From an uncultured delta proteobacterium (GTDB lineage Bacteria; Desulfobacterota; Desulfobacteria; Desulfobacterales; UBA2156), in contig CAVTQK010000024.1 in NCBI GenBank assembly GCA_963736855.1, positions 141,850 through 205,849 of the forward strand: a stretch of 64,000 nucleotides of DNA, in the 5' to 3' direction. Below are positions 1-64,000 of the stretch, in pieces (position 1 is the stretch's first letter; each line of letters opens with the position of its first letter). Made by a program: the position numbers and the translations under genes. The notes under the pieces were generated by a model. That model was not told the origin of the DNA, did no database searches, and was given only the letters and a program-made list of their open reading frames with translations.

Positions 1-62
1 CTGATCCTGATCTGGGCTGTTTTGTCCGCAGTATACTATCGGACTCTCGGATAGCCTGTTTC

Positions 63-1988
63 CTACCAGCCGCTTCCACCTCCGCCGCCTCCTCCGCCAC
101 CGGATGATCCTCCCCCTCCGCTTCCCGAACTCGAACCCGGGGCGGTAGCGGATGAGGCGATGGCTCCGGAAAAGGCCGATCCCAGGCTGGAAGCAAACCC
201 AGAGCTTCCGAGATCGCTCCAGGACCTTCCGCTATACCAGACAGGGGAATAGGCTTGCCCTTCTGTCCCGGCCCGGGCCAGCACATCCGAGAATTGCTCG
301 CTCCATTTATGTTCCACATCCAGGGCCAGGGCATATGGGAGATATTTTTCGAAAAGTTCCGGCGTCTTTTCAGGCGGATTGAGGACCCGCAACCGGGGCG
401 CTTCGGCCACGGAAAGATATTGTTTGAAACCTTCGATCTGGTCCATGATCTTTCGGCCGAGTAGGGTAGGGGCCTTGAGCAGGTGGTAAAAAAGGAGATT
501 CAAAAGGGCCATGGCCAGAAGGGCGATGACGGCTCTTATGGAAGTCATGTATGTCAGCATCGAGATTCCGAAGATTTCTCCGATGAGAAAAGGAATCGAG
601 AAAAGGGTGATGAACACGGCCGATCCTTTGGAAGAAATGCCGCCGCCCCGTGCGGCTTTCCAGCTGTTTTTGACATGAACGACCAGCGCCGTACACGCGA
701 TGGTCCAGCCCGTCAGCCACAACCCAATGAATCCGGCGCCGGGATTGGGCAGAGTAGCAACGGTGATGCCGACAAGGGTCAAAATGGTGATGGCGGCGCC
801 GGGTATAAAATAGTTTCTGTTTTTCAGGAAGTAGGTTTTTTCGAAATCGAGCTTCAGTCTTTTTTTGAAGGCTTCCACGGCGCTGCCGATCTTTGCGTGG
901 TTTTCATTTTTCAGCTCAAGCCGATCGGAAGTTCCGAAGAGCTTGTCGGCAAGGCCCTTTTCTCGGGGTGAAAGGGCAGAACTGTTTTTAGAGGTACGAA
1001 TCAACGAGTACTCCTTTTTCTTTTCCTCCACGATCTTCAGGTATCCCTTGACCGCCATATTGACAACAGCCGATGCTAGCGTCTTGTCATCATATCCCAT
1101 CCGCATCACATAACGCGCAGCGGCTGGTGTGATATCTTTGGGGGGTTCAAACAGGGGGATGATGGTTCCCTTCTCCGGATCCCGACCCACTTTGTACCAG
1201 GCCGCCACATAATAAATTAGCGATAAGGCAAGTCCGGCCAGAGAGACGGTCAGGAGCAGGTTGTCTCCGAAAAAATGTCCGGCTTTTTTGGAAGCGCTGG
1301 GTGCGGTGACCAGCCCTTTGGGCCAGGCTGCCGCAATGGTCAATCCCTCCCCGGGTCGCAACGGACGGGTGGTGGCAAACCGGATGGATTCATTCGTCTC
1401 AGAATCGATGACGAAATCTTTCTCCCGGGCACCCTGCGGACCGGTATAGGCCGCTCTTTGCAAGATATTACCGCCCTGGGGGATCTTTACCAGTGCTTCG
1501 GCCCTCTCAATTACAAATGTCCAGGCGTTTCCCGTGACGTTCCAGTAAAGTTCATCGTATCCCTCGAAAAAACCGAGTTGGCGGCCGGTCTTGTATGTGA
1601 TGGCATATGTATAATATCCGGGATTTAAATAAACATCCTTGTGGCCGATATAAATCTTTTTTCCGTTGGAAACATTTTCAACATGATACGGTTCGGATCG
1701 GCCGTCTTTCTGGATGGAGACGATCTGAAACGGCACCGTGACGGTTTCTCCGGTACGGCCTTTGTATGTCGTTGGAAAATCCCGAACAATGCCCCGCTTG
1801 ATTTCCGCTCCTGCGCAATAGACACGGATGGTCTCGGTCACGGTGATGGAGGCGTCCGGATGGACGGTTATCCGGCTATTAAAATCGGTGATCCTTTCAA
1901 CTTCATCGGAAAAGGCCGGGCATAAAGTCAGAATAAGAAAGACAACTATCCCCAGAAACCCCAAGACAGCTTTTTTACACATATGCAT
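63..1988 (-). CDS. DUF2207 family membrane protein
   Basis: 641-aa ORF with an N-terminal signal/TM segment, an ELYWNVTG motif, several TM helices, a YLPYALAL motif and the Gly/Ser-rich tail GGGGGGSGW typical of DUF2207; lies downstream of lemA. Confidence 0.9.
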   Translation of the reverse strand: MHMCKKAVLGFLGIVVFLILTLCPAFSDEVERITDFNSRITVHPDASITVTETIRVYCAGAEIKRGIVRDFPTTYKGRTGETVTVPFQIVSIQKDGRSEPYHVENVSNGKKIYIGHKDVYLNPGYYTYAITYKTGRQLGFFEGYDELYWNVTGNAWTFVIERAEALVKIPQGGNILQRAAYTGPQGAREKDFVIDSETNESIRFATTRPLRPGEGLTIAAAWPKGLVTAPSASKKAGHFFGDNLLLTVSLAGLALSLIYYVAAWYKVGRDPEKGTIIPLFEPPKDITPAAARYVMRMGYDDKTLASAVVNMAVKGYLKIVEEKKKEYSLIRTSKNSSALSPREKGLADKLFGTSDRLELKNENHAKIGSAVEAFKKRLKLDFEKTYFLKNRNYFIPGAAITILTLVGITVATLPNPGAGFIGLWLTGWTIACTALVVHVKNSWKAARGGGISSKGSAVFITLFSIPFLIGEIFGISMLTYMTSIRAVIALLAMALLNLLFYHLLKAPTLLGRKIMDQIEGFKQYLSVAEAPRLRVLNPPEKTPELFEKYLPYALALDVEHKWSEQFSDVLARAGTEGQAYSPVWYSGRSWSDLGSSGFASSLGSAFSGAIASSATAPGSSSGSGGGGSSGGGGGGGGGSGW

Positions 1989-1996
1989 CGTCCCTG

Positions 1997-2551
1997 TTAA
2001 AAAGAAACTTTAGGCACCGCGCGGTCGGCCTCATCTGTGATTTCGAAAAACTCCGCCTGCTTGAAGCCGTAGAAATTGGCCACGAGATTGCTGGGAAAAG
2101 ACTCCACCTGAATGTTATAATCCCTAACGGTCCCGTTATAGTAACGACGAGCCATCTGGATCTGTTCTTCGAGCTGGGAAAGCTGTCCCTGGAGATCCAA
2201 GAAATTCTGATTGGCCTTCAGGTCCGGATATCCCTCGGCCACGGCGAAAAGATTTGCCAGAGACCGGGAGAGAGCGCCTTCCACTTTCGCCCTTTCTCCC
2301 ACATTCTGGGCACCCATGCTCTGAGCCCGCAGTTCGGTGACCTTTTCCAGGACGCCGCGCTCGTGCCCCATGTATCCCTTGACGGTCTCTAATAAGTTGG
2401 GGATGAGATTGGCCCGTCGCTTGAGCTGGACTTCGATGCCGCTCCAACCCTCTTTGACCATATTCCGATTTTTCACCAGGCTGTTGTAAATCGCAACCAG
2501 GTAAACACCGATCACCAGAACGATACCGATGAAAATCAGCAGGGTAATCAT
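1997..2551 (-). CDS. lemA: LemA family protein
   Basis: N-terminal TM followed by YNSLV, QLKRRANLIPNL, YPDLKANQNF, ARRYYN and FPSNLVA motifs; ATG at 2551 preferred over the upstream TTG. Confidence 0.95.
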   Translation of the reverse strand: MITLLIFIGIVLVIGVYLVAIYNSLVKNRNMVKEGWSGIEVQLKRRANLIPNLLETVKGYMGHERGVLEKVTELRAQSMGAQNVGERAKVEGALSRSLANLFAVAEGYPDLKANQNFLDLQGQLSQLEEQIQMARRYYNGTVRDYNIQVESFPSNLVANFYGFKQAEFFEITDEADRAVPKVSF

Positions 2552-2651
2552 GAAGAGGCTCCTTTCATCAAAACTCAGGCTTTTCAACCGCGAAATAAAA
2601 TAGAAAAGCCCTTAGATGATAAAAAAAATCGGTAATGAAGACCACAATAAT

Positions 2652-3227
2652 TTATCGATCCACACAATCAAACTTTGTTTTACCCACCCTCCATGTAGCC
2701 GGTCTGTGGCCATATGATTGATTTCGTTTCTCATCAAACAATCGAGAGCCGGTGCTCTTGATGTTCTCGGCGATGAAAACCAATTTTACGGTTTTTCCCT
2801 CGTCGCTGTGGAGGAATATCTCAATATGGAGACGCTTGCAACTTTCTCTTCCCTCTATACGGCCGATGACTCGGATACCATTTGGATCGGGATTTACGCT
2901 CACCATAAATATACGATAGGATTGGGGAGGCGTGTCGACTGTTTTTTTTAACAAGGTGCTTTTCTTGGATTTTTTGCCGGGGCTGCGTAACGGCGCCACA
3001 ATTTCCATATTTTCCTCGGCATCGGTTTCTCCTATGTTTTTAGGGGAATGATCGATTTCGGCTTCTTTTTCAATTCGTTGAGCATCTGAAGGTGGGCATG
3101 TATTGCTGAAATGCCTCACACCATTTTCATCAGTCCAGTGATAAAGCTGAGGTTGAACTGTCAACGGAAAGATTACAATCACAACAGACAAGGAAATGAC
3201 CATGAATATTTTTATTTGCAAAATCAA
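2652..3227 (-). CDS. DUF4124-domain exported protein
   Basis: Hydrophobic N-terminus followed by LYHWTDENGVRHFSNTCPP, matching the DUF4124 motif. Confidence 0.75.
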   Translation of the reverse strand: MILQIKIFMVISLSVVIVIFPLTVQPQLYHWTDENGVRHFSNTCPPSDAQRIEKEAEIDHSPKNIGETDAEENMEIVAPLRSPGKKSKKSTLLKKTVDTPPQSYRIFMVSVNPDPNGIRVIGRIEGRESCKRLHIEIFLHSDEGKTVKLVFIAENIKSTGSRLFDEKRNQSYGHRPATWRVGKTKFDCVDR

Positions 3228-3589
3228 ATCTTTTGGCGCCCCGGGTTTAATGGACCATCAATAAGATCATGAGATCATTTCCGACCGATCATGCAAAACA
3301 AAAGTGCGATAAAAAATCAGAATTTTATCTATTATGGATTTGTTTTAGATAGTGCCTATCTGATTTATCTTTCGGGTGTCAAGATGTATGACTTATCCGG
3401 CAGATGCTGAAAGCTTCCGGTAATATCTGAGGATTTTCCTTGATTATGCGAAAACAGAGTATTTTTAGCCCAATTCTAAAGGTCTCCGTTATCGGGATTG
3501 TAATGGTAATGTTCCCTATCATAGTTCGTTGATTACTCTTCTTATCAAAGGGTTTTCAATTCGGCAAATCATTCCGCTGCAGGCAAGAC

Positions 3590-4045
3590 CTTCCCCTGCA
3601 TGCTTCAACCGGAGTTGACGGATGTTCAGTTCCGGAAAAACTGGTCGCGCCTGATCCAAAATATTTACCCGGTTGAATTTCCCGAAGGGGACCCTATTCA
3701 ACCGGGTGAATGAGGTCAACCTTTTAATCTGCCCCAAGTGCCGGGGAAATACAACGACATCCCTCATCCTTCCGCAGAGAATTCCATCGCCGACCTGGTT
3801 TATCCCATGGATGCTTATTTATAAAAAAACCCGTCGGCGTTGATCCGTCGAGCTGTGTCCGTATCCGCCAAAATACCGGCCTTTTGCCGGTCATTTCCGT
3901 ATTGACAGCCGATCTTCCTTTGGGTATCGATTTATCCGAACGGCACGGCAACGGACCGTTCCCATATTCTGGGGTGTAGATAAGGACGGAACACAATTCT
4001 TTTTCACGCTCTATCCGCACCCAAAAAAAAGGGATTCTTATCAAT
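3590..4045 (+). mobile_element. IS91/ISCR-type element 3' remnant, copy 1 (transposase C-terminus plus oriIS-like end)
   Basis: Reads FRKNWSRLIQNI(Y)EVNLLICPKCRG once a 43-nt insert is removed, matching the WARLIxKIYEVDPLxCPxC C-terminal motif. 3751-4045 aligns with 9331-9622 and both end GGATTCTTATCAAT. Confidence 0.7.
3667..3707. repeat. Palindromic insertion with a 12-bp perfect stem
   Basis: ACCCGGTTGAAT (3667-3678) pairs with ATTCAACCGGGT (3696-3707); it splits a TAT codon of the transposase remnant. Confidence 0.8.
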
Positions 4046-4126
4046 TCAATCATTTCTCTACAGCAAGGAGTTGGTCAAGAACGCGACATAGACCGGATTG
4101 GACCCTGCGTGAGCGAGGAGGTAAGC

Positions 4127-4918
4127 ATGGAATCGGCCGGCGTGAAGGAAATGGCGGAGTTTATCAGCAACAATTTGCGGCTCAAGACCTTTCCCCTGGC
4201 GGTCAAGTTTCTCAAAGACCGTAAAGATTTTCCAGTCAAGACCAGGCAACCCTCGGTGGTGCTGGGAAAACGCGTCAGCATTTGTCAGGGAGTCACCATG
4301 GCGCGGGTGTATGGTTGGACCGTGGGACTCACTCGTGACGACCTGATCTGCGTGCCCGCCATGATCGCTTTCGGATTCAGCGGCGCAGCGGACCCCGCTG
4401 AATCACTCACGGGACTCTTCTGCGAAGTGGACTTTGCCAGCGATCGCGACGGTGCGGCCCGGGAAGTGGCGGCCATCACCCGCCTGGAGAACCAGGAGTA
4501 CGACGCCCTGGTGTTGGCGCCCCTCGAAAAAGGCCTTTTTGAACCGGATACTGTGGCTATTTATGGGAATCCAGCGCAGATGATGCGCCTGATCATGGCG
4601 CTGGTCTATATGGAGAAACGCCGCATCGACGGCAACTTCGGCGGCAAGGTCGAGTGCACCGAATACTTGCTCGCTCCGTTCAAGACCAGGTCACCGCGCG
4701 TCGTTATTCCGGGAATGGGGGATCGGATCTTTTCAATGACCCAAGATGATGAAATGGTGTTGTCCATCCCGGGTAGTCTTCTGGGAAAGCTGGTTAGAGG
4801 TCTTGAGGTATCCGGTAAGAAGATCGGGGCGCGCTACCCGGTCACCTTCTATCAGAACTTCGAACCGGAATTTCCCAAGGCTCATAAGGAACTCGGCAAA
4901 GTCCTGGGCATTTTTTAG
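4127..4918 (+). CDS. DUF169 family protein
   Basis: PLAVKF, SICQ..MAR..G, C..A..AFGF, NPAQMMRL, C and PGMGDRIF..DDEMV motifs; RBS GAGGAGG before ATG 4127. Confidence 0.85.
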   Translation: MESAGVKEMAEFISNNLRLKTFPLAVKFLKDRKDFPVKTRQPSVVLGKRVSICQGVTMARVYGWTVGLTRDDLICVPAMIAFGFSGAADPAESLTGLFCEVDFASDRDGAAREVAAITRLENQEYDALVLAPLEKGLFEPDTVAIYGNPAQMMRLIMALVYMEKRRIDGNFGGKVECTEYLLAPFKTRSPRVVIPGMGDRIFSMTQDDEMVLSIPGSLLGKLVRGLEVSGKKIGARYPVTFYQNFEPEFPKAHKELGKVLGIF

Positions 4919-5026
4919 TCAGGAGTCGGATCCAGGAAGCAGTCTATGGACGTCCCCTTATACTCGTCTCCTTATATTGCCCTATCCTCTAAATCTAAAG
5001 TCGAACCGCGCTGAATGACGAAGTGT

Positions 5027-5647
5027 TTATTCTTTTTGGCAATCCTGTAACAGGGTGTCACCTGCTCCATCTACTCCAAGACGGTATGCTTTCGGACTTT
5101 GCCCGGTCCACTCCTTGAAGGCCCGGGTAAAGGAACCAGCTTCCGTGTAACCCAGCAAATAGGCTATTTCGGAAACCGAGAGTTTCTGGTTTTTTAGATA
5201 ATTCATGGCAAGGTTCTTTTTGGTTTCTAGACAGAGACTTTTGAAAACGCTTCCTTCTCGACGGAGCTTCCGGTTCAGCGTCCATCGGCTTAAATTCAGC
5301 TTGTTACAGACGAGCTGGATATCGGCCGGCTCAATGGGAAGACGCTCCAGTATAATCCGTTGAACCTTATCAGTGAAATGTTCCCCACTTTCAATATCCA
5401 CCAACAGTTTTTTCGCGTGCCCGGTCAGCAAGTCATAAATATACAACCGATGTCCGGGATTTTTCAGATTAAGATCGGATTGGGCGATTACGAGGGCATC
5501 TTCTTTCGCCTTGAATTTCAAGGGTGCCTGAAACACCTCTTCGTACACCTGAACATACTCGGGTTGGTCGTACTTGAAACGAACCTCAATGGGACGGTAA
5601 TTGACCCCCGTTAATTTCCGTGTCCTAATAATATCCGACGACCCCAC
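5027..5647 (-). pseudogene. AraC-family transcriptional regulator, N-terminally truncated
   Basis: C-terminal AraC HTH (LSVSEIAYLLGYTEAGSFTRAFKEWTGQSP) with only part of the ligand domain; upstream DNA is an IS3 remnant. Confidence 0.75.
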
Positions 5648-5764
5648 CCGTGCTTCTGTGTCAGATGCGGTGATCGTCTACACATTGCCCTGAGCCATGC
5701 CTGAAGATATGGGCATATAAGCGGGCGGGGACGCGACATGCTGGAATCACTGCTGCGTCTTCTC

Positions 5765-6255
5765 CTCTTTCTCAATCACTGCCGGATTAGGGAGTTGCCA
5801 TTAGTCGATAATTTAAGTCGGGAATGCCTGGCGATTCATGTCGATCAGGCCATTAAGGGAAAAGATGTAGTCCATGTCATGGAGCGTTTACGACTTTTTG
5901 TAGATCGTTGCCCCGAACGGATTCAGGTGGATAACGGGCCTGAGTTTATATCCAAAGATCTGGACAAATGGGCCTATGAGAATGGAGTGACGCTTGACTT
6001 CTCAAAGTCTGGAAAACCAACAGATAACACACTGATCGAGTCATTTAACGGCAGTTTCCGGGATGAATGTCTGAATATGAACTGATTTTTATCTATTGAC
6101 GACGCCAGAAAAAAGGTTGAAGCTTGAAGAAGGGAGTACAATCATTTTCGATCACATTCATCGCTAGGAGATTTAACCTCGATGCAGTTTCAGGAGCAAC
6201 ATAGAGGAAGCCAGAAATCTCTACTTTTGATTGTATAGTTTTTAGGAGAGGCTCA
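5765..6255 (+). mobile_element. IS3-family (IS407-group-like) transposase remnant with right end
   Basis: rve core VDNLSRECLAI, DNGPEF, KPTDN, IESFNGSFRDECLN; in-frame TGA at conserved Trp positions (6083, ~6125); ends ...TTTAGGAGAGGCTCA. Confidence 0.85.
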
Positions 6256-6319
6256 TCACAGTGCATTTTCGTTTGCGATCCGGAGCCAAAAGGGGACTAA
6301 TTACTAAAGGTAAGAAAAT

Positions 6320-7522
6320 ATGTGGACTCGCCGCCCAGCGCAATTCGTCGTGCTTATTATGTTTATGACGCTCAGTGGAAGTTGTGCAACCGTGAAGACC
6401 ATCGGAGAGAGCACTAAAAAAGTCGTCAAAGGTAAGGATATCGACACAAAGGGCTTGGAAAAGGCCATAGCGGAAGATACGAAGAAAATCGAAGCCCAGT
6501 TGCAACAATTGCGCCGCAAGTTCGAGGAAGCCCTCGCGAAGCTCGAGGCCAACGTGCAGAAACACTGGGGCAAGAAGGACACCAAGGTCGCCACACGCAC
6601 CGTGTATGTGAAATATACTCAGAATTACACGAACCGTGTCGTCACCGACTTCGACCACGGCTTGCTCACTGTCGAGACCCTGGACGACAAGAATCCGCAG
6701 GATAGTCTCAAGGCCTCCATCGTCGCCGCGCTCCTCACATCGAACGACCCTGCGTCCGTGGACCTTTTCTCTGACAAGGATGTCACCTTGGATTCAAACC
6801 GTACTCCTTATCTTTATGGCCTCGTGCTTGACAACAACGGCAAGCCAATCCGCACGCGTAAGCAGGCGGAAAATTTCGCAAGTTTTCTTGTGCCAAATAA
6901 AATCCAAACGCGTGTGGTAAAATCAGAGCAGGGCGAAAAGAAGACATTATTCGTGAAGCTCGCTATGGTCAAGAACTTTGAAGCGAAGGGGGCGGAGCGT
7001 TACCGCAGTAGCGTGCTCAAATACTCTGCACAATATCAAGTCAGCCCGAGCCTCGTGTTTGCGATCATTCGGACCGAAAGTAACTTCAACCCGTTTGCCG
7101 TGAGCGGAGCGCCCGCCTATGGACTGATGCAGCTCGTTCCCACGAGCGGTGGCCGTGCTGCCTACCGACGGGTGGAGGGTGTGGACCAGATTCCAACGGT
7201 CGAGCATCTATTCGACCCTGAACGAAACATTGAGCTCGGCACAGCATATTTGAGCGTGCTCAATGACAACGAGTTCCGCGCTGTCGATAGCCATAATTCG
7301 CGCGACTACTGCGTCATCGCGGCTTACAACACGGGCCCGTCCAACGTAACCCGTACATTTGCGAGGGACAAGAACGAGGCTCTCAAGGTCATCAACAGCC
7401 TTAATCCCTCGGAGTTGTTCGACCGGATGAGAACATCACTGCCCCGCCAGGAAACACGTCGATATATCGAGAAGGTCACGAGCTATCGAAAACAGTTCGT
7501 GGACACTGCGGCTGTCCAATAA
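6320..7522 (+). CDS. mltC: MltC-like lytic murein transglycosylase (DUF3393 + SLT), lipoprotein-like
   Basis: YVKYTQNY, ESNFNPFAVS, AYGLMQLVP, NIELGTAYL, AYNTG and ETRRY motifs; Cys after the signal peptide. Confidence 0.9.
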   Translation: MWTRRPAQFVVLIMFMTLSGSCATVKTIGESTKKVVKGKDIDTKGLEKAIAEDTKKIEAQLQQLRRKFEEALAKLEANVQKHWGKKDTKVATRTVYVKYTQNYTNRVVTDFDHGLLTVETLDDKNPQDSLKASIVAALLTSNDPASVDLFSDKDVTLDSNRTPYLYGLVLDNNGKPIRTRKQAENFASFLVPNKIQTRVVKSEQGEKKTLFVKLAMVKNFEAKGAERYRSSVLKYSAQYQVSPSLVFAIIRTESNFNPFAVSGAPAYGLMQLVPTSGGRAAYRRVEGVDQIPTVEHLFDPERNIELGTAYLSVLNDNEFRAVDSHNSRDYCVIAAYNTGPSNVTRTFARDKNEALKVINSLNPSELFDRMRTSLPRQETRRYIEKVTSYRKQFVDTAAVQ

Positions 7523-7841
7523 GTACAATCCCTGACCCACTGTGGTAGTAAAATTGACATGCTTCTAAGCCTCATTTTTCAATTAAAGCAAGCGCATTAA
7601 TTTATTTTCGCAGGTAATCCGCGCCTATTTATGGACACCTCGAATTGCATTCTGTTGGAATCGAATTCTGCTGCGTATATAATTTAGCTCTTCTTGAAGT
7701 CTTACATTTACCTATGAAGGCCCCCCATGTGACGGTCTCTATTGTGAGGGCTGTAATGGTACTATTTCTTATCATAGGTGGCTATAAACTCTTCTACCCT
7801 CCGACCTCTGCCCTCTGATCTCTGCCCTCAGAACTTTTTTC

Positions 7842-7871
7842 TTGACTCTAATCATTATGAATGACTATAAT
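7842..7871 (+). promoter_or_regulatory. Putative sigma70 promoter for the AAA ATPase gene
   Basis: TTGACT-N18-TATAAT, 43 nt upstream of ATG 7914. Confidence 0.55.
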
Positions 7872-7913
7872 ACGGTCAATTTTCAATGAAAAATCACGGC
7901 AAATAGGACAAAA

Positions 7914-9068
7914 ATGATTAGACGGATACTTAAAGACCCGAACCACAGCTTTTTTCTTCTGGGTCCTCGGGGCACCGGCAAAAGCACCTGGCTTCGGGCG
8001 ACCTTCCCCGAGGCCTATTGGGTGGACTTGCTGTCCGAAGACACCTATCAACGGCTTCTCGCCCAACCGGGTCTTTTTGCCGATGAACTGCGAGCCCTTC
8101 CCTCGGGCCAAAAGGTGATCGTTGATGAAGTACAGCGCTTGCCCAACTTGTTGAACGAGGTACATCGGCTGATAGAAGAAAAGCGGCTCCGGTTTATATT
8201 GTGCGGATCCAGTGCGCGAAAATTAAAACGGACCGGGGTCAATCTCCTGGCCGGTCGGGTCTTGATGCGTTATATGCATCCTTTTACTCCCGCTGAATTG
8301 GGGAACCGTTTCGATCTCGAACAGGCCCTCCAATTCGGTTTATTGCCGATTGTCTGGGATTCTCCACAAAAGGCCGAAACCCTGGCCGCTTATGCCCAGC
8401 TTTATTTAAGGGAAGAGATTCAAGCCGAAGCCCTGATACGAAATCTGCCTGGCTTCGCCCGTTTCCTGCCTGTTGCTGCCCTTTTCCACGGCCAAAACAT
8501 CAATACTACCAACATTGCCAGGGAAGCGGGGGTGGCAAGAACCACTGTGGCTGGGTTTTTACAGATCCTTGAAGAAACACTGCTTTGTTTTCAGATACCC
8601 GCCTATGAAGCCAAACTTCGCGTCAGGGAGCGCAAGCAGCCAAAATGGTATTGGTGCGATCCGGGACTGGTCCGGGCCATGAAACGGGCCTCAGGCGGTG
8701 TTGTCGTAGAGGAAAAGGGGGCTTTGTTTGAAGGATTGGTGGCCCAGTTGATCCGGGCCTCAATAGATTACCATGGCCTTGGCGCTGAATGTTATTATTG
8801 GGCTCCTGCCTCAAAAGCCGGGACAGAAGTGGATTTTCTGTTGGTTAAGGGGAGAACGATCATTGCGGTTGAGGCCAAGTCAGGGAGGAATTTTTCGGAA
8901 AGCTGGTGCAAAGGGCTTCGGGCCGTGGCTCCTCTCAAAGGCCTGCAACGCCGCATCATTGTTTATCCCTCCGGCCCGAGTCTGAAAACCGAGGACGGTA
9001 TCGAAATCATCCCCTTCCTCCGTTTTTCAGAACAATTAACCCAGGATTTTTTTAATAACAAAAAATAG
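7914..9068 (+). CDS. AAA_14 ATPase with C-terminal DUF4143 / PD-(D/E)xK-like domain
   Basis: Walker A GPRGTGKST, VDEVQR, GSSARKLK, LAGR, and C-terminal EVDFL..AVEAK. Confidence 0.9.
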   Translation: MIRRILKDPNHSFFLLGPRGTGKSTWLRATFPEAYWVDLLSEDTYQRLLAQPGLFADELRALPSGQKVIVDEVQRLPNLLNEVHRLIEEKRLRFILCGSSARKLKRTGVNLLAGRVLMRYMHPFTPAELGNRFDLEQALQFGLLPIVWDSPQKAETLAAYAQLYLREEIQAEALIRNLPGFARFLPVAALFHGQNINTTNIAREAGVARTTVAGFLQILEETLLCFQIPAYEAKLRVRERKQPKWYWCDPGLVRAMKRASGGVVVEEKGALFEGLVAQLIRASIDYHGLGAECYYWAPASKAGTEVDFLLVKGRTIIAVEAKSGRNFSESWCKGLRAVAPLKGLQRRIIVYPSGPSLKTEDGIEIIPFLRFSEQLTQDFFNNKK

Positions 9069-9181
9069 TGGCGGATCGAGCGATGGCTCTCTGAACTGGC
9101 TTGCCCAACAAAAGGACGTTATCACTATAATACAGCACAACGTGTTGCCAGTTTTTCAGCGCCTGTTAAAAACTCTTCAAC

Positions 9182-9622
9182 TCTAAATGCCAAGGGGAAA
9201 TGCGGATGGTCGCATTTATTGAAGATTTGGATGTATTCAAAATAAATACTCAACTATCTGGATTTATAAGAATCCAAACACCCGATAAGGCCAGTGGCTC
9301 ATGCCCAGCCAATCATGGAATCCTCCGCATACGACGACAGCCCTCAGCCTTCCGCCGAGGACTTCATCGCCGACCCAGTTTATCCCATGGATGCTTATTT
9401 TTAAAAACCCGTCAGCGCTGGTCTGTCGAGCCATGCCCGAATCTGTAAAAATAATGGCCTTCTGCCGCTACAATGCCGATTGACAGCACAATCACCTTCT
9501 GTTATTTTAATATTCATTATCCTCGACAATTTCAGCTTTCCATATCTTGGGGTGTCGATCGCGGCAAAACACAATCCGTTTCCGGGATCCATTCCCATGT
9601 AAACAAGCGGATTCTTATCAAT
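9182..9622 (+). mobile_element. IS91/ISCR-type element 3' remnant, copy 2
   Basis: Reads SKCQGEMRMVAFIEDLDV (CPxCxGxMRIIAFIED motif) and then frameshifts; shares TTTATCCCATGGATGCTTATTT and the terminal GGATTCTTATCAAT with copy 1. Confidence 0.7.
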
Positions 9623-9947
9623 AATAATAAACGAGATGAAGCCTGCACGCGAAGTAGGGCGTCGATGGATGGTGTCGGGACAGGGTTAGACCTCGTAAAT
9701 AGATAGTTAAGCGGGATGGAGGTTAGATCTCAATAATCAGTAATCCATTGATACGAACCCAATAAATTGTACTTGGGGTTGCGAAGGTATGGGTCCACCA
9801 CCGCCATGAGCACAGCGATTCGGCGGTTCGGTGGGCTTCTGACGAGCGACCGTAAACACGGTTAGCATTCTCTAAGGTCGAAGCAAAGTTTTTGAAATGT
9901 AGCCCCGACCTTAATGAGCCAGAATTTGCGGACGGGGGCTTGAATCG

Positions 9948-10577
9948 ATGGCTGAAAAGTACATCGTGAATCAGGGCGACTGCCTGTCCTCTATCGCCGC
10001 TGAGCGCGGGCTGTTCTGGCAGACGATCTGGAACGATCCGGCTAATTCGCGGCTTAAAAGCAAGCGGAAGGATCCCAACGTCCTCTGCCCCGGAGATGTG
10101 GTCATGCTTCACGATAAGAGGCCAAAGTCCGCCCCGGCTGCCACCGACCGCCGACACCGGTTCTGTCGCAAGGGCGTCCCGGAGAAACTCCTGCTCCAAA
10201 TCATCGAGGATGGACAGCCCAGGGCCAACGAGTCGTATACCCTCGATATAGATGGAGCTTTGATACAGGGAGTTACCGACGCGGAGGGGCGTGTCGAGGA
10301 GGCGATCCCTCCCAATGCCAAAAAGGCTCGTCTCTTGCTCGGGAATGAACAGACGGAATATCGGCTCGACCTTGGACACCTCGATCCCATCGACCTGTTA
10401 TCGGGAGTTCAGGCGCGCCTGAACAGCCTTGGCTACGACTGCGGCGTCGCTGATGGTACTCCTGGACCCAGAACCGAAGCCGCCTTAAAGCGCTTCCAGC
10501 AGGAACACTCATTAACGGAATCCGGGACCGCCGACCAACAAACCCAACAAAAACTCCGCGAGGTATACGGGCGCTAA
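9948..10577 (+). CDS. LysM-domain protein with C-terminal peptidoglycan-binding domain
   Basis: N-terminal YIVNQGDCLSSIA..PNVLCPGD (LysM) and C-terminal GVQARLNSLGY..DG..GPRTEAALKRFQ..L..SG (PG_binding_1); no signal peptide. Confidence 0.85.
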   Translation: MAEKYIVNQGDCLSSIAAERGLFWQTIWNDPANSRLKSKRKDPNVLCPGDVVMLHDKRPKSAPAATDRRHRFCRKGVPEKLLLQIIEDGQPRANESYTLDIDGALIQGVTDAEGRVEEAIPPNAKKARLLLGNEQTEYRLDLGHLDPIDLLSGVQARLNSLGYDCGVADGTPGPRTEAALKRFQQEHSLTESGTADQQTQQKLREVYGR

Positions 10578-10587
10578 TTCTTTCGCG

Positions 10588-12018
10588 ATGAGTCTCTACG
10601 TAAAGATTATCGACGGAACGACCACCCGTGTGGTCGCTCCGTTGGAGGTTCTCAATTGGGATGGCAGTCGCTGGGCCACCCCGCCGGAGAAGCGAATCCT
10701 CGTTAAGATCCACGACGTTAATAGGGACGTCTGGATATCGCCCGATGAGTTTCGCGACGACCACTACTTCTTCAGTCAGCGTTTCTCCGACGTCACGGCC
10801 CGCCGCTACGAGATCTACCATCCCAGATACCCTAAACAACGCCTCACCGTGTCACCTGGCGGTTCAACGCATTACGTGGCCCGCTCCGCTCCGCAACAGC
10901 AGATCACCTCAGGAAGCCATCGAATCGAAGTACGGCTCACGCCGCATCATCTCGTGCCTTTCACGGGTCGCGACCGATTCGTCTTCGGAGCGAACCTTGC
11001 GTGGCTCGATGGCCAGTACGATCATGATTTCGGATCCAACTTTTTGTATACCCCAGCACGCTCCGCTTACCTGGATCCCACTCATACGGATTACCGAATC
11101 CGGTTGCAAAATCTCGAAACGTACTTTGAACATATGAGGAAAGGATTTGAGTGCAGGGTGGTCAGGGTCTGGGTTTTCGAGGGGTGGGAGGGATTGATCC
11201 ACAGCGGAAGTACTGTGGCCATGGATGCCGTCCTCCAGACGAGTGTTCAGAAGATACTGGAAATCGCCGAAATCAAGGACCTCTACATCTATTGGTGCTT
11301 GCTAACCTCCAAACCTGAACACCGGGCCTTTCCCATGGACTCGTGGATTATCAACAGTGCGAGAAATCCGGGATCAAGTCCGTTTCTCAATCGCGCCTTG
11401 CTGTCATTTTGCCTGGCCATTCAAGGTCATCCTCGGACGTTCGCCATTGATGTCATGAACGAACCAGAGAAGTATGTTGCCCGTGGAAATGTGAGCTGGG
11501 ATGTGATGCGCACGTACATTAGGGAAAGTTGTCGTAAAATTAAGGGCTACTTGGGACAATCGGTGCTCGTCTCATGTGGAAGTAAGGGGACGGGGTGGGT
11601 AGGGGAAACGACGTTTGTCGAAACCATGAGAAATTATATTGGACTGGGATTGGATTTTTACGACTTTCATATCTATAACGACACGGGCGATTTGCCCATG
11701 AGTTATGATAATCTCTATAAGGAACTGCATACGGCAACACAACTGCTGGACAAACCTTGTATTGTCGGGGAGTGCGGCCAAAAGAGAACGGGTTTCCTCG
11801 ATGACTTTCAGAAGGGAGTTGTCACGAATTTCATGCAGCAAGCATGGCATCTGGGCTTCGGTGGATGCCTGGTCTGGAATTACAACTATAACAACTTCGA
11901 GTACGTCAAGAGGAATATTGATCACTACCACTCTCTCATTTATCGCAACGGTTCCGCCAGACCGGTCGCTGGGCCGATGAGTGCCTTTGCCGGGAATTAT
12001 GGGGCCTATATGCTGTAG
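10588..12018 (+). CDS. Clan GH-A (GH5-like) glycoside hydrolase with uncharacterised N-terminal domain
   Basis: GANLAW..YDHDFG, VRVWVFE, acid/base NEPE, LDFYDFHIY, nucleophile KPCIVGECG and a terminal W motif. Confidence 0.75.
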   Translation: MSLYVKIIDGTTTRVVAPLEVLNWDGSRWATPPEKRILVKIHDVNRDVWISPDEFRDDHYFFSQRFSDVTARRYEIYHPRYPKQRLTVSPGGSTHYVARSAPQQQITSGSHRIEVRLTPHHLVPFTGRDRFVFGANLAWLDGQYDHDFGSNFLYTPARSAYLDPTHTDYRIRLQNLETYFEHMRKGFECRVVRVWVFEGWEGLIHSGSTVAMDAVLQTSVQKILEIAEIKDLYIYWCLLTSKPEHRAFPMDSWIINSARNPGSSPFLNRALLSFCLAIQGHPRTFAIDVMNEPEKYVARGNVSWDVMRTYIRESCRKIKGYLGQSVLVSCGSKGTGWVGETTFVETMRNYIGLGLDFYDFHIYNDTGDLPMSYDNLYKELHTATQLLDKPCIVGECGQKRTGFLDDFQKGVVTNFMQQAWHLGFGGCLVWNYNYNNFEYVKRNIDHYHSLIYRNGSARPVAGPMSAFAGNYGAYML

Positions 12019-12054
12019 GGGAGCCAACGAGCATGGAAGTGGAGTGTTGGAGAG

Positions 12055-12417
12055 ATGGCTGAAGAGTACATGGTGAAACAAGGCGATTGCATCGAGAGTA
12101 TCGCTTTCCGGCGTGGATTGCTCCGGAAGAAGATCTGGAACGTCGGGGCGAATACGGCCTTGAAGACGGAGCGGAAGGGTCCGAACGTGCCTCTGCTCGG
12201 AGACAAGCTAACCATCCCACCGATCCAAGCCAGGAAAGAAGCGGATGCGACCGAGCAGCGCCATGTGTTCCGGTGGCGCGATGTGCCATCGAAGATGAAG
12301 CTGCGGTTTCTGACCGATGACCATAAACCCAGGGCCAATGAGCCGCATGCCCTGCAAATCGAGGGTGAGTTGTCGAGCGGGGCGCTCGACGTGGAGATCC
12401 CCATCCTCAGGAGATGA
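12055..12417 (+). pseudogene. Truncated paralogue of the LysM protein
   Basis: Aligns with 9948..10577 over ~105 aa (MAE.Y.V.QGDC..SIA, IWN..AN..LK..RK.PNV, AT..RH.F, PRANE) but lacks the PG-binding domain. Confidence 0.75.
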
Positions 12418-12609
12418 GGGTAATGGGGTCATCATAGAACGTTGTCGATACATTTTTGAACAGAGATGAAATCCGGTTGACCTCCTTTCTGAAGTTTTGG
12501 TGGTTTTTTCGATCGGCGGTTCGTTTTACCACGATGGCATCTTTCAACCCCTGATGACTGATGTAGGTGTCTGTGGTGTTTCTCTGATAAGGGCTGCTAA
12601 AGTTGAGTA

Positions 12610-12736
12610 AAAAGCTTCGCTGAACTTTACTGCTACGCAAAATGCATTTTCCGACACATTTGACCTATTCTTTAGCGAAGCTTTTGGCGAAAAAAAAGGA
12701 ATTGGAAAAGATTTCCCAAGTCCTTGATTTTATTGA
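12610..12736. other. att-like region flanking the tRNA-Leu 3' end, with an inverted repeat
   Basis: AAAAGCTTCGCTGAA (12610-12624) is a 14/15 inverted match to TTTAGCGAAGCTTTT (12671-12685); AAGTCCTTGATTTTATTGA lies directly beside the tRNA CCA end. Confidence 0.45.
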
Positions 12737-12821
12737 TGGTGCCGAAGGCCGGACTTGAACCGGCACGGGTCTCCCCACTACCCCCTCAAGATAGCGTGTC
12801 TACCAGTTCCACCACTTCGGC
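12737..12821 (-). tRNA. tRNA-Leu (GAG)
   Basis: Reverse complement GCCGAAGTGGTGGAACTGGTAGACACGCTATCTTGAGGGGGTAG...GGTTCAAGTCCGGCCTTCGGCACCA: cloverleaf with long variable arm and encoded CCA; classic position after secG. Confidence 0.97.
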
Positions 12822-12831
12822 ACAAAGGATT

Positions 12832-13215
12832 TCATTTCTGCGGGGTTTCCATCGGGGTGCCCTGTTGGGTCGCGGCGGCCGGTTGGCTGTCGGTTGGGGC
12901 CGGCGCAGCCGGTGCATCAGGCACTGCCGGAGCGCTTTGTTCCATTGGCGCTTTTTCCTGGGTCATGATGGATGTGTCGGTCCGCGGACCGGCGGTGATG
13001 TAAGCCAGTGTCAGGGAGGTGATCATGAAAATGATTGCCGCAATGGTCGTCGCTTTGCTCAAGAACGTGGAAGCACCGGTGCTGCCGAACAGGGTCTGAC
13101 TGGCTCCTCCGCCGAACGCGGCGCCCATGTCCGCTCCTTTGCCGGTTTGCAGCAGCACGATCATGATCAGCGCCACGCACACAATCACATGCAGTACAAT
13201 AATCAAGGTTGTCAT
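12832..13215 (-). CDS. secG: Preprotein translocase subunit SecG
   Basis: VLLQTGKGADMGAAFGGGASQTLFGS motif, two TMs, after tpiA. Confidence 0.97.
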   Translation of the reverse strand: MTTLIIVLHVIVCVALIMIVLLQTGKGADMGAAFGGGASQTLFGSTGASTFLSKATTIAAIIFMITSLTLAYITAGPRTDTSIMTQEKAPMEQSAPAVPDAPAAPAPTDSQPAAATQQGTPMETPQK

Positions 13216-13231
13216 ATGACTCAATCCGCCT

Positions 13232-13990
13232 CTAATATCTGATGATTTTTAAAAACGTCTCCGGATTCAGGCTCGCCCCGCCCACGAGGCCACCGTCCAC
13301 ATCGGGCATCGCCATGAGTTCGGCGATGTTGTCGGGTTTTACGCTTCCGCCGTAAAGGATTCGCACACCATCGGCGGTCTCCTGGTCGATGGCCTTTGCA
13401 ATCCAATTCCGAACAAAGGCATGCACCTCCTGTGCCTGGTCGCTGGTGGCGGTTTTCCCGGTTCCGATGGCCCAGACCGGCTCATAGGCCACGACCCAGG
13501 CTTCCGGATTATCTAAAACCAAACTTTTTAAACCATTGGAAAGCTGTTTGTCAAGTACAGAAAAGGTTTCACCGGCCTCACGTTGGGGTTCGGTTTCACC
13601 AATGCATATAACAGGAATCAAACCGGCATCAATAGCGGCCTTGCATTTTTTATTGACCTTTTCGTCCGTCTCCCCAAAATATTGGCGCCTTTCAGAATGT
13701 CCGATGATGACGAAACGACATCCGGCAGAGACCAGCATAGGCCCCGATATTTCGCCGGTGTAAGCTCCTTCTTTTTCCCAGAACAGGTTCTGGGCGCCCA
13801 GCGCGACGCGGGTTCCCTTGAGCACTTCAGATACGGCGGTCAGGGCGGTGAAAGGTGGAGCGATCATCACCTGGGCGCCTCCATCTCGGTCGGCGAGCTT
13901 TTTAGCCAGCGAACCGGCGGATTCCACGGCCTCGGCAACGGTTTTGAACATTTTCCAGTTTCCGGCAATCAACGGAATTCGTTTCTTCAT
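13232..13990 (-). CDS. tpiA: Triosephosphate isomerase
   Basis: AGNWKM, GHSERR, AYEPVWAIGTG, LYGGSV and LVGGASL motifs. Confidence 0.98.
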   Translation of the reverse strand: MKKRIPLIAGNWKMFKTVAEAVESAGSLAKKLADRDGGAQVMIAPPFTALTAVSEVLKGTRVALGAQNLFWEKEGAYTGEISGPMLVSAGCRFVIIGHSERRQYFGETDEKVNKKCKAAIDAGLIPVICIGETEPQREAGETFSVLDKQLSNGLKSLVLDNPEAWVVAYEPVWAIGTGKTATSDQAQEVHAFVRNWIAKAIDQETADGVRILYGGSVKPDNIAELMAMPDVDGGLVGGASLNPETFLKIIRY

Positions 13991-14030
13991 GAGCTCTCCG
14001 TTTCTATCGATCCTGAATGGTCATTCAAGC

Positions 14031-15066
<1,036 letters not shown>

Positions 15067-15176
15067 TTATACCGTTATACCGTATTTGCGCGAATCGGTG
15101 TATGGTACCTCTTCTTGCTATTAAACCCCGAAGCATTGGTTGCCTTTAATGCTCCGGGACGGAGTTGGAAAATCGG

Positions 15177-15590
15177 TTAGCTGCGTTTGTTTCCCCTTAA
15201 AATGCCGCTGGCCAGGGAAATGCTTTTTTTCCCGAACTCTTCGAGATATTTCCCCAACTTTCCAAGTTCCATCTGACTGCGGGCGTCCACAGCCTTGATT
15301 ACCAGGGGAAGGTTGACCCCTGTTAAAACGTCCACGCGTCCTTCCTCCAGAAAGGAGTAGCTGAGGTTGGAAGGAGAACCGCCGAACATGTCCGTTAAGA
15401 TCAATATGCCTTTTTTCCGATCGACCTTCTTGATGCCGTCCGAGATTTTTGCCCTGAGTTTATCAACCGGTTCATTGATATTGATAGAGACCGCTAAAAC
15501 GGACTCCGGCAGACCGCTTAGTATGGACGAAGCCGCTTCAATCAGCGCTTCTCCCAGTTGGCCATGGGTGACGATGACGATTCCGATCAT
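15177..15590 (-). CDS. PTS mannose/fructose-type IIA component
   Basis: IVIVTHG, LTDMFGGSPSN and GVNLP motifs. Confidence 0.93.
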   Translation of the reverse strand: MIGIVIVTHGQLGEALIEAASSILSGLPESVLAVSININEPVDKLRAKISDGIKKVDRKKGILILTDMFGGSPSNLSYSFLEEGRVDVLTGVNLPLVIKAVDARSQMELGKLGKYLEEFGKKSISLASGILRGNKRS

Positions 15591-15679
15591 GGTTTTCCTG
15601 CCTGATAATACTGTTTATCTGCGATGGCGCTGATGGTCATGCTCACAAGGGATTTTCTTTATAACCTTGCCGTCGTGGT

Positions 15680-16543
15680 TCATCGGTCGATGTCGCGGTG
15701 CGTAACCTTAACTTTTCGTTTCGATCGCTCAATGTGTTCGCCGATTTCGTTGGCGACGGTCACTGAACGATGGCGACCGCCGGTGCACCCCAGGGCGATG
15801 GTTAAATTGGACCTTCCGTCTTTCTCATATAATGGGATCAAATAGTCAAGTAGATCTAAACATCTTTTCAAAAAATCCTGAGTTACAGCCGAATCCAGAA
15901 CGTAGCGTTTTACAGATTCGTCATCTCCGGAAAGAGACTTGAGTTCGGGAACGAAGTACGGATTCGGAATGAACCGGACATCCATGACCAGGTCCGCCTG
16001 GGGCGGCAAGCCGTATTTATAACCAAAAGATTCCACGTGAATTCTTACCGGTAAAAAGTTTTCGGCATTTTCCAAAAGAGAAAACAGGGCCGATTTAAGC
16101 TGGTGAAGATTTAGGTTTGATGTGTCGATGATCTGATCCGCCTCTTTCTTCAAAGGTTCCAGCTGGACCCTTTCAGACCGGATGCTTTCCAAGAGATTTT
16201 TATCCCTCGCAAGGGGATGCTGCCGCCGGGTCAGACCGTATCGTTCAAGCAGCACCTTCTCGTTTGCTTCCAGGAAAAGGATATTGAATTTGTATCCTTT
16301 TTCTTTCAAGGATTCGAGAACCGAGGCATAGGTCGGCAGGAAACGCTTTTCCCGGATATCCATGCCGAAGGCCAGGCCGGCGATATCTGTTTCAATTTCG
16401 ATGGGTAATTCCAGGAATTTAGGGAGCAAGGCGATGGGTAGGTTGTCCACGCAAAAAAACCCCGCATCTTCGAAGGCATTCAATGCAGTGCTTTTCCCGG
16501 ATCCGGAAAGACCGGTGATGATGAAAATCTTCAACCGATTCAT
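15680..16543 (-). CDS. rapZ: RNase adapter RapZ (YhbJ family)
   Basis: GLSGSGKS, VDNLP, SFGYKYG, DVRFIPNP, GCTGGRHRSV and HRDI motifs. Confidence 0.96.
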   Translation of the reverse strand: MNRLKIFIITGLSGSGKSTALNAFEDAGFFCVDNLPIALLPKFLELPIEIETDIAGLAFGMDIREKRFLPTYASVLESLKEKGYKFNILFLEANEKVLLERYGLTRRQHPLARDKNLLESIRSERVQLEPLKKEADQIIDTSNLNLHQLKSALFSLLENAENFLPVRIHVESFGYKYGLPPQADLVMDVRFIPNPYFVPELKSLSGDDESVKRYVLDSAVTQDFLKRCLDLLDYLIPLYEKDGRSNLTIALGCTGGRHRSVTVANEIGEHIERSKRKVKVTHRDIDR

Positions 16544-16615
16544 GATATACCCGTCTCAGGGCAATCGATCCAGACCCCTGATGAGTACCCATTTGCGGAA
16601 TGCATGCAAAAGCGC

Positions 16616-17074
16616 TTAAAATTCCTCATCGTGTTCCCGGATGATGTTCAGCACTTCTTCCCGGTCGGCAGCATTGAAAAGGCGTTCTTTGACGGATTCA
16701 TCCTTGAGCAGCTTTGAGATCCGAGCCAGAAGCTTAAGGTGAACGCCGGTAGAATTTTCCGGCGTGAGCAGTAGAAAGAAGATGTGAGAAGGGCGATTGT
16801 CCATGGACTCGAAATCCACCCCTTTTCTGCTTAACCCGAAACCGAGGATCAACGTATCGAGTCCCTTCATCTTTCCATGAGGAATGGCGATGCCGCCACC
16901 GATTCCGGTGCTTCCCAACCGTTCCCGGTCCATCAGGATTTTCACCAGTTCATTGCGGTCGATACGGGTGATCCCGGTGACAGGCTCCACCAGTTCTTCC
17001 AGGACCCCCTTCTTGTCCATGGATTTCAGGTCGACAAGGACGGCGTCTTTGAACAGTACATCCAGAATTTTCAT
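16616..17074 (-). CDS. ptsN: PTS IIA nitrogen-regulatory type
   Basis: RERLGSTGIGGGIAIPH and HLKLLARIS; in the rpoN operon. Confidence 0.92.
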   Translation of the reverse strand: MKILDVLFKDAVLVDLKSMDKKGVLEELVEPVTGITRIDRNELVKILMDRERLGSTGIGGGIAIPHGKMKGLDTLILGFGLSRKGVDFESMDNRPSHIFFLLLTPENSTGVHLKLLARISKLLKDESVKERLFNAADREEVLNIIREHDEEF

Positions 17075-17112
17075 GGCGTGGAAACCCTATCGTCTCTTTT
17101 TTGGTTTCGCAA

Positions 17113-17646
17113 TCAGCTGCTCGGCTGGATCAGACCGAGGTGCCCGTCGTTGCGCCGGTATAGTACGTTGATCTGCTCAGTCCGGGCGTTGGTGAAAACA
17201 AAAAAGTTATTTTGGGTTACCTCCATTTGCATGACCGCTTCTTCCACATCCATGGGTTTATAATCAACGTATTGAACCTTGATGAGTCTTTCTCCTCCAT
17301 CGGATTCCGAAGCGGTAGCCTCACCGCTGAACTCTTTGAGTTTGCTCTTTAATTTACCTTTTCTTTCACGAATCTTTTCTTTGCTCTTTTTGATTTGTTT
17401 TTCCAACTTATCAAAAGTCAAGTCGATGGCGGCGTACATGTCGCCGGCTTCTTCCTTAGCGATGATGTTCATGCGGTCGCCGGATATGCTGATTTCAGCG
17501 ATATGCCGATGTTTTTCCACCGAAAGAACCACTACGGCGGATGCCGGGTTGTCCAGATATTTGTCGAGGCGATCCAACTTTTCCCCGGCGTAGTTTTTGA
17601 GGTTCTCTGAAGGGTCGATGTTTTTAAAAGTTACGGCAATTTGCAT
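17113..17646 (-). CDS. hpf: Long-form ribosome hibernation promoting factor (RaiA/HPF)
   Basis: DMYAAID, KPMDVEEAVMQM and NVLYRRNDG motifs. Confidence 0.95.
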   Translation of the reverse strand: MQIAVTFKNIDPSENLKNYAGEKLDRLDKYLDNPASAVVVLSVEKHRHIAEISISGDRMNIIAKEEAGDMYAAIDLTFDKLEKQIKKSKEKIRERKGKLKSKLKEFSGEATASESDGGERLIKVQYVDYKPMDVEEAVMQMEVTQNNFFVFTNARTEQINVLYRRNDGHLGLIQPSS

Positions 17647-17668
17647 GATCAGACCTCCCTGTGCGATT

Positions 17669-19105
17669 TCACCAAGGCTGCTTTCGCATGTTCGATGGCA
17701 GTATTTTCATCACTTCGCGATATTTTGCAACGGTCCTTCGGGCGATGTTGATGTTGTCGTCCTTGAGAATTTCAACGATTTTGCTGTCGCTGAACGGTTT
17801 TTTCGAGCTTTCATTCTCGATAACACGACGGATTTTTTCCTGAACGCTGGCGGAAGCCAGCGCTTCTCCGTCAAAGCGGCTGATAGGGCTGTTGAAGAAA
17901 AATTTCAGTTCGAAGATCCCCTGCGGTGTGTAGGCGTACTTGTTGTTGGTCACCCGGCTGATGGTGGACTCGTGCATGCTGATATCCCGAGCGACGTCCC
18001 TGAGCACCATGGGTTTTAAATGCGCGATTCCTTTTTCAAAAAAATCCTTTTGAAAACCGAGAATGCTCTTCATGACCCTGTATATGGTTTTCTGACGTTG
18101 GTGAATGCTCCGAATGAGCCAGGTTGCAGACCGCATTTTTTCCTGAATATACTCCCGTTCTTTTTCACCGATGGATCTTCCCCGAGCGATCGCATTGCGG
18201 TAATAGGAATTGATTTTGAGCCGCGGGAGTCCGTCATCGTTGAGCACGATGATAAGCTCATCATCGATTTTATAAACATAGATATCGGGGATGATGTATC
18301 GCGGTTCCTCTTCGCTGAATTGCCGACCGGGTTTGGGCTCGAGTCCCTGGATGACCTTGACGGCGGCAAGGACATCCTTGAGGTCCACCTTTAGGGCCTT
18401 GGAGACGGCTTTGTAGTTCTTGTTTTCCAGGTGATGCAGGTGTTCCCTGATGAGTACCGAAACAATGGTGTTGTCCAGATCCAGTTTGGAGGCCTGGATG
18501 AGCAGACACTCCCGGAGATTTCTCGCGCAAACGCCAACGGGATCGAAGTTCTGCATGCGGGAAAGTACCTGGGCGACTTGTTCGGCCGGAGCACCGCTCA
18601 TCTGCACCAGATCGTCCAGGGTAACTTCCAAATAGCCGTCCAGATTCAAATTGCCGATGATGAGGCTGCCGATCTTTTCATCTTCCGGGGAAGGGGATGT
18701 CATCAAGAGTTGCCACAGGAGATGGTCTTTCAGGGTTCTTTTTTGGGCGGTGAAAGATTCAAGGTTGATCTCTTCTTTCTTTTCCCCCTCGAAATAAATC
18801 TGGCCGGGCGTGTTGTATTCGTCGATGTAGTTGTTCCAATCGATGTCGTCCCGGATCCGTTCTTCGATGGTGACCTCTTTAGCTGTCAACGTCTCTTCGG
18901 GTTCGAAGCCATCCTGTTCCGGCTCGATGTCCTGCACGGCGGTATCCTGGGATTCTTCCAGGGCCGGATTCTCCACCATCTCCTGGCGGATGACATCCAT
19001 CAGCTCTAAACGGGAAAGCTGAAGCAGTTTAATGGCCATCTGGAGCTGGGGCGTCATCACCAACTGCTGGGATAATCTTAATTGTTGACTGAGCTTGAGG
19101 GCCAT
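17669..19105 (-). CDS. rpoN: RNA polymerase sigma-54 factor
   Basis: QQLVMTPQLQMAIKLLQL, HESTISR and the RpoN box ARRTVAKYRE; start ATG 19105. Confidence 0.98.
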   Translation of the reverse strand: MALKLSQQLRLSQQLVMTPQLQMAIKLLQLSRLELMDVIRQEMVENPALEESQDTAVQDIEPEQDGFEPEETLTAKEVTIEERIRDDIDWNNYIDEYNTPGQIYFEGEKKEEINLESFTAQKRTLKDHLLWQLLMTSPSPEDEKIGSLIIGNLNLDGYLEVTLDDLVQMSGAPAEQVAQVLSRMQNFDPVGVCARNLRECLLIQASKLDLDNTIVSVLIREHLHHLENKNYKAVSKALKVDLKDVLAAVKVIQGLEPKPGRQFSEEEPRYIIPDIYVYKIDDELIIVLNDDGLPRLKINSYYRNAIARGRSIGEKEREYIQEKMRSATWLIRSIHQRQKTIYRVMKSILGFQKDFFEKGIAHLKPMVLRDVARDISMHESTISRVTNNKYAYTPQGIFELKFFFNSPISRFDGEALASASVQEKIRRVIENESSKKPFSDSKIVEILKDDNINIARRTVAKYREVMKILPSNMRKQPW

Positions 19106-19106
19106 T

Positions 19107-19829
19107 TTAAAGCCTGAATTCGTCTCCCAGGTAGAGTTTGCGGGCAATCTCGCTGGAGGCGACTTTATCCGGTGTGCCGGATTCCATCACCTCGCCGTTG
19201 TTAAGGATGTATGCCTGGTCGCAGATGCCAAGAGTCTCCCGGACATTGTGATCCGTGATCAAGATGCCGATCCCCCGCTCTTTAAGGTGCGAGATGATAT
19301 TCTTGATGTCGATGACCGCCAGGGGGTCGATTCCTGAAAAAGGTTCGTCCAGCAATATGAATGAAGGACTCGAGGCCAGGGATCGGCTGATCTCGAGACG
19401 GCGTTGCTCTCCTCCCGAAAGGGATCCCGCTTTTTGGCCGGAAAGATGCCGGATACCCAGTTCATCCAGGAACCGGTCGGCCCGTTCTTCCTGCTGAGCC
19501 TGGCTAAGCGGTTGCGCTTCCAACACCAGCAGGACGTTTTCCTTGACGGAAAGCTTCCGGAAGGTGGAAGGCTCTTGTGGGAGGTAGCCGATCCCTTTTC
19601 GGGCCCGGATATACATAGGATCGTCCGTAATTTCCTCGTCATTGAGGCGGACGTGCCCATGATCCGGCTTGATCATTCCCACCGTCATGTAGAAGGTGGT
19701 CGTTTTACCGGCGCCGTTGGGGCCCAAAAGTCCTACCACACTTCCACTTTCAACTGTGAGGCTCACATCTTTGACCACCCTGCGGCCAAAGTACGATTTA
19801 CCCAGATCGTTTAACGCCAAGACAGGCAC
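19107..19829 (-). CDS. lptB: LPS export ABC transporter ATPase
   Basis: GPNGAGKTT, GYLPQE, LSGGE, LDEPF and ITDHNVRETL motifs. Confidence 0.97.
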   Translation of the reverse strand: MPVLALNDLGKSYFGRRVVKDVSLTVESGSVVGLLGPNGAGKTTTFYMTVGMIKPDHGHVRLNDEEITDDPMYIRARKGIGYLPQEPSTFRKLSVKENVLLVLEAQPLSQAQQEERADRFLDELGIRHLSGQKAGSLSGGEQRRLEISRSLASSPSFILLDEPFSGIDPLAVIDIKNIISHLKERGIGILITDHNVRETLGICDQAYILNNGEVMESGTPDKVASSEIARKLYLGDEFRL

Positions 19830-19871
19830 TACCGTCCTCCGTCAAAGATACGATCGTTTTAGGCCATTTGA

Positions 19872-20444
19872 TCAATTCAACCCCTTTCCTTTTTGATAAA
19901 AAACAGCTTCTACCCTGCCTTTGTTTCCACTTTCCACCTGGATCCGGCCATCCTCCCGATACAGGGTAATTTTTTCCCCGGTTACGGTATTCTTACCGCT
20001 GGTGATGCTCGAATTGGGACCGGTCAGGATCAAAATCCGGGAATCGGTAATGTATATAGCCTTTTCCGCCTTTGCAACCCTGTTGTCGAATTCGATCACC
20101 ACGTTTCCATTCGACTCCATTTTCTGAATCGATTCTTCTCCTGCGCCTTGAGATTCTACGCTTTTAAGATCGCTCTTGTAGAAAACCTTCAGCCGATCCG
20201 CCGTGATAACAGTAGTTCCTTGGATTGCACGGACGTTTCCGATGAATTCGGCAAAACGGGCGTTGTTGTCCGAAAAGAGGCTGTCCGAGGTGATGTGGGT
20301 CACGTTTTCAGACGTCTGAGCGTCGGAGGTGGGTTCATCGCCTGCTAAAATGCCTGTCGTAAAAAAAAGAAAGAGGATCACGATCAATGCCGTTATCGGA
20401 AAGGCGAGTCGGAGATGCTTTCGATTAAAGAGAGAGGGTGTCAT
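19872..20444 (-). CDS. lptA: LPS transport periplasmic protein (OstA family)
   Basis: F.GNV.A.QG..I.AD.L, GNV and GEKI motifs; between lptC and lptB; start uncertain. Confidence 0.85.
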   Translation of the reverse strand: MTPSLFNRKHLRLAFPITALIVILFLFFTTGILAGDEPTSDAQTSENVTHITSDSLFSDNNARFAEFIGNVRAIQGTTVITADRLKVFYKSDLKSVESQGAGEESIQKMESNGNVVIEFDNRVAKAEKAIYITDSRILILTGPNSSITSGKNTVTGEKITLYREDGRIQVESGNKGRVEAVFYQKGKGLN

Positions 20445-21024
20445 GGATCGAGCTTTCAACGTTTCCTTTGAAGGTGGATGTTCGGGAATTCAGATCATAA
20501 ACCATACGATCGGCGACAATGGAAAAACGATTCCCTTCGATGGTCACCGGATCTTTGGAGTAGATGACTCGATTCTGGTGGTCATAGCGCAGGCGTTCGG
20601 TTTTCATCACATAATCCTCATGTGTGACCGTGACGTCCCCGACAGCTTCCAGGTCATTGGTCTCGGGCATGAGGATCCCTATTTTTGCGGTCAAATGGAC
20701 CTCCCCCCCATCATTTAAGAAAAAGACGACAGAAGGACTGTCGATGACGGTCCGGTTATGCCTTCGCTGAACCTGGGCGGATTTTGCGGTAAGCGTCCAC
20801 TCATCTCTGCCATTTCGTGTAGCCGTATGGCGGATCTGTTTTAACGAAATATCGGCCTGGGTCTTTTTCAAAAGCGAGGCAGCATTTTCAGGATCGACGG
20901 ATAGGTGACGATAGCTGACGAAAACCGCCACAACGGCAACCAGAGTGGCGAGAATAATGCCCACCAGCGCTAAACGAAGTGCGCCGGGTTTCTTCGGGCG
21001 CATCCATTGTCCGGAATCGTTCAT
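20425..21024 (-). CDS. lptC: LPS export protein LptC
   Basis: Single N-terminal TM, W.L.A..A and beta-jellyroll-like repeats; ATG overlaps the kdsC stop. Confidence 0.85.
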   Translation of the reverse strand: MNDSGQWMRPKKPGALRLALVGIILATLVAVVAVFVSYRHLSVDPENAASLLKKTQADISLKQIRHTATRNGRDEWTLTAKSAQVQRRHNRTVIDSPSVVFFLNDGGEVHLTAKIGILMPETNDLEAVGDVTVTHEDYVMKTERLRYDHQNRVIYSKDPVTIEGNRFSIVADRMVYDLNSRTSTFKGNVESSIHDTLSL

Positions 21025-21590
21025 GAAGATAACCATAGATTCTTGAGCCATAACCCCTTGGCCTTTAAAATCGCTTCGCAGATCTCCCTGACGGCCCCTT
21101 TGCCGCCTCTGGCGGAAGTAACCCAGTCGGCGGTTTCAAGGAGAGCCTCATGGGCATCTGCCACCGCGATGAAAAGCCCCACGGAACCTTTCATGGATAA
21201 ATCGGGAAGGTCATCACCGGCAAAGGCGATATCCTCCGGCTTGGACCCGGTGTCCGCGCATATCCGGTTGAGGACGCTCTTTTTATTCGAGACGCCGTCA
21301 TAGACAAATGAAATTCCCAGGTTTTTACACCGGTGGCGCAGGGCCTTGGAACTTCTTCCGGTGATGAGGCATACCGGGATGCCCTCTTCCAGAAGGAGGC
21401 GGATACCGAGCCCGTCCTTGGCGTTGAATGCCTTGATCTCTTCACCTGAATCCGAATAGATAATGGTACCGTCCGTAAGAACTCCATCCACATCCATGGC
21501 AAGAACCCTTAAGGCGGCAAGGCGATCCAAGAGTCCATCGGTTGGGCTTTGAATGCCGGACCGGTTACTGGGATGGGCGGAAACGGTCAT
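21021..21590 (-). CDS. kdsC: KDO 8-phosphate phosphatase (HAD)
   Basis: DVDGVLTDG, KDGLGI, GDDLPD and GGKGAVRE motifs. Confidence 0.95.
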   Translation of the reverse strand: MTVSAHPSNRSGIQSPTDGLLDRLAALRVLAMDVDGVLTDGTIIYSDSGEEIKAFNAKDGLGIRLLLEEGIPVCLITGRSSKALRHRCKNLGISFVYDGVSNKKSVLNRICADTGSKPEDIAFAGDDLPDLSMKGSVGLFIAVADAHEALLETADWVTSARGGKGAVREICEAILKAKGLWLKNLWLSS

Positions 21591-22423
21591 AACGGCGGGC
21601 TTTTCAGGGCGTCCCGGATCCTTTTGAGTGTCACTAGAAGGGGCTCGAGGGAGTCCAGGGGCAGGGAGTTGGGTCCGTCACACAGAGCCTGATCCGGATT
21701 GGGATGGACTTCCATAAATATGCCGTCTGCGCCTGCGGCTACGGCCGCTTTTGCCAGGACCGGTGCAAATCTCCGCTCTCCACCGGAACGGATGCTTTCT
21801 CCGCCGGGCAACTGCACACTGTGGGTCGCATCAAAAATCACAGGGTATCCGGTTTCTTGCATGATCGGGATCCCTTTGAAATCGACGATAAGGTTGTTAT
21901 ACCCGAAAGAACTGCCACGCTCGGTGATCAAAATCCGGGAATTTCCGGAAGACGCCGCCTTATTAACCACGTTGGCCATATCCCTGGGAGAGAGGAACTG
22001 CCCTTTTTTGATATTGAGGGGTTTACCTGTAGCGGCCGCCGCCGTGATCAGGTCCGTCTGTCGGCATAAAAAAGCCGGGATCTGGATGATGTCCAAAATT
22101 GCTGCACAAATGTCGATTTGGGAAATCCGGTGGACGTCGGAAAGGATACAGATGTCAAGCTCGGTCTTGATCCTCTTGAGGATATCCAACCCTTCCATCA
22201 TCCCGGGTCCCCTGAATGAGTCGATGGAACTGCGGTTGGCTTTGTCGAAGGACGCCTTGAATATGAACGGGATCTCGAGACGCCGTGTCAAGGCCTTGAG
22301 GAAAGAGGCGATCCGGAAGGACGTTTCGGCATCTTCGATGACACACGGCCCTGCGATGAGGGCCAGAGAGTTATCGCCTCCGATTGAAATTCCTTCCCGG
22401 ATATGGATCACATGTCGAGTCAT
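21587..22423 (-). CDS. kdsA: KDO 8-phosphate synthase
   Basis: AGPCVIE, KASFDKANRSS, QIPAFLCRQTD and DATHSVQ motifs. Confidence 0.98.
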   Translation of the reverse strand: MTRHVIHIREGISIGGDNSLALIAGPCVIEDAETSFRIASFLKALTRRLEIPFIFKASFDKANRSSIDSFRGPGMMEGLDILKRIKTELDICILSDVHRISQIDICAAILDIIQIPAFLCRQTDLITAAAATGKPLNIKKGQFLSPRDMANVVNKAASSGNSRILITERGSSFGYNNLIVDFKGIPIMQETGYPVIFDATHSVQLPGGESIRSGGERRFAPVLAKAAVAAGADGIFMEVHPNPDQALCDGPNSLPLDSLEPLLVTLKRIRDALKSPPL

Positions 22424-22530
22424 AGGAGGTGAGTATCCTTTCCGATGATGGATTATCTGTTCTTTTATCGCGACGGCCCACAGAAGTCAAGGAACGAAAA
22501 GAAACCTTGATTGGAGTACGGTAAATTGAT

Positions 22531-23943
22531 ATGGTCATGCTTCATTTCGATAGATGGAGCGTTAACCAATTGAAGTCAAAAGATAAAAACACAAAATGGC
22601 GATGGGTGGCACCTCTCTTCTGCGTGCTGATTTTAGCTTTGGGAGCCCTGTTATGGGTGAAGATGGAAGGAGAGGCGCCCAGCATCAAACTGACCCCGGA
22701 AAGCCCCACCCTGGGCATTCGGTCGGAGATCACTCTTTCGGTCTCGGATGCAAAAAGCGGACTTTCAAAAGTGTGGGTGGGGATTCTTAAGGGAGGGAAA
22801 GAAGAGACTCTTCTCGATGAAAATTTTCCGTCGCCCGGACTTTTCTCAAAATCGGGGATTCAAGAGAAGACTTTTATCCAAGTGATCGAACCGAAGAAAC
22901 TGGGTCTCAGCGAAGGCAAGACGACGCTTCGGATTATGGCTCGGGATCATTCCTGGCGGCATTGGTTTCATGGCAATCGGGGATATCTTGAAAGAGAAGT
23001 GGCGGTTGACACCCGGCCGCCTCAGATTGTCGTTTTGAGCAAATTTCATTATCTGAACCAGGGTGGCACCGGCCTGGCGATGTATCGGCTTACCGAGCCG
23101 TGCCCGGAAACGGGGATCAGGGTGGGTGAGCATTTCTTTCCTGGATACGGCGGTCATTTGGGCGACTCTCTGGTTCACATAGCCTTCTTTGCACTGAGCC
23201 ACGAGCAGGGGCCGGGAACCTCCATTGCCATTAAAGCCGTCGATAAGGCAGGAAATGCTTCCCAGACCGGATTTGCGCATCATATCAAAGCCGTAAACTT
23301 TAAAAAGGACACTATTCCCATTACCGATGATTTCCTGGGTCAAATATTGCCCAAATTCGAATCCGAAATCGAAGGCAGCGATAAAGGCTCATTGATTGAA
23401 CGGTTTCTGAAGGTGAATCGTGACCTTCGGGAGAAAAATTACCGGCAGATGGTTCAAGTAACCACCAGTTCTGAAAAGGAGCTTTTATGGAAAGGCGCCT
23501 TTTTGAGACTCCCCAACTCCGAACCACGTGCGGGATTCGCCGACACCCGGGATTATATTTATCAGGGGAAAAAGGTTGATCAACAGGTGCATCTGGGCAT
23601 AGACCTGGCCGCCGTAGCCCATACTCCGGTACCGGCGGCGAATAAGGGGAAGGTGGCTTTTGCCGGGGACCTGGGTATTTACGGCAGGACGATCTTGATT
23701 GACCATGGTTTCGGGGTTTTCAGCATGTATTCACACCTGAGTGATTATACGGTTCAGGTGGGGCAGACGGCGGAAAAGGGTGAAATCATCGGCCACACCG
23801 GAGATACCGGTCTTGCCGGGGGGGACCACCTCCATTTCAGCATGGTGGTCCATGACACCTTCGTGAGCCCGGTGGAATGGTGGGACCCCATGTGGATCGA
23901 AAAACGAATCATGGATAAACTCAAAGGAACGGAAAACGGATAA
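22531..23943 (+). CDS. M23 family metallopeptidase, membrane anchored
   Basis: HLGID, IDHG..YSHL and GDTG..GDHLHF motifs. Confidence 0.92.
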   Translation: MVMLHFDRWSVNQLKSKDKNTKWRWVAPLFCVLILALGALLWVKMEGEAPSIKLTPESPTLGIRSEITLSVSDAKSGLSKVWVGILKGGKEETLLDENFPSPGLFSKSGIQEKTFIQVIEPKKLGLSEGKTTLRIMARDHSWRHWFHGNRGYLEREVAVDTRPPQIVVLSKFHYLNQGGTGLAMYRLTEPCPETGIRVGEHFFPGYGGHLGDSLVHIAFFALSHEQGPGTSIAIKAVDKAGNASQTGFAHHIKAVNFKKDTIPITDDFLGQILPKFESEIEGSDKGSLIERFLKVNRDLREKNYRQMVQVTTSSEKELLWKGAFLRLPNSEPRAGFADTRDYIYQGKKVDQQVHLGIDLAAVAHTPVPAANKGKVAFAGDLGIYGRTILIDHGFGVFSMYSHLSDYTVQVGQTAEKGEIIGHTGDTGLAGGDHLHFSMVVHDTFVSPVEWWDPMWIEKRIMDKLKGTENG

Positions 23944-23966
23944 AAGCGAATCTGCGGAGGTCGGCA

Positions 23967-25136
23967 TTGAAACCGTATCGCATCAATAAAACCATCGAAG
24001 AAATCAACACGAAAATCCGGGAAGGAAAAGCGGTGATCATGACCGCCGAGGAGATCATCCCTATCGTCAAGTCCGAGGGACCTGTGGAGGCCGCGAGGCA
24101 GGTGGACGTGGTGACGACCGGGACGTTTGCCCCCATGTGCTCTTCAGGGGCGTTTATCAATTTCGGCCATTCGGTGCCGCGTATCAAGGCCTCCCGGGTC
24201 TGGTTGAACAAGGTCCCGGCTTATGCAGGAATCGCGGCGGTGGACTGCTACATCGGCGTTACGGAACCCTGCGAGGACGATCCGTTGAACAAGGTTTACC
24301 CCGGTGAATTCAATTACGGAGGTGGGCACGTCATCGAGGACCTGGTTGCTAAAAAGACGGTCTATCTGAAGGCGTCGTCTTACGGCACGGACTGCTATCC
24401 GAACCGCGCCATCGAAAAAGAGATCACACTCGCCGCACTTCCTCAGGCGACTCTGTGTAACCCGAGAAACGGGTATCAAAACTACAACTGCGCCGTCAAC
24501 ACCACCGACCGAACCATATACACCTATATGGGCACACTCAAGCCGCGCATAGGTAACGCCAATTACTGTTCGGCGGGGCAGCTCAGCCCATTGTTCAACG
24601 ATCCATATTATCAGACCATCGGACTGGGGACCCGCATTTTCCTGGGCGGCGGGGTGGGGTATGTCGTCTGGTACGGCACCCAGCACAATCCCGCGGTGAA
24701 GCGATCCCGCAAAGGGGTACCTGTCGGGGGGGCGGGGACGTTGTGGGTTATGGGGGATCTGAAACAGATGAGCCCCCGATGGCTGATGGGGGCCAGCATT
24801 CAAGGTTACGGGTGTTCTCTGTCGGTCGGACTCGGAGTTCCGATCCCTCTTTTGAACGAAAAAATTGCTCAATATACCGGTCTATCCGATGAAGATCTCT
24901 TCACTCAGGTGGTGGATTATGGCCATGATTATCCGAACGGCATTTCCAAGAGCCTGGCTCAGGTCAGCTATTCGGAGTTGAAAAGCGGCACCATCAAAGT
25001 CAATGGGAAGACGATTCCAACGGTTCCGCTCTCCAGCGTGGTACGCGCCAGGGAGATCGCCGATATATTGAAAAAATGGATTCAAAGCGGGAAATTTCTC
25101 CTGGGGACGCCCCAGTTTACCCTTCCGTCCCGGTGA
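23967..25136 (+). CDS. DUF39 family homocysteine biosynthesis protein (aspartate-semialdehyde sulfurtransferase-like)
   Basis: KTIEEIN.KI, VDVVTTGTFAPMCSSG, YGGGHVIEDL, TDCYP and NPRNGYQNY motifs. Confidence 0.9.
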   Translation: MKPYRINKTIEEINTKIREGKAVIMTAEEIIPIVKSEGPVEAARQVDVVTTGTFAPMCSSGAFINFGHSVPRIKASRVWLNKVPAYAGIAAVDCYIGVTEPCEDDPLNKVYPGEFNYGGGHVIEDLVAKKTVYLKASSYGTDCYPNRAIEKEITLAALPQATLCNPRNGYQNYNCAVNTTDRTIYTYMGTLKPRIGNANYCSAGQLSPLFNDPYYQTIGLGTRIFLGGGVGYVVWYGTQHNPAVKRSRKGVPVGGAGTLWVMGDLKQMSPRWLMGASIQGYGCSLSVGLGVPIPLLNEKIAQYTGLSDEDLFTQVVDYGHDYPNGISKSLAQVSYSELKSGTIKVNGKTIPTVPLSSVVRAREIADILKKWIQSGKFLLGTPQFTLPSR

Positions 25137-25190
25137 AGCAAAAGATTCCGGCGGCTGGTGATCATGGCGTACGTTTCAAAAGGGTCGGAT

Positions 25191-25778
25191 ATGACCCGAG
25201 AGCCGGCAGAAACAATTCGGGCTTTTGTCGCTTTCGAACTGCCCAAAAGAATCATCGATGCCTTAGCCCGTGTTCAGGAACAGATGCGTGGCTTAAGGGT
25301 CGACGCCCGATGGGTCCGTCCGGCAAATATTCATCTGACCCTTAAATTTTTAGGACAAGTACCGGCTTCGGATATCGAAACCATCGGGAGAAGTGTCATG
25401 GAAGCGGCCCGGGGTCGAGGTCCCATAGTTCTTTCGGTGAGAGGGGTTGGCGTTTTTCCCGGGGTCCGCAAGCCCCGGGTGGCCTGGGTTGGGTTAAACA
25501 ATCCGGATGGCGGATTGCTCCGTCTCCATCAGGAACTGGAGACCCGCCTGAGCGCCGCGGGATACCCGGTTGAGGAACGGCCCTTCAAGGGACATTTAAC
25601 CGTCGGTAGATTCAAGGGAAGCATACCGGCACCGATGCTCATAAAAGCCCTTAACGCTTTCCAGGATTTTGAAACCGAGACGTTCAGTCTTGACACGCTC
25701 ATTCTGTTTCAAAGCGAGCTGATGCCTTCAGGGCCGGTTTACACCAAAATCGTGAGGGCCATATTGACGAACTCGTAA
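25191..25778 (+). CDS. thpR: RNA 2',3'-cyclic phosphodiesterase (2H family)
   Basis: RAFVA, HLTLKFLG, HLTVGR and S.L...GPVY motifs; typical position before recA. Confidence 0.93.
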   Translation: MTREPAETIRAFVAFELPKRIIDALARVQEQMRGLRVDARWVRPANIHLTLKFLGQVPASDIETIGRSVMEAARGRGPIVLSVRGVGVFPGVRKPRVAWVGLNNPDGGLLRLHQELETRLSAAGYPVEERPFKGHLTVGRFKGSIPAPMLIKALNAFQDFETETFSLDTLILFQSELMPSGPVYTKIVRAILTNS

Positions 25779-26115
25779 CTAGGCCGATTTTGCTCGCTGC
25801 ATGATCATTTTTAAGAGATGCTCATGGCTTCGATGAATCTCGAGAACTCGGTACAGGCGCCTCGGACAGCTTGAGATTTTTTGACACCCGGCCACTCGCA
25901 TCTTCTTTGGAAAATGTTCAAATTCCGCCCGAAAAAGCCTATTGCGAATCTATCAACATTGATGAACTCGTAAAAAGTCGAAAATCAGATGGCAAAGTAA
26001 AAAGTTCAAGTTCAAGGCGTCGCGAATCCCGTGTGATGAGGCTTACTTATCGTACGTCGAAATCGCAACGGGATGAAGCGCAACGCAGAAATTGGACTTT
26101 TTACGAAGCCATCAA
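25764..26115. repeat. Two tandem inverted-repeat-bounded intergenic elements (MITE/REP-like)
   Basis: Unit 1 (25764-25956): TTGACGAACTCGTAACTAGGC...GCCTATTGCGAATCTATCAA. Unit 2 (25959-26115): TTGATGAACTCGTAAAAAGTC...GACTTTTTACGAAGCCATCAA. Confidence 0.75.
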
Positions 26116-26143
26116 CATTGTAGCTGACAAAGAGGAGGAAGCC

Positions 26144-27169
26144 ATGGCCATATCTTCAGAGAAAGGGAAGGCGGTAGAGAGCGCCATCACCCAGATCGAG
26201 CGCCAATTCGGTAAAGGGGCTATCATGAGGCTGGGAGGGGATACTATCGTCGATGTTCCGATCATTTCCAGCGGATCGCTGGCCCTGGATCATGCCTTGG
26301 GCATCGGTGGCCTTCCCCGGGGAAGAGTTGTCGAGATCTTCGGGCCCGAGTCTTCCGGGAAGACCACCCTTGCGCTCCATGCGGTGGCGGAAGCCCAAAG
26401 ACAAGGGGGGATCGCCGCGTTTATCGATGCGGAGCACGCACTGGATATTCTGTATGCCAAAAAACTGGGTGTCAACAGCGACGAGCTTTTAGTCTCCCAG
26501 CCCGACACCGGGGAACAGGCCCTGGAAATCACCGAGATGCTGGTGAGAAGCGGCGCCGTCGACATCGTGGTCATCGATTCCGTGGCCGCACTGGTGCCTC
26601 GTGCCGAGATCGAAGGTGAAATGGGGGATGCCCACATGGGGCTTCAGGCCAGACTCATGTCCCAGGCGCTGCGCAAACTTACCGGGACCATTGGGAAGAC
26701 CATGACCTCGGTGATTTTCATCAATCAGATCCGCATGAAGATCGGTGTGTTTTTCGGGAATCCGGAAACAACCACCGGTGGAAACGCCCTCAAATTTTAC
26801 GCCTCTTTACGACTCGATATCCGAAGGGTTAGCGCCATCAAAGATGGACAGGAAATCATCGGTAATCGGACAAAGGTGCGGGTGGTTAAAAACAAAATGG
26901 CCCCCCCGTTCAAGGAGGCGGAGTTCGACATCCTTTATGGGGAGGGAATCTCCCGGGCCGGCGACCTCCTCGATACCGCCGTTACTTACAACGTAATCGA
27001 AAAAAGCGGCGTCTGGTACGCATATGGCGGGGAGCGGATCGGCCAGGGCCGTGACAATGCCAAGCGGTTCCTGATGGAAAACAAAGACATCTTCAACGAT
27101 GTGATGACTAAGACCAAAGAAACTCTGGGCATCTTAAAGAAAAAAACCGATAAACCGGATACGGAGTAA
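26144..27169 (+). CDS. recA: Recombinase RecA
   Basis: [24 protein letters not shown] and [25 protein letters not shown] before ATG 26144. Confidence 0.99.
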
Positions 27170-27172
27170 TCT

Positions 27173-29794
27173 ATGACAGGAGAAGAGATCCGCAGGCGAT
27201 TTCTGGAATATTTTAAGAAAAAAGACCACCGCATCTTACGCAGTTCATCCCTTGTTCCCTCTGATGATCCCACTCTTTTGTTTACCAATGCAGGAATGGT
27301 GCAGTTCAAGCGGGTCTTTTTGGGTGAGGAAAACCGAGGATATTTACGGGCCACGACTTCTCAAAAATGCGTCCGGGCCGGGGGGAAACACAACGATTTG
27401 GAAAACGTGGGGTATACCGCACGACACCACACCTTTTTCGAGATGCTGGGCAATTTTTCTTTTGGGGACTACTTTAAAGAGGGTGCCATTGAATTCGCTT
27501 GGGATCTGCTCACCAACGACTTTGGATTTCCGCCCGAAAAGCTATGGGCCACCATCTATCTGGACGATGATGAGGCTGCGGTGTTGTGGCAAAAGGTGAC
27601 CGGAATCCCCGAAGACCGGATTGTTCGATTCGGGGAAAAGGACAATTTCTGGGCCATGGGAGACACCGGGCCCTGCGGCCCCTGCAGTGAAATCATCATC
27701 GATCGTGGAGAAGCCTATGGGTGTGGGAAACCGGATTGCAGAGTCGGATGTGAATGCGACCGGTACCTGGAGATATGGAATCTGGTATTCATGCAATTTA
27801 ACCGGGATGCCTCCGGCAAGATGACGCCTTTGCCCAAACCCAGCATCGACACCGGCATGGGGCTCGAGCGGGTTGTATCGGTTATTCAGAATGTTCCGAC
27901 CAATTACGACACGGATATCATCCGGCCCATCATCCGGAAGGTGGAGGAACTTTCGGAGCGACCTTTCGGTGCATCGGAAGCCGATGATGTGGCCATGAAG
28001 GTCGTCGCCGATCATTCCCGTGCTGCCGCTTTTCTCATCGGTGACGGTGTGTTGCCGTCCAACGAAGGGCGGGGCTATGTTCTGAGGCGAATCATGAGAC
28101 GGGCCATCCGGTATGGCAGAAACATCGGCTTGAAAAGGCCGTTTCTAATCAATACGGCGGAGGAAGTCTGTGATGTGATGAAAACCGCCTATCCCGAGTT
28201 GTCGGAATCATGGGCTTTCATCGGAAATGTCATCCAAAATGAAGAAATCCGGTTCATGGAAACCCTCGATCACGGTCTAAGACTCTTGAACGATACCTTG
28301 GAAGAGATGAAGGTAAAAGGGGTCACCCAGGTTCCCGGGGAGGTGGTTTTCAAGCTTTATGACACCTTTGGGTTTCCGGTGGACATCGTCAGGGACGTGG
28401 TTCGGGACAAGCAATTGACTCTGGATCTTCAGGGCTTTGATCTGGCAATGGAAGCCCAAAGGGAAAAATCCCGATCTACCTCGGTCTTCATGGGGATCGC
28501 CGATGCATACAAGTCTCTTTCCGCGAGCGGATTCCATCCGGAGTTTGTGGGATACGATCGCCTGGAGGCGGACGGCAGAGTGGTTCTCTTAGTACAAAAT
28601 AACCTGGAGATCGAAATTGCCGGCGCCGGCGAAACCGTGGAGATGGTCACGGATATAACGCCCTTTTATGCGGAATCCGGAGGACAGGCGGGGGATAATG
28701 GAAAATTCAGCGGACCCGCTGGTGCCGGGGAGATCATTAATACCTTCAAGGATCCCACCGGCATTGTCATCCATAAAGTGAAAATCCTTCAAGGAAATGT
28801 CGCAAAGGGTCAGATGGTGACGCTGAGCGTGGATCCGGAAAAGCGGCAGGCAACCGCTTTGAATCACACAGCCACTCATATTCTCCATGCCGTACTGCGG
28901 CGGGTGTTGGGAGACCACGTCAAGCAGGCAGGCTCTCTAGTGGCTCCGGACCGGCTGCGTTTCGATTTCACACATTTTTCGACTATCAACTCCGAACAAT
29001 TGGATGAAATCGAGAGGGGGGTCAACGAGAAAATCCGAGAAGCCATCGATGTTCATGGCGAGGAGATGGATGCCGAGGACGCCTTCAAAACCGGGGCCAT
29101 GGCCCTTTTCGAGGAAAAATACGGGGATCGTGTCCGGGTCATCTCTCTTTCTTCTTTCAGCAAGGAACTTTGCGGAGGGACTCACATCGATAACACCGGA
29201 CGGATCGGGCTTTTCAAAATCATCGGGGAATCGAGCGTGGCGGCTGGTGTTCGGCGGATCGAAGCTCTCAGCGGCCGGGAGGCGATTGACCATATCCAAA
29301 GTGCTTTCCGTATCCTTAAGGAGACGGCGGAGCAACTGAAGGAAAAACCGGAATCGATTCCGTCGCGGGTCGAAGCCCTCCTGATGCGTTCTAAGGCCTT
29401 GGAAAAAGAGGTGGAGCGGCTGAAGGGAAGCATCGCCGCCCGGTCGACGGAACAAGTTGAAGAAGAAATTCGCACGATCAATGGTGTTCGGGTGTTATCC
29501 AAGAAGGTTTCCGTGGATACACCGGCAGCCTTGAGAGAATTGGCCGATCGTTTCAGGGACCACATGGGTTCAGGGATCGTCGTTCTGGGGAGTGTGGCCG
29601 ACCAGAGGGTGTTGCTGATTGTGGTGGTTACCAAAGACCTGACAGGCCGTTTCCATGCCGGCAAGATCATCAAAAAGATTTCGGCCATAGTCGGCGGGAG
29701 TGGAGGCGGAAGACCCGATATGGCCCAAGCCGGCGGCGACCGGATCGAAAAGCTGGATCAGGCCCTTGGGCATGCCTACGAGATTCTCGTTTGA
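27173..29794 (+). CDS. alaS: Alanine--tRNA ligase
   Basis: LLFTNAGM, RHHTFFEMLGNFSFGDYFK, HTATH, ELCGGTH and GGGRPDMAQAG motifs. Confidence 0.99.
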   Translation: MTGEEIRRRFLEYFKKKDHRILRSSSLVPSDDPTLLFTNAGMVQFKRVFLGEENRGYLRATTSQKCVRAGGKHNDLENVGYTARHHTFFEMLGNFSFGDYFKEGAIEFAWDLLTNDFGFPPEKLWATIYLDDDEAAVLWQKVTGIPEDRIVRFGEKDNFWAMGDTGPCGPCSEIIIDRGEAYGCGKPDCRVGCECDRYLEIWNLVFMQFNRDASGKMTPLPKPSIDTGMGLERVVSVIQNVPTNYDTDIIRPIIRKVEELSERPFGASEADDVAMKVVADHSRAAAFLIGDGVLPSNEGRGYVLRRIMRRAIRYGRNIGLKRPFLINTAEEVCDVMKTAYPELSESWAFIGNVIQNEEIRFMETLDHGLRLLNDTLEEMKVKGVTQVPGEVVFKLYDTFGFPVDIVRDVVRDKQLTLDLQGFDLAMEAQREKSRSTSVFMGIADAYKSLSASGFHPEFVGYDRLEADGRVVLLVQNNLEIEIAGAGETVEMVTDITPFYAESGGQAGDNGKFSGPAGAGEIINTFKDPTGIVIHKVKILQGNVAKGQMVTLSVDPEKRQATALNHTATHILHAVLRRVLGDHVKQAGSLVAPDRLRFDFTHFSTINSEQLDEIERGVNEKIREAIDVHGEEMDAEDAFKTGAMALFEEKYGDRVRVISLSSFSKELCGGTHIDNTGRIGLFKIIGESSVAAGVRRIEALSGREAIDHIQSAFRILKETAEQLKEKPESIPSRVEALLMRSKALEKEVERLKGSIAARSTEQVEEEIRTINGVRVLSKKVSVDTPAALRELADRFRDHMGSGIVVLGSVADQRVLLIVVVTKDLTGRFHAGKIIKKISAIVGGSGGGRPDMAQAGGDRIEKLDQALGHAYEILV

Positions 29795-29871
29795 GCCTCG
29801 TGTCTTTTGCCTTGATCGAATTTTTTCTTCAATTACAAGGGCGTTAAGAGCCGTTTCTCATTAATTCCAGC

Positions 29872-31200
29872 CTATATTTCCTTGAGCTTCCTGTTTCCAG
29901 GGGATTGGCGGACAGCATCGGAAAAGGCAGCCAACGATTCACGGAAGCGCTGGATTTCAACCGTTTCAGTCAGGGGGATCCGCTTGGATCCCTCCCGATC
30001 CATGGCTTCCAGTATGAATCCGATGGTGAGAAGGTCGGTGTCGCACCCGGGCTGATAGGACGGTTGCTTCGAATCGTTTTCGGATCGAATCTCGGACAGG
30101 ATCCCCGCGGCTAGAAGTTTATCAAAGATTGCCTTGAGGATGGCCGGAGGGCATCCGAGCCTCTCTGAGAGATCCGAAACGGTGGGTGGTTTCCCTCCCT
30201 TTTTGAATTCTTGAATAACGGTGTGTGAAACCTGGAGTGCCACAAGTTTGATCGTCTCCGGACTGAGATTTCCCTCCTCCGGCACACCCGCACGATAAAA
30301 CGGATAATTATGGTGGCTGTAAGACAGTTCCGCCCCGAACAGCACGATAGTCCAGCTCAGCTGCAGCCAGACCAAGAACAAGGGGAGGGCGGCGAAGCTG
30401 CCGTAAATGGCATTATACTTCGCCACACCCACCTGTAACACAATGTAGCCCCATTGCACGACCTGATAGAGAGTTCCGGCCACGATACCGGCTAATATTC
30501 CGGACCGGTATGGGATCTTTCGGTTCGGCATGAAGATATAAATAAATGCAAAAAACGCCCAGAGGATGATATAGGGTAAAAGCCTCAGCAAAAAGAGGAC
30601 CAGCTTGCCGACCATGTCCAAAAGAGCGGTTTTTTCGGAAAGTACTGCGGCCTGGGAGGCGAGATAAACGGTGATACTGCTGGAGAGTATCATGACCAGG
30701 GGATAAATGAGCATCATGGAGAGATAATCACTGAACTTGCGGCCGAGACCTCGTCCTTTTTCGACGCTCCAGATGCGATTCAAGGCGTTTTCGATCTGAC
30801 CAAAGATGTTGATGGCCGACCAAAGGAGGACCACCACACCCACGCCTGCAATCACCCCTCCCTTGGCGGTTTCCAGGAGATTTTGCGCAAAGACGATGAT
30901 CTGTTTGAGGACAGCTTCCTGTTCCGGGACCTGCTGGAGGATCTGATCCTGGAAATGCTTTTCAAATCCGAAGCCTTTGGCGATTCCAAAGGCCAGCGCC
31001 AGAACCGGGACGATGGAAAGGAGGGTATAAAGGGTCAATGCCGAGGCTCTCAAAGCGCATTGATTTCGATAAAAGTTGCGTATGGCCAACAAAAGTACCT
31101 TTGTGCCGGTCAGGATGATGCGTTTGAGACGAGGAAGGTCTGATGCCGGCAGGTTCCAACTATCCGTTTCGAATAGCCGAAAAAATTTTGGGACCGCCAC
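29872..31200 (-). CDS. YihY/BrkB family membrane protein with C-terminal HTH-like extension
   Basis: ASALTLYTLLSIVP and YNAIYGSFAALPLFLVW..W..L.GAE motifs. Confidence 0.9.
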   Translation of the reverse strand: MAVPKFFRLFETDSWNLPASDLPRLKRIILTGTKVLLLAIRNFYRNQCALRASALTLYTLLSIVPVLALAFGIAKGFGFEKHFQDQILQQVPEQEAVLKQIIVFAQNLLETAKGGVIAGVGVVVLLWSAINIFGQIENALNRIWSVEKGRGLGRKFSDYLSMMLIYPLVMILSSSITVYLASQAAVLSEKTALLDMVGKLVLFLLRLLPYIILWAFFAFIYIFMPNRKIPYRSGILAGIVAGTLYQVVQWGYIVLQVGVAKYNAIYGSFAALPLFLVWLQLSWTIVLFGAELSYSHHNYPFYRAGVPEEGNLSPETIKLVALQVSHTVIQEFKKGGKPPTVSDLSERLGCPPAILKAIFDKLLAAGILSEIRSENDSKQPSYQPGCDTDLLTIGFILEAMDREGSKRIPLTETVEIQRFRESLAAFSDAVRQSPGNRKLKEI

Positions 31201-31220
31201 AAATCCTCCTTTTCAAATCG

Positions 31221-32993
31221 TCAGCTGGGTGCGTTTGAAAGAAGAGCGTCGAACCGGATTATCGGCTCTCGAGGGGGAAGCATCAGCCCGGCTTCGACGG
31301 CATCCTTGAGATCGGCTGCGGAATCCGGATCCGCCCACCAGTACCAGTAAGCACTGCTTTCATCTCCATATTTGGACAAAACGGTGGATGGGGTGCCGAA
31401 CTTATTCCAGTAGAGGAGACGCGTGTAATTGATGTTCCAGAGAAGAACGTATGGGAAGGCCTCACAGAGGATACGGTCGATTTCCCGGCAGATGGCGTTG
31501 CGTTCCCGGACTCTAAAGAGGGGCCGTTGCGCTTCGATAAGAGCATCCACGCGGGCATTTTTCAACCCCGTAATATTACTGCTTCCCTTTCGATCGGCTT
31601 CCTTGGAAGACCACATCCCTTCAGGATCCTTGAAGACGCCGGCGCCCCAGGCTGCCCATGTCATCTGGTAGTTGAATTGGTCCATATCCTGAGCCCAGGC
31701 CGCCCAATCCTTCCTGTCGATGACAAGCTCGATCCCCACGTTCTTGAGGTCTTCGGCAAATATCGACAGAAATTTCTCGGAAGAAGCGTCCCGGGTCAGG
31801 AATTTGAAGGATAACCGTTTTCCGTTTTTGACCAAAAACCCGGTTTCCGGATCGGTTAGCCATCCCGCCTCTCTTAAAAGTGCCCTGGCCTGGTTTTTAT
31901 CGAAACGGATCATCGGATTGGGGCAGGGGTTTTCGGAGTCGTAAAGATCCTCGAAATAGGAGCGATGCAGGAAGTATTGGTTGTACATCAGGGTGGCGTT
32001 CATTTTTTCCCGGTCAAGAAGGAACGCCATGGCCTTCCGAACCTTGAGATCGTCGAAAGGGGGTTTTCGCATGTTCATGGCAAAACCCTGAAATCCGATC
32101 GGGTTGGAATTGTACACTTTCTGTTTGACGATCCAATGGTTGGAGAACCGATCCCCCCGGGTTTCATTGACCCACAGGCGGGAGGTATAGACCGGGAAAA
32201 GATCTATTTGCCCTTTTTTGAAAACCTCGAATGCATTCTCACTTTCGGCGAAAAATTTAAACTGGATACGCGCGAAATTCCCGAGGCCTTTGGAGCGGAT
32301 ATCGGAACGGTTCCACCAGTCCTGTCGGCGCTTCAGGGTCACCGTAAGCCCTTCCCGGATCGTTTCAATGCCATACGGACCGGAGACCACGGGAAACTCG
32401 AAGTTGATCTTATTGAAATCCTTTTTTTCATAAGTCCGACGACTGAGGACAAAAAAACTGCCGGCAGCCCCCAGGTTTTTCCAGTGGACATCTTTTGCTT
32501 TAAAGATAATGGTGAGGTCATCCACAACCATGGGGGGGTCGAACCGTTCCATGTCGATCTTGTGGGGCCCCGTGAGATTTTCAGGATCCATGATGGCATC
32601 GAAAGTCCATCGCACGTCATGGGCCGAAACCGGGGTTCCGTCGCTCCATTTGGCATTGTGATTCAGAAAAAAGGTAAATGTGCGTTTGTCTTTTGAAATG
32701 ATACATCTTTCCGCCAGCGCCGGTTCATACTCCAGCGTCACCGGGTTCATGGATAAAAGTGCTTCGAACAGGGACCCGAATACCTGCGCGCTTTGAGTGC
32801 TCGCATCCAGGTAGTAATTGAGACTCTTCGGGTACTGGCCCAAAAAGACCGATATCTCACCCCCCACCGGTGCATGAAGGTTTGCCATAGGGTTCGGTTC
32901 CGGTATCCATCCCCGTTTCGGATACCGCTCTTCACTTGTAGCGCACACAGGGATGCACCAGAGAATAAGAACAAGGAGAATCGCCTTTTTCAT
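31221..32993 (-). CDS. ABC transporter extracellular solute-binding protein, family 5 (YejA-like)
   Basis: P.LA, WSDG.P..A.DV, SGPY and FDDLKVRKA motifs; no permease genes adjacent. Confidence 0.88.
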   Translation of the reverse strand: MKKAILLVLILWCIPVCATSEERYPKRGWIPEPNPMANLHAPVGGEISVFLGQYPKSLNYYLDASTQSAQVFGSLFEALLSMNPVTLEYEPALAERCIISKDKRTFTFFLNHNAKWSDGTPVSAHDVRWTFDAIMDPENLTGPHKIDMERFDPPMVVDDLTIIFKAKDVHWKNLGAAGSFFVLSRRTYEKKDFNKINFEFPVVSGPYGIETIREGLTVTLKRRQDWWNRSDIRSKGLGNFARIQFKFFAESENAFEVFKKGQIDLFPVYTSRLWVNETRGDRFSNHWIVKQKVYNSNPIGFQGFAMNMRKPPFDDLKVRKAMAFLLDREKMNATLMYNQYFLHRSYFEDLYDSENPCPNPMIRFDKNQARALLREAGWLTDPETGFLVKNGKRLSFKFLTRDASSEKFLSIFAEDLKNVGIELVIDRKDWAAWAQDMDQFNYQMTWAAWGAGVFKDPEGMWSSKEADRKGSSNITGLKNARVDALIEAQRPLFRVRERNAICREIDRILCEAFPYVLLWNINYTRLLYWNKFGTPSTVLSKYGDESSAYWYWWADPDSAADLKDAVEAGLMLPPREPIIRFDALLSNAPS

Positions 32994-33032
32994 CGCCTGC
33001 TGTTTTTTGATGAAAGCCTGATTTTGTGGCGT

Positions 33033-33854
33033 TCAGACGCCTTTCAGTACATCGATCATCGAAAATACTCTGCCCTTTTCACCCAGAGCGACTTTTTTAT
33101 GGAGAAAAACAATCGCATCCGGTGTGCCGAGTGCATAGATTTCCCTTCCATTGACGTTGTGGGTGAATTCGAAATGGACCGTCCGGTCCGGCGATGTGAG
33201 GGAATAGGTGTGCCATGCATGACCGGACAGGTACTCTTGGGGTATGCCCCAACGCCGATGCTGAATCTCCGGATCCCGTTCCTTAAGGATTTGATCCTCT
33301 GAAAAAGGGATCCCGAGCCTGTTGAAATAAGTCACCATGGCCTTGGCAGTACCGGAGGTGTCTGCCTTCCCTTTCTGGTGGCTTTCTCGGATTTCAAGCT
33401 CATAGCCTTTGAAAAGACCCGGGAAATGAGCGGCAGCGTAATCCATCATGGCCTGAAAGGCGACGATCTGCTTGGCCATATTGGGGGCGATCACCGCGGG
33501 TATGACGGAGTCAAGCACGGCCTCCTCCAACTTTTTCCGATCTCCCCCGGTGGTGCCCATCACGAACGGGAGTCGCTGATTACAGTACCAGGCGGCATTC
33601 GCATTGACCGCACCCGGGTGGGTGTAGTCGACGGCGATGGCGGGTCTTCCTCCTTTTTTCATGGCCGAATCCCGATCTTGGGGGCGGATAAGCTCGACGG
33701 TCTGCGTAATAATGGTACATGTTTTTTCGGTGATTTCCGGACCTGTGAGAGAAAAAGGAAAGAGCGTGAACCGGTCGTCTTCGAGGATGTGCCGTGCCAC
33801 CATGGCGGCCATCTGGCCCGGCAGCCCGTTAACCATAACACTGATCTGTTTCAT
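33033..33854 (-). CDS. dapB: 4-hydroxy-tetrahydrodipicolinate reductase (plant-like type)
   Basis: VMVNGLPG.M, VDYTHP, FVMGTTGGDR and ESHQKGKADTSGTAKA; RBS GAGGAG before ATG 33854. Confidence 0.93.
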   Translation of the reverse strand: MKQISVMVNGLPGQMAAMVARHILEDDRFTLFPFSLTGPEITEKTCTIITQTVELIRPQDRDSAMKKGGRPAIAVDYTHPGAVNANAAWYCNQRLPFVMGTTGGDRKKLEEAVLDSVIPAVIAPNMAKQIVAFQAMMDYAAAHFPGLFKGYELEIRESHQKGKADTSGTAKAMVTYFNRLGIPFSEDQILKERDPEIQHRRWGIPQEYLSGHAWHTYSLTSPDRTVHFEFTHNVNGREIYALGTPDAIVFLHKKVALGEKGRVFSMIDVLKGV

Positions 33855-33891
33855 CGTCTGTCTCCTCTTTTCAGGGTTTGGTTGCACTCTA

Positions 33892-35600
33892 TCAAAAACC
33901 GACGGCGGTCGCAATTCTTTCAGTCAAAGCCTTAAGACGGGGAAAGGCTGCAACAGGAAGGGTTCCCATGAGGCGGGACAGGGTTTTGACTGCCGTCGGA
34001 ATGATAGGCGTCAAAGAGCGGTTTTACATTTCACGCGAGTCAAATATGCAAACGCACCCAGAGCCTGGAGATTTCTGCAAACGGCAAGAAAGCGATATCC
34101 TTCGCGGAATCGATCGGGGTTAATGGTTCGCCGTTGAGCCAGTCGCTTTATGGCAAAATCAAGGAGCATATCCTGCAGCGAGACCGGCAAATCGACGTAG
34201 GGATCGATGAGTAAAGAGGCCAGGTCGTATTGGATCGGACCGATGCGAGCCCCTTGAAAATCGATGAAAAAGATATTGCCGTTTACCACCATGATGTTTC
34301 TGGATTGGAAATCGCGGTGTATGAGACCGAAGAGGGAGTGCTCCATTGCCTGGCGTGCCAAGAGCTGAAATTCTTCTTCAAGAATGTCCAAGGGGATATC
34401 AAACCCCAGATAATGGTTGACAAAGGCATCGAGAAAGTAGCGGCACTCCCGTTCGACGATGAGGTTTTGATCATAGATCGGGGTTTGGTAAGCCCATCTT
34501 AAATCGAATCCCCGGGTTCCTTTGACAAAGAATTCAATGAGGTGTTCGATGACTTTCTTATAGATGGAAAACCGGTGTCCTGAGGATGGGGTGTTTTGAA
34601 GGTACCCTTGAAGGGATAAATCGCCGAGGTCTTCCATGACGGCCCATCCCGAGAAAGTGTCAAATGCGTGGATATCCGGTACCGGTACTCCCTTGGCTTT
34701 TAGGAATCGACCGATTTTGATCCAGGATTCCATTTCCCCGGACCTAGATTCGGTTTGGATGCCGTGATCCACAGCCACCAGGGACTTTTCATCCCGAAAA
34801 AGACGAAACCACGCACGTTCCGACCCATCTCCTGGAAGCGTTGCTTTACGGGTATGCTGGAGTGTTTCCGGAAATCGGGGCCAGGCCTCATGAAACGCTT
34901 GGGTCGAAAGGGCATCCAGTGATGCATCCCGGTATCGGCCGGGGGTACCGATGTCTTTCCAGTAGGCATGATCCGCCACGAAGGCATAAATCGGTTTGCC
35001 GTCAAGGAGCATACGACGGTAGGCATCGATGCTGTGTGAAAATCCGATTTTTGGGATGTAACCAAGAACTTGACGGTCTAAGACCTGGATGCCTGTGAAA
35101 GTCAATTTTGAAAATCCGTCGGGAATGGGCTTTGATGAGTTTTCTTGAAAAGCGTGCACTTTCCCGTTTGATTCAACGATGACGCTGTTGAACTCGGTAT
35201 CGTCGACCAGGACCAGGGTAGCCGGGCCTCCGTGGGCGAGATGGTAGTTGTAGACCGTCTGAAAATCGATGTCGGTAAGAATGTCGCCATTGATCACAAA
35301 GAACGGTTTTTCACCCAATACCGCGGCGTTGTTCGCGATGGCGCCCCCGGTTCCTAATATGGCTGGCTCGTGGGAAAGACGGACCGGTATAGGATAGCGA
35401 TTCCTTTCGATGTGAGATTTAACCTGCTCGGCAAGGTGGTGGGTATTGAGAATGACGGCCTCAGCGCCTGCACGATGGAGTGCAAAAATAAGTCGATCCA
35501 TGAGAGGCTGCCCGGAGAGGGTGAAAAGGGGTTTGGGCCGGGTCAGGGTATATGGGAGAAGGCGTGTGCCGATGCCTGCGGCAAGGATCAAAGCGTTCAT
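33892..35600 (-). CDS. Fused NDP-sugar nucleotidyltransferase (MurU-like) and APH-family sugar kinase (AmgK-like); C-terminus frameshifted
   Basis: LAAGIGTRLLPYT..PKPL, LGTGG and NGD, then GDGS.R, EDLGD, HRDFQSRN, IDFQGA and YDLASLL. The ORF stops at 34011, but removing two extra bases extends it to 33892. Confidence 0.85.
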
Positions 35601-35610
35601 GTGTCTGGGA

Positions 35611-38265
35611 CTACAAGTATGCCCGGTACCGTTTGATCATGTCTGAATAAAAGGTGATTTTTTCCTCATCCTCCAGACCTTTGATTCCCTGGGAGAGAAA
35701 AAAGTCTATGGCATTTTGATAATAAATCTTGGAAAGAGATTCTTTTCGCTCGATCTGCTTGAGCTTGTACATACGATTTCCCCTTGCCTGGATCTTGCGA
35801 AGGCGGTCTTTTGGGCTTAAGCCGTTTTTCGGACTTTTCTCGAAGAAATCGAGCACCACGGCATAGGCTTCGAAAAAAGTTTTTAGAAAACTGGTGAAAC
35901 ATTTAAGCTTCCGGAACCCGGAAGAGGTTAAATTATAGGTGTCCGGAAGCATGGGATGAGGCATGAGAATGGCGTCATCGATGAAGGCCTTAAGGTTTTT
36001 GCGGACCAGATATTCCGGGAGTCGGTCTGTGTTTAACGCAAATTCGAACTTGAAGAGTTCCTGCAGGAAGGTATAGACGGCGTGCAGGTCGGGTGCGCTG
36101 AATTGAAACGCGTCCTTTTCCAGAATGGCCAGGGCGGTAAAGGATGCCGGGAGAAAGAAAGCAACGGCGTTATTCTTGTAATATTCCAGGTTGGAACGCT
36201 GATTTTCCCTGAGCTGATAAATTGTTTCAGTATCTCCATTTCCTTTTTTGGAGGAGACTGTTTCGATAAATTTGCGCTGGAGATAATTCCCCAGAGCATT
36301 GTCTATGGCTGTCTGGGTGTCAAGGAGAAGGGAATCGGCCAGTGTCGCCTGCTGGAAATTTAAATAAGTCAGGTAGGTTTCAATATCGTCCCGGAGCTGT
36401 CGGAGGGTAAAGGTCGGTTTCGGCGCATTGAGAATGGCGCTTGCAGCCAAAGCGTGAGGCGTGACAACGGAAATACTATCAATGGCGGATGCCAGACGAT
36501 ATCCCAGATTCCGAACCACACCGTTGAAAGCCTTTTGAGAAAGGCCGGCGCCGTCAGGGGATGCCTCATTGAAGAGAGACCTTGTCGAAAAAGCCTCACC
36601 CAGTTTGATATAGATTCGGCCATACCTTTTTTTGAGAAACTTTCTGGCCTTGATGACCTGAATCAGGTTTTCAGATTCCTTCTGTCCTCCCTCTATTTCG
36701 CTCAGATAAGAACCCTCCTCCAGAACACGGTCATAGCCGATGAAAATAGGAATGAAGGTCAACTCGTCGCATGCACCGTTTTTAAAGGCGTTGAGGAGAA
36801 TCGATAAAAAGCCGAGTTTAGGCATGAGTAGCTTGCCCGTCCGGCTCCTTCCCCCTTCAATGAAAACCTTGATATTGAAGCCTTCTTCGAGGAGCTTGAA
36901 AACGTATTCGGAAAAAACCCTGGAGTACAGTACGGCGCCTCGAAAACTCCTTCGGATAAAGAAAGCCCCACACATCCTGAAGAGTGGGCCCAAAGGCCAA
37001 AAGGAAAGATTTTTCCCGGCGACGATATGGGGGGAGGGCATATTGTGGCTATACAGAATATAAGGAAGGACGAGGTAATCGATGTGGCTTTTATGACAGG
37101 GTACGAAGATGATAGGCCCGTTTTTGGAGAGTTGTTTCACTCGAGATAGAGCATTGGGGTCTATACTGACACCCTCGAACATGGATTCGAGCAGCCATTT
37201 GATAGAGAGCGCTCCGAATCTGACGAAAACGGGATTATAGTTGGCTGCGATTTCATCGATACAATCGCTGGCTTCCTCACGAACTTTGGGAAGGGGTATT
37301 TCCCTCGTTTGAGCATGATGGATTAAAAAATCATTGAGTCGATCGCTTGTAAGAATATCTTGTTTTATTTCTTCGCGGGATTTGATGATGGGGCCCGTAA
37401 TGCTTTGACGATGGCGGTTGATTTGTTCAATCAGATGCCGTCGGAGAAGAAAGGACTGGGTTTCCGTATCTTCAGAAATAACTTCAGGTTGGGAAAGAAA
37501 GGCTTTAAGATCGATGGGGTCAGGGACCTCTACAAACACTTTTCCCGGATTTTTAAAAAGAGTTACCATGCGACGAAGGCGTCCCGGATTTTCTTCGGTT
37601 CCGAAAAGGATTTCCACCAGGGTGCGGACGTTTCGGTGGGGTGTTCGGCTGAAGAACATGAGCTGAGGGACCATGAAGACCGGTCGGTCGGTCTTTTTCT
37701 GGAGTTCAATGATTTGTCGAAAAGGATCCTTTGTGTTCTTTAAGAAACGGAGGTGAAAGCCGTTCGTCTCCAAGAGTGTGACATATCCGGCATGTCCGCT
37801 CAAAAGCGACCTTTCGAAGTACTCGCTCTTAAACGGGTCCGGAAGGGATCTGTTCCGCACGAGATGATCTATGTGGGCCAGCAGGACTTTAAAGATTCGG
37901 CTTACAGGCTGGAAAGCTATCGTCCGGGAGTCGAAGGCGATTTCAGGGCAGGGAAGGCCCATTTTTGCCAGGCGGTTGTGATAAAATAGGTATTCGAAGC
38001 GGCGCCGGTATTTGCAGACATAAACAATGATGGCATTTTTAGGCAGTGTCGAGATTGCCGATGCCTGATCAGGGTCCATTCGAATACCGCTGTAAAACAT
38101 CCGGAGGATCACCTGAATAAAAAAACCGGGATTTTTGGGGAAAAAAGAGAAATAGTGATCGTGAGTGTGTCCCAGGACGGACTCAATGTGCCGGCAAATC
38201 CAATTTTGAATTCTTATTTTAAAAGATTGGGGATTTGGAAGCATCTTCGATTCCGGACGCGTCAT
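35611..38265 (-). CDS. plsB: Glycerol-3-phosphate O-acyltransferase
   Basis: HKSHIDY, AGKNL, GAFFIRRSF and FIEGGRSRTGKLL motifs; start uncertain. Confidence 0.9.
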   Translation of the reverse strand: MTRPESKMLPNPQSFKIRIQNWICRHIESVLGHTHDHYFSFFPKNPGFFIQVILRMFYSGIRMDPDQASAISTLPKNAIIVYVCKYRRRFEYLFYHNRLAKMGLPCPEIAFDSRTIAFQPVSRIFKVLLAHIDHLVRNRSLPDPFKSEYFERSLLSGHAGYVTLLETNGFHLRFLKNTKDPFRQIIELQKKTDRPVFMVPQLMFFSRTPHRNVRTLVEILFGTEENPGRLRRMVTLFKNPGKVFVEVPDPIDLKAFLSQPEVISEDTETQSFLLRRHLIEQINRHRQSITGPIIKSREEIKQDILTSDRLNDFLIHHAQTREIPLPKVREEASDCIDEIAANYNPVFVRFGALSIKWLLESMFEGVSIDPNALSRVKQLSKNGPIIFVPCHKSHIDYLVLPYILYSHNMPSPHIVAGKNLSFWPLGPLFRMCGAFFIRRSFRGAVLYSRVFSEYVFKLLEEGFNIKVFIEGGRSRTGKLLMPKLGFLSILLNAFKNGACDELTFIPIFIGYDRVLEEGSYLSEIEGGQKESENLIQVIKARKFLKKRYGRIYIKLGEAFSTRSLFNEASPDGAGLSQKAFNGVVRNLGYRLASAIDSISVVTPHALAASAILNAPKPTFTLRQLRDDIETYLTYLNFQQATLADSLLLDTQTAIDNALGNYLQRKFIETVSSKKGNGDTETIYQLRENQRSNLEYYKNNAVAFFLPASFTALAILEKDAFQFSAPDLHAVYTFLQELFKFEFALNTDRLPEYLVRKNLKAFIDDAILMPHPMLPDTYNLTSSGFRKLKCFTSFLKTFFEAYAVVLDFFEKSPKNGLSPKDRLRKIQARGNRMYKLKQIERKESLSKIYYQNAIDFFLSQGIKGLEDEEKITFYSDMIKRYRAYL

Positions 38266-38674
38266 CAAACAATCGAAAAAACCCTTGGAATATAATGGGT
38301 GTAGGTGAAAATCATTTCGATTCAAGTTATCAGATTCGAAATTTATTGCAACAGGGAAAAGGCAGACATGGAAGACCACCGACCGAAAGAACCGATTGGG
38401 TACCGATGTTTTGGGCATCACTTTTTTTAAAATTATGCTTGCGTTGATCTGCGGGTTGTGTTATCGGCATCAGATATAAAACTTAGGATGGATGTATCCG
38501 AAAAGGGCATCTTGCAGCCGATTGAAAAATCAGGATAACCATTTCAGAGGGAGGGTCCTGCGTTTAGGAAGCGGGAGGAGACCATTAAAAAGAGGGTTTA
38601 AGATCAATTTTGAACAAATTGAGGACATGGTGTTAAATTGTTTTAATCTTACTGTCAAAGGAGGATGGTTCTAA

Positions 38675-38965
38675 ATGAAAACGTTAATTGGCGGAGCGAT
38701 TGGAGCAGTTTTGGGTATCATTGGTCTTTCGGTCTGGTGGAAACCCTTCCTGCAATTATTGGCCGGGGCCATTCCAGTCATGTTGCTTCTGGGTGGCGGC
38801 TTGGCTTTGTACCTGGGATTTGATGAACTGAAGGATAGCTGGAAAAAGGATGAGCCGGCATCCGATACCTCCTTCAAGAGCGACGAGTCGGAAAAATACA
38901 AACAGGAAATCGATGATCTGAAAAAAGAGATCGATACCCTTAAGGCCGGAAAAGCGGCTCAATAA
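38675..38965 (+). CDS. Small membrane protein (two TMs plus coiled-coil tail)
   Basis: RBS AAGGAGG, hydrophobic N-terminal half, heptad-rich charged tail, followed by a terminator. Confidence 0.8.
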   Translation: MKTLIGGAIGAVLGIIGLSVWWKPFLQLLAGAIPVMLLLGGGLALYLGFDELKDSWKKDEPASDTSFKSDESEKYKQEIDDLKKEIDTLKAGKAAQ

Positions 38966-38988
38966 AAAGTATTTTCAATCAGTCATTC

Positions 38989-39018
38989 AGGCCCGGCACC
39001 CTTTCAGGTGCCGGGCTT
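38989..39018. terminator. Intrinsic hairpin between convergent genes
   Basis: AGGCCCGGCACC-CTTTCA-GGTGCCGGGCTT. Confidence 0.8.
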
Positions 39019-39023
39019 ATGCA

Positions 39024-39707
39024 TCATTTCCCCCTGCTTTTTGCGGCGGACACTGCAAGCCGGTTCGCCCGCTCATTCCCTTCTTCCCCCTTGTGCCCCA
39101 TAACATGTAGGATCTTTAAATCTTTAAATTTTGCCATCAAGGCCTTGACGGAACGGATCAACGCTTCATTCTTTTTCGCCTTCCAACCTAGTGACAAGAC
39201 TCCTTGCGCGTAGGTGCTGTCCGTGAAGAGCCTCACCGGCAAGTGCACACTCTTCAATTCCTCAAGTGCCGTCTGAATCGCCTGAAGCTCCGCGACGTTG
39301 TTGGTGGTTTCCCCGATAAACCGGGAAACCTCCTTCTCGCGCCCCTTGTGCCGCAAAAGAATCCCGATCCCGGCGGGACCGGGATTTCCGGAAGAGGCCC
39401 CGTCGGTGTAAATTAAAATGGTATCGTTGTCGATGTTCTTGGGGGAATCGTTTCGATGTTCATCGGCCGGATAGCCTTTGGAGGCTGTTCTGCCAGCTTC
39501 TGGTTTTTTACGACGGTTTTTCGTAACCGAAGAGTCGAGGGGATGGATGTTGCTTTCATGGACCCGGTATTCGTATTCCTGGTTCAGCTGGTATTTGATC
39601 AGGACTTTTCCTTCGCGAATTTCAGGCAGTCCTTGGGCGTCAAGAGCCACCCACACCTTTTGGCCCTTGAAGCGCATCCGCTTCCAATTTTTTGAGAGTT
39701 GATCCAT
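39024..39707 (-). CDS. rnhA: Ribonuclease HI with N-terminal extension
   Basis: IYTDGASSGNPG, TNNVAEL, TDS.Y and GH.G.EGNERA..LA motifs. Confidence 0.93.
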   Translation of the reverse strand: MDQLSKNWKRMRFKGQKVWVALDAQGLPEIREGKVLIKYQLNQEYEYRVHESNIHPLDSSVTKNRRKKPEAGRTASKGYPADEHRNDSPKNIDNDTILIYTDGASSGNPGPAGIGILLRHKGREKEVSRFIGETTNNVAELQAIQTALEELKSVHLPVRLFTDSTYAQGVLSLGWKAKKNEALIRSVKALMAKFKDLKILHVMGHKGEEGNERANRLAVSAAKSRGK

Positions 39708-39721
39708 GGTGTTTTCAACGT

Positions 39722-40911
39722 TTAGTGATTCAAGCATTCCGGGTACAGGAAGAAACGAGAACGAAGCTTTCTGAACGCCTCAAGATCCTCGCTCCAGGAG
39801 GCTGCGAGAGCCTCCAGGTCATCGTTTCGTTCCAGATGCAGACGGACCCTTCGATCCCCAAGAATGAGGTCGATGGGAAGCCGGTGAAATTCATACTCGT
39901 AGGGCGGCTCTTTCCATCCAAAATGTTCCGGATAAAGATGCATCACGACGCGCATCAGGTTTAAGGAGACGGCATAGGGGTTAAACCGGGATGGATCGGT
40001 GATATGCATCTGAAATCCCTTGCAGAGAACCCCTCGCCACTTGTTCCAGGTGGGTTCAAAGGCGACAGGCCTCAGGAACACGCCAGGAATACGGTTGCCG
40101 CCTAAATAGCTAAGAATATCGTATGGATCCAGATAGGGAGCACCAAATATTTCGAATGGGCGGGTGGTTCCCCTTCCCTCGGAGACGTTGGTTCCCTCCC
40201 ACAGAACCTGTCCCGGATAGACAAGAGCCGATTCCAGGGCAGGGAGGTTCGGAGAGGGGAGCACCCAGGGGAGGCCCGTATCCGAAAAATACATCTTTCG
40301 CTTCCAGTTTTTCATGGGGATGACGGTCAGATCGCACCCGATCCCGAAATGCTCGTTGAAAAGGCGTGCAATTTCGCCGATGGTAAGACCGTGGCGCATT
40401 GGAATAGGATATCGGCCTACAAAGGAAGCGCAATCCGGGGAAAGCAGGTTCCCTTCGATGACACGGCCTCCCAGAGGGTTGGGACGATCCAGAACGATAA
40501 CCTTTTTCCCCATGGTAACTGCCTTCTCCATGCAGTAGGACAGCGTGTAAATGAACGTATAAACGCGACATCCGACGTCCTGAAGATCGACCATGAGGAC
40601 ATCGATGCCTTCCATGGAAGCTTCCTGGGGTACCCGAGAGCGGCCATAGAGGCTATGGACCGGGATGTCGAACAGGGGATCCCGGGTGTCGTCGGATTCA
40701 ATCATGTTGTCCTGTTTTTCGGCATGAAAACCGTGCTGGGGGAATAGATAATCACCGGATTTTTAGGAAACGTTTCCCGGATCCGATGAATGGCGTGATT
40801 CAGGCGGCTGTCCACCGAGGCCGGGTTGCACAGCAATCCGATCCGTTGATGCCGAAGCCAATGCGGAGGAAAACGGAGCAATTCTTCAAGACCTGTGGTG
40901 ACCGATGGCAC
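39722..40911 (-). CDS. namZ: DUF1343 / NamZ exo-beta-N-acetylmuramidase, split by a 1-nt frameshift at ~40740
   Basis: GLLCNPASVD in the first frame; SLYG, DLQDVG.R.YTF, LDRPNP, RHGLTIGE and EGTNVSEGRGT in the second; adding one base to G5 (40738-40742) restores SPQHGF. Confidence 0.9.
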
Positions 40912-41057
40912 ATCGCCTCCGAAGGATTTGCCTGCAAGATTACCACAGGTTCCATTCGTCGAAAAGAAAAATGTGCCGCCCCCCGGGCCGTGTGCGCATG
41001 AGGCTGCATTTCAAAATGCCGGCATTATGTAAAGCCGGTGAAATCCGATTAAAAGGC

Positions 41058-41086
41058 TTGACAGGAATAGCTTGCGTATATATAAA
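41058..41086 (+). promoter_or_regulatory. Putative sigma70 promoter
   Basis: TTGACA-N17-TATAAA upstream of the structured element and the oxidoreductase operon. Confidence 0.6.
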
Positions 41087-41128
41087 AATCAATTTTCGAT
41101 AAAAATTTAGGTAAAACATAAATTGAGC

Positions 41129-41226
41129 GATTTTCGAATTTGCCGCAGATGCAAGGCGTCGGAAGCGAAGGTGAATTCGTACGTCGAGCTTTCGGCAACG
41201 TAGCAGATGCGGTGAAATCGGAAATC
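41129..41226 (+). other. Structured hairpin element related to the repeat upstream of recA
   Basis: 19-position outer stem (15 Watson-Crick, 3 G:U, 1 mismatch); shares CAAGGCGTCG and CGTACGTCGA with 26013-26060. Confidence 0.6.
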
Positions 41227-41409
41227 CCAAAGGGTTTTCAATTTGGCAAATAATTCCTCTGCATGCCTTTTATGGTACACCCAATAAGTGGGTAGTTGGA
41301 AAGGTCAACTCCGTTCCAACACAAAGATATTCAAACACAATTCTTTTTTGCCAAATTGAAAACGATCAATTTAGGTAAAAACAGAAAGACTGTAAAGGCC
41401 GAGCCGAAA

Positions 41410-42183
41410 ATGGCTTTAGGCACTTCCATAGCGACTGCCAATTTAAACAAAATAGCTCCCCGATTCGATGGGATCGTGGTCATCGTCGGTGCCTTCGGGA
41501 GCGGCAAAACTGAGGTGGCCGTCAATTTGGCAGCAGAGTCCCGGGAGGCCGGATCCGAGGTATGGATTGCCGACCTGGATCTGGTGAATCCGTATTTCAG
41601 AACCCGCGAGGCCAGAGTCCCATTGACAAGAATGGGCATCGGTGTCGTGCTTCCCCCGGAAGTATACCTGCATGCCGATCTGCCCATATTGACTCCGCTG
41701 GTGGCGGGCGCGATACGGCGGACTGAGGGGCTTGTCATTCTGGATGTAGGTGGAAACGATGTGGGCGCCACTGTCCTTGCTTCTCTGGCTGATGCCTTTC
41801 ATGCCTCTTCATTGGAAAAGCGGCCTTTTCATGTCCTTTTCGTGGTGAACCCGTTTCGCCCTTTCACTGAAACCCTTTCGGGATGTATGAAGATGCGCAA
41901 GTCGATCGAAAGGGCGTCGAAACTGGCTATCACGGGGATTATCGGAAACGCCAATTTCATAGAAGAGACCCGGGCCGAGGATATCGAAGAAGGGTATCGA
42001 TTTGTTCGTGCCTTCTCAGAGAAAAGCCGGTTGCCTCTGGAGATGATCACCGTCCCGTACCCTCTGTTGAAACAAACGGACATCACACAGTTTTATTGTC
42101 CTGTCCTTTCTATCCAACGGCAGCTCGTTCCCCCCTGGAAAAAACCGGCCAGCTTTCATTTCGACCGAAAATCCGATTCATAA
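41410..42183 (+). CDS. P-loop NTPase of unknown function leading the oxidoreductase operon
   Basis: GAFGSGKTEVAVN, DLDLVNPYFRTRE, DVGGNDVGA and N..RP.T motifs. Confidence 0.8.
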   Translation: MALGTSIATANLNKIAPRFDGIVVIVGAFGSGKTEVAVNLAAESREAGSEVWIADLDLVNPYFRTREARVPLTRMGIGVVLPPEVYLHADLPILTPLVAGAIRRTEGLVILDVGGNDVGATVLASLADAFHASSLEKRPFHVLFVVNPFRPFTETLSGCMKMRKSIERASKLAITGIIGNANFIEETRAEDIEEGYRFVRAFSEKSRLPLEMITVPYPLLKQTDITQFYCPVLSIQRQLVPPWKKPASFHFDRKSDS

Positions 42184-42252
42184 TCCTGGAATGATCAACG
42201 GCGAATTATTAGGATGGCTTCTCAACATCATAAACAAAAGGAGCGATCGTCG

Positions 42253-42477
42253 ATGGCATATAAACATCGAATCGAAACCAACCGGTGCAAGGGGTGCGGT
42301 CTTTGTGTCATGGTATGCCCCAAGAATGTGCTGGAAATATCCAACCAGGTGAACGTCAAGGGGTATTTTCCGGCTTTTCAGGCCCGTCCTGAAGACTGCA
42401 TCTTCTGCACGACATGCTGCATCATGTGTCCGGATGTGGCGATCACCATAACAAAGGAAGCCGAAAAAGCGGCTTAA
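42253..42477 (+). CDS. 2x[4Fe-4S] ferredoxin (delta subunit)
   Basis: CKGCGLCVMVCP and CIFCTTCCIMCPD. Confidence 0.93.
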   Translation: MAYKHRIETNRCKGCGLCVMVCPKNVLEISNQVNVKGYFPAFQARPEDCIFCTTCCIMCPDVAITITKEAEKAA

Positions 42478-42504
42478 CCGCCGGAAACATAGGAAGGGCG
42501 AATC

Positions 42505-43578
42505 ATGAGCAAGGTATTGATGAAGGGGAATGAGGCCATCGGGGAAGCTGCGATTCGGGCGGGGTGCCTGAACTACTTCGCCTACCCGATTACCCCGCAG
42601 TCCGAGGTGGCGGAGTATCTGTCCCGGCGCATGCCGGAAGTCGGGGGCGTCTTTCTTCAGGGGGAAAGCGAAGTAGCGGTCTCTTATATGATTTTTGGAG
42701 CCGCTGCCTGTGGGGAAAGGGTTTTTACGACATCTTCAAGCCCCGGAATCAGCCTCATGAGCGAGGGGGTCAGCTACATCGTGGGGGCTCAGTGTCCAGC
42801 CGTTTTTGTGAACATCATGAGAGGAGGCCCCGGACTCGGCGGGATCCTCCCCTCCCAGGCCGATTATCTGCAGGCCACCAAGGGGATCGGACATGGAGAC
42901 TGCCGTTTGCTGGTCATGGCTCCGGCTTCGGTTCAGGAGGCGGTGGAGATGGTCATGACGGCGTTTCCTTTGGCCGAGAAATATAGAAACCCGGTGATGA
43001 TCCTGGGTGACGGTCTCATCGGTCAGATGATGGAGCCGGTTACCTTTCCGGATCATCTCAAGACCTCGCCGTCGAACAAGGACGACTGGGCGACCAATGG
43101 GATGGACACCCGCAAAAGCAAGACGAGGAACCTGGTGAAGTCTCTCTACCTGGATCCGGAAGCCTTGAACGCCCATAATCTCAGGCTAAAGGCCAAATAC
43201 GACCGGATAAGAGAAGAAGAGATCCGATATGAAACATACAACACCGACACGGATTACCAAATCCTGATTGTCAGTTACGGCACCATGAGCCGGGTTTGCC
43301 ACAGCGCCATCGATACTCTCAAGGATAAGAAAATTATGGTGGCTATGGTGCGGCCCCAGAACGTTTTCCCGTTTCCCGAGCAGGCTGTCTTGGAAGCGGC
43401 ATCGAAACCAAGTTGCCGCCATGTGCTGAGTGTGGAGATGAGCATGGGGCAGATGGTCGAAGATATTCAGCGGAGCGTTCAGGGGAAGCGTCCGGTGCAC
43501 TGGTACGGGAAATGCGGAGGCGATGTGCCTACACCGGAGGAAGTCATGGAAGCGGTGGGAAAGCTGATCCGGGCCTGA
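42505..43578 (+). CDS. vorB: 2-oxoacid:ferredoxin oxidoreductase alpha subunit (VorB-like)
   Basis: MKGNEAIGEAA, YPITPQSE, TSSSPGISL and RGGPGLG motifs. Confidence 0.9.
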   Translation: MSKVLMKGNEAIGEAAIRAGCLNYFAYPITPQSEVAEYLSRRMPEVGGVFLQGESEVAVSYMIFGAAACGERVFTTSSSPGISLMSEGVSYIVGAQCPAVFVNIMRGGPGLGGILPSQADYLQATKGIGHGDCRLLVMAPASVQEAVEMVMTAFPLAEKYRNPVMILGDGLIGQMMEPVTFPDHLKTSPSNKDDWATNGMDTRKSKTRNLVKSLYLDPEALNAHNLRLKAKYDRIREEEIRYETYNTDTDYQILIVSYGTMSRVCHSAIDTLKDKKIMVAMVRPQNVFPFPEQAVLEAASKPSCRHVLSVEMSMGQMVEDIQRSVQGKRPVHWYGKCGGDVPTPEEVMEAVGKLIRA

Positions 43579-43630
43579 GCCTGGCACCCAATAGGCATTT
43601 TGCTATCCAATTCATAAAGGAGAACAAGCC

Positions 43631-44383
43631 GTGGCAAAAACTTTTTCAAGACCAAAATGCCTTTCCGAACAGGAAACCCATTACTGTCCGGGATGCACCC
43701 ATGGGATCATCCATCGGCTGGTAGCGGAGGCCATCGATGATCTTCAAATCAGCGGAAGAACTGTGGGTATTGCCCCGGTGGGGTGTGCAGTCCTCTGTTA
43801 TAATTACTTCACATTCGACTTCCAGGAGGCTGCCCACGGCCGGGCCCCGGCCATGGCCACAGGGATCAAGCGGGTTCGACCGGATCTGATCGTATTTACC
43901 TATCAGGGCGACGGGGACCTGGCAAGCATCGGGATGGGAGAGATCATCCATGCGGCCAACCGAGGGGAGAAATTCACCACGGTATTTGTCAATAATACGG
44001 TCTATGGAATGACGGGAGGGCAAATGGCACCCACTACAATGCCCAACCAAAAGACCACCACCTCCCCTTTTGGGAGAAATGTGGAAGAGGTGGGGATGCC
44101 GATCCGGGTGGCCGAATTGCTTGCATCTCTCGCGACACCGGCCTATATATCCAGACAGGCCGCTATAACCCCCAAATATATCGTCCGGGCGAAAAAAGCC
44201 ATCCACCGAGCCTTTCAGTACCAGGTGGAGAACCGGTGTTTCAGTTTCGTGGAAGTCATCTCCACCTGCCCCACCAACTGGGGGATGACACCCGACGATG
44301 CGTTAAAATGGGCCGAGAAGACGATGATTCCCTACTACCCGCTGGGAGATCTGAAAACGCCTGAATCGGTAAAGGAGGAGTAA
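43631..44383 (+). CDS. 2-oxoacid:ferredoxin oxidoreductase beta subunit (TPP-binding)
   Basis: HYCPGCTHG, QGDGDLASIG, NN.VYGMTGGQ and CPTNW motifs. Confidence 0.93.
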   Translation: MAKTFSRPKCLSEQETHYCPGCTHGIIHRLVAEAIDDLQISGRTVGIAPVGCAVLCYNYFTFDFQEAAHGRAPAMATGIKRVRPDLIVFTYQGDGDLASIGMGEIIHAANRGEKFTTVFVNNTVYGMTGGQMAPTTMPNQKTTTSPFGRNVEEVGMPIRVAELLASLATPAYISRQAAITPKYIVRAKKAIHRAFQYQVENRCFSFVEVISTCPTNWGMTPDDALKWAEKTMIPYYPLGDLKTPESVKEE

Positions 44384-44919
44384 TGCAATCCGAAGTTATG
44401 TTTGCCGGTTTCGGAGGACAAGGAGTCCTGCTTTCCGGGAAAATCCTCGCCGAGGCGGCCATGGAAAAACAACTGGAGGTGGCTTGGGTCCCCTCCTACG
44501 GCCCTGAAATGCGGGGAGGCACGGCCTACTGCACGGTGGTGATCAGCGACCGACCCATCAGCTCCCCCATCATCCGAAATCCCATGCACCTGGTGGCCAT
44601 GAATCGGCCTTCCTTGGAAAAATTCGCCAAGATGGTTAAACCGGGAGGAGTGATCCTCGTCAACAGTTCTCTGATCCCCATTAATTCCGGGCGAAATGAT
44701 GTGGATGAACTTCGGGTCCCGGTCATGGATATCGCTACCAGTCTGGGCGACGTCAGGTCGGCCAATATCGTTGCTTTGGGCGCTTTTGTCGCCCGGAGCA
44801 AGATCATCGATTTTGAAATCCTCCGGCGGATGGTACAAAAAGAGTTCGGGAAGAAAGAGAAATTAATCAAGATAAACCTGGCCGCCCTTGAAGAGGGCCG
44901 TAAGGCGGCAACTGTTTGA
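44383..44919 (+). CDS. 2-oxoacid:ferredoxin oxidoreductase gamma subunit
   Basis: AGFGGQG and PSYGPEMRGGTA motifs. Confidence 0.93.
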   Translation: MQSEVMFAGFGGQGVLLSGKILAEAAMEKQLEVAWVPSYGPEMRGGTAYCTVVISDRPISSPIIRNPMHLVAMNRPSLEKFAKMVKPGGVILVNSSLIPINSGRNDVDELRVPVMDIATSLGDVRSANIVALGAFVARSKIIDFEILRRMVQKEFGKKEKLIKINLAALEEGRKAATV

Positions 44920-44973
44920 AAGAGGTATCCGCCTATCGAACCCATAAAGAAGATAACCCCTGATAAAACCGGG

Positions 44974-46071
44974 GTGGCACCGGAATGGAAGGCGAGGGTT
45001 CCGGCCTATATCGCATCCATCCCGCCATATGTCCCTGGCAAACCCATCGAGGAAGTCGAAAGGGAATTCGGCATTGCCGATGCGGTCAAGCTCGCTTCGA
45101 ATGAAAATCCGCTAGGACCGTCCCCAAAGGCGGTGGAGGCGATTCAAAAGGCCGCAGGCTTCATCCACCGTTACCCCGACGGGAGCGGAAAAGCACTCAT
45201 CGAGGCTTTAGGGGTTTCGCTGAGAATATCCAAAGATCGGATCGTTTTGGGCAACGGCTCGGACGAGATCATCGGTTTGTTGGTCCGGGCGTTGCTCCGA
45301 CAAAACGATGCGGCTGTCATGCCCAAGCCTTCCTTCCTCATATATGAGATTACGGTAAGAAGCGTTGGTGCCACACCCGTTAAGGTCCCGCTTAAGGATT
45401 TTGCCATCGACCTGGAGGCCATGGCCGACCACATTCGCCCTGAAACCAAGATGATTTTTTTGACGAATCCTCATAACCCCACCGGGTCTCTCATCACCCA
45501 GAAAGACTTCGAGCGATTCATGTCCCGGATCCCCCCAGGTGTTGTGGTGATATTGGATGAGGCCTACATTGAATTCGTGCGGGAACCGACCTGTCTGAAC
45601 AGCCTGGCCTATGTCGAGACTCAAAATCCGGTAGTGACTTTGCGGACCTTTTCCAAGGCTTACGGTCTTGCGGGGTTGAGAATCGGTTATGGTGTGATGC
45701 CCGCCGAACTCGCGGAGATCGTGAACCGGATCCGGACACCCTTCAATACGAGCTCCCTGGCTCAAATCGGCGCCATAGCGGCTCTAAAGGACCCATCTTT
45801 TGTTAAAAAAACCGTCTCTTTGGTCCATGAGGAACTCGATTTTTTGTATGCAGCGATCAGGCGCCTTGGACTGACGGTTTTTCCGAGTCAAGCCAATTAC
45901 ATCATGATCGACGTCAAGCAAAGCGCGGATGACGTTTTTCAGCGCCTCCTCAGAGAGGGGGTCATTGTGCGATCCATGACCGCCTACGGATTTCCTGAAT
46001 ATGTGCGGATCAGCATAGGCTTGCATACCGAAAACATCCGTTTGGTCGAAGCGCTGAAGAGGTGCTTGTGA
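44974..46071 (+). CDS. hisC: Histidinol-phosphate aminotransferase
   Basis: YVPGKP, KLASNENPLG, NPHNPTG, DEAY and RTFSKAYGLAGLRIGY motifs. Confidence 0.96.
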   Translation: MAPEWKARVPAYIASIPPYVPGKPIEEVEREFGIADAVKLASNENPLGPSPKAVEAIQKAAGFIHRYPDGSGKALIEALGVSLRISKDRIVLGNGSDEIIGLLVRALLRQNDAAVMPKPSFLIYEITVRSVGATPVKVPLKDFAIDLEAMADHIRPETKMIFLTNPHNPTGSLITQKDFERFMSRIPPGVVVILDEAYIEFVREPTCLNSLAYVETQNPVVTLRTFSKAYGLAGLRIGYGVMPAELAEIVNRIRTPFNTSSLAQIGAIAALKDPSFVKKTVSLVHEELDFLYAAIRRLGLTVFPSQANYIMIDVKQSADDVFQRLLREGVIVRSMTAYGFPEYVRISIGLHTENIRLVEALKRCL

Positions 46072-46796
46072 ACACTCGGAAAGGGGGATTTCCTCCAGGT
46101 CCCCCGGAAAAATGCTGCCGACATTCAAAACCGCTTCTCATCACCATCGACGGTCCGGCTGGAGCCGGGAAGACCACTATCGGCAAGCGTCTGGCAGGCT
46201 GTCTGAAATACCGATATGTCGATACGGGTGCGCTCTACCGTGCGGTGGCGCATGAAGCCCTCAGGGCAGGGATTGCATCCGATGACGATCCGAAGCTTCG
46301 TGCAATGTGTGGCGGATTGAACCTGAAATTCGAAGAAGGCTCCATGGGTGTACGGCTGCTGGCTAACGACAGAGACATCACCGACGCAATCCGGACCCCC
46401 GAGATCGCCATGGCAGCCTCCAAGGCCTCGGCGCAACCCTCGGTCAGAGAGCATTTGCTGAACGTTCAGCGAAAGTTAGGGAAAGATCGGTGCGTCGTGT
46501 TCGAAGGGAGGGATATGGGTACCGTTGTCTTTCCGGATGCCGATGTGAAGTTTTTTCTCGACGCCGAGCCGCGCGTCCGGGCCCAGAGACGATTTCACGA
46601 GATGAAACATCCTCCCCAGATGACCTTGGACGAAATGGAGAAGGAGATCGTTTGCCGGGATCAGGCAGACAGCACCCGAATGTTGGCACCCCTAAGAGCT
46701 GCCCCTGATGCGGTGCGCATCGATTCCAGCCGGCTTTCCGAAGATGAAGTGATCCGACGGATGCTCGACCATATTCACCGCAATGCCGGGCCATGA
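46068..46796 (+). CDS. cmk: Cytidylate kinase
   Basis: ITIDGPAGAGKTT, DTGALYR and EGRDMGTVVFPDA motifs. Confidence 0.97.
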   Translation: MNTRKGGFPPGPPEKCCRHSKPLLITIDGPAGAGKTTIGKRLAGCLKYRYVDTGALYRAVAHEALRAGIASDDDPKLRAMCGGLNLKFEEGSMGVRLLANDRDITDAIRTPEIAMAASKASAQPSVREHLLNVQRKLGKDRCVVFEGRDMGTVVFPDADVKFFLDAEPRVRAQRRFHEMKHPPQMTLDEMEKEIVCRDQADSTRMLAPLRAAPDAVRIDSSRLSEDEVIRRMLDHIHRNAGP

Positions 46797-46987
46797 CAAA
46801 GGATTTGGCTTTTACCTCTAAAGCGTTTCTGAGAGGTAGAGCTTTATGTTTTAAAAATAACGCATTCCGGCGCCATCAATAAAATAATCGTTGTTTTTTA
46901 GAATTGAACATGGTAGTTAAAATCGTTTAAAGAGGCAATGGCACCATCGATTAACCCAATAAACCAGGCAAGGGAGAAACGCGTTTC

Positions 46988-48835
46988 ATGGAAAACTTGG
47001 AAAAAAACCAAACGACCCAACCCACCGACTCAAGCAGCGGCCCCGACACGGTTCCGGCCCATGCTTCCCAGACAACAGACATCCTGACAAAGACGCAGGA
47101 CAGTAATTCCCCACCCGGAGATGGGGTTGCTCCCGCGAAAGGCCAGGATTCGGCTGGAAGAAAAGAGGGGGAGTTGGAAGAGATGTACAAGGAAAGCTTC
47201 AAACGCTTTGAAGAAGGTGAAATCGTCACCGGAAGGATTATATCGGTGGATAAAGACCATGTTCTGGTCGATATCGGATATAAATCCGAAGGACAGATTC
47301 CCATCGGCGAATTCGCCGATGATAGAGGAAAGGTGAGTGTCAACATCGACGATCCGGTGGAGGTCATGGTCGAATGGTGGGACGATGAAGAAGAGAGAGT
47401 CATCCTTTCCAAGGAGAAAGCCGAGAAAATTAAGGTTTGGGAAGAAATCAAGCAGGCCCACGATCAGGACGGAACCGTCACTGGAATCATTATCGGTCGT
47501 GTCAAGGGCGGATTTACTGTGGACATCGGAGTCCAGGCTTTTCTGCCGGGCTCCCAGGCGGACTTGCGACCTATACATAATTTGGACGATATGGTGGGGA
47601 AGAGCTTCTCGTTTAAAGTTTTGAAATATAACCGCAAGCGGAGCAACGTGGTTTTATCGAGGAGAGTCATCCTGGAAAAGGAGGCCGTTGCCAAACGGTC
47701 TGCCACACTGGCTTCGATCCATGAAGGAAAGGTGATGGAAGGGATCGTTAAAAACATCACCGAATATGGCGTCTTCGTGGATTTGGGTGGCGTGGACGGT
47801 CTGCTCCACATCACCGATATTTCCTGGGGACGGGTGAAACATCCCTCCGAGCTCTTTTCCATCGGCAACAAGATAACGGTCAAAGTGCTCAATCTCGATC
47901 TGGAAAGGGAACGGGTATCCCTGGGGATGAAACAGCTCACTCCGGACCCCTGGTTGAATGCGGCGCAGAAATATCCTATCGGATCGCGGATCTCAGGCAA
48001 GGTAGTGAGCCTGACGGACTACGGGGCATTCATCGAACTGGAAGAAGGGGTGGAAGGACTTATCCATGTGTCGGAGATGTCCTGGACCCGCAAGATCCGT
48101 CATCCGTCCAAGGTGGTTTCCGTCGAGGAAAAAGTGGAAGCGGTCGTTTTGGATATCAAGCCGGATAGCCGGAGAATCTCGTTGGGAATGAAGCAGGTGG
48201 TTCCCAATCCGTGGGATGTAATCAGCGAAAAATACCCAGTGGGCACCGTCATCGAAGGGAAGATTAAAAACATCACCGATTTCGGTATTTTCATCGGCAT
48301 CGATGAAGGGATTGACGGGTTGATCCACATCTCGGACATTTCCTGGACCAAGCGTATCAAACACCCCTCCGAACTGTACAAGAAAGGCGATACGATCCAG
48401 GCAAAAGTCCTCGATATCGAAAAGGAAAACGAGAGATTTTCTTTAGGTATCAAGCACCTTCAGACGGATCCATGGTCCACGGTCGAACACCGCTATCACG
48501 TCGGTAAAGAGATCACAGGAACCATCACCAATCTGACCGACTTCGGAATTTTCGTGGAACTCGAGGAAGGCATCGAGGGACTGGTTCACGTATCGGAGAT
48601 CAGCAAAGAGAAGATCAAGACTCCGGTCGGAAAGTATAATATCGGGGATGCCATCACCGCCAAGGTTATGAATATCAACAGCGATGAGAGAAGAATCGGT
48701 CTTTCCATCAAGCGCCTGGACATGGAAAGCGATCAGAACCTGCTCAAAGAATACGTCAATCAAATGGCGACGCCCACCTCCACCTTCGGAGAGCTTCTCC
48801 GGAACAACCTCAAGGACAAGTTAAAGGGAGAATAG
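46988..48835 (+). CDS. rpsA: 30S ribosomal protein S1
   Basis: Six S1 repeats (DIGYKSEG, FLPGSQ, GLLHITDISW, GLIHVSEMSW and others). Confidence 0.98.
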   Translation: MENLEKNQTTQPTDSSSGPDTVPAHASQTTDILTKTQDSNSPPGDGVAPAKGQDSAGRKEGELEEMYKESFKRFEEGEIVTGRIISVDKDHVLVDIGYKSEGQIPIGEFADDRGKVSVNIDDPVEVMVEWWDDEEERVILSKEKAEKIKVWEEIKQAHDQDGTVTGIIIGRVKGGFTVDIGVQAFLPGSQADLRPIHNLDDMVGKSFSFKVLKYNRKRSNVVLSRRVILEKEAVAKRSATLASIHEGKVMEGIVKNITEYGVFVDLGGVDGLLHITDISWGRVKHPSELFSIGNKITVKVLNLDLERERVSLGMKQLTPDPWLNAAQKYPIGSRISGKVVSLTDYGAFIELEEGVEGLIHVSEMSWTRKIRHPSKVVSVEEKVEAVVLDIKPDSRRISLGMKQVVPNPWDVISEKYPVGTVIEGKIKNITDFGIFIGIDEGIDGLIHISDISWTKRIKHPSELYKKGDTIQAKVLDIEKENERFSLGIKHLQTDPWSTVEHRYHVGKEITGTITNLTDFGIFVELEEGIEGLVHVSEISKEKIKTPVGKYNIGDAITAKVMNINSDERRIGLSIKRLDMESDQNLLKEYVNQMATPTSTFGELLRNNLKDKLKGE

Positions 48836-48856
48836 GCGGATCCTAATTCAGCGGCC

Positions 48857-49744
48857 ATGTTTTCACGCAGGCATCCCTATCTTTTTTTCATCCTGATCTT
48901 CAGCGGAATCGTCTGCGCCGTGATTCTCGGTACGTCGGTCCTTATCGCCGTTTACAGCCGGGGATCGGACTTTGATTTCCGGGAAAAAGTGGGCGTGATT
49001 GAGATCTCAGGCGTCATCTCGGACTCCCGGGAAACCGTCGATGCTTTGAAGGAGTTTCGGGAAAACGAGATTATTAAAGCCATCGTGGTGCGCATCGACT
49101 CCCCTGGAGGCGGTGTCGGACCTTCCCAGGAAATTTTCAGGGAGATTCAGAAAACCGTCTCAAAGAAAAAAGTGGTTGCCTCCATGGGAGGCGTTGCCGC
49201 CTCAGGGGGGTATTATATCGCCGCCGGGACGGATGCCATCTTTGCCAATCCGGGGACCATTACCGGCAGTATCGGCGTCATCATGGGCTTTACCAATTTC
49301 CAGACGCTTCTGGATAAAATCGGTCTGGTACCCATCATCATCAAAAGCGGGGAGTACAAGGATACAGGATCCCCCGTAAGGAAGATGACGGACACCGAAA
49401 GAAAGATGCTGCAAGCCCTTGCGGAAAGGATTCATCAGCAATTCATACAAGACGTTGCGCTGGGGAGGAAACGGGAGGTTTCCCAAATTCAGGCCCTTGC
49501 CGATGGAAGAATTTTTACCGGTGAAGAAGCCCAGTCCCTGGGATTGGTGGATCAATTGGGAAACCTGGAGGACGCCGTCGAGTGGGTTGCGCGTCAATCG
49601 GGCATTCAGGGGAAGGTGAGCACCGTCTACGCCAGGGAAAAACGGTTTTCACTCCTCAGGTACTTATTCGAATCCTCCCTCGACTCCATTGTAGATCAAG
49701 CCTTGAACACGCGGCTGCATGGCGGCTACCTTTATCTGCCGTAA
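48857..49744 (+). CDS. sppA: Signal peptide peptidase SppA (short form)
   Basis: IDSPGG, AASGGYY, TGSIGV, KSGEYKD and DGRIFTG motifs. Confidence 0.95.
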   Translation: MFSRRHPYLFFILIFSGIVCAVILGTSVLIAVYSRGSDFDFREKVGVIEISGVISDSRETVDALKEFRENEIIKAIVVRIDSPGGGVGPSQEIFREIQKTVSKKKVVASMGGVAASGGYYIAAGTDAIFANPGTITGSIGVIMGFTNFQTLLDKIGLVPIIIKSGEYKDTGSPVRKMTDTERKMLQALAERIHQQFIQDVALGRKREVSQIQALADGRIFTGEEAQSLGLVDQLGNLEDAVEWVARQSGIQGKVSTVYAREKRFSLLRYLFESSLDSIVDQALNTRLHGGYLYLP

Positions 49745-49775
49745 TCGGGTCAACAACCGATAGCCATGACAAAGC

Positions 49776-50384
49776 TTACTCGAAGAGACTCACATCTCCA
49801 AGCCCTTTGCGAATGACTTCCGGGACGTCGCCGATCAGGGAGATGATGCTGGAAGGCTGCCCGGCAACAGGCCCTCCGTCGATGACTCCGTCAATGCGCA
49901 ATCGGAAGAAATCATGAATCAGTGACGGATCGGTTAAGATGGTATGGTCAGGTGTCGTTGCGCTGGTGGAGATGATGGGATTTCCCAGTTCCTTCACAAG
50001 GGCCAGGCAGATCGCATGATTCGGTACCCGGATGCCGGCGGTTTTCCTCCGGGTCAGCATGATTTCAGGGACGAGTCGGGATCCCTCCAGGATGAAGGTG
50101 TAAGGTCCCGGAAGGAGGCGCCGCATCGTCTTGTAGGCGTAATTGGAAACCTTGGCATACTGGCTGATGTCTTTCAGGTCGCTGCAAATGAAGCTGAAGG
50201 GCTGGCTCTTGGGTTTTTGCTTGATTTGATAAACCCGTTGAATCGCTTTTTTATTCAGAATGTCACAACCGATGCCGTAAACCGTATCCGTCGGATAGGC
50301 TATGACCCCGCCGTCTTTCAAGATGTCGACCACTCTTCGGATATGCCGCATTTGCGGATTTTTAGGATTGATTTCGATCAGCAT
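49776..50384 (-). CDS. Sua5/YciO/YrdC family protein (YciO-like)
   Basis: YPTDTVYGIGC, LPGPYTFIL, GIRVP and STSA motifs. Confidence 0.92.
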   Translation of the reverse strand: MLIEINPKNPQMRHIRRVVDILKDGGVIAYPTDTVYGIGCDILNKKAIQRVYQIKQKPKSQPFSFICSDLKDISQYAKVSNYAYKTMRRLLPGPYTFILEGSRLVPEIMLTRRKTAGIRVPNHAICLALVKELGNPIISTSATTPDHTILTDPSLIHDFFRLRIDGVIDGGPVAGQPSSIISLIGDVPEVIRKGLGDVSLFE

Positions 50385-50610
50385 GGCTTGAAGATTCTTT
50401 TTGCGTTCAAACGATTTGCTAATATAAATTTCATTATGACGGGTTGGACGGACGTGTCAAGTCTTAGAGGTTGGGCTTAGAAGTTGGGCATTGATAACGC
50501 CCTGCGCTTTTGTTATTCAGGTTCGACAACGCCGACGGCCTCAAAATAAATCGGTCGGATTCATCGACCGTAACAAATGCTGTTAACCATCCGTATTATG
50601 GAGCAATCAA

Positions 50611-52074
50611 ATGGCGAAAACCAACTTCGATGAAGGGCTTTCCTTTGACGATGTCCTGCTCTTCCCCAACTACTCTGATGTGTTGCCTAAAGACGTCAAT
50701 GTCTCCACACGACTGACGCGGGGCATCACTCTGAACATCCCCATCGTGAGCGCGGCCATGGATACGGTGACGGAACACGCCACCGCCATCACCATGGCCC
50801 GGGAAGGCGGGATCGGTTTCATTCACCGGAACATGACCATCGAAAACCAGGTCAAGGAGGTGGACAAGGTCAAAAAATCCGAAAGCGGAATGATCATCGA
50901 CCCGATCACCGTTCGCCCCGATCAGCCGGTCCACGAAGTGCTGCATTTGATGGAGCAGTACCGTATTTCAGGGCTTCCGGTCATCAAAGGGGACAGGTTG
51001 GTGGGAATCGTCACCAACCGGGATCTGCGTTTTGAGACCGATCTTGGAAAAATGGTTTCGGAAGTGATGACCAAAGACAATCTTATTACGGTCCAGGAAG
51101 GGATCACCCTTGATGAATCGAAAAAGCTTTTGCATAAACACCGGATCGAAAAGCTGCTCGTGGTGGACTCCACAGGCAGGCTCAAGGGGATGATCACCAT
51201 TAAAGACATCGAGAAGATCAAAAAATATCCGAATGCCTGCAAGGATCGGATGGGACGCCTGCGTGTGGGAGCAGCGGTGGGAGTGGGGATGGACATGGCC
51301 GCCCGGACCGAGGCCCTCCTGAACGCCGGAGCGGATGTAATCCTCATCGACACATCTCACGGCCACACCAAAAACGTGCTGGATGCCGTGAAACGCTTGA
51401 AGGAAACCTTCAGCAACATCGAATTGATCGCCGGAAATGTGGCTACGGAAAAGGGCGCGGAGGATCTTATCGAAGCCGGTGCCACCGGAGTCAAAGTCGG
51501 AATCGGGCCCGGATCCATCTGCACCACCCGGATCGTTGCCGGGGCAGGTGTGCCCCAGGTCACCGCCATCATGAACTGTCGCGCGATTTCCGGCAAGACC
51601 GGGGTCCCCCTGATCGCCGACGGCGGAATCAAATTCTCCGGCGACATCACCAAGGCCATCGCGGCGGGAGCCCACTCCGTCATGTTGGGGGGACTCTTTG
51701 CCGGAACCGAAGAAAGTCCGGGGGAACTCATCCTTTACCAGGGCCGCAGCTACAAACTTTATCGAGGCATGGGTTCTCTGGAGGCCATGAAACAAGGCAG
51801 CATGGATCGTTATTCCCAATGTGAAGCGGAAAAGGCGGACAAGCTTGTCCCGGAAGGGATCGTCGGGAGAGTTCCCTACCGGGGTTCCTTGTCCGGGAAT
51901 ATTTTCCAGCTCGTCGGAGGACTCAAGGCCGGAATGGGATACCTGGGCTGCCGGACTCTCGATGAGTTGCAGGAGAAGGCCCGATTCATCCGGATCACGG
52001 CGGCGGGCTTGAAGGAAAGCCACGTGCATGAAGTGATCATTACCCAAGAGGCTCCGAACTACCGCTTGGAATAA
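50611..52074 (+). CDS. guaB: IMP dehydrogenase
   Basis: [12 protein letters not shown] pair, [11 protein letters not shown] and YRGMGS motifs. Confidence 0.99.
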
Positions 52075-52091
52075 ACAGGGCTCCGGAGACC

Positions 52092-55000
52092 ATGAGCGAT
52101 TCCCATGCCGATTTTGTTCATCTTCACGTGCACACCCAGTACAGCCTCCTCGACGGAGCCATACGCATCGACAGGCTGTTGAAGCGATGTCTGGACTTCG
52201 GCATGCATGCCGTGGCCGTCACCGATCATGGAACCATGTTCGGCGTCGTGGAGTTTTACGAAAAGGCCAAGGCCTGTGGGATCAAACCCATCATCGGATG
52301 CGAGTGTTATATCGCACCCCGAAGCCTTTCCGATAAAACCCCTTCAGACAGCAAGGGCTTGTCCCACTTGGTGTTGCTGGCGGAAAATGAAACCGGATAT
52401 CGCAATCTGTGTCGTCTTTGCAGCATCGCCCACCTGGAAGGCTTCTATTACAGGCCCCGCATCGACAAGACGCTCCTGAAGACCCACAATCAGGGGCTCA
52501 TTGCCATGTCATCCTGCCTGCACGGGGAATTGGCCAGACTCCTCAATGACGGCAGGTCGGAAGAGGCGGCAAAAGCCGCCAGGGAATATGTCCGGATCAT
52601 GGGAGAAGGCAATTTTTTCTTAGAGATCCAGGAAAACGGCCTGGAGGAACAAAAGCGGGTCAACCATGGCCTGGTTCAATTGAGCCGGGAACTGTCCATT
52701 CCCCTGGTGGCCACCAACGACTGCCATTATCTCAATAAGGGGGATGCCGCGGCCCACGATGTCCTGTTGTGCATCCAGACCGGAAAAACCGTTAATGAAT
52801 CGGAACGCCTGAAATTCCGCACCGACGGGCTGTATTTTAAATCCAAGACCGAAATGATCGAAGCGTTCCCGGATCAACCCGAAGCCATCGCCAATACCAT
52901 CGCCATCGCCGACCGGTGCAACGTCACTTTGGATTTCGCCAACTACCACTTCCCGAAATATCCCGTCGGCGAGGCCCTTTCCGAAGAAGTTCTGTTCCAG
53001 GATCGGGTCAAGAACGGGTATGAGCGCCTCATCGGCCGCCTTAAAAAAACGAATCCGAACCTTGACGAGCCTCTTTACCGGGAACGCATGGAAAAAGAGA
53101 TCGGAATCATCGTTCAGATGGGTTTTTCCGGATATTTTCTCATCGTCTCCGATATGATCCAATATGCCAGGAACAACCAGATACCGGTGGGACCCGGCAG
53201 GGGAAGTGCGGCAGGCAGTCTGGTGGCGTATTGCCTCGGGATCACCGATCTGGATCCGATCGCCCATGGCCTGATCTTCGAGCGATTTTTAAACCCGGCC
53301 CGCAAGAGTATGCCGGATATCGATGTGGATTTTTGCATCAACGGTCGTGAAGATATTGTCCGATACATGGTGGAGCGTTACGGCGGAGGCGAATTCGTAG
53401 CCCAGATCATCACCTTCGGAAGCCTCAAGACCCGGGCGGTGATCCGGGACGTGGGAAGGGCTCTCGCCATTCCGCTCAATGAGGTGGATGTCATCGCCAA
53501 GCTGGTTCCCGATGTATTGAACATCAATCTTAATGACGCTTTGCTCATGGAACCCCGTTTGTCGGAGCTGTCTCAAAAGAAAAAAGAATATGCCGAGCTG
53601 CTGAAAATCTGCGGGGTCCTGGAAGGGCTTCCGAGGCACGCTTCAACGCACCCCGCAGGTGTCGTGATTTCAGACAGACCCCTTGTGGATTACATGCCGT
53701 TGTATCGGGGGAAAAAGGGAGAAGTGGTCACCCAGTTCGATATGAAATCGGTGGAAAAGATCGGACTGGTGAAATTCGATCTTCTGGGACTAAAAAACCT
53801 GACCATCATCGCCAGCGCCCTTTCGTTGATTCAGCAGCAGGGGAAATCTCCCCCGGACATGGATGATCTAAAACTCGACGATCCTGAAACCTACCGGCTC
53901 CTCTCGTCGGGAAACACGACCGGCGTTTTCCAGCTTGAAAGTGCCGGGATGAGGGATCTGCTGGTTCGTTTAAAGCCCGGATGCTTCGAAGACATCGTTG
54001 CCCTGGTGGCCCTTTATCGTCCCGGACCCCTGGGCGGAATGTCCGAAGATTTCGTGGAACGGAAAACCGGAAAAAAGCCGGTGGAGTATCTGCTTCCGGA
54101 GCTGGAACCCATCCTGCGTGAAACTTACGGCGTTATCGTTTACCAGGAACAGGTCATGAAGATCGCCGGTGTCCTGGCCGAATATTCCATGTCGGAAGCC
54201 GATGATCTGCGTAAGGCCATGGGGAAAAAGATCCATGAGATTATGGAAAAGCACCGGAACCGGTTTTTGGAGGGGGCCCGAAAAAAAGGGGTTCCGGTTC
54301 CCACGGCGGAAAAAATTTTCGATCTCATGGAGAAGTTCGGGGGATACGGTTTCAACAAATCGCATAGCGCCGCCTATTCCCTCATTGCGTATCGGACCGC
54401 CTTTCTGAAAAGCCATTTCCCGGTAGAATTCATGGCTTCCTTGCTTTCCAATGGCATGAATTCTTCGGATGAGGTGGAAAAGTATATCAGCGAGTGTCGT
54501 GCGCACAAAATTCCGATTTTACCGCCGGACATCAACAAAAGCGAAAAGGCCTTCAGCGTCTCAGAAGAAAGCATCCGATTTGGACTCATGGCCGTAAAAA
54601 ACGTCGGGGAGTCGGCCATCGATTCGATCCTGGAAACCCGCAAGGACGGCCCGTTTGCTTCCATTTTCGATTTCTGCGAGCGCGTGGATTTGAGGCGCAT
54701 CAACAAGCGGGTCATCGAAAGCCTCGTCAAGTGCGGCGCCTTCGACTGCACCGGCGAATTTCGATCCAGATTGGCTGCAGTTTTTGAAGAAGCCATGGAG
54801 TATGGTCATCAGGCCCATCGCCGGAAGACAGACCCCCAGATGGGACTTTTTGAAATCGAAGAAGGGGGCGAACCCAGCGATTATCCGGCCTATCCGCAGA
54901 TCGATGAATGGGACGAAAAGGAACGCCTGGCCTATGAAAAAGAATCCCTCGGATTTTACATCAGCGGACACCCCCTGGCTTCCTACGCTTCCCGGCTGGA

Positions 55001-55619
55001 AAAATTCGTCAACGCCACTACCATCGGTCTGAAAGATAAAGCAGACGGGGAAGCGGTTCGCATCGGAGGTTTGATTTCCGATATCAAAATCATCACCACC
55101 AAGAAAAGCGATTTCATGGCCTTTGCCATCCTGGAAGATCGGGATGGGACCGTTGAGAGCGTCCTGTTTCCCGGCGTTTACGCCGATGCCGTCGGTTTGC
55201 TTAAGGGGGAATCTCCCGTGCTCATGGAGGGCCGTCTTCAAAAGGATGAAAGTGCCATCAAGATCATCGTGGACAAAGTGATCCCCCTGGAGCGCGCAGA
55301 CGAGATACTCGCCGACAGCATCCATGTGCATCTGGACATCCGGCGGACCGATAAAACGATCCTTGAAAACCTTTCGACGATTCTGAACCGATATCCGGGA
55401 TCTTGTTCAGCATTTCTTCACCTGGTGGATCCTGACCGAACCGAGACAGTCATCGCTTTTCCGGATGCGCACCGTTTCAGCGCTTCCGGCGAACTCATCC
55501 GGGAGATCCATGCATGCATCGGTTACGAAGGCGTCCGGACGGCTTATCGACCCGTGACGGCATCCCATATGAATCATTCAAAAGGCCGCGAAAGGCAGGG
55601 AAACCATCATCATGCCTGA
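52092..55619 (+). CDS. dnaE: DNA polymerase III alpha subunit
   Basis: PHP domain HLHVHTQYSLLDG, GPGRGSAAGS, PDIDVD, GVFQLES and YGFNKSHS; no intein evident at 1175 aa. Confidence 0.99.
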   Translation: MSDSHADFVHLHVHTQYSLLDGAIRIDRLLKRCLDFGMHAVAVTDHGTMFGVVEFYEKAKACGIKPIIGCECYIAPRSLSDKTPSDSKGLSHLVLLAENETGYRNLCRLCSIAHLEGFYYRPRIDKTLLKTHNQGLIAMSSCLHGELARLLNDGRSEEAAKAAREYVRIMGEGNFFLEIQENGLEEQKRVNHGLVQLSRELSIPLVATNDCHYLNKGDAAAHDVLLCIQTGKTVNESERLKFRTDGLYFKSKTEMIEAFPDQPEAIANTIAIADRCNVTLDFANYHFPKYPVGEALSEEVLFQDRVKNGYERLIGRLKKTNPNLDEPLYRERMEKEIGIIVQMGFSGYFLIVSDMIQYARNNQIPVGPGRGSAAGSLVAYCLGITDLDPIAHGLIFERFLNPARKSMPDIDVDFCINGREDIVRYMVERYGGGEFVAQIITFGSLKTRAVIRDVGRALAIPLNEVDVIAKLVPDVLNINLNDALLMEPRLSELSQKKKEYAELLKICGVLEGLPRHASTHPAGVVISDRPLVDYMPLYRGKKGEVVTQFDMKSVEKIGLVKFDLLGLKNLTIIASALSLIQQQGKSPPDMDDLKLDDPETYRLLSSGNTTGVFQLESAGMRDLLVRLKPGCFEDIVALVALYRPGPLGGMSEDFVERKTGKKPVEYLLPELEPILRETYGVIVYQEQVMKIAGVLAEYSMSEADDLRKAMGKKIHEIMEKHRNRFLEGARKKGVPVPTAEKIFDLMEKFGGYGFNKSHSAAYSLIAYRTAFLKSHFPVEFMASLLSNGMNSSDEVEKYISECRAHKIPILPPDINKSEKAFSVSEESIRFGLMAVKNVGESAIDSILETRKDGPFASIFDFCERVDLRRINKRVIESLVKCGAFDCTGEFRSRLAAVFEEAMEYGHQAHRRKTDPQMGLFEIEEGGEPSDYPAYPQIDEWDEKERLAYEKESLGFYISGHPLASYASRLEKFVNATTIGLKDKADGEAVRIGGLISDIKIITTKKSDFMAFAILEDRDGTVESVLFPGVYADAVGLLKGESPVLMEGRLQKDESAIKIIVDKVIPLERADEILADSIHVHLDIRRTDKTILENLSTILNRYPGSCSAFLHLVDPDRTETVIAFPDAHRFSASGELIREIHACIGYEGVRTAYRPVTASHMNHSKGRERQGNHHHA

Positions 55620-56985
55620 GAATACGTCCCTAGCTCACGCCGTCATTTTAGCCGGCGGCATGGGAGCGCGTTTGTGGCCCATCTCAAGAGAATTGTTCCC
55701 CAAACAGCTGGTCAGTTTTTTCGGTAACCGGTCTCTGATCCAACATACCATCCAGCGTTTGAACCCGGTGATTCCCTCGGATCGATTGACGGTGGTTTGC
55801 GGGAAAAACCACTTTTACGAGATTTCAAGACAGATCCAGGATCTGGGGATAGATCCGAGAGGCAAGATTGAATGTGAGCCTTGCGGCAGAAATACGGCGC
55901 CGGCCATCCTTTTGGCCATCCTGAAAATATTAAAGAGCGGTAACGATCCGGTTCTCTGTGTTTTCCCGTCGGATCATGTCATCGGGGATGTGAAGCGCTT
56001 TCACGAAAAGATGGCCTCGGCGATCCGCCTGGCGGAAAAGGGAGACATCGTCACCTTCGGCATCACACCCCACTGCCCGGAAACCGGTTACGGATATATC
56101 GAAGGCGGGAAAAAGACGGCCGAAGGGGCGCGAAGCATTCGACGCTTTGTGGAAAAGCCGGATGCAAAAGCCGCATTGCGTTATGTCGAGACCGGAAGGT
56201 TTTTCTGGAACAGCGGCATGTTCGCCTTTCGCGCCTCCGTGATGCTGGAGGAATTCAAGAGCCTCCAGCCGGGAATGCACGATCGGATGCAGCGATATGT
56301 GCAAAACATCAGCCGATCCAATGCCTCTTTATATGAAGACATGGAGAACATTTCAATCGATTATGCCATCATGGAGCACACGCAAAAAGGCGTTGTACTC
56401 CCTTCCGATTTCGACTGGAGCGATATCGGTTCATGGAAGTCCCTGTTCGATTTTTTGAAAAAAGACAAAAACGGCAACATCCTCAACGGCAATATCCTGA
56501 CCCGGGAGACGCAGGGTTGCCTCATCATGAGCGGCAGGCGCCTGGTGGTGACCAACCACATCAAGGACACTGTGGTGATCGAAACACCCGATTCCGTCTT
56601 CGTCTCCGACATGGAAAACAGCCGGGATGTGAAATTCATTGTCAAAAAGCTGAAGGAAGAGGGCCGGAAAGAATCCCTCCACCATCAGGCCCGGATGCTT
56701 CCCTGGGGAAGCCGCACCGTTCTTGAGGAATGTACGGATTTTTATTTCGCACGAATCGATATCCTTCCCCAAAAAACGTATACCGTCGCCCCGAAGAAAG
56801 GGTGGGTGAAACGCATCGTTCTGGTTTCCGGCAGCGGCCGGATTCGGCAGAAGCCGGACAAGGAGGTCCTGCTTCAAGTTCCGATGCAAGGCTGCATCGA
56901 CATTTCCGGCCGAGTCGCCGTTTGTAATACCTCCGAAACAAATCTGCGGATCATCGAAATCGGAACCCACGACAATTTAAAATAA
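55612..56985 (+). CDS. manC: Mannose-1-phosphate guanylyltransferase with degenerate cupin tail
   Basis: LAGG.G.RLWPISR..PKQ, RNTAPA, FVEKP, WNSGMF, SIDYAIME and WSDIGSW motifs. Confidence 0.9.
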   Translation: MPENTSLAHAVILAGGMGARLWPISRELFPKQLVSFFGNRSLIQHTIQRLNPVIPSDRLTVVCGKNHFYEISRQIQDLGIDPRGKIECEPCGRNTAPAILLAILKILKSGNDPVLCVFPSDHVIGDVKRFHEKMASAIRLAEKGDIVTFGITPHCPETGYGYIEGGKKTAEGARSIRRFVEKPDAKAALRYVETGRFFWNSGMFAFRASVMLEEFKSLQPGMHDRMQRYVQNISRSNASLYEDMENISIDYAIMEHTQKGVVLPSDFDWSDIGSWKSLFDFLKKDKNGNILNGNILTRETQGCLIMSGRRLVVTNHIKDTVVIETPDSVFVSDMENSRDVKFIVKKLKEEGRKESLHHQARMLPWGSRTVLEECTDFYFARIDILPQKTYTVAPKKGWVKRIVLVSGSGRIRQKPDKEVLLQVPMQGCIDISGRVAVCNTSETNLRIIEIGTHDNLK

Positions 56986-56997
56986 GGAGCAGTCGGG

Positions 56998-58140
56998 ATG
57001 AAAGTACCCCTTCTGGATTTGACCGGGCAGTACGAACAGATCAAAGAAGAAATTATGGAAGTGATGCAAAAGATCTTCCAGGAGCAGCATTTTATCCTGG
57101 GGCCCCGTGTAAAGGCTCTGGAGAAGGAATTGGCGCGGTATTGCCGTACCGTTGACGCGGTGGGTGTGTCATCCGGAACCGATGCCCTGCTGATTTCGTT
57201 GATGGCCGCAGAAATCGGTTCCGGGGACGCGGTTTTGACCACTCCCTATTCCTTTTTTGCTACGGCGGGGGTCGTCCATCGGCTGGGTGCCCGACCGGTC
57301 TTTTCCGATATCGAACCGGATACCTATAACCTTTCGCCGGCAAAGTTGGCGGAAACCCTGGAACGTTTCAAGGGCATGGATAGGGAGCGGCTCAGGGCGG
57401 TCATTCCGGTCCACCTCTATGGACAGTGCGCCGATATGGACCCGATCCTTGAACTGTCTCGACAGGCAAATCTCACGGTGATCGAAGATGCCGCCCAGGC
57501 CGTCGGCGCGGAATACCGGGGCAAGCGCGCCGGTTCCATGGGGGATTTCGGGTGCTTTTCCTTTTTTCCTTCCAAAAACCTGGGCGCCTTCGGAGACGGC
57601 GGGTGTGTGACCACCCAAGTGGAGTCGACGGGGCATCGGCTGCGGATCCTCAGGGTTCACGGATCCGAGCCCAAATATTACCATCCCATGATCGGCGGGA
57701 ATTTCCGGCTTGACACGCTTCAGGCGGCCGTCGTCTCCATCAAGCTGAAACACCTCGATGGGTGGACCGAAAAGCGCCGGGAAAACGCCGCCCGATATCG
57801 CCGATATTTCGAGTCGGCGAAACTGGAAGACCGGGTGGCGCTTCCCATTGAAAAGGAAAGCCGGCATATCTACAACCAGTTCGTAATCCGGGTGAAGGAC
57901 AAGCGGGATGCGCTTAAGGCGTTTTTGGCCGAATCCGACATCGGAACCGAGATCTACTATCCGATCCCGTTGCACCTGCAGCCCTGTTTTTCCCACCTGG
58001 ATTATCGGAAAGGGGATTTTCCGGAAGCCGAACGCGCCGCAAAAGAAACCCTGGCCCTTCCCATTTATCCCGAGCTGACCGATGCCCAGGCCGCTTATGT
58101 AGTGGAAAAGATCCGGGAATTTTTCCTGAAGGCAAAATAG
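56998..58140 (+). CDS. DegT/DnrJ/EryC1/StrS family PLP aminotransferase
   Basis: SGTDAL, PVHLYGQ, EDAAQA, SFFPSKNLGAFGDGG and RLD.LQAA motifs. Confidence 0.95.
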   Translation: MKVPLLDLTGQYEQIKEEIMEVMQKIFQEQHFILGPRVKALEKELARYCRTVDAVGVSSGTDALLISLMAAEIGSGDAVLTTPYSFFATAGVVHRLGARPVFSDIEPDTYNLSPAKLAETLERFKGMDRERLRAVIPVHLYGQCADMDPILELSRQANLTVIEDAAQAVGAEYRGKRAGSMGDFGCFSFFPSKNLGAFGDGGCVTTQVESTGHRLRILRVHGSEPKYYHPMIGGNFRLDTLQAAVVSIKLKHLDGWTEKRRENAARYRRYFESAKLEDRVALPIEKESRHIYNQFVIRVKDKRDALKAFLAESDIGTEIYYPIPLHLQPCFSHLDYRKGDFPEAERAAKETLALPIYPELTDAQAAYVVEKIREFFLKAK

Positions 58141-58155
58141 ACCCGGGTGATCCGA

Positions 58156-59052
58156 TCATCCCCGGGGATGATACTGCCGGTGAATCTCCTTGAGGCGGTC
58201 CCGGGTCACGTGGGTATAGATCTGGGTGGTGGAGATATCCGCATGCCCCAGCATGGTCTGCACCGAGCGCAGGTCCGCCCCTCCTTCCAGGAGATGGCTG
58301 GCAAAGGAATGGCGGAAGGTATGGGGCTTGATGGTCTTTTGGATTCCGGTTTTCAGGGCGTACCGCTTGAGGATCTTCCAGAAGCCTTGCCGCGTCAGCG
58401 GTTTTCCTCCCGGCCCTAAAAAGAGGTAAGGACTCATCCGCCCTTTCGATAATAGCGGCCTTGTCCGGGCGAGATACTGATTCACTTTTTCCCGTGCAAA
58501 CCGACCGATGGGAACCAGGCGCTCCCGTGATCCCTTTCCGAGAACCCGGACAAGACCCACCTCCGTGTTGACATTTCTTATCCCCAACGTCACCAGCTCC
58601 GAAACGCGCAGTCCTGCCGCATAAAGCAGCTCCAGCATGGCCGCATCGCGGCTCCCCCGCGGGCTTTTCGGGTCCGGCGCATCCAGAATCTGTTTGACTT
58701 CCTCCACGGATAAAACATCCGGCAATTTCAAGGCGCCCTTGGGCAGGTCCACGATCCGTGTCGGATCGTGGGAGATCCGGTTTTCCTGAACGGCGAAACG
58801 GAAAAAACCCCGGAGGGCGACCAGGCTCCTGGCCCGGGAACGGGCCGAAATCCCCTCGTCCCGCAGGACAATGAGGTGTTTTAAAATCATCGGGGTATCG
58901 ATATCGGACAGGCCGGAGGCACCGCTTTTCATGGCGAACGCCAAAAACCGACCGATATCCCGGCTGTAGGCTTCGATGGTCTTTTTCGCAAGCCCCTTTT
59001 CCACGGTCAGATAATTCAGATACCGGTCGACTTCTTCATCCATCGATGCCAC
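58156..59052 (-). CDS. xerD: Site-specific tyrosine recombinase XerD
   Basis: LYAAGLRVSEL, GKGSRERLVP, TRQGFWK and PHTFRHSFASHLLEGGADLRSVQ.MLGHADISTTQIYTH motifs. Confidence 0.95.
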   Translation of the reverse strand: MASMDEEVDRYLNYLTVEKGLAKKTIEAYSRDIGRFLAFAMKSGASGLSDIDTPMILKHLIVLRDEGISARSRARSLVALRGFFRFAVQENRISHDPTRIVDLPKGALKLPDVLSVEEVKQILDAPDPKSPRGSRDAAMLELLYAAGLRVSELVTLGIRNVNTEVGLVRVLGKGSRERLVPIGRFAREKVNQYLARTRPLLSKGRMSPYLFLGPGGKPLTRQGFWKILKRYALKTGIQKTIKPHTFRHSFASHLLEGGADLRSVQTMLGHADISTTQIYTHVTRDRLKEIHRQYHPRG

Positions 59053-59119
59053 AGGATGGGTCCTTTAAAATCTTGAAGCGAAAATTGAGCCTGATGCCGC
59101 ATTTCATGAAATATGCGGG

Positions 59120-60106
59120 CTAACCGATTTTAAGATCGTCCAGGGGACTCGTCACGCCGTATCCGCCCTGTTGCAGCACATGGGTATATATCATGGTGGT
59201 GGATACGTCGTTGTGCCCTAATAGCGCCTGAATGGTTCGGATGTCATGCCCCTTTTCCAGCAAATGGGTCGCAAAGCTGTGCCGAAAGGTGTGAGCGCTG
59301 ATTTTCTTGTCAAGCCCGATTTTTGAAACAGCGACCTTGATGGCCTTATTGATGACGCTCGGATCGATGTGATGCCTTCGAATTTTTTCGCTTCGTGGGT
59401 CTTTGGATCGGGCGCTTGCCGGGAAAACGTATTGCCATCCCCATTGTTTGGCGGCGTTGGGATACTTGCGGGACAGGGCATGCGGTAAAAAGACCTCCCC
59501 GTAGCCCGCCGAAAGATCTTGTTGATGAATCGTTTTGACTCTTGCCAGATGTTCCAAAAGAAAGGGGACAACGGAGACAGGGAACGGCGTCACACGATCC
59601 TTGTCGCCCTTTCCGGACCGGACCGTCACGGTTTTGTATTTTAAATCCATATCCTGAACACGCAGCCGTATCGTCTCCGATATCCGCAGACCGCTGCCGT
59701 ACATGAGTTTGACTGCCAATTGGGAGGTATTGCTCATGGCGGCAATGACGGCGGCGACCTCTTCCCGGCTCATCACTACCGGAATATGTTCCTTTTTTCG
59801 CGAACGAACGGCCTGAATTTCTCCATCCAGGGCAACCCTGAGGATCTTTTTGTATAAAAATACCAGGGCATTCATGGCCTGGTTCTGGGTTGCGGGGGAT
59901 ATATTTTCTTCAACGGCAAGGTGAGTCAAAAAGGACTCGATCTTTTTTTCACCATCGGATAGATCTTGGCGGGATTGCATCCGGTGGAAAAAAACGAATC
60001 GCTTGATCCAATCGCAATAGGTTCGTTCCGTATGAATCGAATAATGATGCAATCGCATATAATTACGAACCTGATCCAGCAGTTTTTGATCTTTTTCGGT
60101 TGACAT
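59120..60106 (-). CDS. intI: Integron integrase
   Basis: HYSIHTERTY.DWI, TQNQAMNAL, the integron-specific insertion VFLPHALSRKYPNAAKQWGWQYVFP..DPR..RRHH, and HTFRHSFATHLL..LLGH.DV.TT.IY. Confidence 0.97.
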   Translation of the reverse strand: MSTEKDQKLLDQVRNYMRLHHYSIHTERTYCDWIKRFVFFHRMQSRQDLSDGEKKIESFLTHLAVEENISPATQNQAMNALVFLYKKILRVALDGEIQAVRSRKKEHIPVVMSREEVAAVIAAMSNTSQLAVKLMYGSGLRISETIRLRVQDMDLKYKTVTVRSGKGDKDRVTPFPVSVVPFLLEHLARVKTIHQQDLSAGYGEVFLPHALSRKYPNAAKQWGWQYVFPASARSKDPRSEKIRRHHIDPSVINKAIKVAVSKIGLDKKISAHTFRHSFATHLLEKGHDIRTIQALLGHNDVSTTMIYTHVLQQGGYGVTSPLDDLKIG

Positions 60107-60128
60107 AAGAAATTATTTTCCATATATC
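60100..60128 (+). promoter_or_regulatory. Putative cassette promoter Pc
   Basis: TTGACA-N17-TATATC overlapping the intI start codon and pointing toward attI. Confidence 0.55.
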
Positions 60129-60269
60129 CTGTTGTAATTTAATTGAAATATTATTAAAATAGCATCGGATCGGATTTTTAATTCAATAATATTATCAAGG
60201 AAATGTTTCCCGATATTCCAACTATCAGGGCGAATTGACCTGATAATCAATGGTTCAAGTAAGATTGCA

Positions 60270-60301
60270 TCAGGAAACATAATATATTCAAATAGTTAAA
60301 T
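60270..60301 (+). other. Putative attI site (core GTTAAAT at 60295-60301)
   Basis: GTTRRRY at the end of the AT-rich intI upstream region, immediately before the next ORF. Confidence 0.6.
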
Positions 60302-60323
60302 GCATACTGCTTTCTATGTTGGA

Positions 60324-61535
60324 ATGAAGACAGATTCTACTTCCGATATTCATCAGCACTGTGAAGTTGCAGACATTTTCAGATTGTATGGAGAAGTATA
60401 TCGTTCAAAAAACGGCATGACAAAAAAGCAATATAAGGTGATGACGGCCATTCAGGGATGCCGAACCAGCGAGTATGGCTACCATGTAGATTCATGCGAC
60501 CGATGCGGCTTCACCGAAAGCCGTTTCAACTCATGCCGGGACAGGCATTGCCCCAAATGCCAGGGCGTTTCCAGGCACAAATGGGTCAACTCACGCATCA
60601 AGGATATGCTTCCGGTATCCTACTATCACATTGTTTTCACACTACCCCATTTCCTCAATCCGATCACTCTCTACAACAAACGATTGGTCTACAATTTACT
60701 GCTGTCGAGTGCTTCCGACACGCTGCTGTCTTTCGGCCGAGATCCGAAGTGGCTGGGCGGGGAGATCGGATTTTACGGCATTTTGCACACCTGGGGCCAG
60801 ACGCTATGGCCGCATCCGCACATCCATTTCATCGTTCCCGGCGGCGCACTGACCCCTGACGGGCATTGGGTTGAGCCGAGATATAAAGATCAATTCCTAT
60901 TTCCGGTGAAGGCACTTTCCAGGGTTTTTCGAGGCAGATGCATCGAAGGACTGAAAACCGCCTATTATCGCGGTAAGTTGGTTTTGCCCCAGGACCTGAG
61001 CGAATTGAGACGAACCGATTTATTTGAAAGTTGGATCGACACCCTGGTTTCACAAGACTGGGTCATCTATTGTAAGCCTCCCTTCTCCGATGCCAAACAC
61101 GTGATTCGCTATATAGGCCGCTATACCCATCGTGTCGCTATCAGCAACCACCGCATCATCGATATTCATGACGGACAAGTTCACTTCTGGTACAAAGATT
61201 ACCGTTCTGATAATATCACCCATCAGGAGATGCGCCTGAGTGGCAGCGAGTTTATCCGCCGATTTCTTTTTCATGTGCTTCCCGACAGGTTTCATAAGAT
61301 CCGGCACTATGGATTCCTGGCCAATGGACGCAGCAAAGACATGATCGCCCGGATCCGGAAAATATTGAGAATCGGACAAACAGGCGATGGAATCCCTACC
61401 GATCCATTCAGACCCAGGTGTCCCAAGTGCAACAAGGGCTTCCTGAACCCTGTAACGATCATGAATCGATGGGGACAGAATATTGCCGGGTGGATCCGAT
61501 TTGTTAAAATAGGCTATGCTTTTGATACATCATGA
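60324..61535 (+). CDS. IS91-family HUH/Y2 transposase, intact (ORF open from 60300)
   Basis: Zn-binding CRT..C..C..NSCRDRHCPKCQ, H.VFTLP, HUH region LHTWGQ..HPHIH, Y2 motif YIGRY, and EFIRRFL.HVLP..F.KIRHYG. Confidence 0.93.
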   Translation: MKTDSTSDIHQHCEVADIFRLYGEVYRSKNGMTKKQYKVMTAIQGCRTSEYGYHVDSCDRCGFTESRFNSCRDRHCPKCQGVSRHKWVNSRIKDMLPVSYYHIVFTLPHFLNPITLYNKRLVYNLLLSSASDTLLSFGRDPKWLGGEIGFYGILHTWGQTLWPHPHIHFIVPGGALTPDGHWVEPRYKDQFLFPVKALSRVFRGRCIEGLKTAYYRGKLVLPQDLSELRRTDLFESWIDTLVSQDWVIYCKPPFSDAKHVIRYIGRYTHRVAISNHRIIDIHDGQVHFWYKDYRSDNITHQEMRLSGSEFIRRFLFHVLPDRFHKIRHYGFLANGRSKDMIARIRKILRIGQTGDGIPTDPFRPRCPKCNKGFLNPVTIMNRWGQNIAGWIRFVKIGYAFDTS

Positions 61536-61588
61536 GGATCCGGCAAAGACCAAAGGTACTTTCCACCATCTAAAATAGGTGGAAGTGT

Positions 61589-61645
61589 ATTGAACCTATA
61601 AGGATTGACACGACCTGGAAGGTCGTTTTCAATCCATTGTTCAAG
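61589..61645 (+). other. attC-like hairpin
   Basis: ATTGAAC...GTTCAAG with pairing TTGAAC/GTTCAA, GGATTGA/TCAATCC and ACGACC/GGTCGT; 57 bp, 54 nt after the transposase stop. Confidence 0.6.
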
Positions 61646-61912
61646 AAGCCCGGATAGGGCGCACTATTTATTAAGGGTGATGCTTGGAGAGGTATCAGGG
61701 AGGGTTTAGCCGGAGTATGGTGTTGCCGATAAAGAATCGGAGCCGGCCGTTATAATCGAATCGTTTATTTTCAGAATCAGCTAAGAATCGACCGTTCTTT
61801 GACAAGTAGAACCGGACAGCGCATCGTTTTGGCAGCCGCAGGGCGCAGTTATCCTGTGCCGCCGGATTATCAGGCAGCGAATTGATGAAGATAAGCCAAC
61901 CTTAAGTCCTGT

Positions 61913-63010
61913 TTATCCGTGCCCTGCCGGGGCCATCATAAACGGCAGCACCGAATAGAGGTATTTCAGTTTGCCGCCGCAATGCGGGCAGATTGGCGGT
62001 GTGTGCGGCGCAAAGGATGCTTTGCGGCAGGCAATTTCAAACCCATAAGCTATTTGTATTAGCGTGCGGATCTTATTCAACGGAACAGAGGAACAAGGGT
62101 GCAAAAAGCCATAGTAACGGACCTTCATAAAGCCGGTTGGCAGAACGTGCTGTAAGAAGCGTCTTAGAAATTCCATGACATCAAGGGACATGGTGCGCCA
62201 GCGCCGGCTATCTTTTTTCTTATAACGAATGAAGACGTTGCGATCTTGTACCTTAACGATGCGGCGATTTGAGATGGCGACCTTAAACACATAGGGGGCC
62301 AGATACCTGACGCTGTGCTCGCTGCTGCCCACGGGTTGGCAGTTCACATTCCAGTCGATTTTCCACACCTCAGCGGGAATGGAACTTAAAAGATCTGTTT
62401 TTTTGATTTCATCACGAAATTTGGCTTTAAATATTTTCGACATGGCCCGGACCGGCAGATAAAAATCGATGCGAGCGCAATGCCAGGTGTTTTCTTTTGT
62501 GGACAAAGCGCCGGCGGCGACGATGTAGTGGATATGGGGATGGTACTGCAGCTGACGGCCCCAGGTGTGCAGTACGCCGAAGAAACCTGGAAGATCGCCG
62601 CCGATGAATTTTTCATCGGCGGACAGTTTTTTGAGCGTATCGGCGAAGAAGCTTTGAACAGTGGCCGCATAGCAGCAGCCGCTGGTTGCTGCGGATAAAG
62701 CGGCGTAATTGTTCAGGGACGGTAAAGGTGATCATGAAATGATGGACCGGGCAATTGTCGCTCCAATTGCGTTTCAAGCCATTGCCGGGTTTTATGATGC
62801 TGACAGGAGGGACAATGGCGGTTGCCGCAGGATCGAACACCGAATGGGAGCTGTCGCATTTATCACACTGGTAAATGGTATGCCGCAGCTTTCGGTGCGG
62901 CAATCGATGATGGCATCGATGACTTTTCGTGTTCATTTGGCATGGCATCGCCAAAGCGATGGATATACTCAGGTGCGTAGTTCTGGAAGATATCTTTAAT
63001 CGTTAGTCAT
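61913..63010 (-). pseudogene. IS91-family transposase with multiple frameshifts
   Basis: Fragments in several frames: Zn-finger Cys cluster, HFMITFTVPE, LHTWGRQLQYHPHIH, YLAPY and EFLRRFLQHVLPTGFMKVRYYG. Confidence 0.85.
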
Positions 63011-63881
63011 GGTCATCTCCCTTCATCAGGTCGTTGATGATGCCGTAGGCGCGTTCATGTCCTTGTGTGGTCAGGTGCAGATAGACCATGGTTGAGTTCA
63101 GGCTGTGATGTCCCAGATATTGCTGGATACGGCGGATATTGACGCCGGCCTCCAGCAGATGGGTGGCATAGCTGTGGCGCAGGGTGTGGATGGAGACACG
63201 TTTTTTGAATTTAAGCTGTTTCAATACCCGACGCAGGGCGCCTTGAACGGAGGATTTAGTTCATGGGGATGTTGGCGGTAGGTCCTTCTTTGCCGCTGCG
63301 GCCCAGCCGAGGGAAGATCCAGGCTGGATTTCGATGGAGCTTCCAGTAAGTCTCTTAAAATGTGAGGGTCGACTTCGGAAGGGGACATATCGGTCTTTAG
63401 CGCCTTTGCCGCGATGGACGTGAATGCGCATGCGATCGCTGTCGATATCGCTGACCTGAAGATAGAGGGCTTCATGCAGTCTGAGGCCGCAGGAATAGAC
63501 GGTGGTCAGATATGCTTTGTTTTGAGGGGTTTTTACCGCATCAAGGATGGCGCACACCTCGTCGACGCTCAGGACGGTAGGCAGCCGTTGTTCGCGTTTG
63601 GCATGGATCAGTTCCAGGGTGTGCCAGTCACGCTTGAGCACATTAATAAAAAAGAATTTGATGCCGCTGTAGCAGATGCGCATGGTGGCAGCAGACCATT
63701 TGTCGACGTTTCTGCGGTGCAGGAAATAATCCTGAAGTTGCATTTCGCTGATTTGATCGGGGGTTTTGTTGTAAAAATCAACGAGCATGCGAACGGATCT
63801 TGTATAGCATTGCTGAGTACGCTCGCTCATCCCGGCAAGTTGCAGGGCTCTCATGGAGTTTTGGTAATAGTCTTTCGTCAT
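63003..63881 (-). pseudogene. Tyrosine recombinase (phage integrase family) with frameshifts
   Basis: YSCGLRLHE and GKGAKDRYVP in one frame; [21 protein letters not shown] in another. Confidence 0.85.
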
Positions 63882-64000
63882 AGCCTCTCTCCTTTCATTT
63901 GAAGGGTTTATTGGATGGGGATCCGATATGAGAGGTATGACAGAGAATTATAGAAGCTTTTGCAACCTGCCCGGGATGACCTTATTCGCGAGGACTACTG

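What the first reader, a model, noticed from the sequence alone, without database searches (positions are those of the whole stretch)
60295..61645. An intact IS91-type HUH transposase appears packaged as the first integron cassette
Seen: intI is followed by a Pc-like promoter, then GTTAAAT (60295). A complete Y2/HUH transposase ORF starts within 30 nt, with no room for its own promoter or partner recombinase. ATTGAAC, 54 nt after its stop, opens a 57-bp attC-like hairpin. ATTGAAC is a 6/7 complement of GTTAAAT, the relationship expected between the two ends of one cassette. Known: IntI recombines folded single-stranded attC sites, and IS91 transposases act on single-stranded DNA at hairpin ends. 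Inference: a rolling-circle transposase occupies the best-expressed cassette position, either as a selfish element that moves as a cassette or as a co-opted enzyme that generates ssDNA cassette intermediates.
Basis: partly seen in the sequence, partly recalled or inferred. Interest (0 to 1): 0.88.

Follow-up and report, generated by a model that had tools for sequence, protein, structure and literature searches.

The report
Rolling-circle transposase gene as integron cassette
An intact IS91-type transposase gene sits exactly where the first gene cassette of a chromosomal integron belongs, and its closest relatives elsewhere are built and placed like true cassettes, but the hairpin behind it belongs to a second, inverted jumping gene.

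Summary
The integrase gene is a true integron integrase. The transposase ORF (60300-61535) is intact IS91 family.

- **Entry site.** It ends at GTT 60253-60255, not at GTTAAAT 60295. A 20-nt motif ending in that GTT also lies beside a 71%-identical integrase in another genome. It ends at GTT in 5 of 5 copies.
- **Cassette build.** The transposase unit starts at that GTT and ends in ATTGAAC (61589-61595). All four closest relatives (56-60% identity) lack a recombinase of their own. They share the left end GTTCRAGTAAG. Three carry a full attC whose first box complements the unit's first bases (7/7). One is about the tenth cassette of a complete integron.
- **Intact attC elsewhere.** Public contigs at least 98.9% identical show this unit with its own attC.
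- **The hairpin.** The 57-bp hairpin is real (z -6). From 61593 on, however, it is the end of a decayed, inverted IS91-plus-recombinase element with other copies in this genome. It does not score with my attC model.

So the cassette reading is supported and the hairpin assignment is not. Whether the integrase, the transposase or both move the unit is inferred, not shown. This scan has already noted the recombinase-carrying relatives on other DNA.

The parts
59120..60106 (-). intI, integron integrase (328 aa)
   Evidence: TIGR02249 438.3 bits against a cut-off of 265, full length. It is 71% identical over 317 aa to the integrase of the complete integron on G061:C8.
60197..60255 (+). attI: conserved site ending ...CCTGATAATCAATG|GTT; the crossover GTT is 60253-60255
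   Evidence: The same terminal motif lies beside the G061 intI, at G000:C14 and C16, and in the metagenome locus L115. Conservation stops at GTT in 5 of 5 copies. Different cassettes follow the GTT elsewhere. Public contigs break at 60255/60256.
60253..60279 (+). Conserved left end of the transposase unit: GTTCAAG-TAAGA, a short stem-loop, then TCAGGAA. It resembles an IS91-family terIS.
   Evidence: GTTC-AGTAAG is invariant in 6 of 6 aligned left ends: 5 recombinase-free units and the C9 copy of the second element. The published IS91-family terIS is a 5'-GTTC cleavage site plus one subterminal palindrome (PMC13181058, passages).
60300..61535 (+). tnpA, intact IS91-family HUH/Y2 transposase (411 aa)
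   Evidence: NF033538 at 411 bits; PF14319 plus PF04986. Catalytic and zinc motifs are conserved in the 13 aligned proteins.
61556..61575 (+). Conserved 3' non-coding motif (ACTTTnCACCATnTA), a candidate oriIS recognition sequence
   Evidence: Invariant letters in 4 of 4 aligned right ends. Its function is inferred.
61589..61595 (+). ATTGAAC: the degenerate R'' box of the unit's own attC. It is all that is left of that attC in the window.
   Evidence: It complements the unit's start GTTCAAG at 6 of 7 positions. Relatives have CTTGAAC or CTCGAAC, 7 of 7 with covariation. A run X2 contig continues from 61584 into a 13-nt perfect complement of the left end and then an L'' box.
61593..61646 (-).
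   Evidence: It is shared with copies at C9 and C19 from base 61593 on. The extra unpaired base is in the 5' arm of the minus strand. There is no match to attC model R1.
61593..64000 (-). Second element: a decayed IS91-family element with its own tyrosine recombinase. The recombinase lies in pieces at 63881-63003 and the transposase in pieces at 62954-61913. It is inverted and runs off the contig end.
   Evidence: Pfam and NCBIfam hits to the pieces. There are stops in the transposase N-terminal part. Copies lie at C9:682110-683761 and C19:48723-49147.

Best explanation
This is a chromosomal integron (intI plus attI). Its first cassette belongs to a distinct lineage of IS91-family transposase genes that carry no recombinase of their own and are built and placed as integron cassettes.

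A member of this lineage starts at the G|TT crossover of attI or of a preceding attC. It carries the transposase gene between conserved end motifs that resemble terIS and oriIS. It ends in an attC of the local array type, whose R'' box complements the unit's own first bases.

The most likely mechanism has two steps.
1. The host integron integrase inserts and excises the unit like any other cassette.
2. The element's own HUH transposase copies it out by rolling-circle replication as a bottom-strand single-stranded circle. That is the strand the integrase needs folded. The result would be a replicative, selfish cassette.

In this window the unit's attC has been cut at its R'' box by a second, inverted IS91 element that carries its own recombinase and homes to attC sites. 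The hairpin behind the gene is that element's end, and this copy is probably stuck.

Shown here: anatomy, placement, conservation and orientation. Inferred: which enzyme acts at which step.
For: 1. **True integrase and a defined attI.** The terminal motif recurs beside a 71%-identical intI in G061. Conservation ends at GTT in 5 of 5 copies.
2. **The unit starts at that GTT.** Contigs of runs X1 and X5 leave the window at 60255/60256, with other DNA behind attI.
3. **Shared left end.** All 4 closest relatives (L037, L038, L115, L116; 56-60% identity) share GTTCRAGTAAG, 45-70 nt before the ORF.
4. **Own attC in relatives.** The 3 relatives whose right end is on the contig carry R''-spacer-L''...L'-spacer-R' directly after the gene. 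R'' is a 7/7 complement of the left 7-mer, with A/G to T/C covariation. Model R1 was built from 13 other attCs. It finds the three at the expected place and strand: 20.6, 18.3 and 15.5 bits, E 0.018 to 0.36. Only 16 matches reached E <= 10 in 107,574 bases.
5. **Inside a complete integron.** L038 lies about 8.5-10.9 kb from attI on G061:C8, co-oriented with the array. My crude finder gave 19 hits there, some overlapping and a few probably chance. Neighbouring cassettes obey the start/R'' rule 7/7.
6. **Intact attC in read data.** Run X2 holds the unit at 98.9-99.3% identity. It is preceded by the 3' end of an attC and followed by its own intact attC start.
7. **A separate lineage.** The five recombinase-free units group together (SH-like support 91). 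They lie outside the 51-row clade (99*) that holds 41 of the 42 recombinase-linked rows.
8. **The transposase looks functional.** It is intact and its motifs are conserved across the lineage. Both non-coding ends are conserved.
9. **Strand polarity fits.** For IS91 only the bottom-strand single-stranded circle is the functional intermediate (PMC13181058: abstract and passages).
Against: - In the window itself only the R'' box remains (6/7). The rest of the attC was not found anywhere in the assembly, so the window copy cannot be shown to be a complete cassette.
- The E-values of the three relatives' attCs with my home-made model are marginal (0.018-0.36). Two of the three bottom strands do not fold better than shuffles (z -1.9 and -0.7).
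- The ends also fit the published IS91-family plan: GTTC at terIS, palindromes at oriIS, and an adjacent GTTN target. The transposase alone could therefore explain the placement.
- The lineage rests on five units, plus contigs of two runs. One of those runs may be the sample the genome came from.
- Support for the clade is 91, below the starred level. The tree used FastTree on 61 rows, after 85 of 127 recombinase-linked rows were dropped by thinning.
- No circle junction was seen. Contigs cannot show rare forms.
Confidence: 0.6

Rival explanations
1. The unit is an autonomous IS91-family insertion sequence. It homes to the GTT of attI and attC sites through its own HUH transposase. The attC-like 3' end is simply its oriIS, and the integron integrase plays no part.
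For: - The published family plan matches. It has a 5'-GTTC cleavage site and a subterminal palindrome at terIS, palindromes at oriIS, and an adjacent target tetranucleotide GTTC/CTTG. Here the flanks read GTTA, GTTC and GTTA.
- The recombinase-carrying relatives in this genome home to attC sites. Four junctions lie at an xxxx|AAC box.
- In multi-copy relatives from Acidobacteria the left end complements the segment before the 3' hairpin. A circle junction that looks like an attC is therefore a general trait of the wider clade.
Against: - The recombinase-free units lie in array orientation at the R' or attI crossover in all 3 cases where orientation can be read (window, L038/G061, L115). The recombinase-carrying element lies inverted at R'' in all 3 of its copies in this genome; the fourth junction, in X2, shows only the box.
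- Their 3' sites are of the same sequence family as neighbouring attCs and vary in length (82-112 nt) as attCs do. The other element's hairpin is idiosyncratic and scores nothing with R1.
Confidence: 0.22
2. The transposase is a co-opted helper of the integron. Expressed from the first position, it nicks at GTTC-type boxes and makes single-stranded copies of cassettes in trans for the integrase.
For: - It sits in the first position, next to attI.
- The left-end 7-mer GTTCRAG equals the L'' box of attCs of these arrays.
- The bottom-strand polarity of IS91 intermediates matches the integrase's substrate.
Against: - In G061 the same kind of unit is about the tenth cassette, and its gene is interrupted there.
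- Other intI loci of this genome have no such gene next to them.
- The promoter is not above chance.
- Conserved cis ends on the unit itself point to action in cis.
Confidence: 0.1
3. This is an ordinary IS91 insertion that happens to lie next to intI, and the likeness to a cassette is chance.
For: There is a single copy in this genome. GTTC is a common tetranucleotide.
Against: The same junction logic holds in five independent contexts, with covariation, and the unit's left boundary coincides with the attI boundary.
Confidence: 0.04

Closest known systems
IS91 family insertion sequences (IS91, IS801, IS1294, IS1294b; ISCR relatives)
   Same: - An HUH/Y2 transposase with an N-terminal zinc domain.
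- A left end with 5'-GTTC and a short subterminal palindrome.
- A right end with palindromes, followed by a GTTN tetranucleotide.
- No target duplication.
   Different: - The right end is a full attC of the local array type, and the unit lies between attI/attC crossovers in array orientation.
- It is single-copy in this genome.
- The best plasmid-borne relatives are below 60% identical.
IS91-family elements with an upstream tyrosine recombinase
   Same: - A related transposase at 42-49% identity.
- The same left end, GTTCAAGTAAG.
- A left end complementary to the segment before the 3' hairpin.
   Different: - Those elements carry their own recombinase: 146 of 165 loci after hand correction.
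- They have an idiosyncratic hairpin.
- In this genome they land inverted at the R'' box. The unit studied here has no recombinase, has a canonical attC and lies forward.
Integron gene cassettes
   Same: - The unit starts at G|TT.
- An attC sits at the 3' end.
- R'' complements the first bases.
- It is co-oriented with the array.
- It occurs at different array positions in two integrons of one class.
   Different: - The cargo is a transposase with conserved cis motifs at both ends.
- Ordinary cassettes have no conserved 5' leader beyond the core site.
IS1111-attC insertion sequences and group IIC-attC introns (recalled; the introns also appear in the listing of PMC3001079)
   Same: These are mobile elements specialised on integron recombination sites.
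   Different: They interrupt attC sites, as the second element here does. They are not themselves cassettes with their own attC.

Membership tests
Integron (platform) | Integron-type tyrosine recombinase IntI | tested here: met
   TIGR02249 438.3 bits against a cut-off of 265, full length.
Integron (platform) | An attI site next to intI where cassettes enter at GTT | tested here: met
   The motif is conserved beside the intI of G061. In 5 of 5 copies conservation ends at GTT and different cassettes follow. Recombination itself was not tested.
Integron (platform) | Pc promoter reading into the cassettes | tested here: inconclusive
   One sigma-70-like site (60132-60160) against 2.6 +/- 1.3 in shuffles.
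Integron gene cassette (the transposase unit) | Begins at the G|TT crossover of attI or of the preceding attC | tested here: met
   - Window and L115: attI|GTTC.
- L038: a preceding attC found by eye (ACCTAAC...CAGC|GTTCGAG).
- X2: ...TCAAC TCAGAT|GTTCAAG.

Integron gene cassette (the transposase unit) | Ends in its own attC (R''-L''...L'-R' imperfect hairpin) | tested here: not met
   - Window copy: only R'' (61589-61595) remains, and the rest was not found in the assembly.
- Relatives L038, L037 and L115: met, at 20.6, 18.3 and 15.5 bits with R1.
- An X2 contig shows the intact start.
Integron gene cassette (the transposase unit) | R'' complements the cassette's own first bases | tested here: met
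   6/7 in the window; 7/7 in L037, L038 and L115, with covariation; 13/13 in the X2 contig.
Integron gene cassette (the transposase unit) | Excised and inserted by IntI | not testable with these tools
   Needs recombination assays.
attC site (the 57-bp hairpin 61589-61646) | Scores as an attC and belongs to the upstream cassette | tested here: not met
   No match at E <= 10 with R1, filters off. The sequence from 61593 on is shared with the second element's copies. R1 is home-made from 13 sites; IntegronFinder's model was not available.
IS91 family | HUH/Y2 transposase with a zinc-binding N-terminus | tested here: met
   NF033538 at 411 bits against a cut-off of 125; PF04986 and PF14319. The motifs HPHIHF and YIGRY are present.
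IS91 family | terIS: a 5'-GTTC (or CTCG) cleavage site plus one subterminal palindrome | tested here: met
   GTTCAAG-TAAGA plus a 3-4 bp stem-loop, conserved. The definition comes from PMC13181058. Cleavage was not tested.
IS91 family | oriIS palindrome(s) abutting a GTTC/CTTG target tetranucleotide | tested here: inconclusive
   Relatives end ...G|TTA, TTC, TTA. The window's right end is lost in the second element.

The most novel reading that the evidence does not exclude
A lineage of IS91 rolling-circle transposases has become a self-copying integron cassette. The transposase would spin off bottom-strand single-stranded circles whose ter-ori junction is an attC, and the integron integrase would paste them in.

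If true, rolling-circle transposons and integron cassettes are mechanistically linked. IS91-type one-ended replication next to an attC-bearing end would then be a concrete, testable route by which new genes become joined to an attC, which bears on the origin of cassettes.
Probability: 0.15. Interest if true: 0.9.

Novelty: new variant of a known kind. Interest (0 to 1): 0.7.

Why it matters
How integron cassettes are made and multiplied is an old open question. Integron integrases act on folded single strands, but the source of those strands is usually put down to conjugation or replication.

Here a cassette's cargo is an enzyme known to make bottom-strand single-stranded circles of its own element (PMC13181058). 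That offers a direct and testable link. It also extends the range of IS91-family life styles beyond the attC-homing, recombinase-carrying forms that this scan has met repeatedly.

In seven searches of the paper library I found no description of an IS91-family transposase gene as an integron cassette. Subscription journals and ISfinder/TnPedia texts were not searchable.

Tried and rejected
- **GTTAAAT (60295) as the cassette start.** Rejected: relatives and contigs put the start at 60253.
- **The 57-bp hairpin as this unit's attC.** Rejected.
- **The 60-nt motif as an attC or as the left end of the transposase unit.** Rejected. It has no AAC box in the C14 and C16 copies. Its conservation runs outward from the unit and ends at GTT.
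- **A search for the missing part of the attC, or the second element's far end, elsewhere in the assembly.** Nothing found.
- **Rfam scan of 59000-64000 at E <= 1.** No match.
- **Close relatives among plasmids.** None at 60% identity or above. Among 60 related genomes the best was 48%.
- **RNA evidence.** No RNA holder was listed among the sequencing runs.
- **Circle junction.** No joint linking the two ends of the unit appeared among the laid contigs, and contigs cannot show rare forms.
- **Tree building.** The first tree run (146 rows) did not finish in time. It was repeated with FastTree on 61 rows.
- **Crude attC finder.** It missed several sites that I then found by eye or with R1. Its background rate is 17 sites in 180 kb, against 0.38-1.25 per kb in arrays.
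- **Earlier notes of this scan, searched by place (near) and by the transposase sequence.** Nothing.

Full report
**What is at the coordinates**

The minus-strand gene 59120-60106 is a true integron integrase. It matches TIGR02249 at 438.3 bits against a cut-off of 265, over the full profile. It lies next to a XerD-type gene (58156-59052).

The plus-strand ORF 60300-61535 (411 aa) is a complete IS91-family transposase. It matches NF033538 at 411 bits and holds PF14319 plus PF04986. The histidine motif HPHIHF, the tyrosine pair in YIGRYTHR and the cysteine clusters are conserved in the 13 proteins I aligned.

GTTAAAT at 60295 and ATTGAAC at 61589 are both present. The stretch 61589-61646 folds far better than shuffles: -15.1 kcal/mol, z -6.2. 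The promoter-like site between intI and the ORF is not above chance, with 1 site found against 2.6 +/- 1.3 expected.

**The hairpin belongs to a neighbour**

The DNA from 61593 onward recurs in the same genome. One copy is at C9:682161-683761 (89% identity) and a fragment is at C19:48723-49147 (85%). In three-way alignment the shared part begins at the AAC of ATTGAAC.

To the right of the hairpin, on the minus strand, lie a broken IS91-family transposase gene (62954-61913) and a broken tyrosine recombinase gene (63881-63003). The contig ends inside this element at window base 64000. The hairpin is therefore the 3' terminal hairpin of a second, inverted element that carries its own recombinase.

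Earlier notes of this scan describe this kind of element as homing to attC sites, including decayed copies elsewhere in this genome. My data agree with them.
- Its end abuts an xxxx|AAC box in all four junctions seen: window ATTG|AAC, C19 CCCT|AAC, C9 GTCT|AAC and run X2 ACCT|AAC.
- In C19 that box is the 7/7 complement of the resident cassette's start.
- In C9 the rest of the resident attC lies on the element's other side, on the opposite strand. My attC model finds it there at 25.9 bits.

**The true left boundary, and attI**

The four closest relatives of the transposase are 56-60% identical: L037, L038, L115 and L116. All have GTTCRAGTAAG 45-70 nt before the ORF. The window has it at 60253-60263.

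Directly before it the window carries a roughly 60-nt motif ending ...CCTGATAATCAATG|GTT. The motif recurs at G000:C14, at G000:C16 and in L115. It also recurs next to the intI of a complete integron on G061:C8, the contig that holds L038. That intI scores 441 bits and is 71% identical to the window's.

In all five copies conservation stops at GTT and different DNA follows. Behind the C14 and G061 copies come ordinary cassettes. Each has an R'' box that complements the preceding R' box. In G061 the first four are 7/7. In C14 two are 7/7 and one is 6/7. Contigs of runs X1 and X5 follow the window up to 60255/60256 and then differ.

I therefore read 60197-60255 as attI, with the crossover in GTT 60253-60255. 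The transposase unit is the first cassette.

**Relatives are built as cassettes**

L037, L038 and L115 carry a full attC plan directly after a conserved 3' motif (ACTTTACACCATATA):
- an R'' box (CTTGAAC or CTCGAAC);
- a 5-nt spacer;
- an L'' box (GTTCRAGCGG, or GTTAGAGACGG in L115);
- a variable centre;
- an L' box (GCCGCTYAAC);
- a 5-nt spacer;
- GTT.

R'' complements the unit's first seven bases 7/7. It covaries with them: A with T in L037, and G with C in L038 and L115.

I built a covariance model (R1) from 13 other attC sites of the G061 and G000 arrays. The L stem of that alignment shows compensatory changes in 8 of 10 pairs. R1 finds the three sites at the expected place and strand, at 20.6, 18.3 and 15.5 bits (E 0.018, 0.07 and 0.36). 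Only 16 matches reached E <= 10 in 107,574 bases, and five of those are training sites. These scores are modest.

The L038 bottom strand folds canonically with one bulged base (z -3.3). The bottom strands of L037 and L115 do not beat shuffles.

In G061 the unit lies about 8.5-10.9 kb from attI, co-oriented with the array. There its gene is interrupted by about 0.8 kb. In L037 the next cassette obeys the rule 7/7 (GTTAAAA, then TTTTAAC).

Run X2 holds the window's unit at 98.9-99.3% identity. It is preceded by ...TCAAC TCAGAT, which is the 3' end of an attC. After 61584 it continues into a 13-nt perfect complement of the left end and then CAGTC GTTCGAGCGG, which is an intact attC start without the second element. 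Run X1 also leaves the window at 61584. One of these runs may be the sample the genome came from.

**The window copy is damaged**

The window keeps only a degenerate R'' box (6/7). Nothing resembling the missing part was found in the assembly. The hybrid hairpin gives no match with R1, even with filters off.

**Lineage**

After hand correction of 7 loci with overlapping genes, 146 have a co-oriented recombinase directly upstream. Ten have none, and 9 are too close to a contig end to tell.

In a FastTree of 61 rows (every third recombinase-linked row kept), the five recombinase-free units group together with SH-like support 91. They lie outside the 51-row clade (99*) that holds 41 of the 42 recombinase-linked rows.

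**Mechanism**

The ends also match the published IS91-family plan. That plan has a 5'-GTTC cleavage site plus a palindrome at terIS, palindromes at oriIS, and an adjacent GTTC/CTTG target (PMC13181058, passages read). That paper also reports that only the bottom-strand single-stranded circle of IS91 is inserted (abstract and passages). It is established knowledge, recalled here, that integron integrases recombine the folded bottom strand of attC.

Four features favour the integrase as the inserting enzyme:
- the forward orientation;
- the placement at attI and R' crossovers;
- an attC of the local array type, with variable length;
- occurrence at different positions in two integrons of one class.

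Two features favour a retained role in cis for the transposase, most simply copying the unit out as the strand the integrase needs:
- an intact, conserved transposase;
- conserved non-coding ends.

I give this two-enzyme reading 0.6. I give 0.22 to an autonomous homing IS, 0.1 to a co-opted helper that acts in trans, and 0.04 to chance.

**Novelty**

Seven paper searches found no description of an IS91-family transposase gene as an integron cassette. The recombinase-carrying, attC-homing relatives were noted many times by this scan on other DNA.

I class the finding as a new variant of a known kind.

Noticed in passing
window 61593-64000 (-); G000:C9:682110-683761; G000:C19:48723-49147: A decayed IS91-family element with its own tyrosine recombinase, in three copies in this genome; a fourth junction of the same kind is seen in run X2. 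Each end abuts the R'' box of a resident attC; in the three genome copies the element lies inverted relative to that attC. Its left end (GTTCAAGTAAG plus a palindrome) matches that of the recombinase-free unit.
   Followed up: partly
G000:C14 about 67240-67301 (-) and G000:C16 about 7105-7169 (-): Two more copies of the attI motif with no integrase gene nearby. The C14 copy heads a minus-strand cassette array that obeys the start/R'' rule. Its first cassette is a 152-aa protein that I take, from recall of the sequence and without a family search, to be SnoaL-like. Why attI copies stand without intI is unexplained.
   Followed up: partly
G000:C21:744805-745752, C22:4704-5633, C13:157249-158180: Three further integron-integrase genes above the TIGR02249 cut-off in the same genome, one of them split. 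The C21 and C13 genes have attC-like sites beside them.
   Followed up: partly
window 58156-59052 (-): A XerD-type recombinase gene (TIGR02225, 367 bits) lies directly beside intI.
   Followed up: no
L040 (Methanosarcinaceae MAG contig) 380-4146: A 50%-identical transposase relative without an adjacent recombinase. It is preceded by an attC-like 3' end and followed by two sites that score with my attC model (25.5 and 24.1 bits) on the same strand. This may be a cassette array in an archaeal bin.
   Followed up: partly
L057/L059/L055, L042-L044, L098-L101, L085-L089, L097/L102: In multi-copy elements of Acidobacteria and Alphaproteobacteria, mostly recombinase-carrying (the L085-L089 family has none), the left 8-12 nt complement the segment before the 3' hairpin. 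In the families that end in GTT the flanks look alike (...TTACCGC|GTTTATCAGG-like), which suggests site-specific insertion.
   Followed up: partly
L038 2178-3001: In the G061 integron the cassette-borne transposase gene is interrupted by about 0.8 kb between residues 57 and 53 of the alignment. The insert was not identified.
   Followed up: no
G000:C9:431089: A solitary copy of the left-end motif (GTTCAAGTAAGCCGC...), with no transposase and no attC beside it.
   Followed up: no

What the first reader, a model, noticed from the sequence alone, without database searches (positions are those of the whole stretch)
61557..61660. Two different IS91-like elements meet tail-to-tail, each ending in TTGAAC, on the two arms of one attC-like hairpin
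Seen: element A (+) ends with hairpin TTCCACC/GGTGGAA then GTGTATTGAAC (to 61595). Element B (-) ends with hairpin GCCC/GGGC then TTCTTGAAC (GTTCAA at 61639-61644). Only a 43-nt palindromic core lies between them. Known: GAAC/GTTC is an IS91 target tetranucleotide, and AAC/GTT is the invariant attC core triplet. Inference: these elements target or rebuild the R boxes of attC sites, so their ends double as integron recombination cores. Caveat: one spacer is 8 nt rather than the canonical 5, and both cores deviate from RYYYAAC/GTTRRRY.
Basis: partly seen in the sequence, partly recalled or inferred. Interest (0 to 1): 0.82.

Follow-up and report, generated by a model that had tools for sequence, protein, structure and literature searches.

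The report
Transposon landed in a transposase cassette
One rolling-circle jumping gene that homes on integron cassette sites has landed backwards in the recombination site of a related transposase gene that itself travels as the first cassette of an integron, so the hairpin between them belongs to the invader alone.

Summary
The letters are as described, but the reading changes. The 43-nt palindrome is not a shared target: it is the constant end of element B (tyrosine recombinase plus IS91-type transposase), present in its two other copies in this genome and in relatives. B ends at the AAC/GTT triplet 61593-61595. B-type elements sit inverted at the R'' box of attC sites (inverted attC remainder in 11 of 26 left flanks, forward in 0 of 26). 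GTTC follows in only 3 of 29 junctions, so the IS91 tetranucleotide is not the target. Element A is different: a recombinase-less transposase cassette at the attI of a true integron integrase. Its relatives form one clade with canonical attC sites (17 of 18), and a B-free allele continues into a normal attC. So B cut A's attC at R''. The two TTGAAC pair because both ends descend from one family motif. The scan noted both element types before on other DNA; I found only a passing mention in print. Which enzyme cuts is inferred, not shown.

The parts
59120..60106 (-). Integron integrase gene intI, 328 aa, intact, with the integron-specific insertion
   Evidence: TIGR02249 438 bits, cut-off 265; 31-aa insertion absent from XerD and B-type recombinases
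60241..60255 (+). attI-like simple site; crossover G|TT at 60253/60254
   Evidence: Copies in G000 C14 and C16 are followed by other cassettes whose R'' is the exact complement of their start; other sequences follow it in 3 of 4 runs laid; same site in front of relative L109
60254..61595 (+). Element A: recombinase-less IS91-type transposase cassette in first position, its attC cut after R''
   Evidence: Start shared with relatives; near-identical allele in run X2 begins at 60253 behind another attC-like flank and ends in a canonical attC
60300..61535 (+). HUH/Y2 transposase of A, 411 aa, open; true start codon not determined
   Evidence: PF04986, PF14319, NF033538; HxH and YxxxY motifs present
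61558..61569 (+).
   Evidence: 15 of 18 A-clade ends versus 2 of 51 other attC sites; function inferred
61589..61595 (+). R'' box of A's attC (ATTGAAC), the target of B
   Evidence: Relatives carry CTTGAAC or CTCGAAC here, followed by a 5-nt spacer and L''
61595..61645 (-). Terminal attC-like hairpin of B: R''-like 61645-61639, spacer 61638-61634, L''-like 61633-61626, L'-like 61610-61604, 8-nt spacer 61603-61596, junction at G|TT
   Evidence: Constant in 3 of 3 G000 copies; conserved in relatives, 3 of 12 pairs with a two-sided change; geometry
61646..61653 (-). Conserved CCGGGCTT motif of B-type ends
   Evidence: Seen in most B-type ends printed (by eye)
61913..63012 (-). IS91-type transposase gene of B, broken by frameshifts in this assembly
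   Evidence: contigs of runs X19 and X3 lack several of these extra letters
63003..63881 (-). Tyrosine recombinase gene of B, interrupted in this assembly; no integron-specific insertion
   Evidence: PF13495 + PF00589; below the TIGR02249 cut-off
63882..64000 (-). Left part of B; its left end is predicted about 32 nt beyond the contig end and is not observed
   Evidence: Start-to-gene distance 154 nt in the C9 copy, 122 nt available here

Best explanation
Shown by comparison: the junction is one insertion, not two. A is a gene cassette whose only gene is an IS91-type HUH transposase; it sits at attI of an integron and had a canonical attC. B is a two-gene IS91-type element (tyrosine recombinase + HUH transposase) whose right end is an attC-like hairpin. 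B inserted in inverted orientation at the AAC of A's R'' box, as its relatives do at ordinary cassettes. Inferred mechanism: A was placed at attI by the integron integrase. B's transposase peels off B's antisense strand as a single-stranded circle, as IS91 does, and joins it into the top strand of a folded attC between AA and C of R''. B's left end reads ...TTGAAC on that strand, so it rebuilds R'' for the rest of the attC and B rides inside the host cassette. The apparent perfect hairpin arises because A's R'' and B's R''-like box are the same family motif, so this junction mimics B's own circle junction. The role of B's recombinase is unknown; this copy of B looks dead.
For: Core constant in 3 of 3 copies. 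B left flanks: inverted attC remainder score >=8 of 11 in 11 of 26, forward 0 of 26; random GTT sites 11 and 7 of 1000. Convergent ORF ending at B's right junction in 13 of 27 (random 120 of 1000). Eight copies in G474 share both ends with varied flanks. A clade: own end canonical in 17 of 18; forward attC in front in 6 of 16; forward ORF behind in 11 of 14, convergent in 1 of 14. Start covaries with R'' (GTTCAAG/CTTGAAC, GTTCGAG/CTCGAAC). B-free allele with canonical attC in run X2. Recombinase-less clade of 22 rows, SH-aLRT 99. B-type recombinases lack the 31-aa IntI insertion. IS91's functional intermediate is the bottom-strand circle (PMC13181058); IntI recombines only the attC bottom strand (PMC11023631).
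Against: B's far end and the rest of A's attC lie beyond the contig end and were not found in G000. No listed contig of the 4 runs bridges the A|B junction, and 61585-61592 differs from the X2 allele. 11 of 26 B left flanks score under 7 for an inverted attC. Eight B rows come from one genome. I picked the A-clade AAC anchors by eye, which inflates the 17 of 18. Four of 16 A left flanks also score >=7 as inverted. The cut position seen in a sister family (N|TT) equals that of IntI, so sequence cannot tell transposase from recombinase; one contig in X19 points to a cut one base away. The tree is a quick, unrooted one.
Confidence: 0.72

Rival explanations
1. Same anatomy, but B is integrated by a tyrosine recombinase (its own, or host IntI acting on the attC top strand), with the transposase only making the circle.
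For: Boundaries fall at N|TT like IntI crossovers (sister family: base before TT varies G8 A6 T2 C1 of 17 at the left end, A in 12 of 13 at the right). B's joined ends would fold like an attC. The recombinase is full length with its catalytic motifs in 11 of 13 relatives.
Against: No IntI-type insertion, which contacts the extrahelical base (PMC3053210). B's own end fails canonical geometry in 29 of 29. IntI normally uses the bottom strand, which gives forward insertion.
Confidence: 0.17
2. A is an ordinary cassette that once captured a transposase gene; the enzyme does nothing for the cassette's own movement.
For: Its attC, start and position are fully those of normal cassettes. The long start/R'' complement is not special: 8 or more bases in 8 of 13 ordinary cassettes. 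No A-type copy was clearly seen outside an integron-like site.
Against: One clade across 45-63% identity keeps HxH and YxxxY in 21 of 21 rows, dN is well below dS in all 6 measurable pairs, and a non-coding motif is kept 31-54 nt before R'' in 15 of 18 versus 2 of 51 controls. Two or three copies per genome in G905, G821, G858.
Confidence: 0.25
3. One reading: two elements each end in TTGAAC and inserted at the two arms of a pre-existing attC through the IS91 GAAC/GTTC target.
For: The local sequence looks symmetric and folds strongly; GTTC is a known IS91-family target (PMC13181058).
Against: The core travels with B; GTTC in 3 of 29 junctions; A's allele and relatives continue past TTGAAC into their own attC.
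Confidence: 0.02
4. The A|B junction is an assembly error.
For: B has extra letters that other runs lack, the contig ends inside B, and no listed contig bridges the junction.
Against: The break falls exactly on the triplet where B ends in every other context and on A's R''; it lies 2.4 kb from the contig end; a similar element-in-element junction occurs in L037.
Confidence: 0.04

Closest known systems
IS91 family (IS91, IS801, IS1294, IS1294b; PMC13181058, passages read)
   Same: HUH/Y2 transposase with zinc-binding domain; two unlike ends with subterminal palindromes; no target duplication beyond a shared triplet.
   Different: No GTTC/CTTG tetranucleotide preference; ends are built like attC; B carries a tyrosine recombinase; A is a cassette.
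IS91-like elements with an upstream tyrosine recombinase (ISShvi3, ISAzo26 group; the grouping is recalled from ISfinder and from earlier scan notes, not tested)
   Same: Recombinase + transposase layout of B. [quoted passage not shown]
   Different: No paper I found describes inverted homing to R'', the attC-like end, or a recombinase-less cassette clade.
IS1111-attC elements and group IIC-attC introns (PMC3001079, passages read)
   Same: Insert near the 5' end of attC sites, opposite to cassette transcription.
   Different: Different enzymes (IS110-family recombinase, reverse transcriptase); B uses an HUH transposase and carries its own attC-like hairpin.
Integron gene cassettes (PMC3053210, PMC11023631, passages read)
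   Same: A: G|TT boundaries, start complementary to R'', canonical attC, forward orientation, first position at attI.
   Different: The cargo is a conserved, apparently active DNA-moving enzyme with a retained cis motif. B fails cassette geometry and orientation.

Membership tests
IS91 family (A and B) | HUH/Y2 transposase (PF04986 + PF14319; HxH and YxxxY) | tested here: met
   B only in pieces in this assembly
IS91 family (A and B) | Target tetranucleotide GTTC/CTTG/GTCC at oriIS | tested here: not met
   B junctions GTTA 17, GTTG 8, GTTC 3, GTGT 1 of 29
IS91 family (A and B) | No target-site duplication | tested here: inconclusive
   Only GTT is shared by both junctions in G474 copies; no empty allele of a B site was aligned
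IS91 family (A and B) | Rolling-circle transposition through single-stranded circles | not testable with these tools
   Needs experiment
Integron gene cassette (A) | Ends in canonical attC (R'', 5-nt spacer, L'' with extra base, L', R') | tested here: met
   17 of 18 relatives score >=7 of 11; X2 allele shows R'', spacer, L''; in the window only R'' remains
Integron gene cassette (A) | Begins at G|TT, start complementary to own R'' | tested here: met
   8-14 matching bases in 15 of 16 rows with both ends, 5 in one; window 6 of 7
Integron gene cassette (A) | Found at attI or behind forward attC, in varying positions | tested here: met
   Window at attI beside intI; forward attC in 6 of 16, attI-like by eye in 7 of 16; other flank in X2
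Integron gene cassette (A) | Excised and integrated by IntI | not testable with these tools
   Needs experiment
Integron gene cassette (B) | Canonical attC geometry | tested here: not met
   0 of 29 reach 7 of 11 with 5-6 nt spacers; 8-nt spacer here
Integron gene cassette (B) | Forward orientation in arrays | tested here: not met
   Forward 0 of 26, inverted 11 of 26 at score >=8
Integron integrase (B recombinase) | Additional domain with the I2 helix; TIGR02249 cut-off | tested here: not met
   31-aa gap in 13 of 13 relatives; 105.6 bits versus 265 for the window fragment
IS1111-attC / group IIC-attC introns (B) | IS110-type transposase or intron-encoded reverse transcriptase | tested here: not met
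   Only IS91 and tyrosine recombinase families hit

The most novel reading that the evidence does not exclude
One IS91-type lineage exploits integrons in two ways, and this locus shows both at once. Recombinase-bearing members (B) are attC-homing parasites that insert into the top strand at R''. A derived, recombinase-less clade (A) has turned its end into a canonical attC and become a self-copying cassette: its HUH enzyme peels off the bottom strand as a circle whose junction is a ready-folded attC, and the host IntI pastes it in at attI. That would be copy-out by a transposase and paste-in by an integron integrase, and by failed termination it could copy out neighbouring cassettes or mint new ones.
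Probability: 0.3. Interest if true: 0.85.

Novelty: new variant of a known kind. Interest (0 to 1): 0.62.

Why it matters
It would add a third class of attC-targeting elements and the first cassette that encodes its own copying enzyme. How cassettes and attC sites arise is a long-standing open question (own knowledge). A family whose ends grade from attC-like (B) to canonical attC (A), and whose recombinase resembles IntI minus its special domain, offers a testable source of single-stranded cassette circles. This locus gives matched parts for the test: IntI, attI, cassette A and invader B. The junction itself is an expected meeting of the two types, not a new structure.

Tried and rejected
Rfam search of 59000-64000 at E<=5: 0 matches. 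Search of G000 for B's missing left end or the rest of A's attC: not found. 'The long start/R'' complement is special to A': rejected, ordinary cassettes give 8 or more bases in 8 of 13. 'A is enriched at attI': 7 of 16 by eye plus the window, with no fair baseline; left open. 'B prefers A-type attC': not supported, the window is the only such case among 29 junctions; convergent transposase pairs occur in 4 of 296 loci with a hit, two being the window itself, one L037, one (L128) without a clear shared junction. Promoter scan of 60050-60420: 1 site, shuffles 2.3, uninformative. Viral contigs: 2 distant loci, not used. Plasmids: 388 records, all under 60% identity, not followed. The B-clade right-end tally used a loose pattern and was discarded in favour. 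One search used wrong coordinates and was redone. PMC5009743 hits were IS911, irrelevant; PMC7923331 and PMC3971601 passages do not describe these elements. No structure or complex prediction was run.

Full report
Setting. The window is the end of contig C24 of G000. From left to right lie xerD (58156-59052, -), a true integron integrase (59120-60106, -; TIGR02249 438 bits, cut-off 265), transposase A (60300-61535, +; NF033538 411 bits), and element B on the minus strand: a frameshifted IS91-type transposase and an interrupted tyrosine recombinase. The closest named relatives of A are deltaproteobacterial and Desulfobacterales metagenome bins.

Observation. The symmetry is misleading, however. 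With attC geometry as the test (R'', 5-nt spacer, 8-nt L'' with one extra base, 7-nt L', GTT; my scoring rule, from own knowledge and PMC3053210), the plus strand gives at most 3 of 11 pairs. The minus strand gives 9 of 11 only when the spacer before GTT is 8 nt.

The core belongs to B. B has two more copies in G000 (C9, 89%; C19, 85%). All three share the whole 43-nt core and diverge right after GTT. Relatives found in 28 other genomes of 401 searched mostly end the same way. Twelve aligned ends keep the inner stem, with two-sided changes in 3 of 12 pairs, and lose the outer TTGAAC/GTTCAA pairing. Eight copies in genome G474 share both ends and differ in flanks. The four bases at the right junction are GTTA 17, GTTG 8, GTTC 3 and GTGT 1 of 29 (32 rows, 3 without a scored right end). 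The IS91 targets CTTG/GTTC (PMC13181058) therefore do not apply.

B homes to R'' in inverted orientation. Of 26 B-type elements with a left flank, 11 have the remainder of an attC in the opposite orientation at score 8 or more (15 at 7 or more); none has a forward attC at 8 or more (1 at 7). Random GTT sites in G000 reach 8 in 11 (inverted) and 7 (forward) of 1000. A convergent ORF of 80 or more codons stops within 45 nt of the right junction in 13 of 27 (random 120 of 1000). B's own end never passes the canonical test (0 of 29 at 7 or more) (all). Eight rows come from one genome, and 11 of 26 flanks show no clear attC. Since B's left end reads ...TTGAAC on the target's top strand, insertion rebuilds R'' ahead of the 5-nt spacer. 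I first read B as a cassette; earlier scan notes moved me to attC homing, which I then tested.

A is a cassette at attI. The site before A (G|TT at 60253/60254) recurs in C14 and C16, where the next cassette's R'' is the exact complement of its start, and other sequences follow it in runs X1, X19 and X3. In run X2 a contig matching A's right end (2 differences in 108) leaves the window at 61584 and continues into CTTGAAC, a 5-nt spacer and an L'' box. A contig of X1 (1 difference in 516) leaves at the same place, though its further letters were not shown. Another X2 contig has A's start behind a different, attC-like flank. So A moves as a G|TT-bounded unit and its attC was cut by B.

A's relatives have no recombinase. 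I scored 19 hand-picked rows, counting once any locus reached by two searches; four further clade members (L004, L111, L251, L253) were left out of that table, two of them used. Own ends score 7 or more in 17 of 18; I chose the AAC by eye, so this is generous. A forward attC precedes 6 of 16 (score 8 or more), one scores 8 as inverted, and 7 of 16 look attI-like by eye. A forward ORF follows in 11 of 14 (random 49%), a convergent one in 1 of 14. Starts covary with R''. In a quick tree of 100 transposases the recombinase-less cassettes form one group of 22 rows (19 without recombinase, 3 too short to judge; SH-aLRT 99) among recombinase-bearing groups; three other recombinase-less rows fall elsewhere, and the root is not tested. 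HxH and YxxxY are kept in 21 of 21 clade rows; dN/dS is about 0.15-0.4 in the 6 measurable pairs of 9. The long start/R'' complement is not special (8 of 13 ordinary cassettes).

Why the ends match. A and B start with the same GTTCAAGTAAG, and each has an R''-like box complementary to that start. B landing in A's R'' therefore puts TTGAAC opposite GTTCAA, as in B's own predicted circle junction. A second element-in-element, tail-to-tail junction occurs in L037, one to two bases off the expected point.

Mechanism. Shown: boundaries, orientation, family membership. Inferred: enzymes. IS91's working intermediate is the bottom-strand circle, and IntI uses only the attC bottom strand, which fixes forward insertion (PMC11023631). 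For B the antisense strand joins the attC top strand, which IntI would not normally do, and B-type recombinases lack the 31-aa IntI insertion (13 of 13). The HUH transposase is thus the likelier agent. For A the antisense strand is the attC bottom strand, so a rolling-circle product would be a direct IntI substrate; that is the novel case. The cut appears to be N|TT: in a sister family the base before TT varies at the left end (G8 A6 T2 C1 of 17) and is A in 12 of 13 right ends, and duplicated terminal hairpins in L277 and L285 begin at G|TTGAAC. One X19 contig suggests a cut one base away. This position is also IntI's, so sequence alone cannot name the enzyme.

Limits. B's left end is about 32 nt beyond the contig; the rest of A's attC was not found in G000. 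No listed contig bridges the junction, and 61585-61592 differs from the X2 allele without explanation.

Literature. Nine searches found no description of attC-homing IS91-type elements or of transposase-only IS91 cassettes. The nearest is one sentence on ISShvi3 beside an attC (PMC9229058, passages; its Figure S2 was not seen and may show more). Passages were read in PMC3001079, PMC13181058, PMC11023631, PMC3053210, PMC3971601, PMC7923331 and PMC5009743; PMC7790495 only as a search listing. Tetu and Holmes 2008 and Post and Hall 2009 were seen only as references. ISfinder entries are recalled. Subscription papers were not searchable. The scan has noted both element types before on other DNA (32 notes held all words); I saw no note on the two nested together.

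Verdict. Real feature, wrong geometry, right instinct. New variant of a known kind; interest 0.62.

Noticed in passing
window 61585-61592: These eight bases before A's AAC differ from the X2 allele, which carries a 13-nt complement of A's own start, while the adjoining 108 nt differ at only 2 places. Unexplained.
   Followed up: partly
G000 C14:67240-67301, C16:7105-7169 and C16:1869-1923: Copies of the attI-like site with no intI hit in the stretches tested; the first cassette in C16 has no ORF between attI and its attC.
   Followed up: partly
G000 C9:431089: A lone B-type left end with an attC-like flank and no element behind it, next to a gene that looks like gltX.
   Followed up: no
G000 C17:50000-52340: A third, distant recombinase + IS91 element that also ends in an attC-like hairpin.
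   Followed up: no
L277 right end, L285 left end, L284 right end, L014 right end: Duplicated terminal hairpin units, and a 7-nt unit repeated several times, at element junctions; possibly mini-circles or re-initiation products.
   Followed up: partly
L242, L269, L268, L271, L251, L059, L003, upstream of the transposase: The longer A-clade cassettes seem to carry a small ORF before the transposase where the recombinase would be; several look related by eye.
   Followed up: no
L267:3500-6500 (G905): Two tandem copies of an A-type cassette, about 99% identical, the first at an attI-like site.
   Followed up: partly
L037:3500-4250: Two recombinase-bearing IS91-type elements tail to tail in an Acidobacteriota bin, one ending inside the other's R''-like box.
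   Followed up: partly
L004: An A-clade transposase with a canonical-looking attC in a contig binned as a Methanosarcinaceae archaeon.
   Followed up: no
L224 and L226 (G474): Two copies share the same right flank but have different attC remainders on the left, suggesting recombination between copies.
   Followed up: no
L221 right flank (G474): The flank begins like a group II intron 5' end (motif recalled), which would put two attC-targeting elements at one site.
   Followed up: no
window 58156-60106: A xerD gene lies directly downstream of intI on the same strand; G000 holds at least four more intI-like genes or fragments (C13, C19, C21, C22).
   Followed up: no
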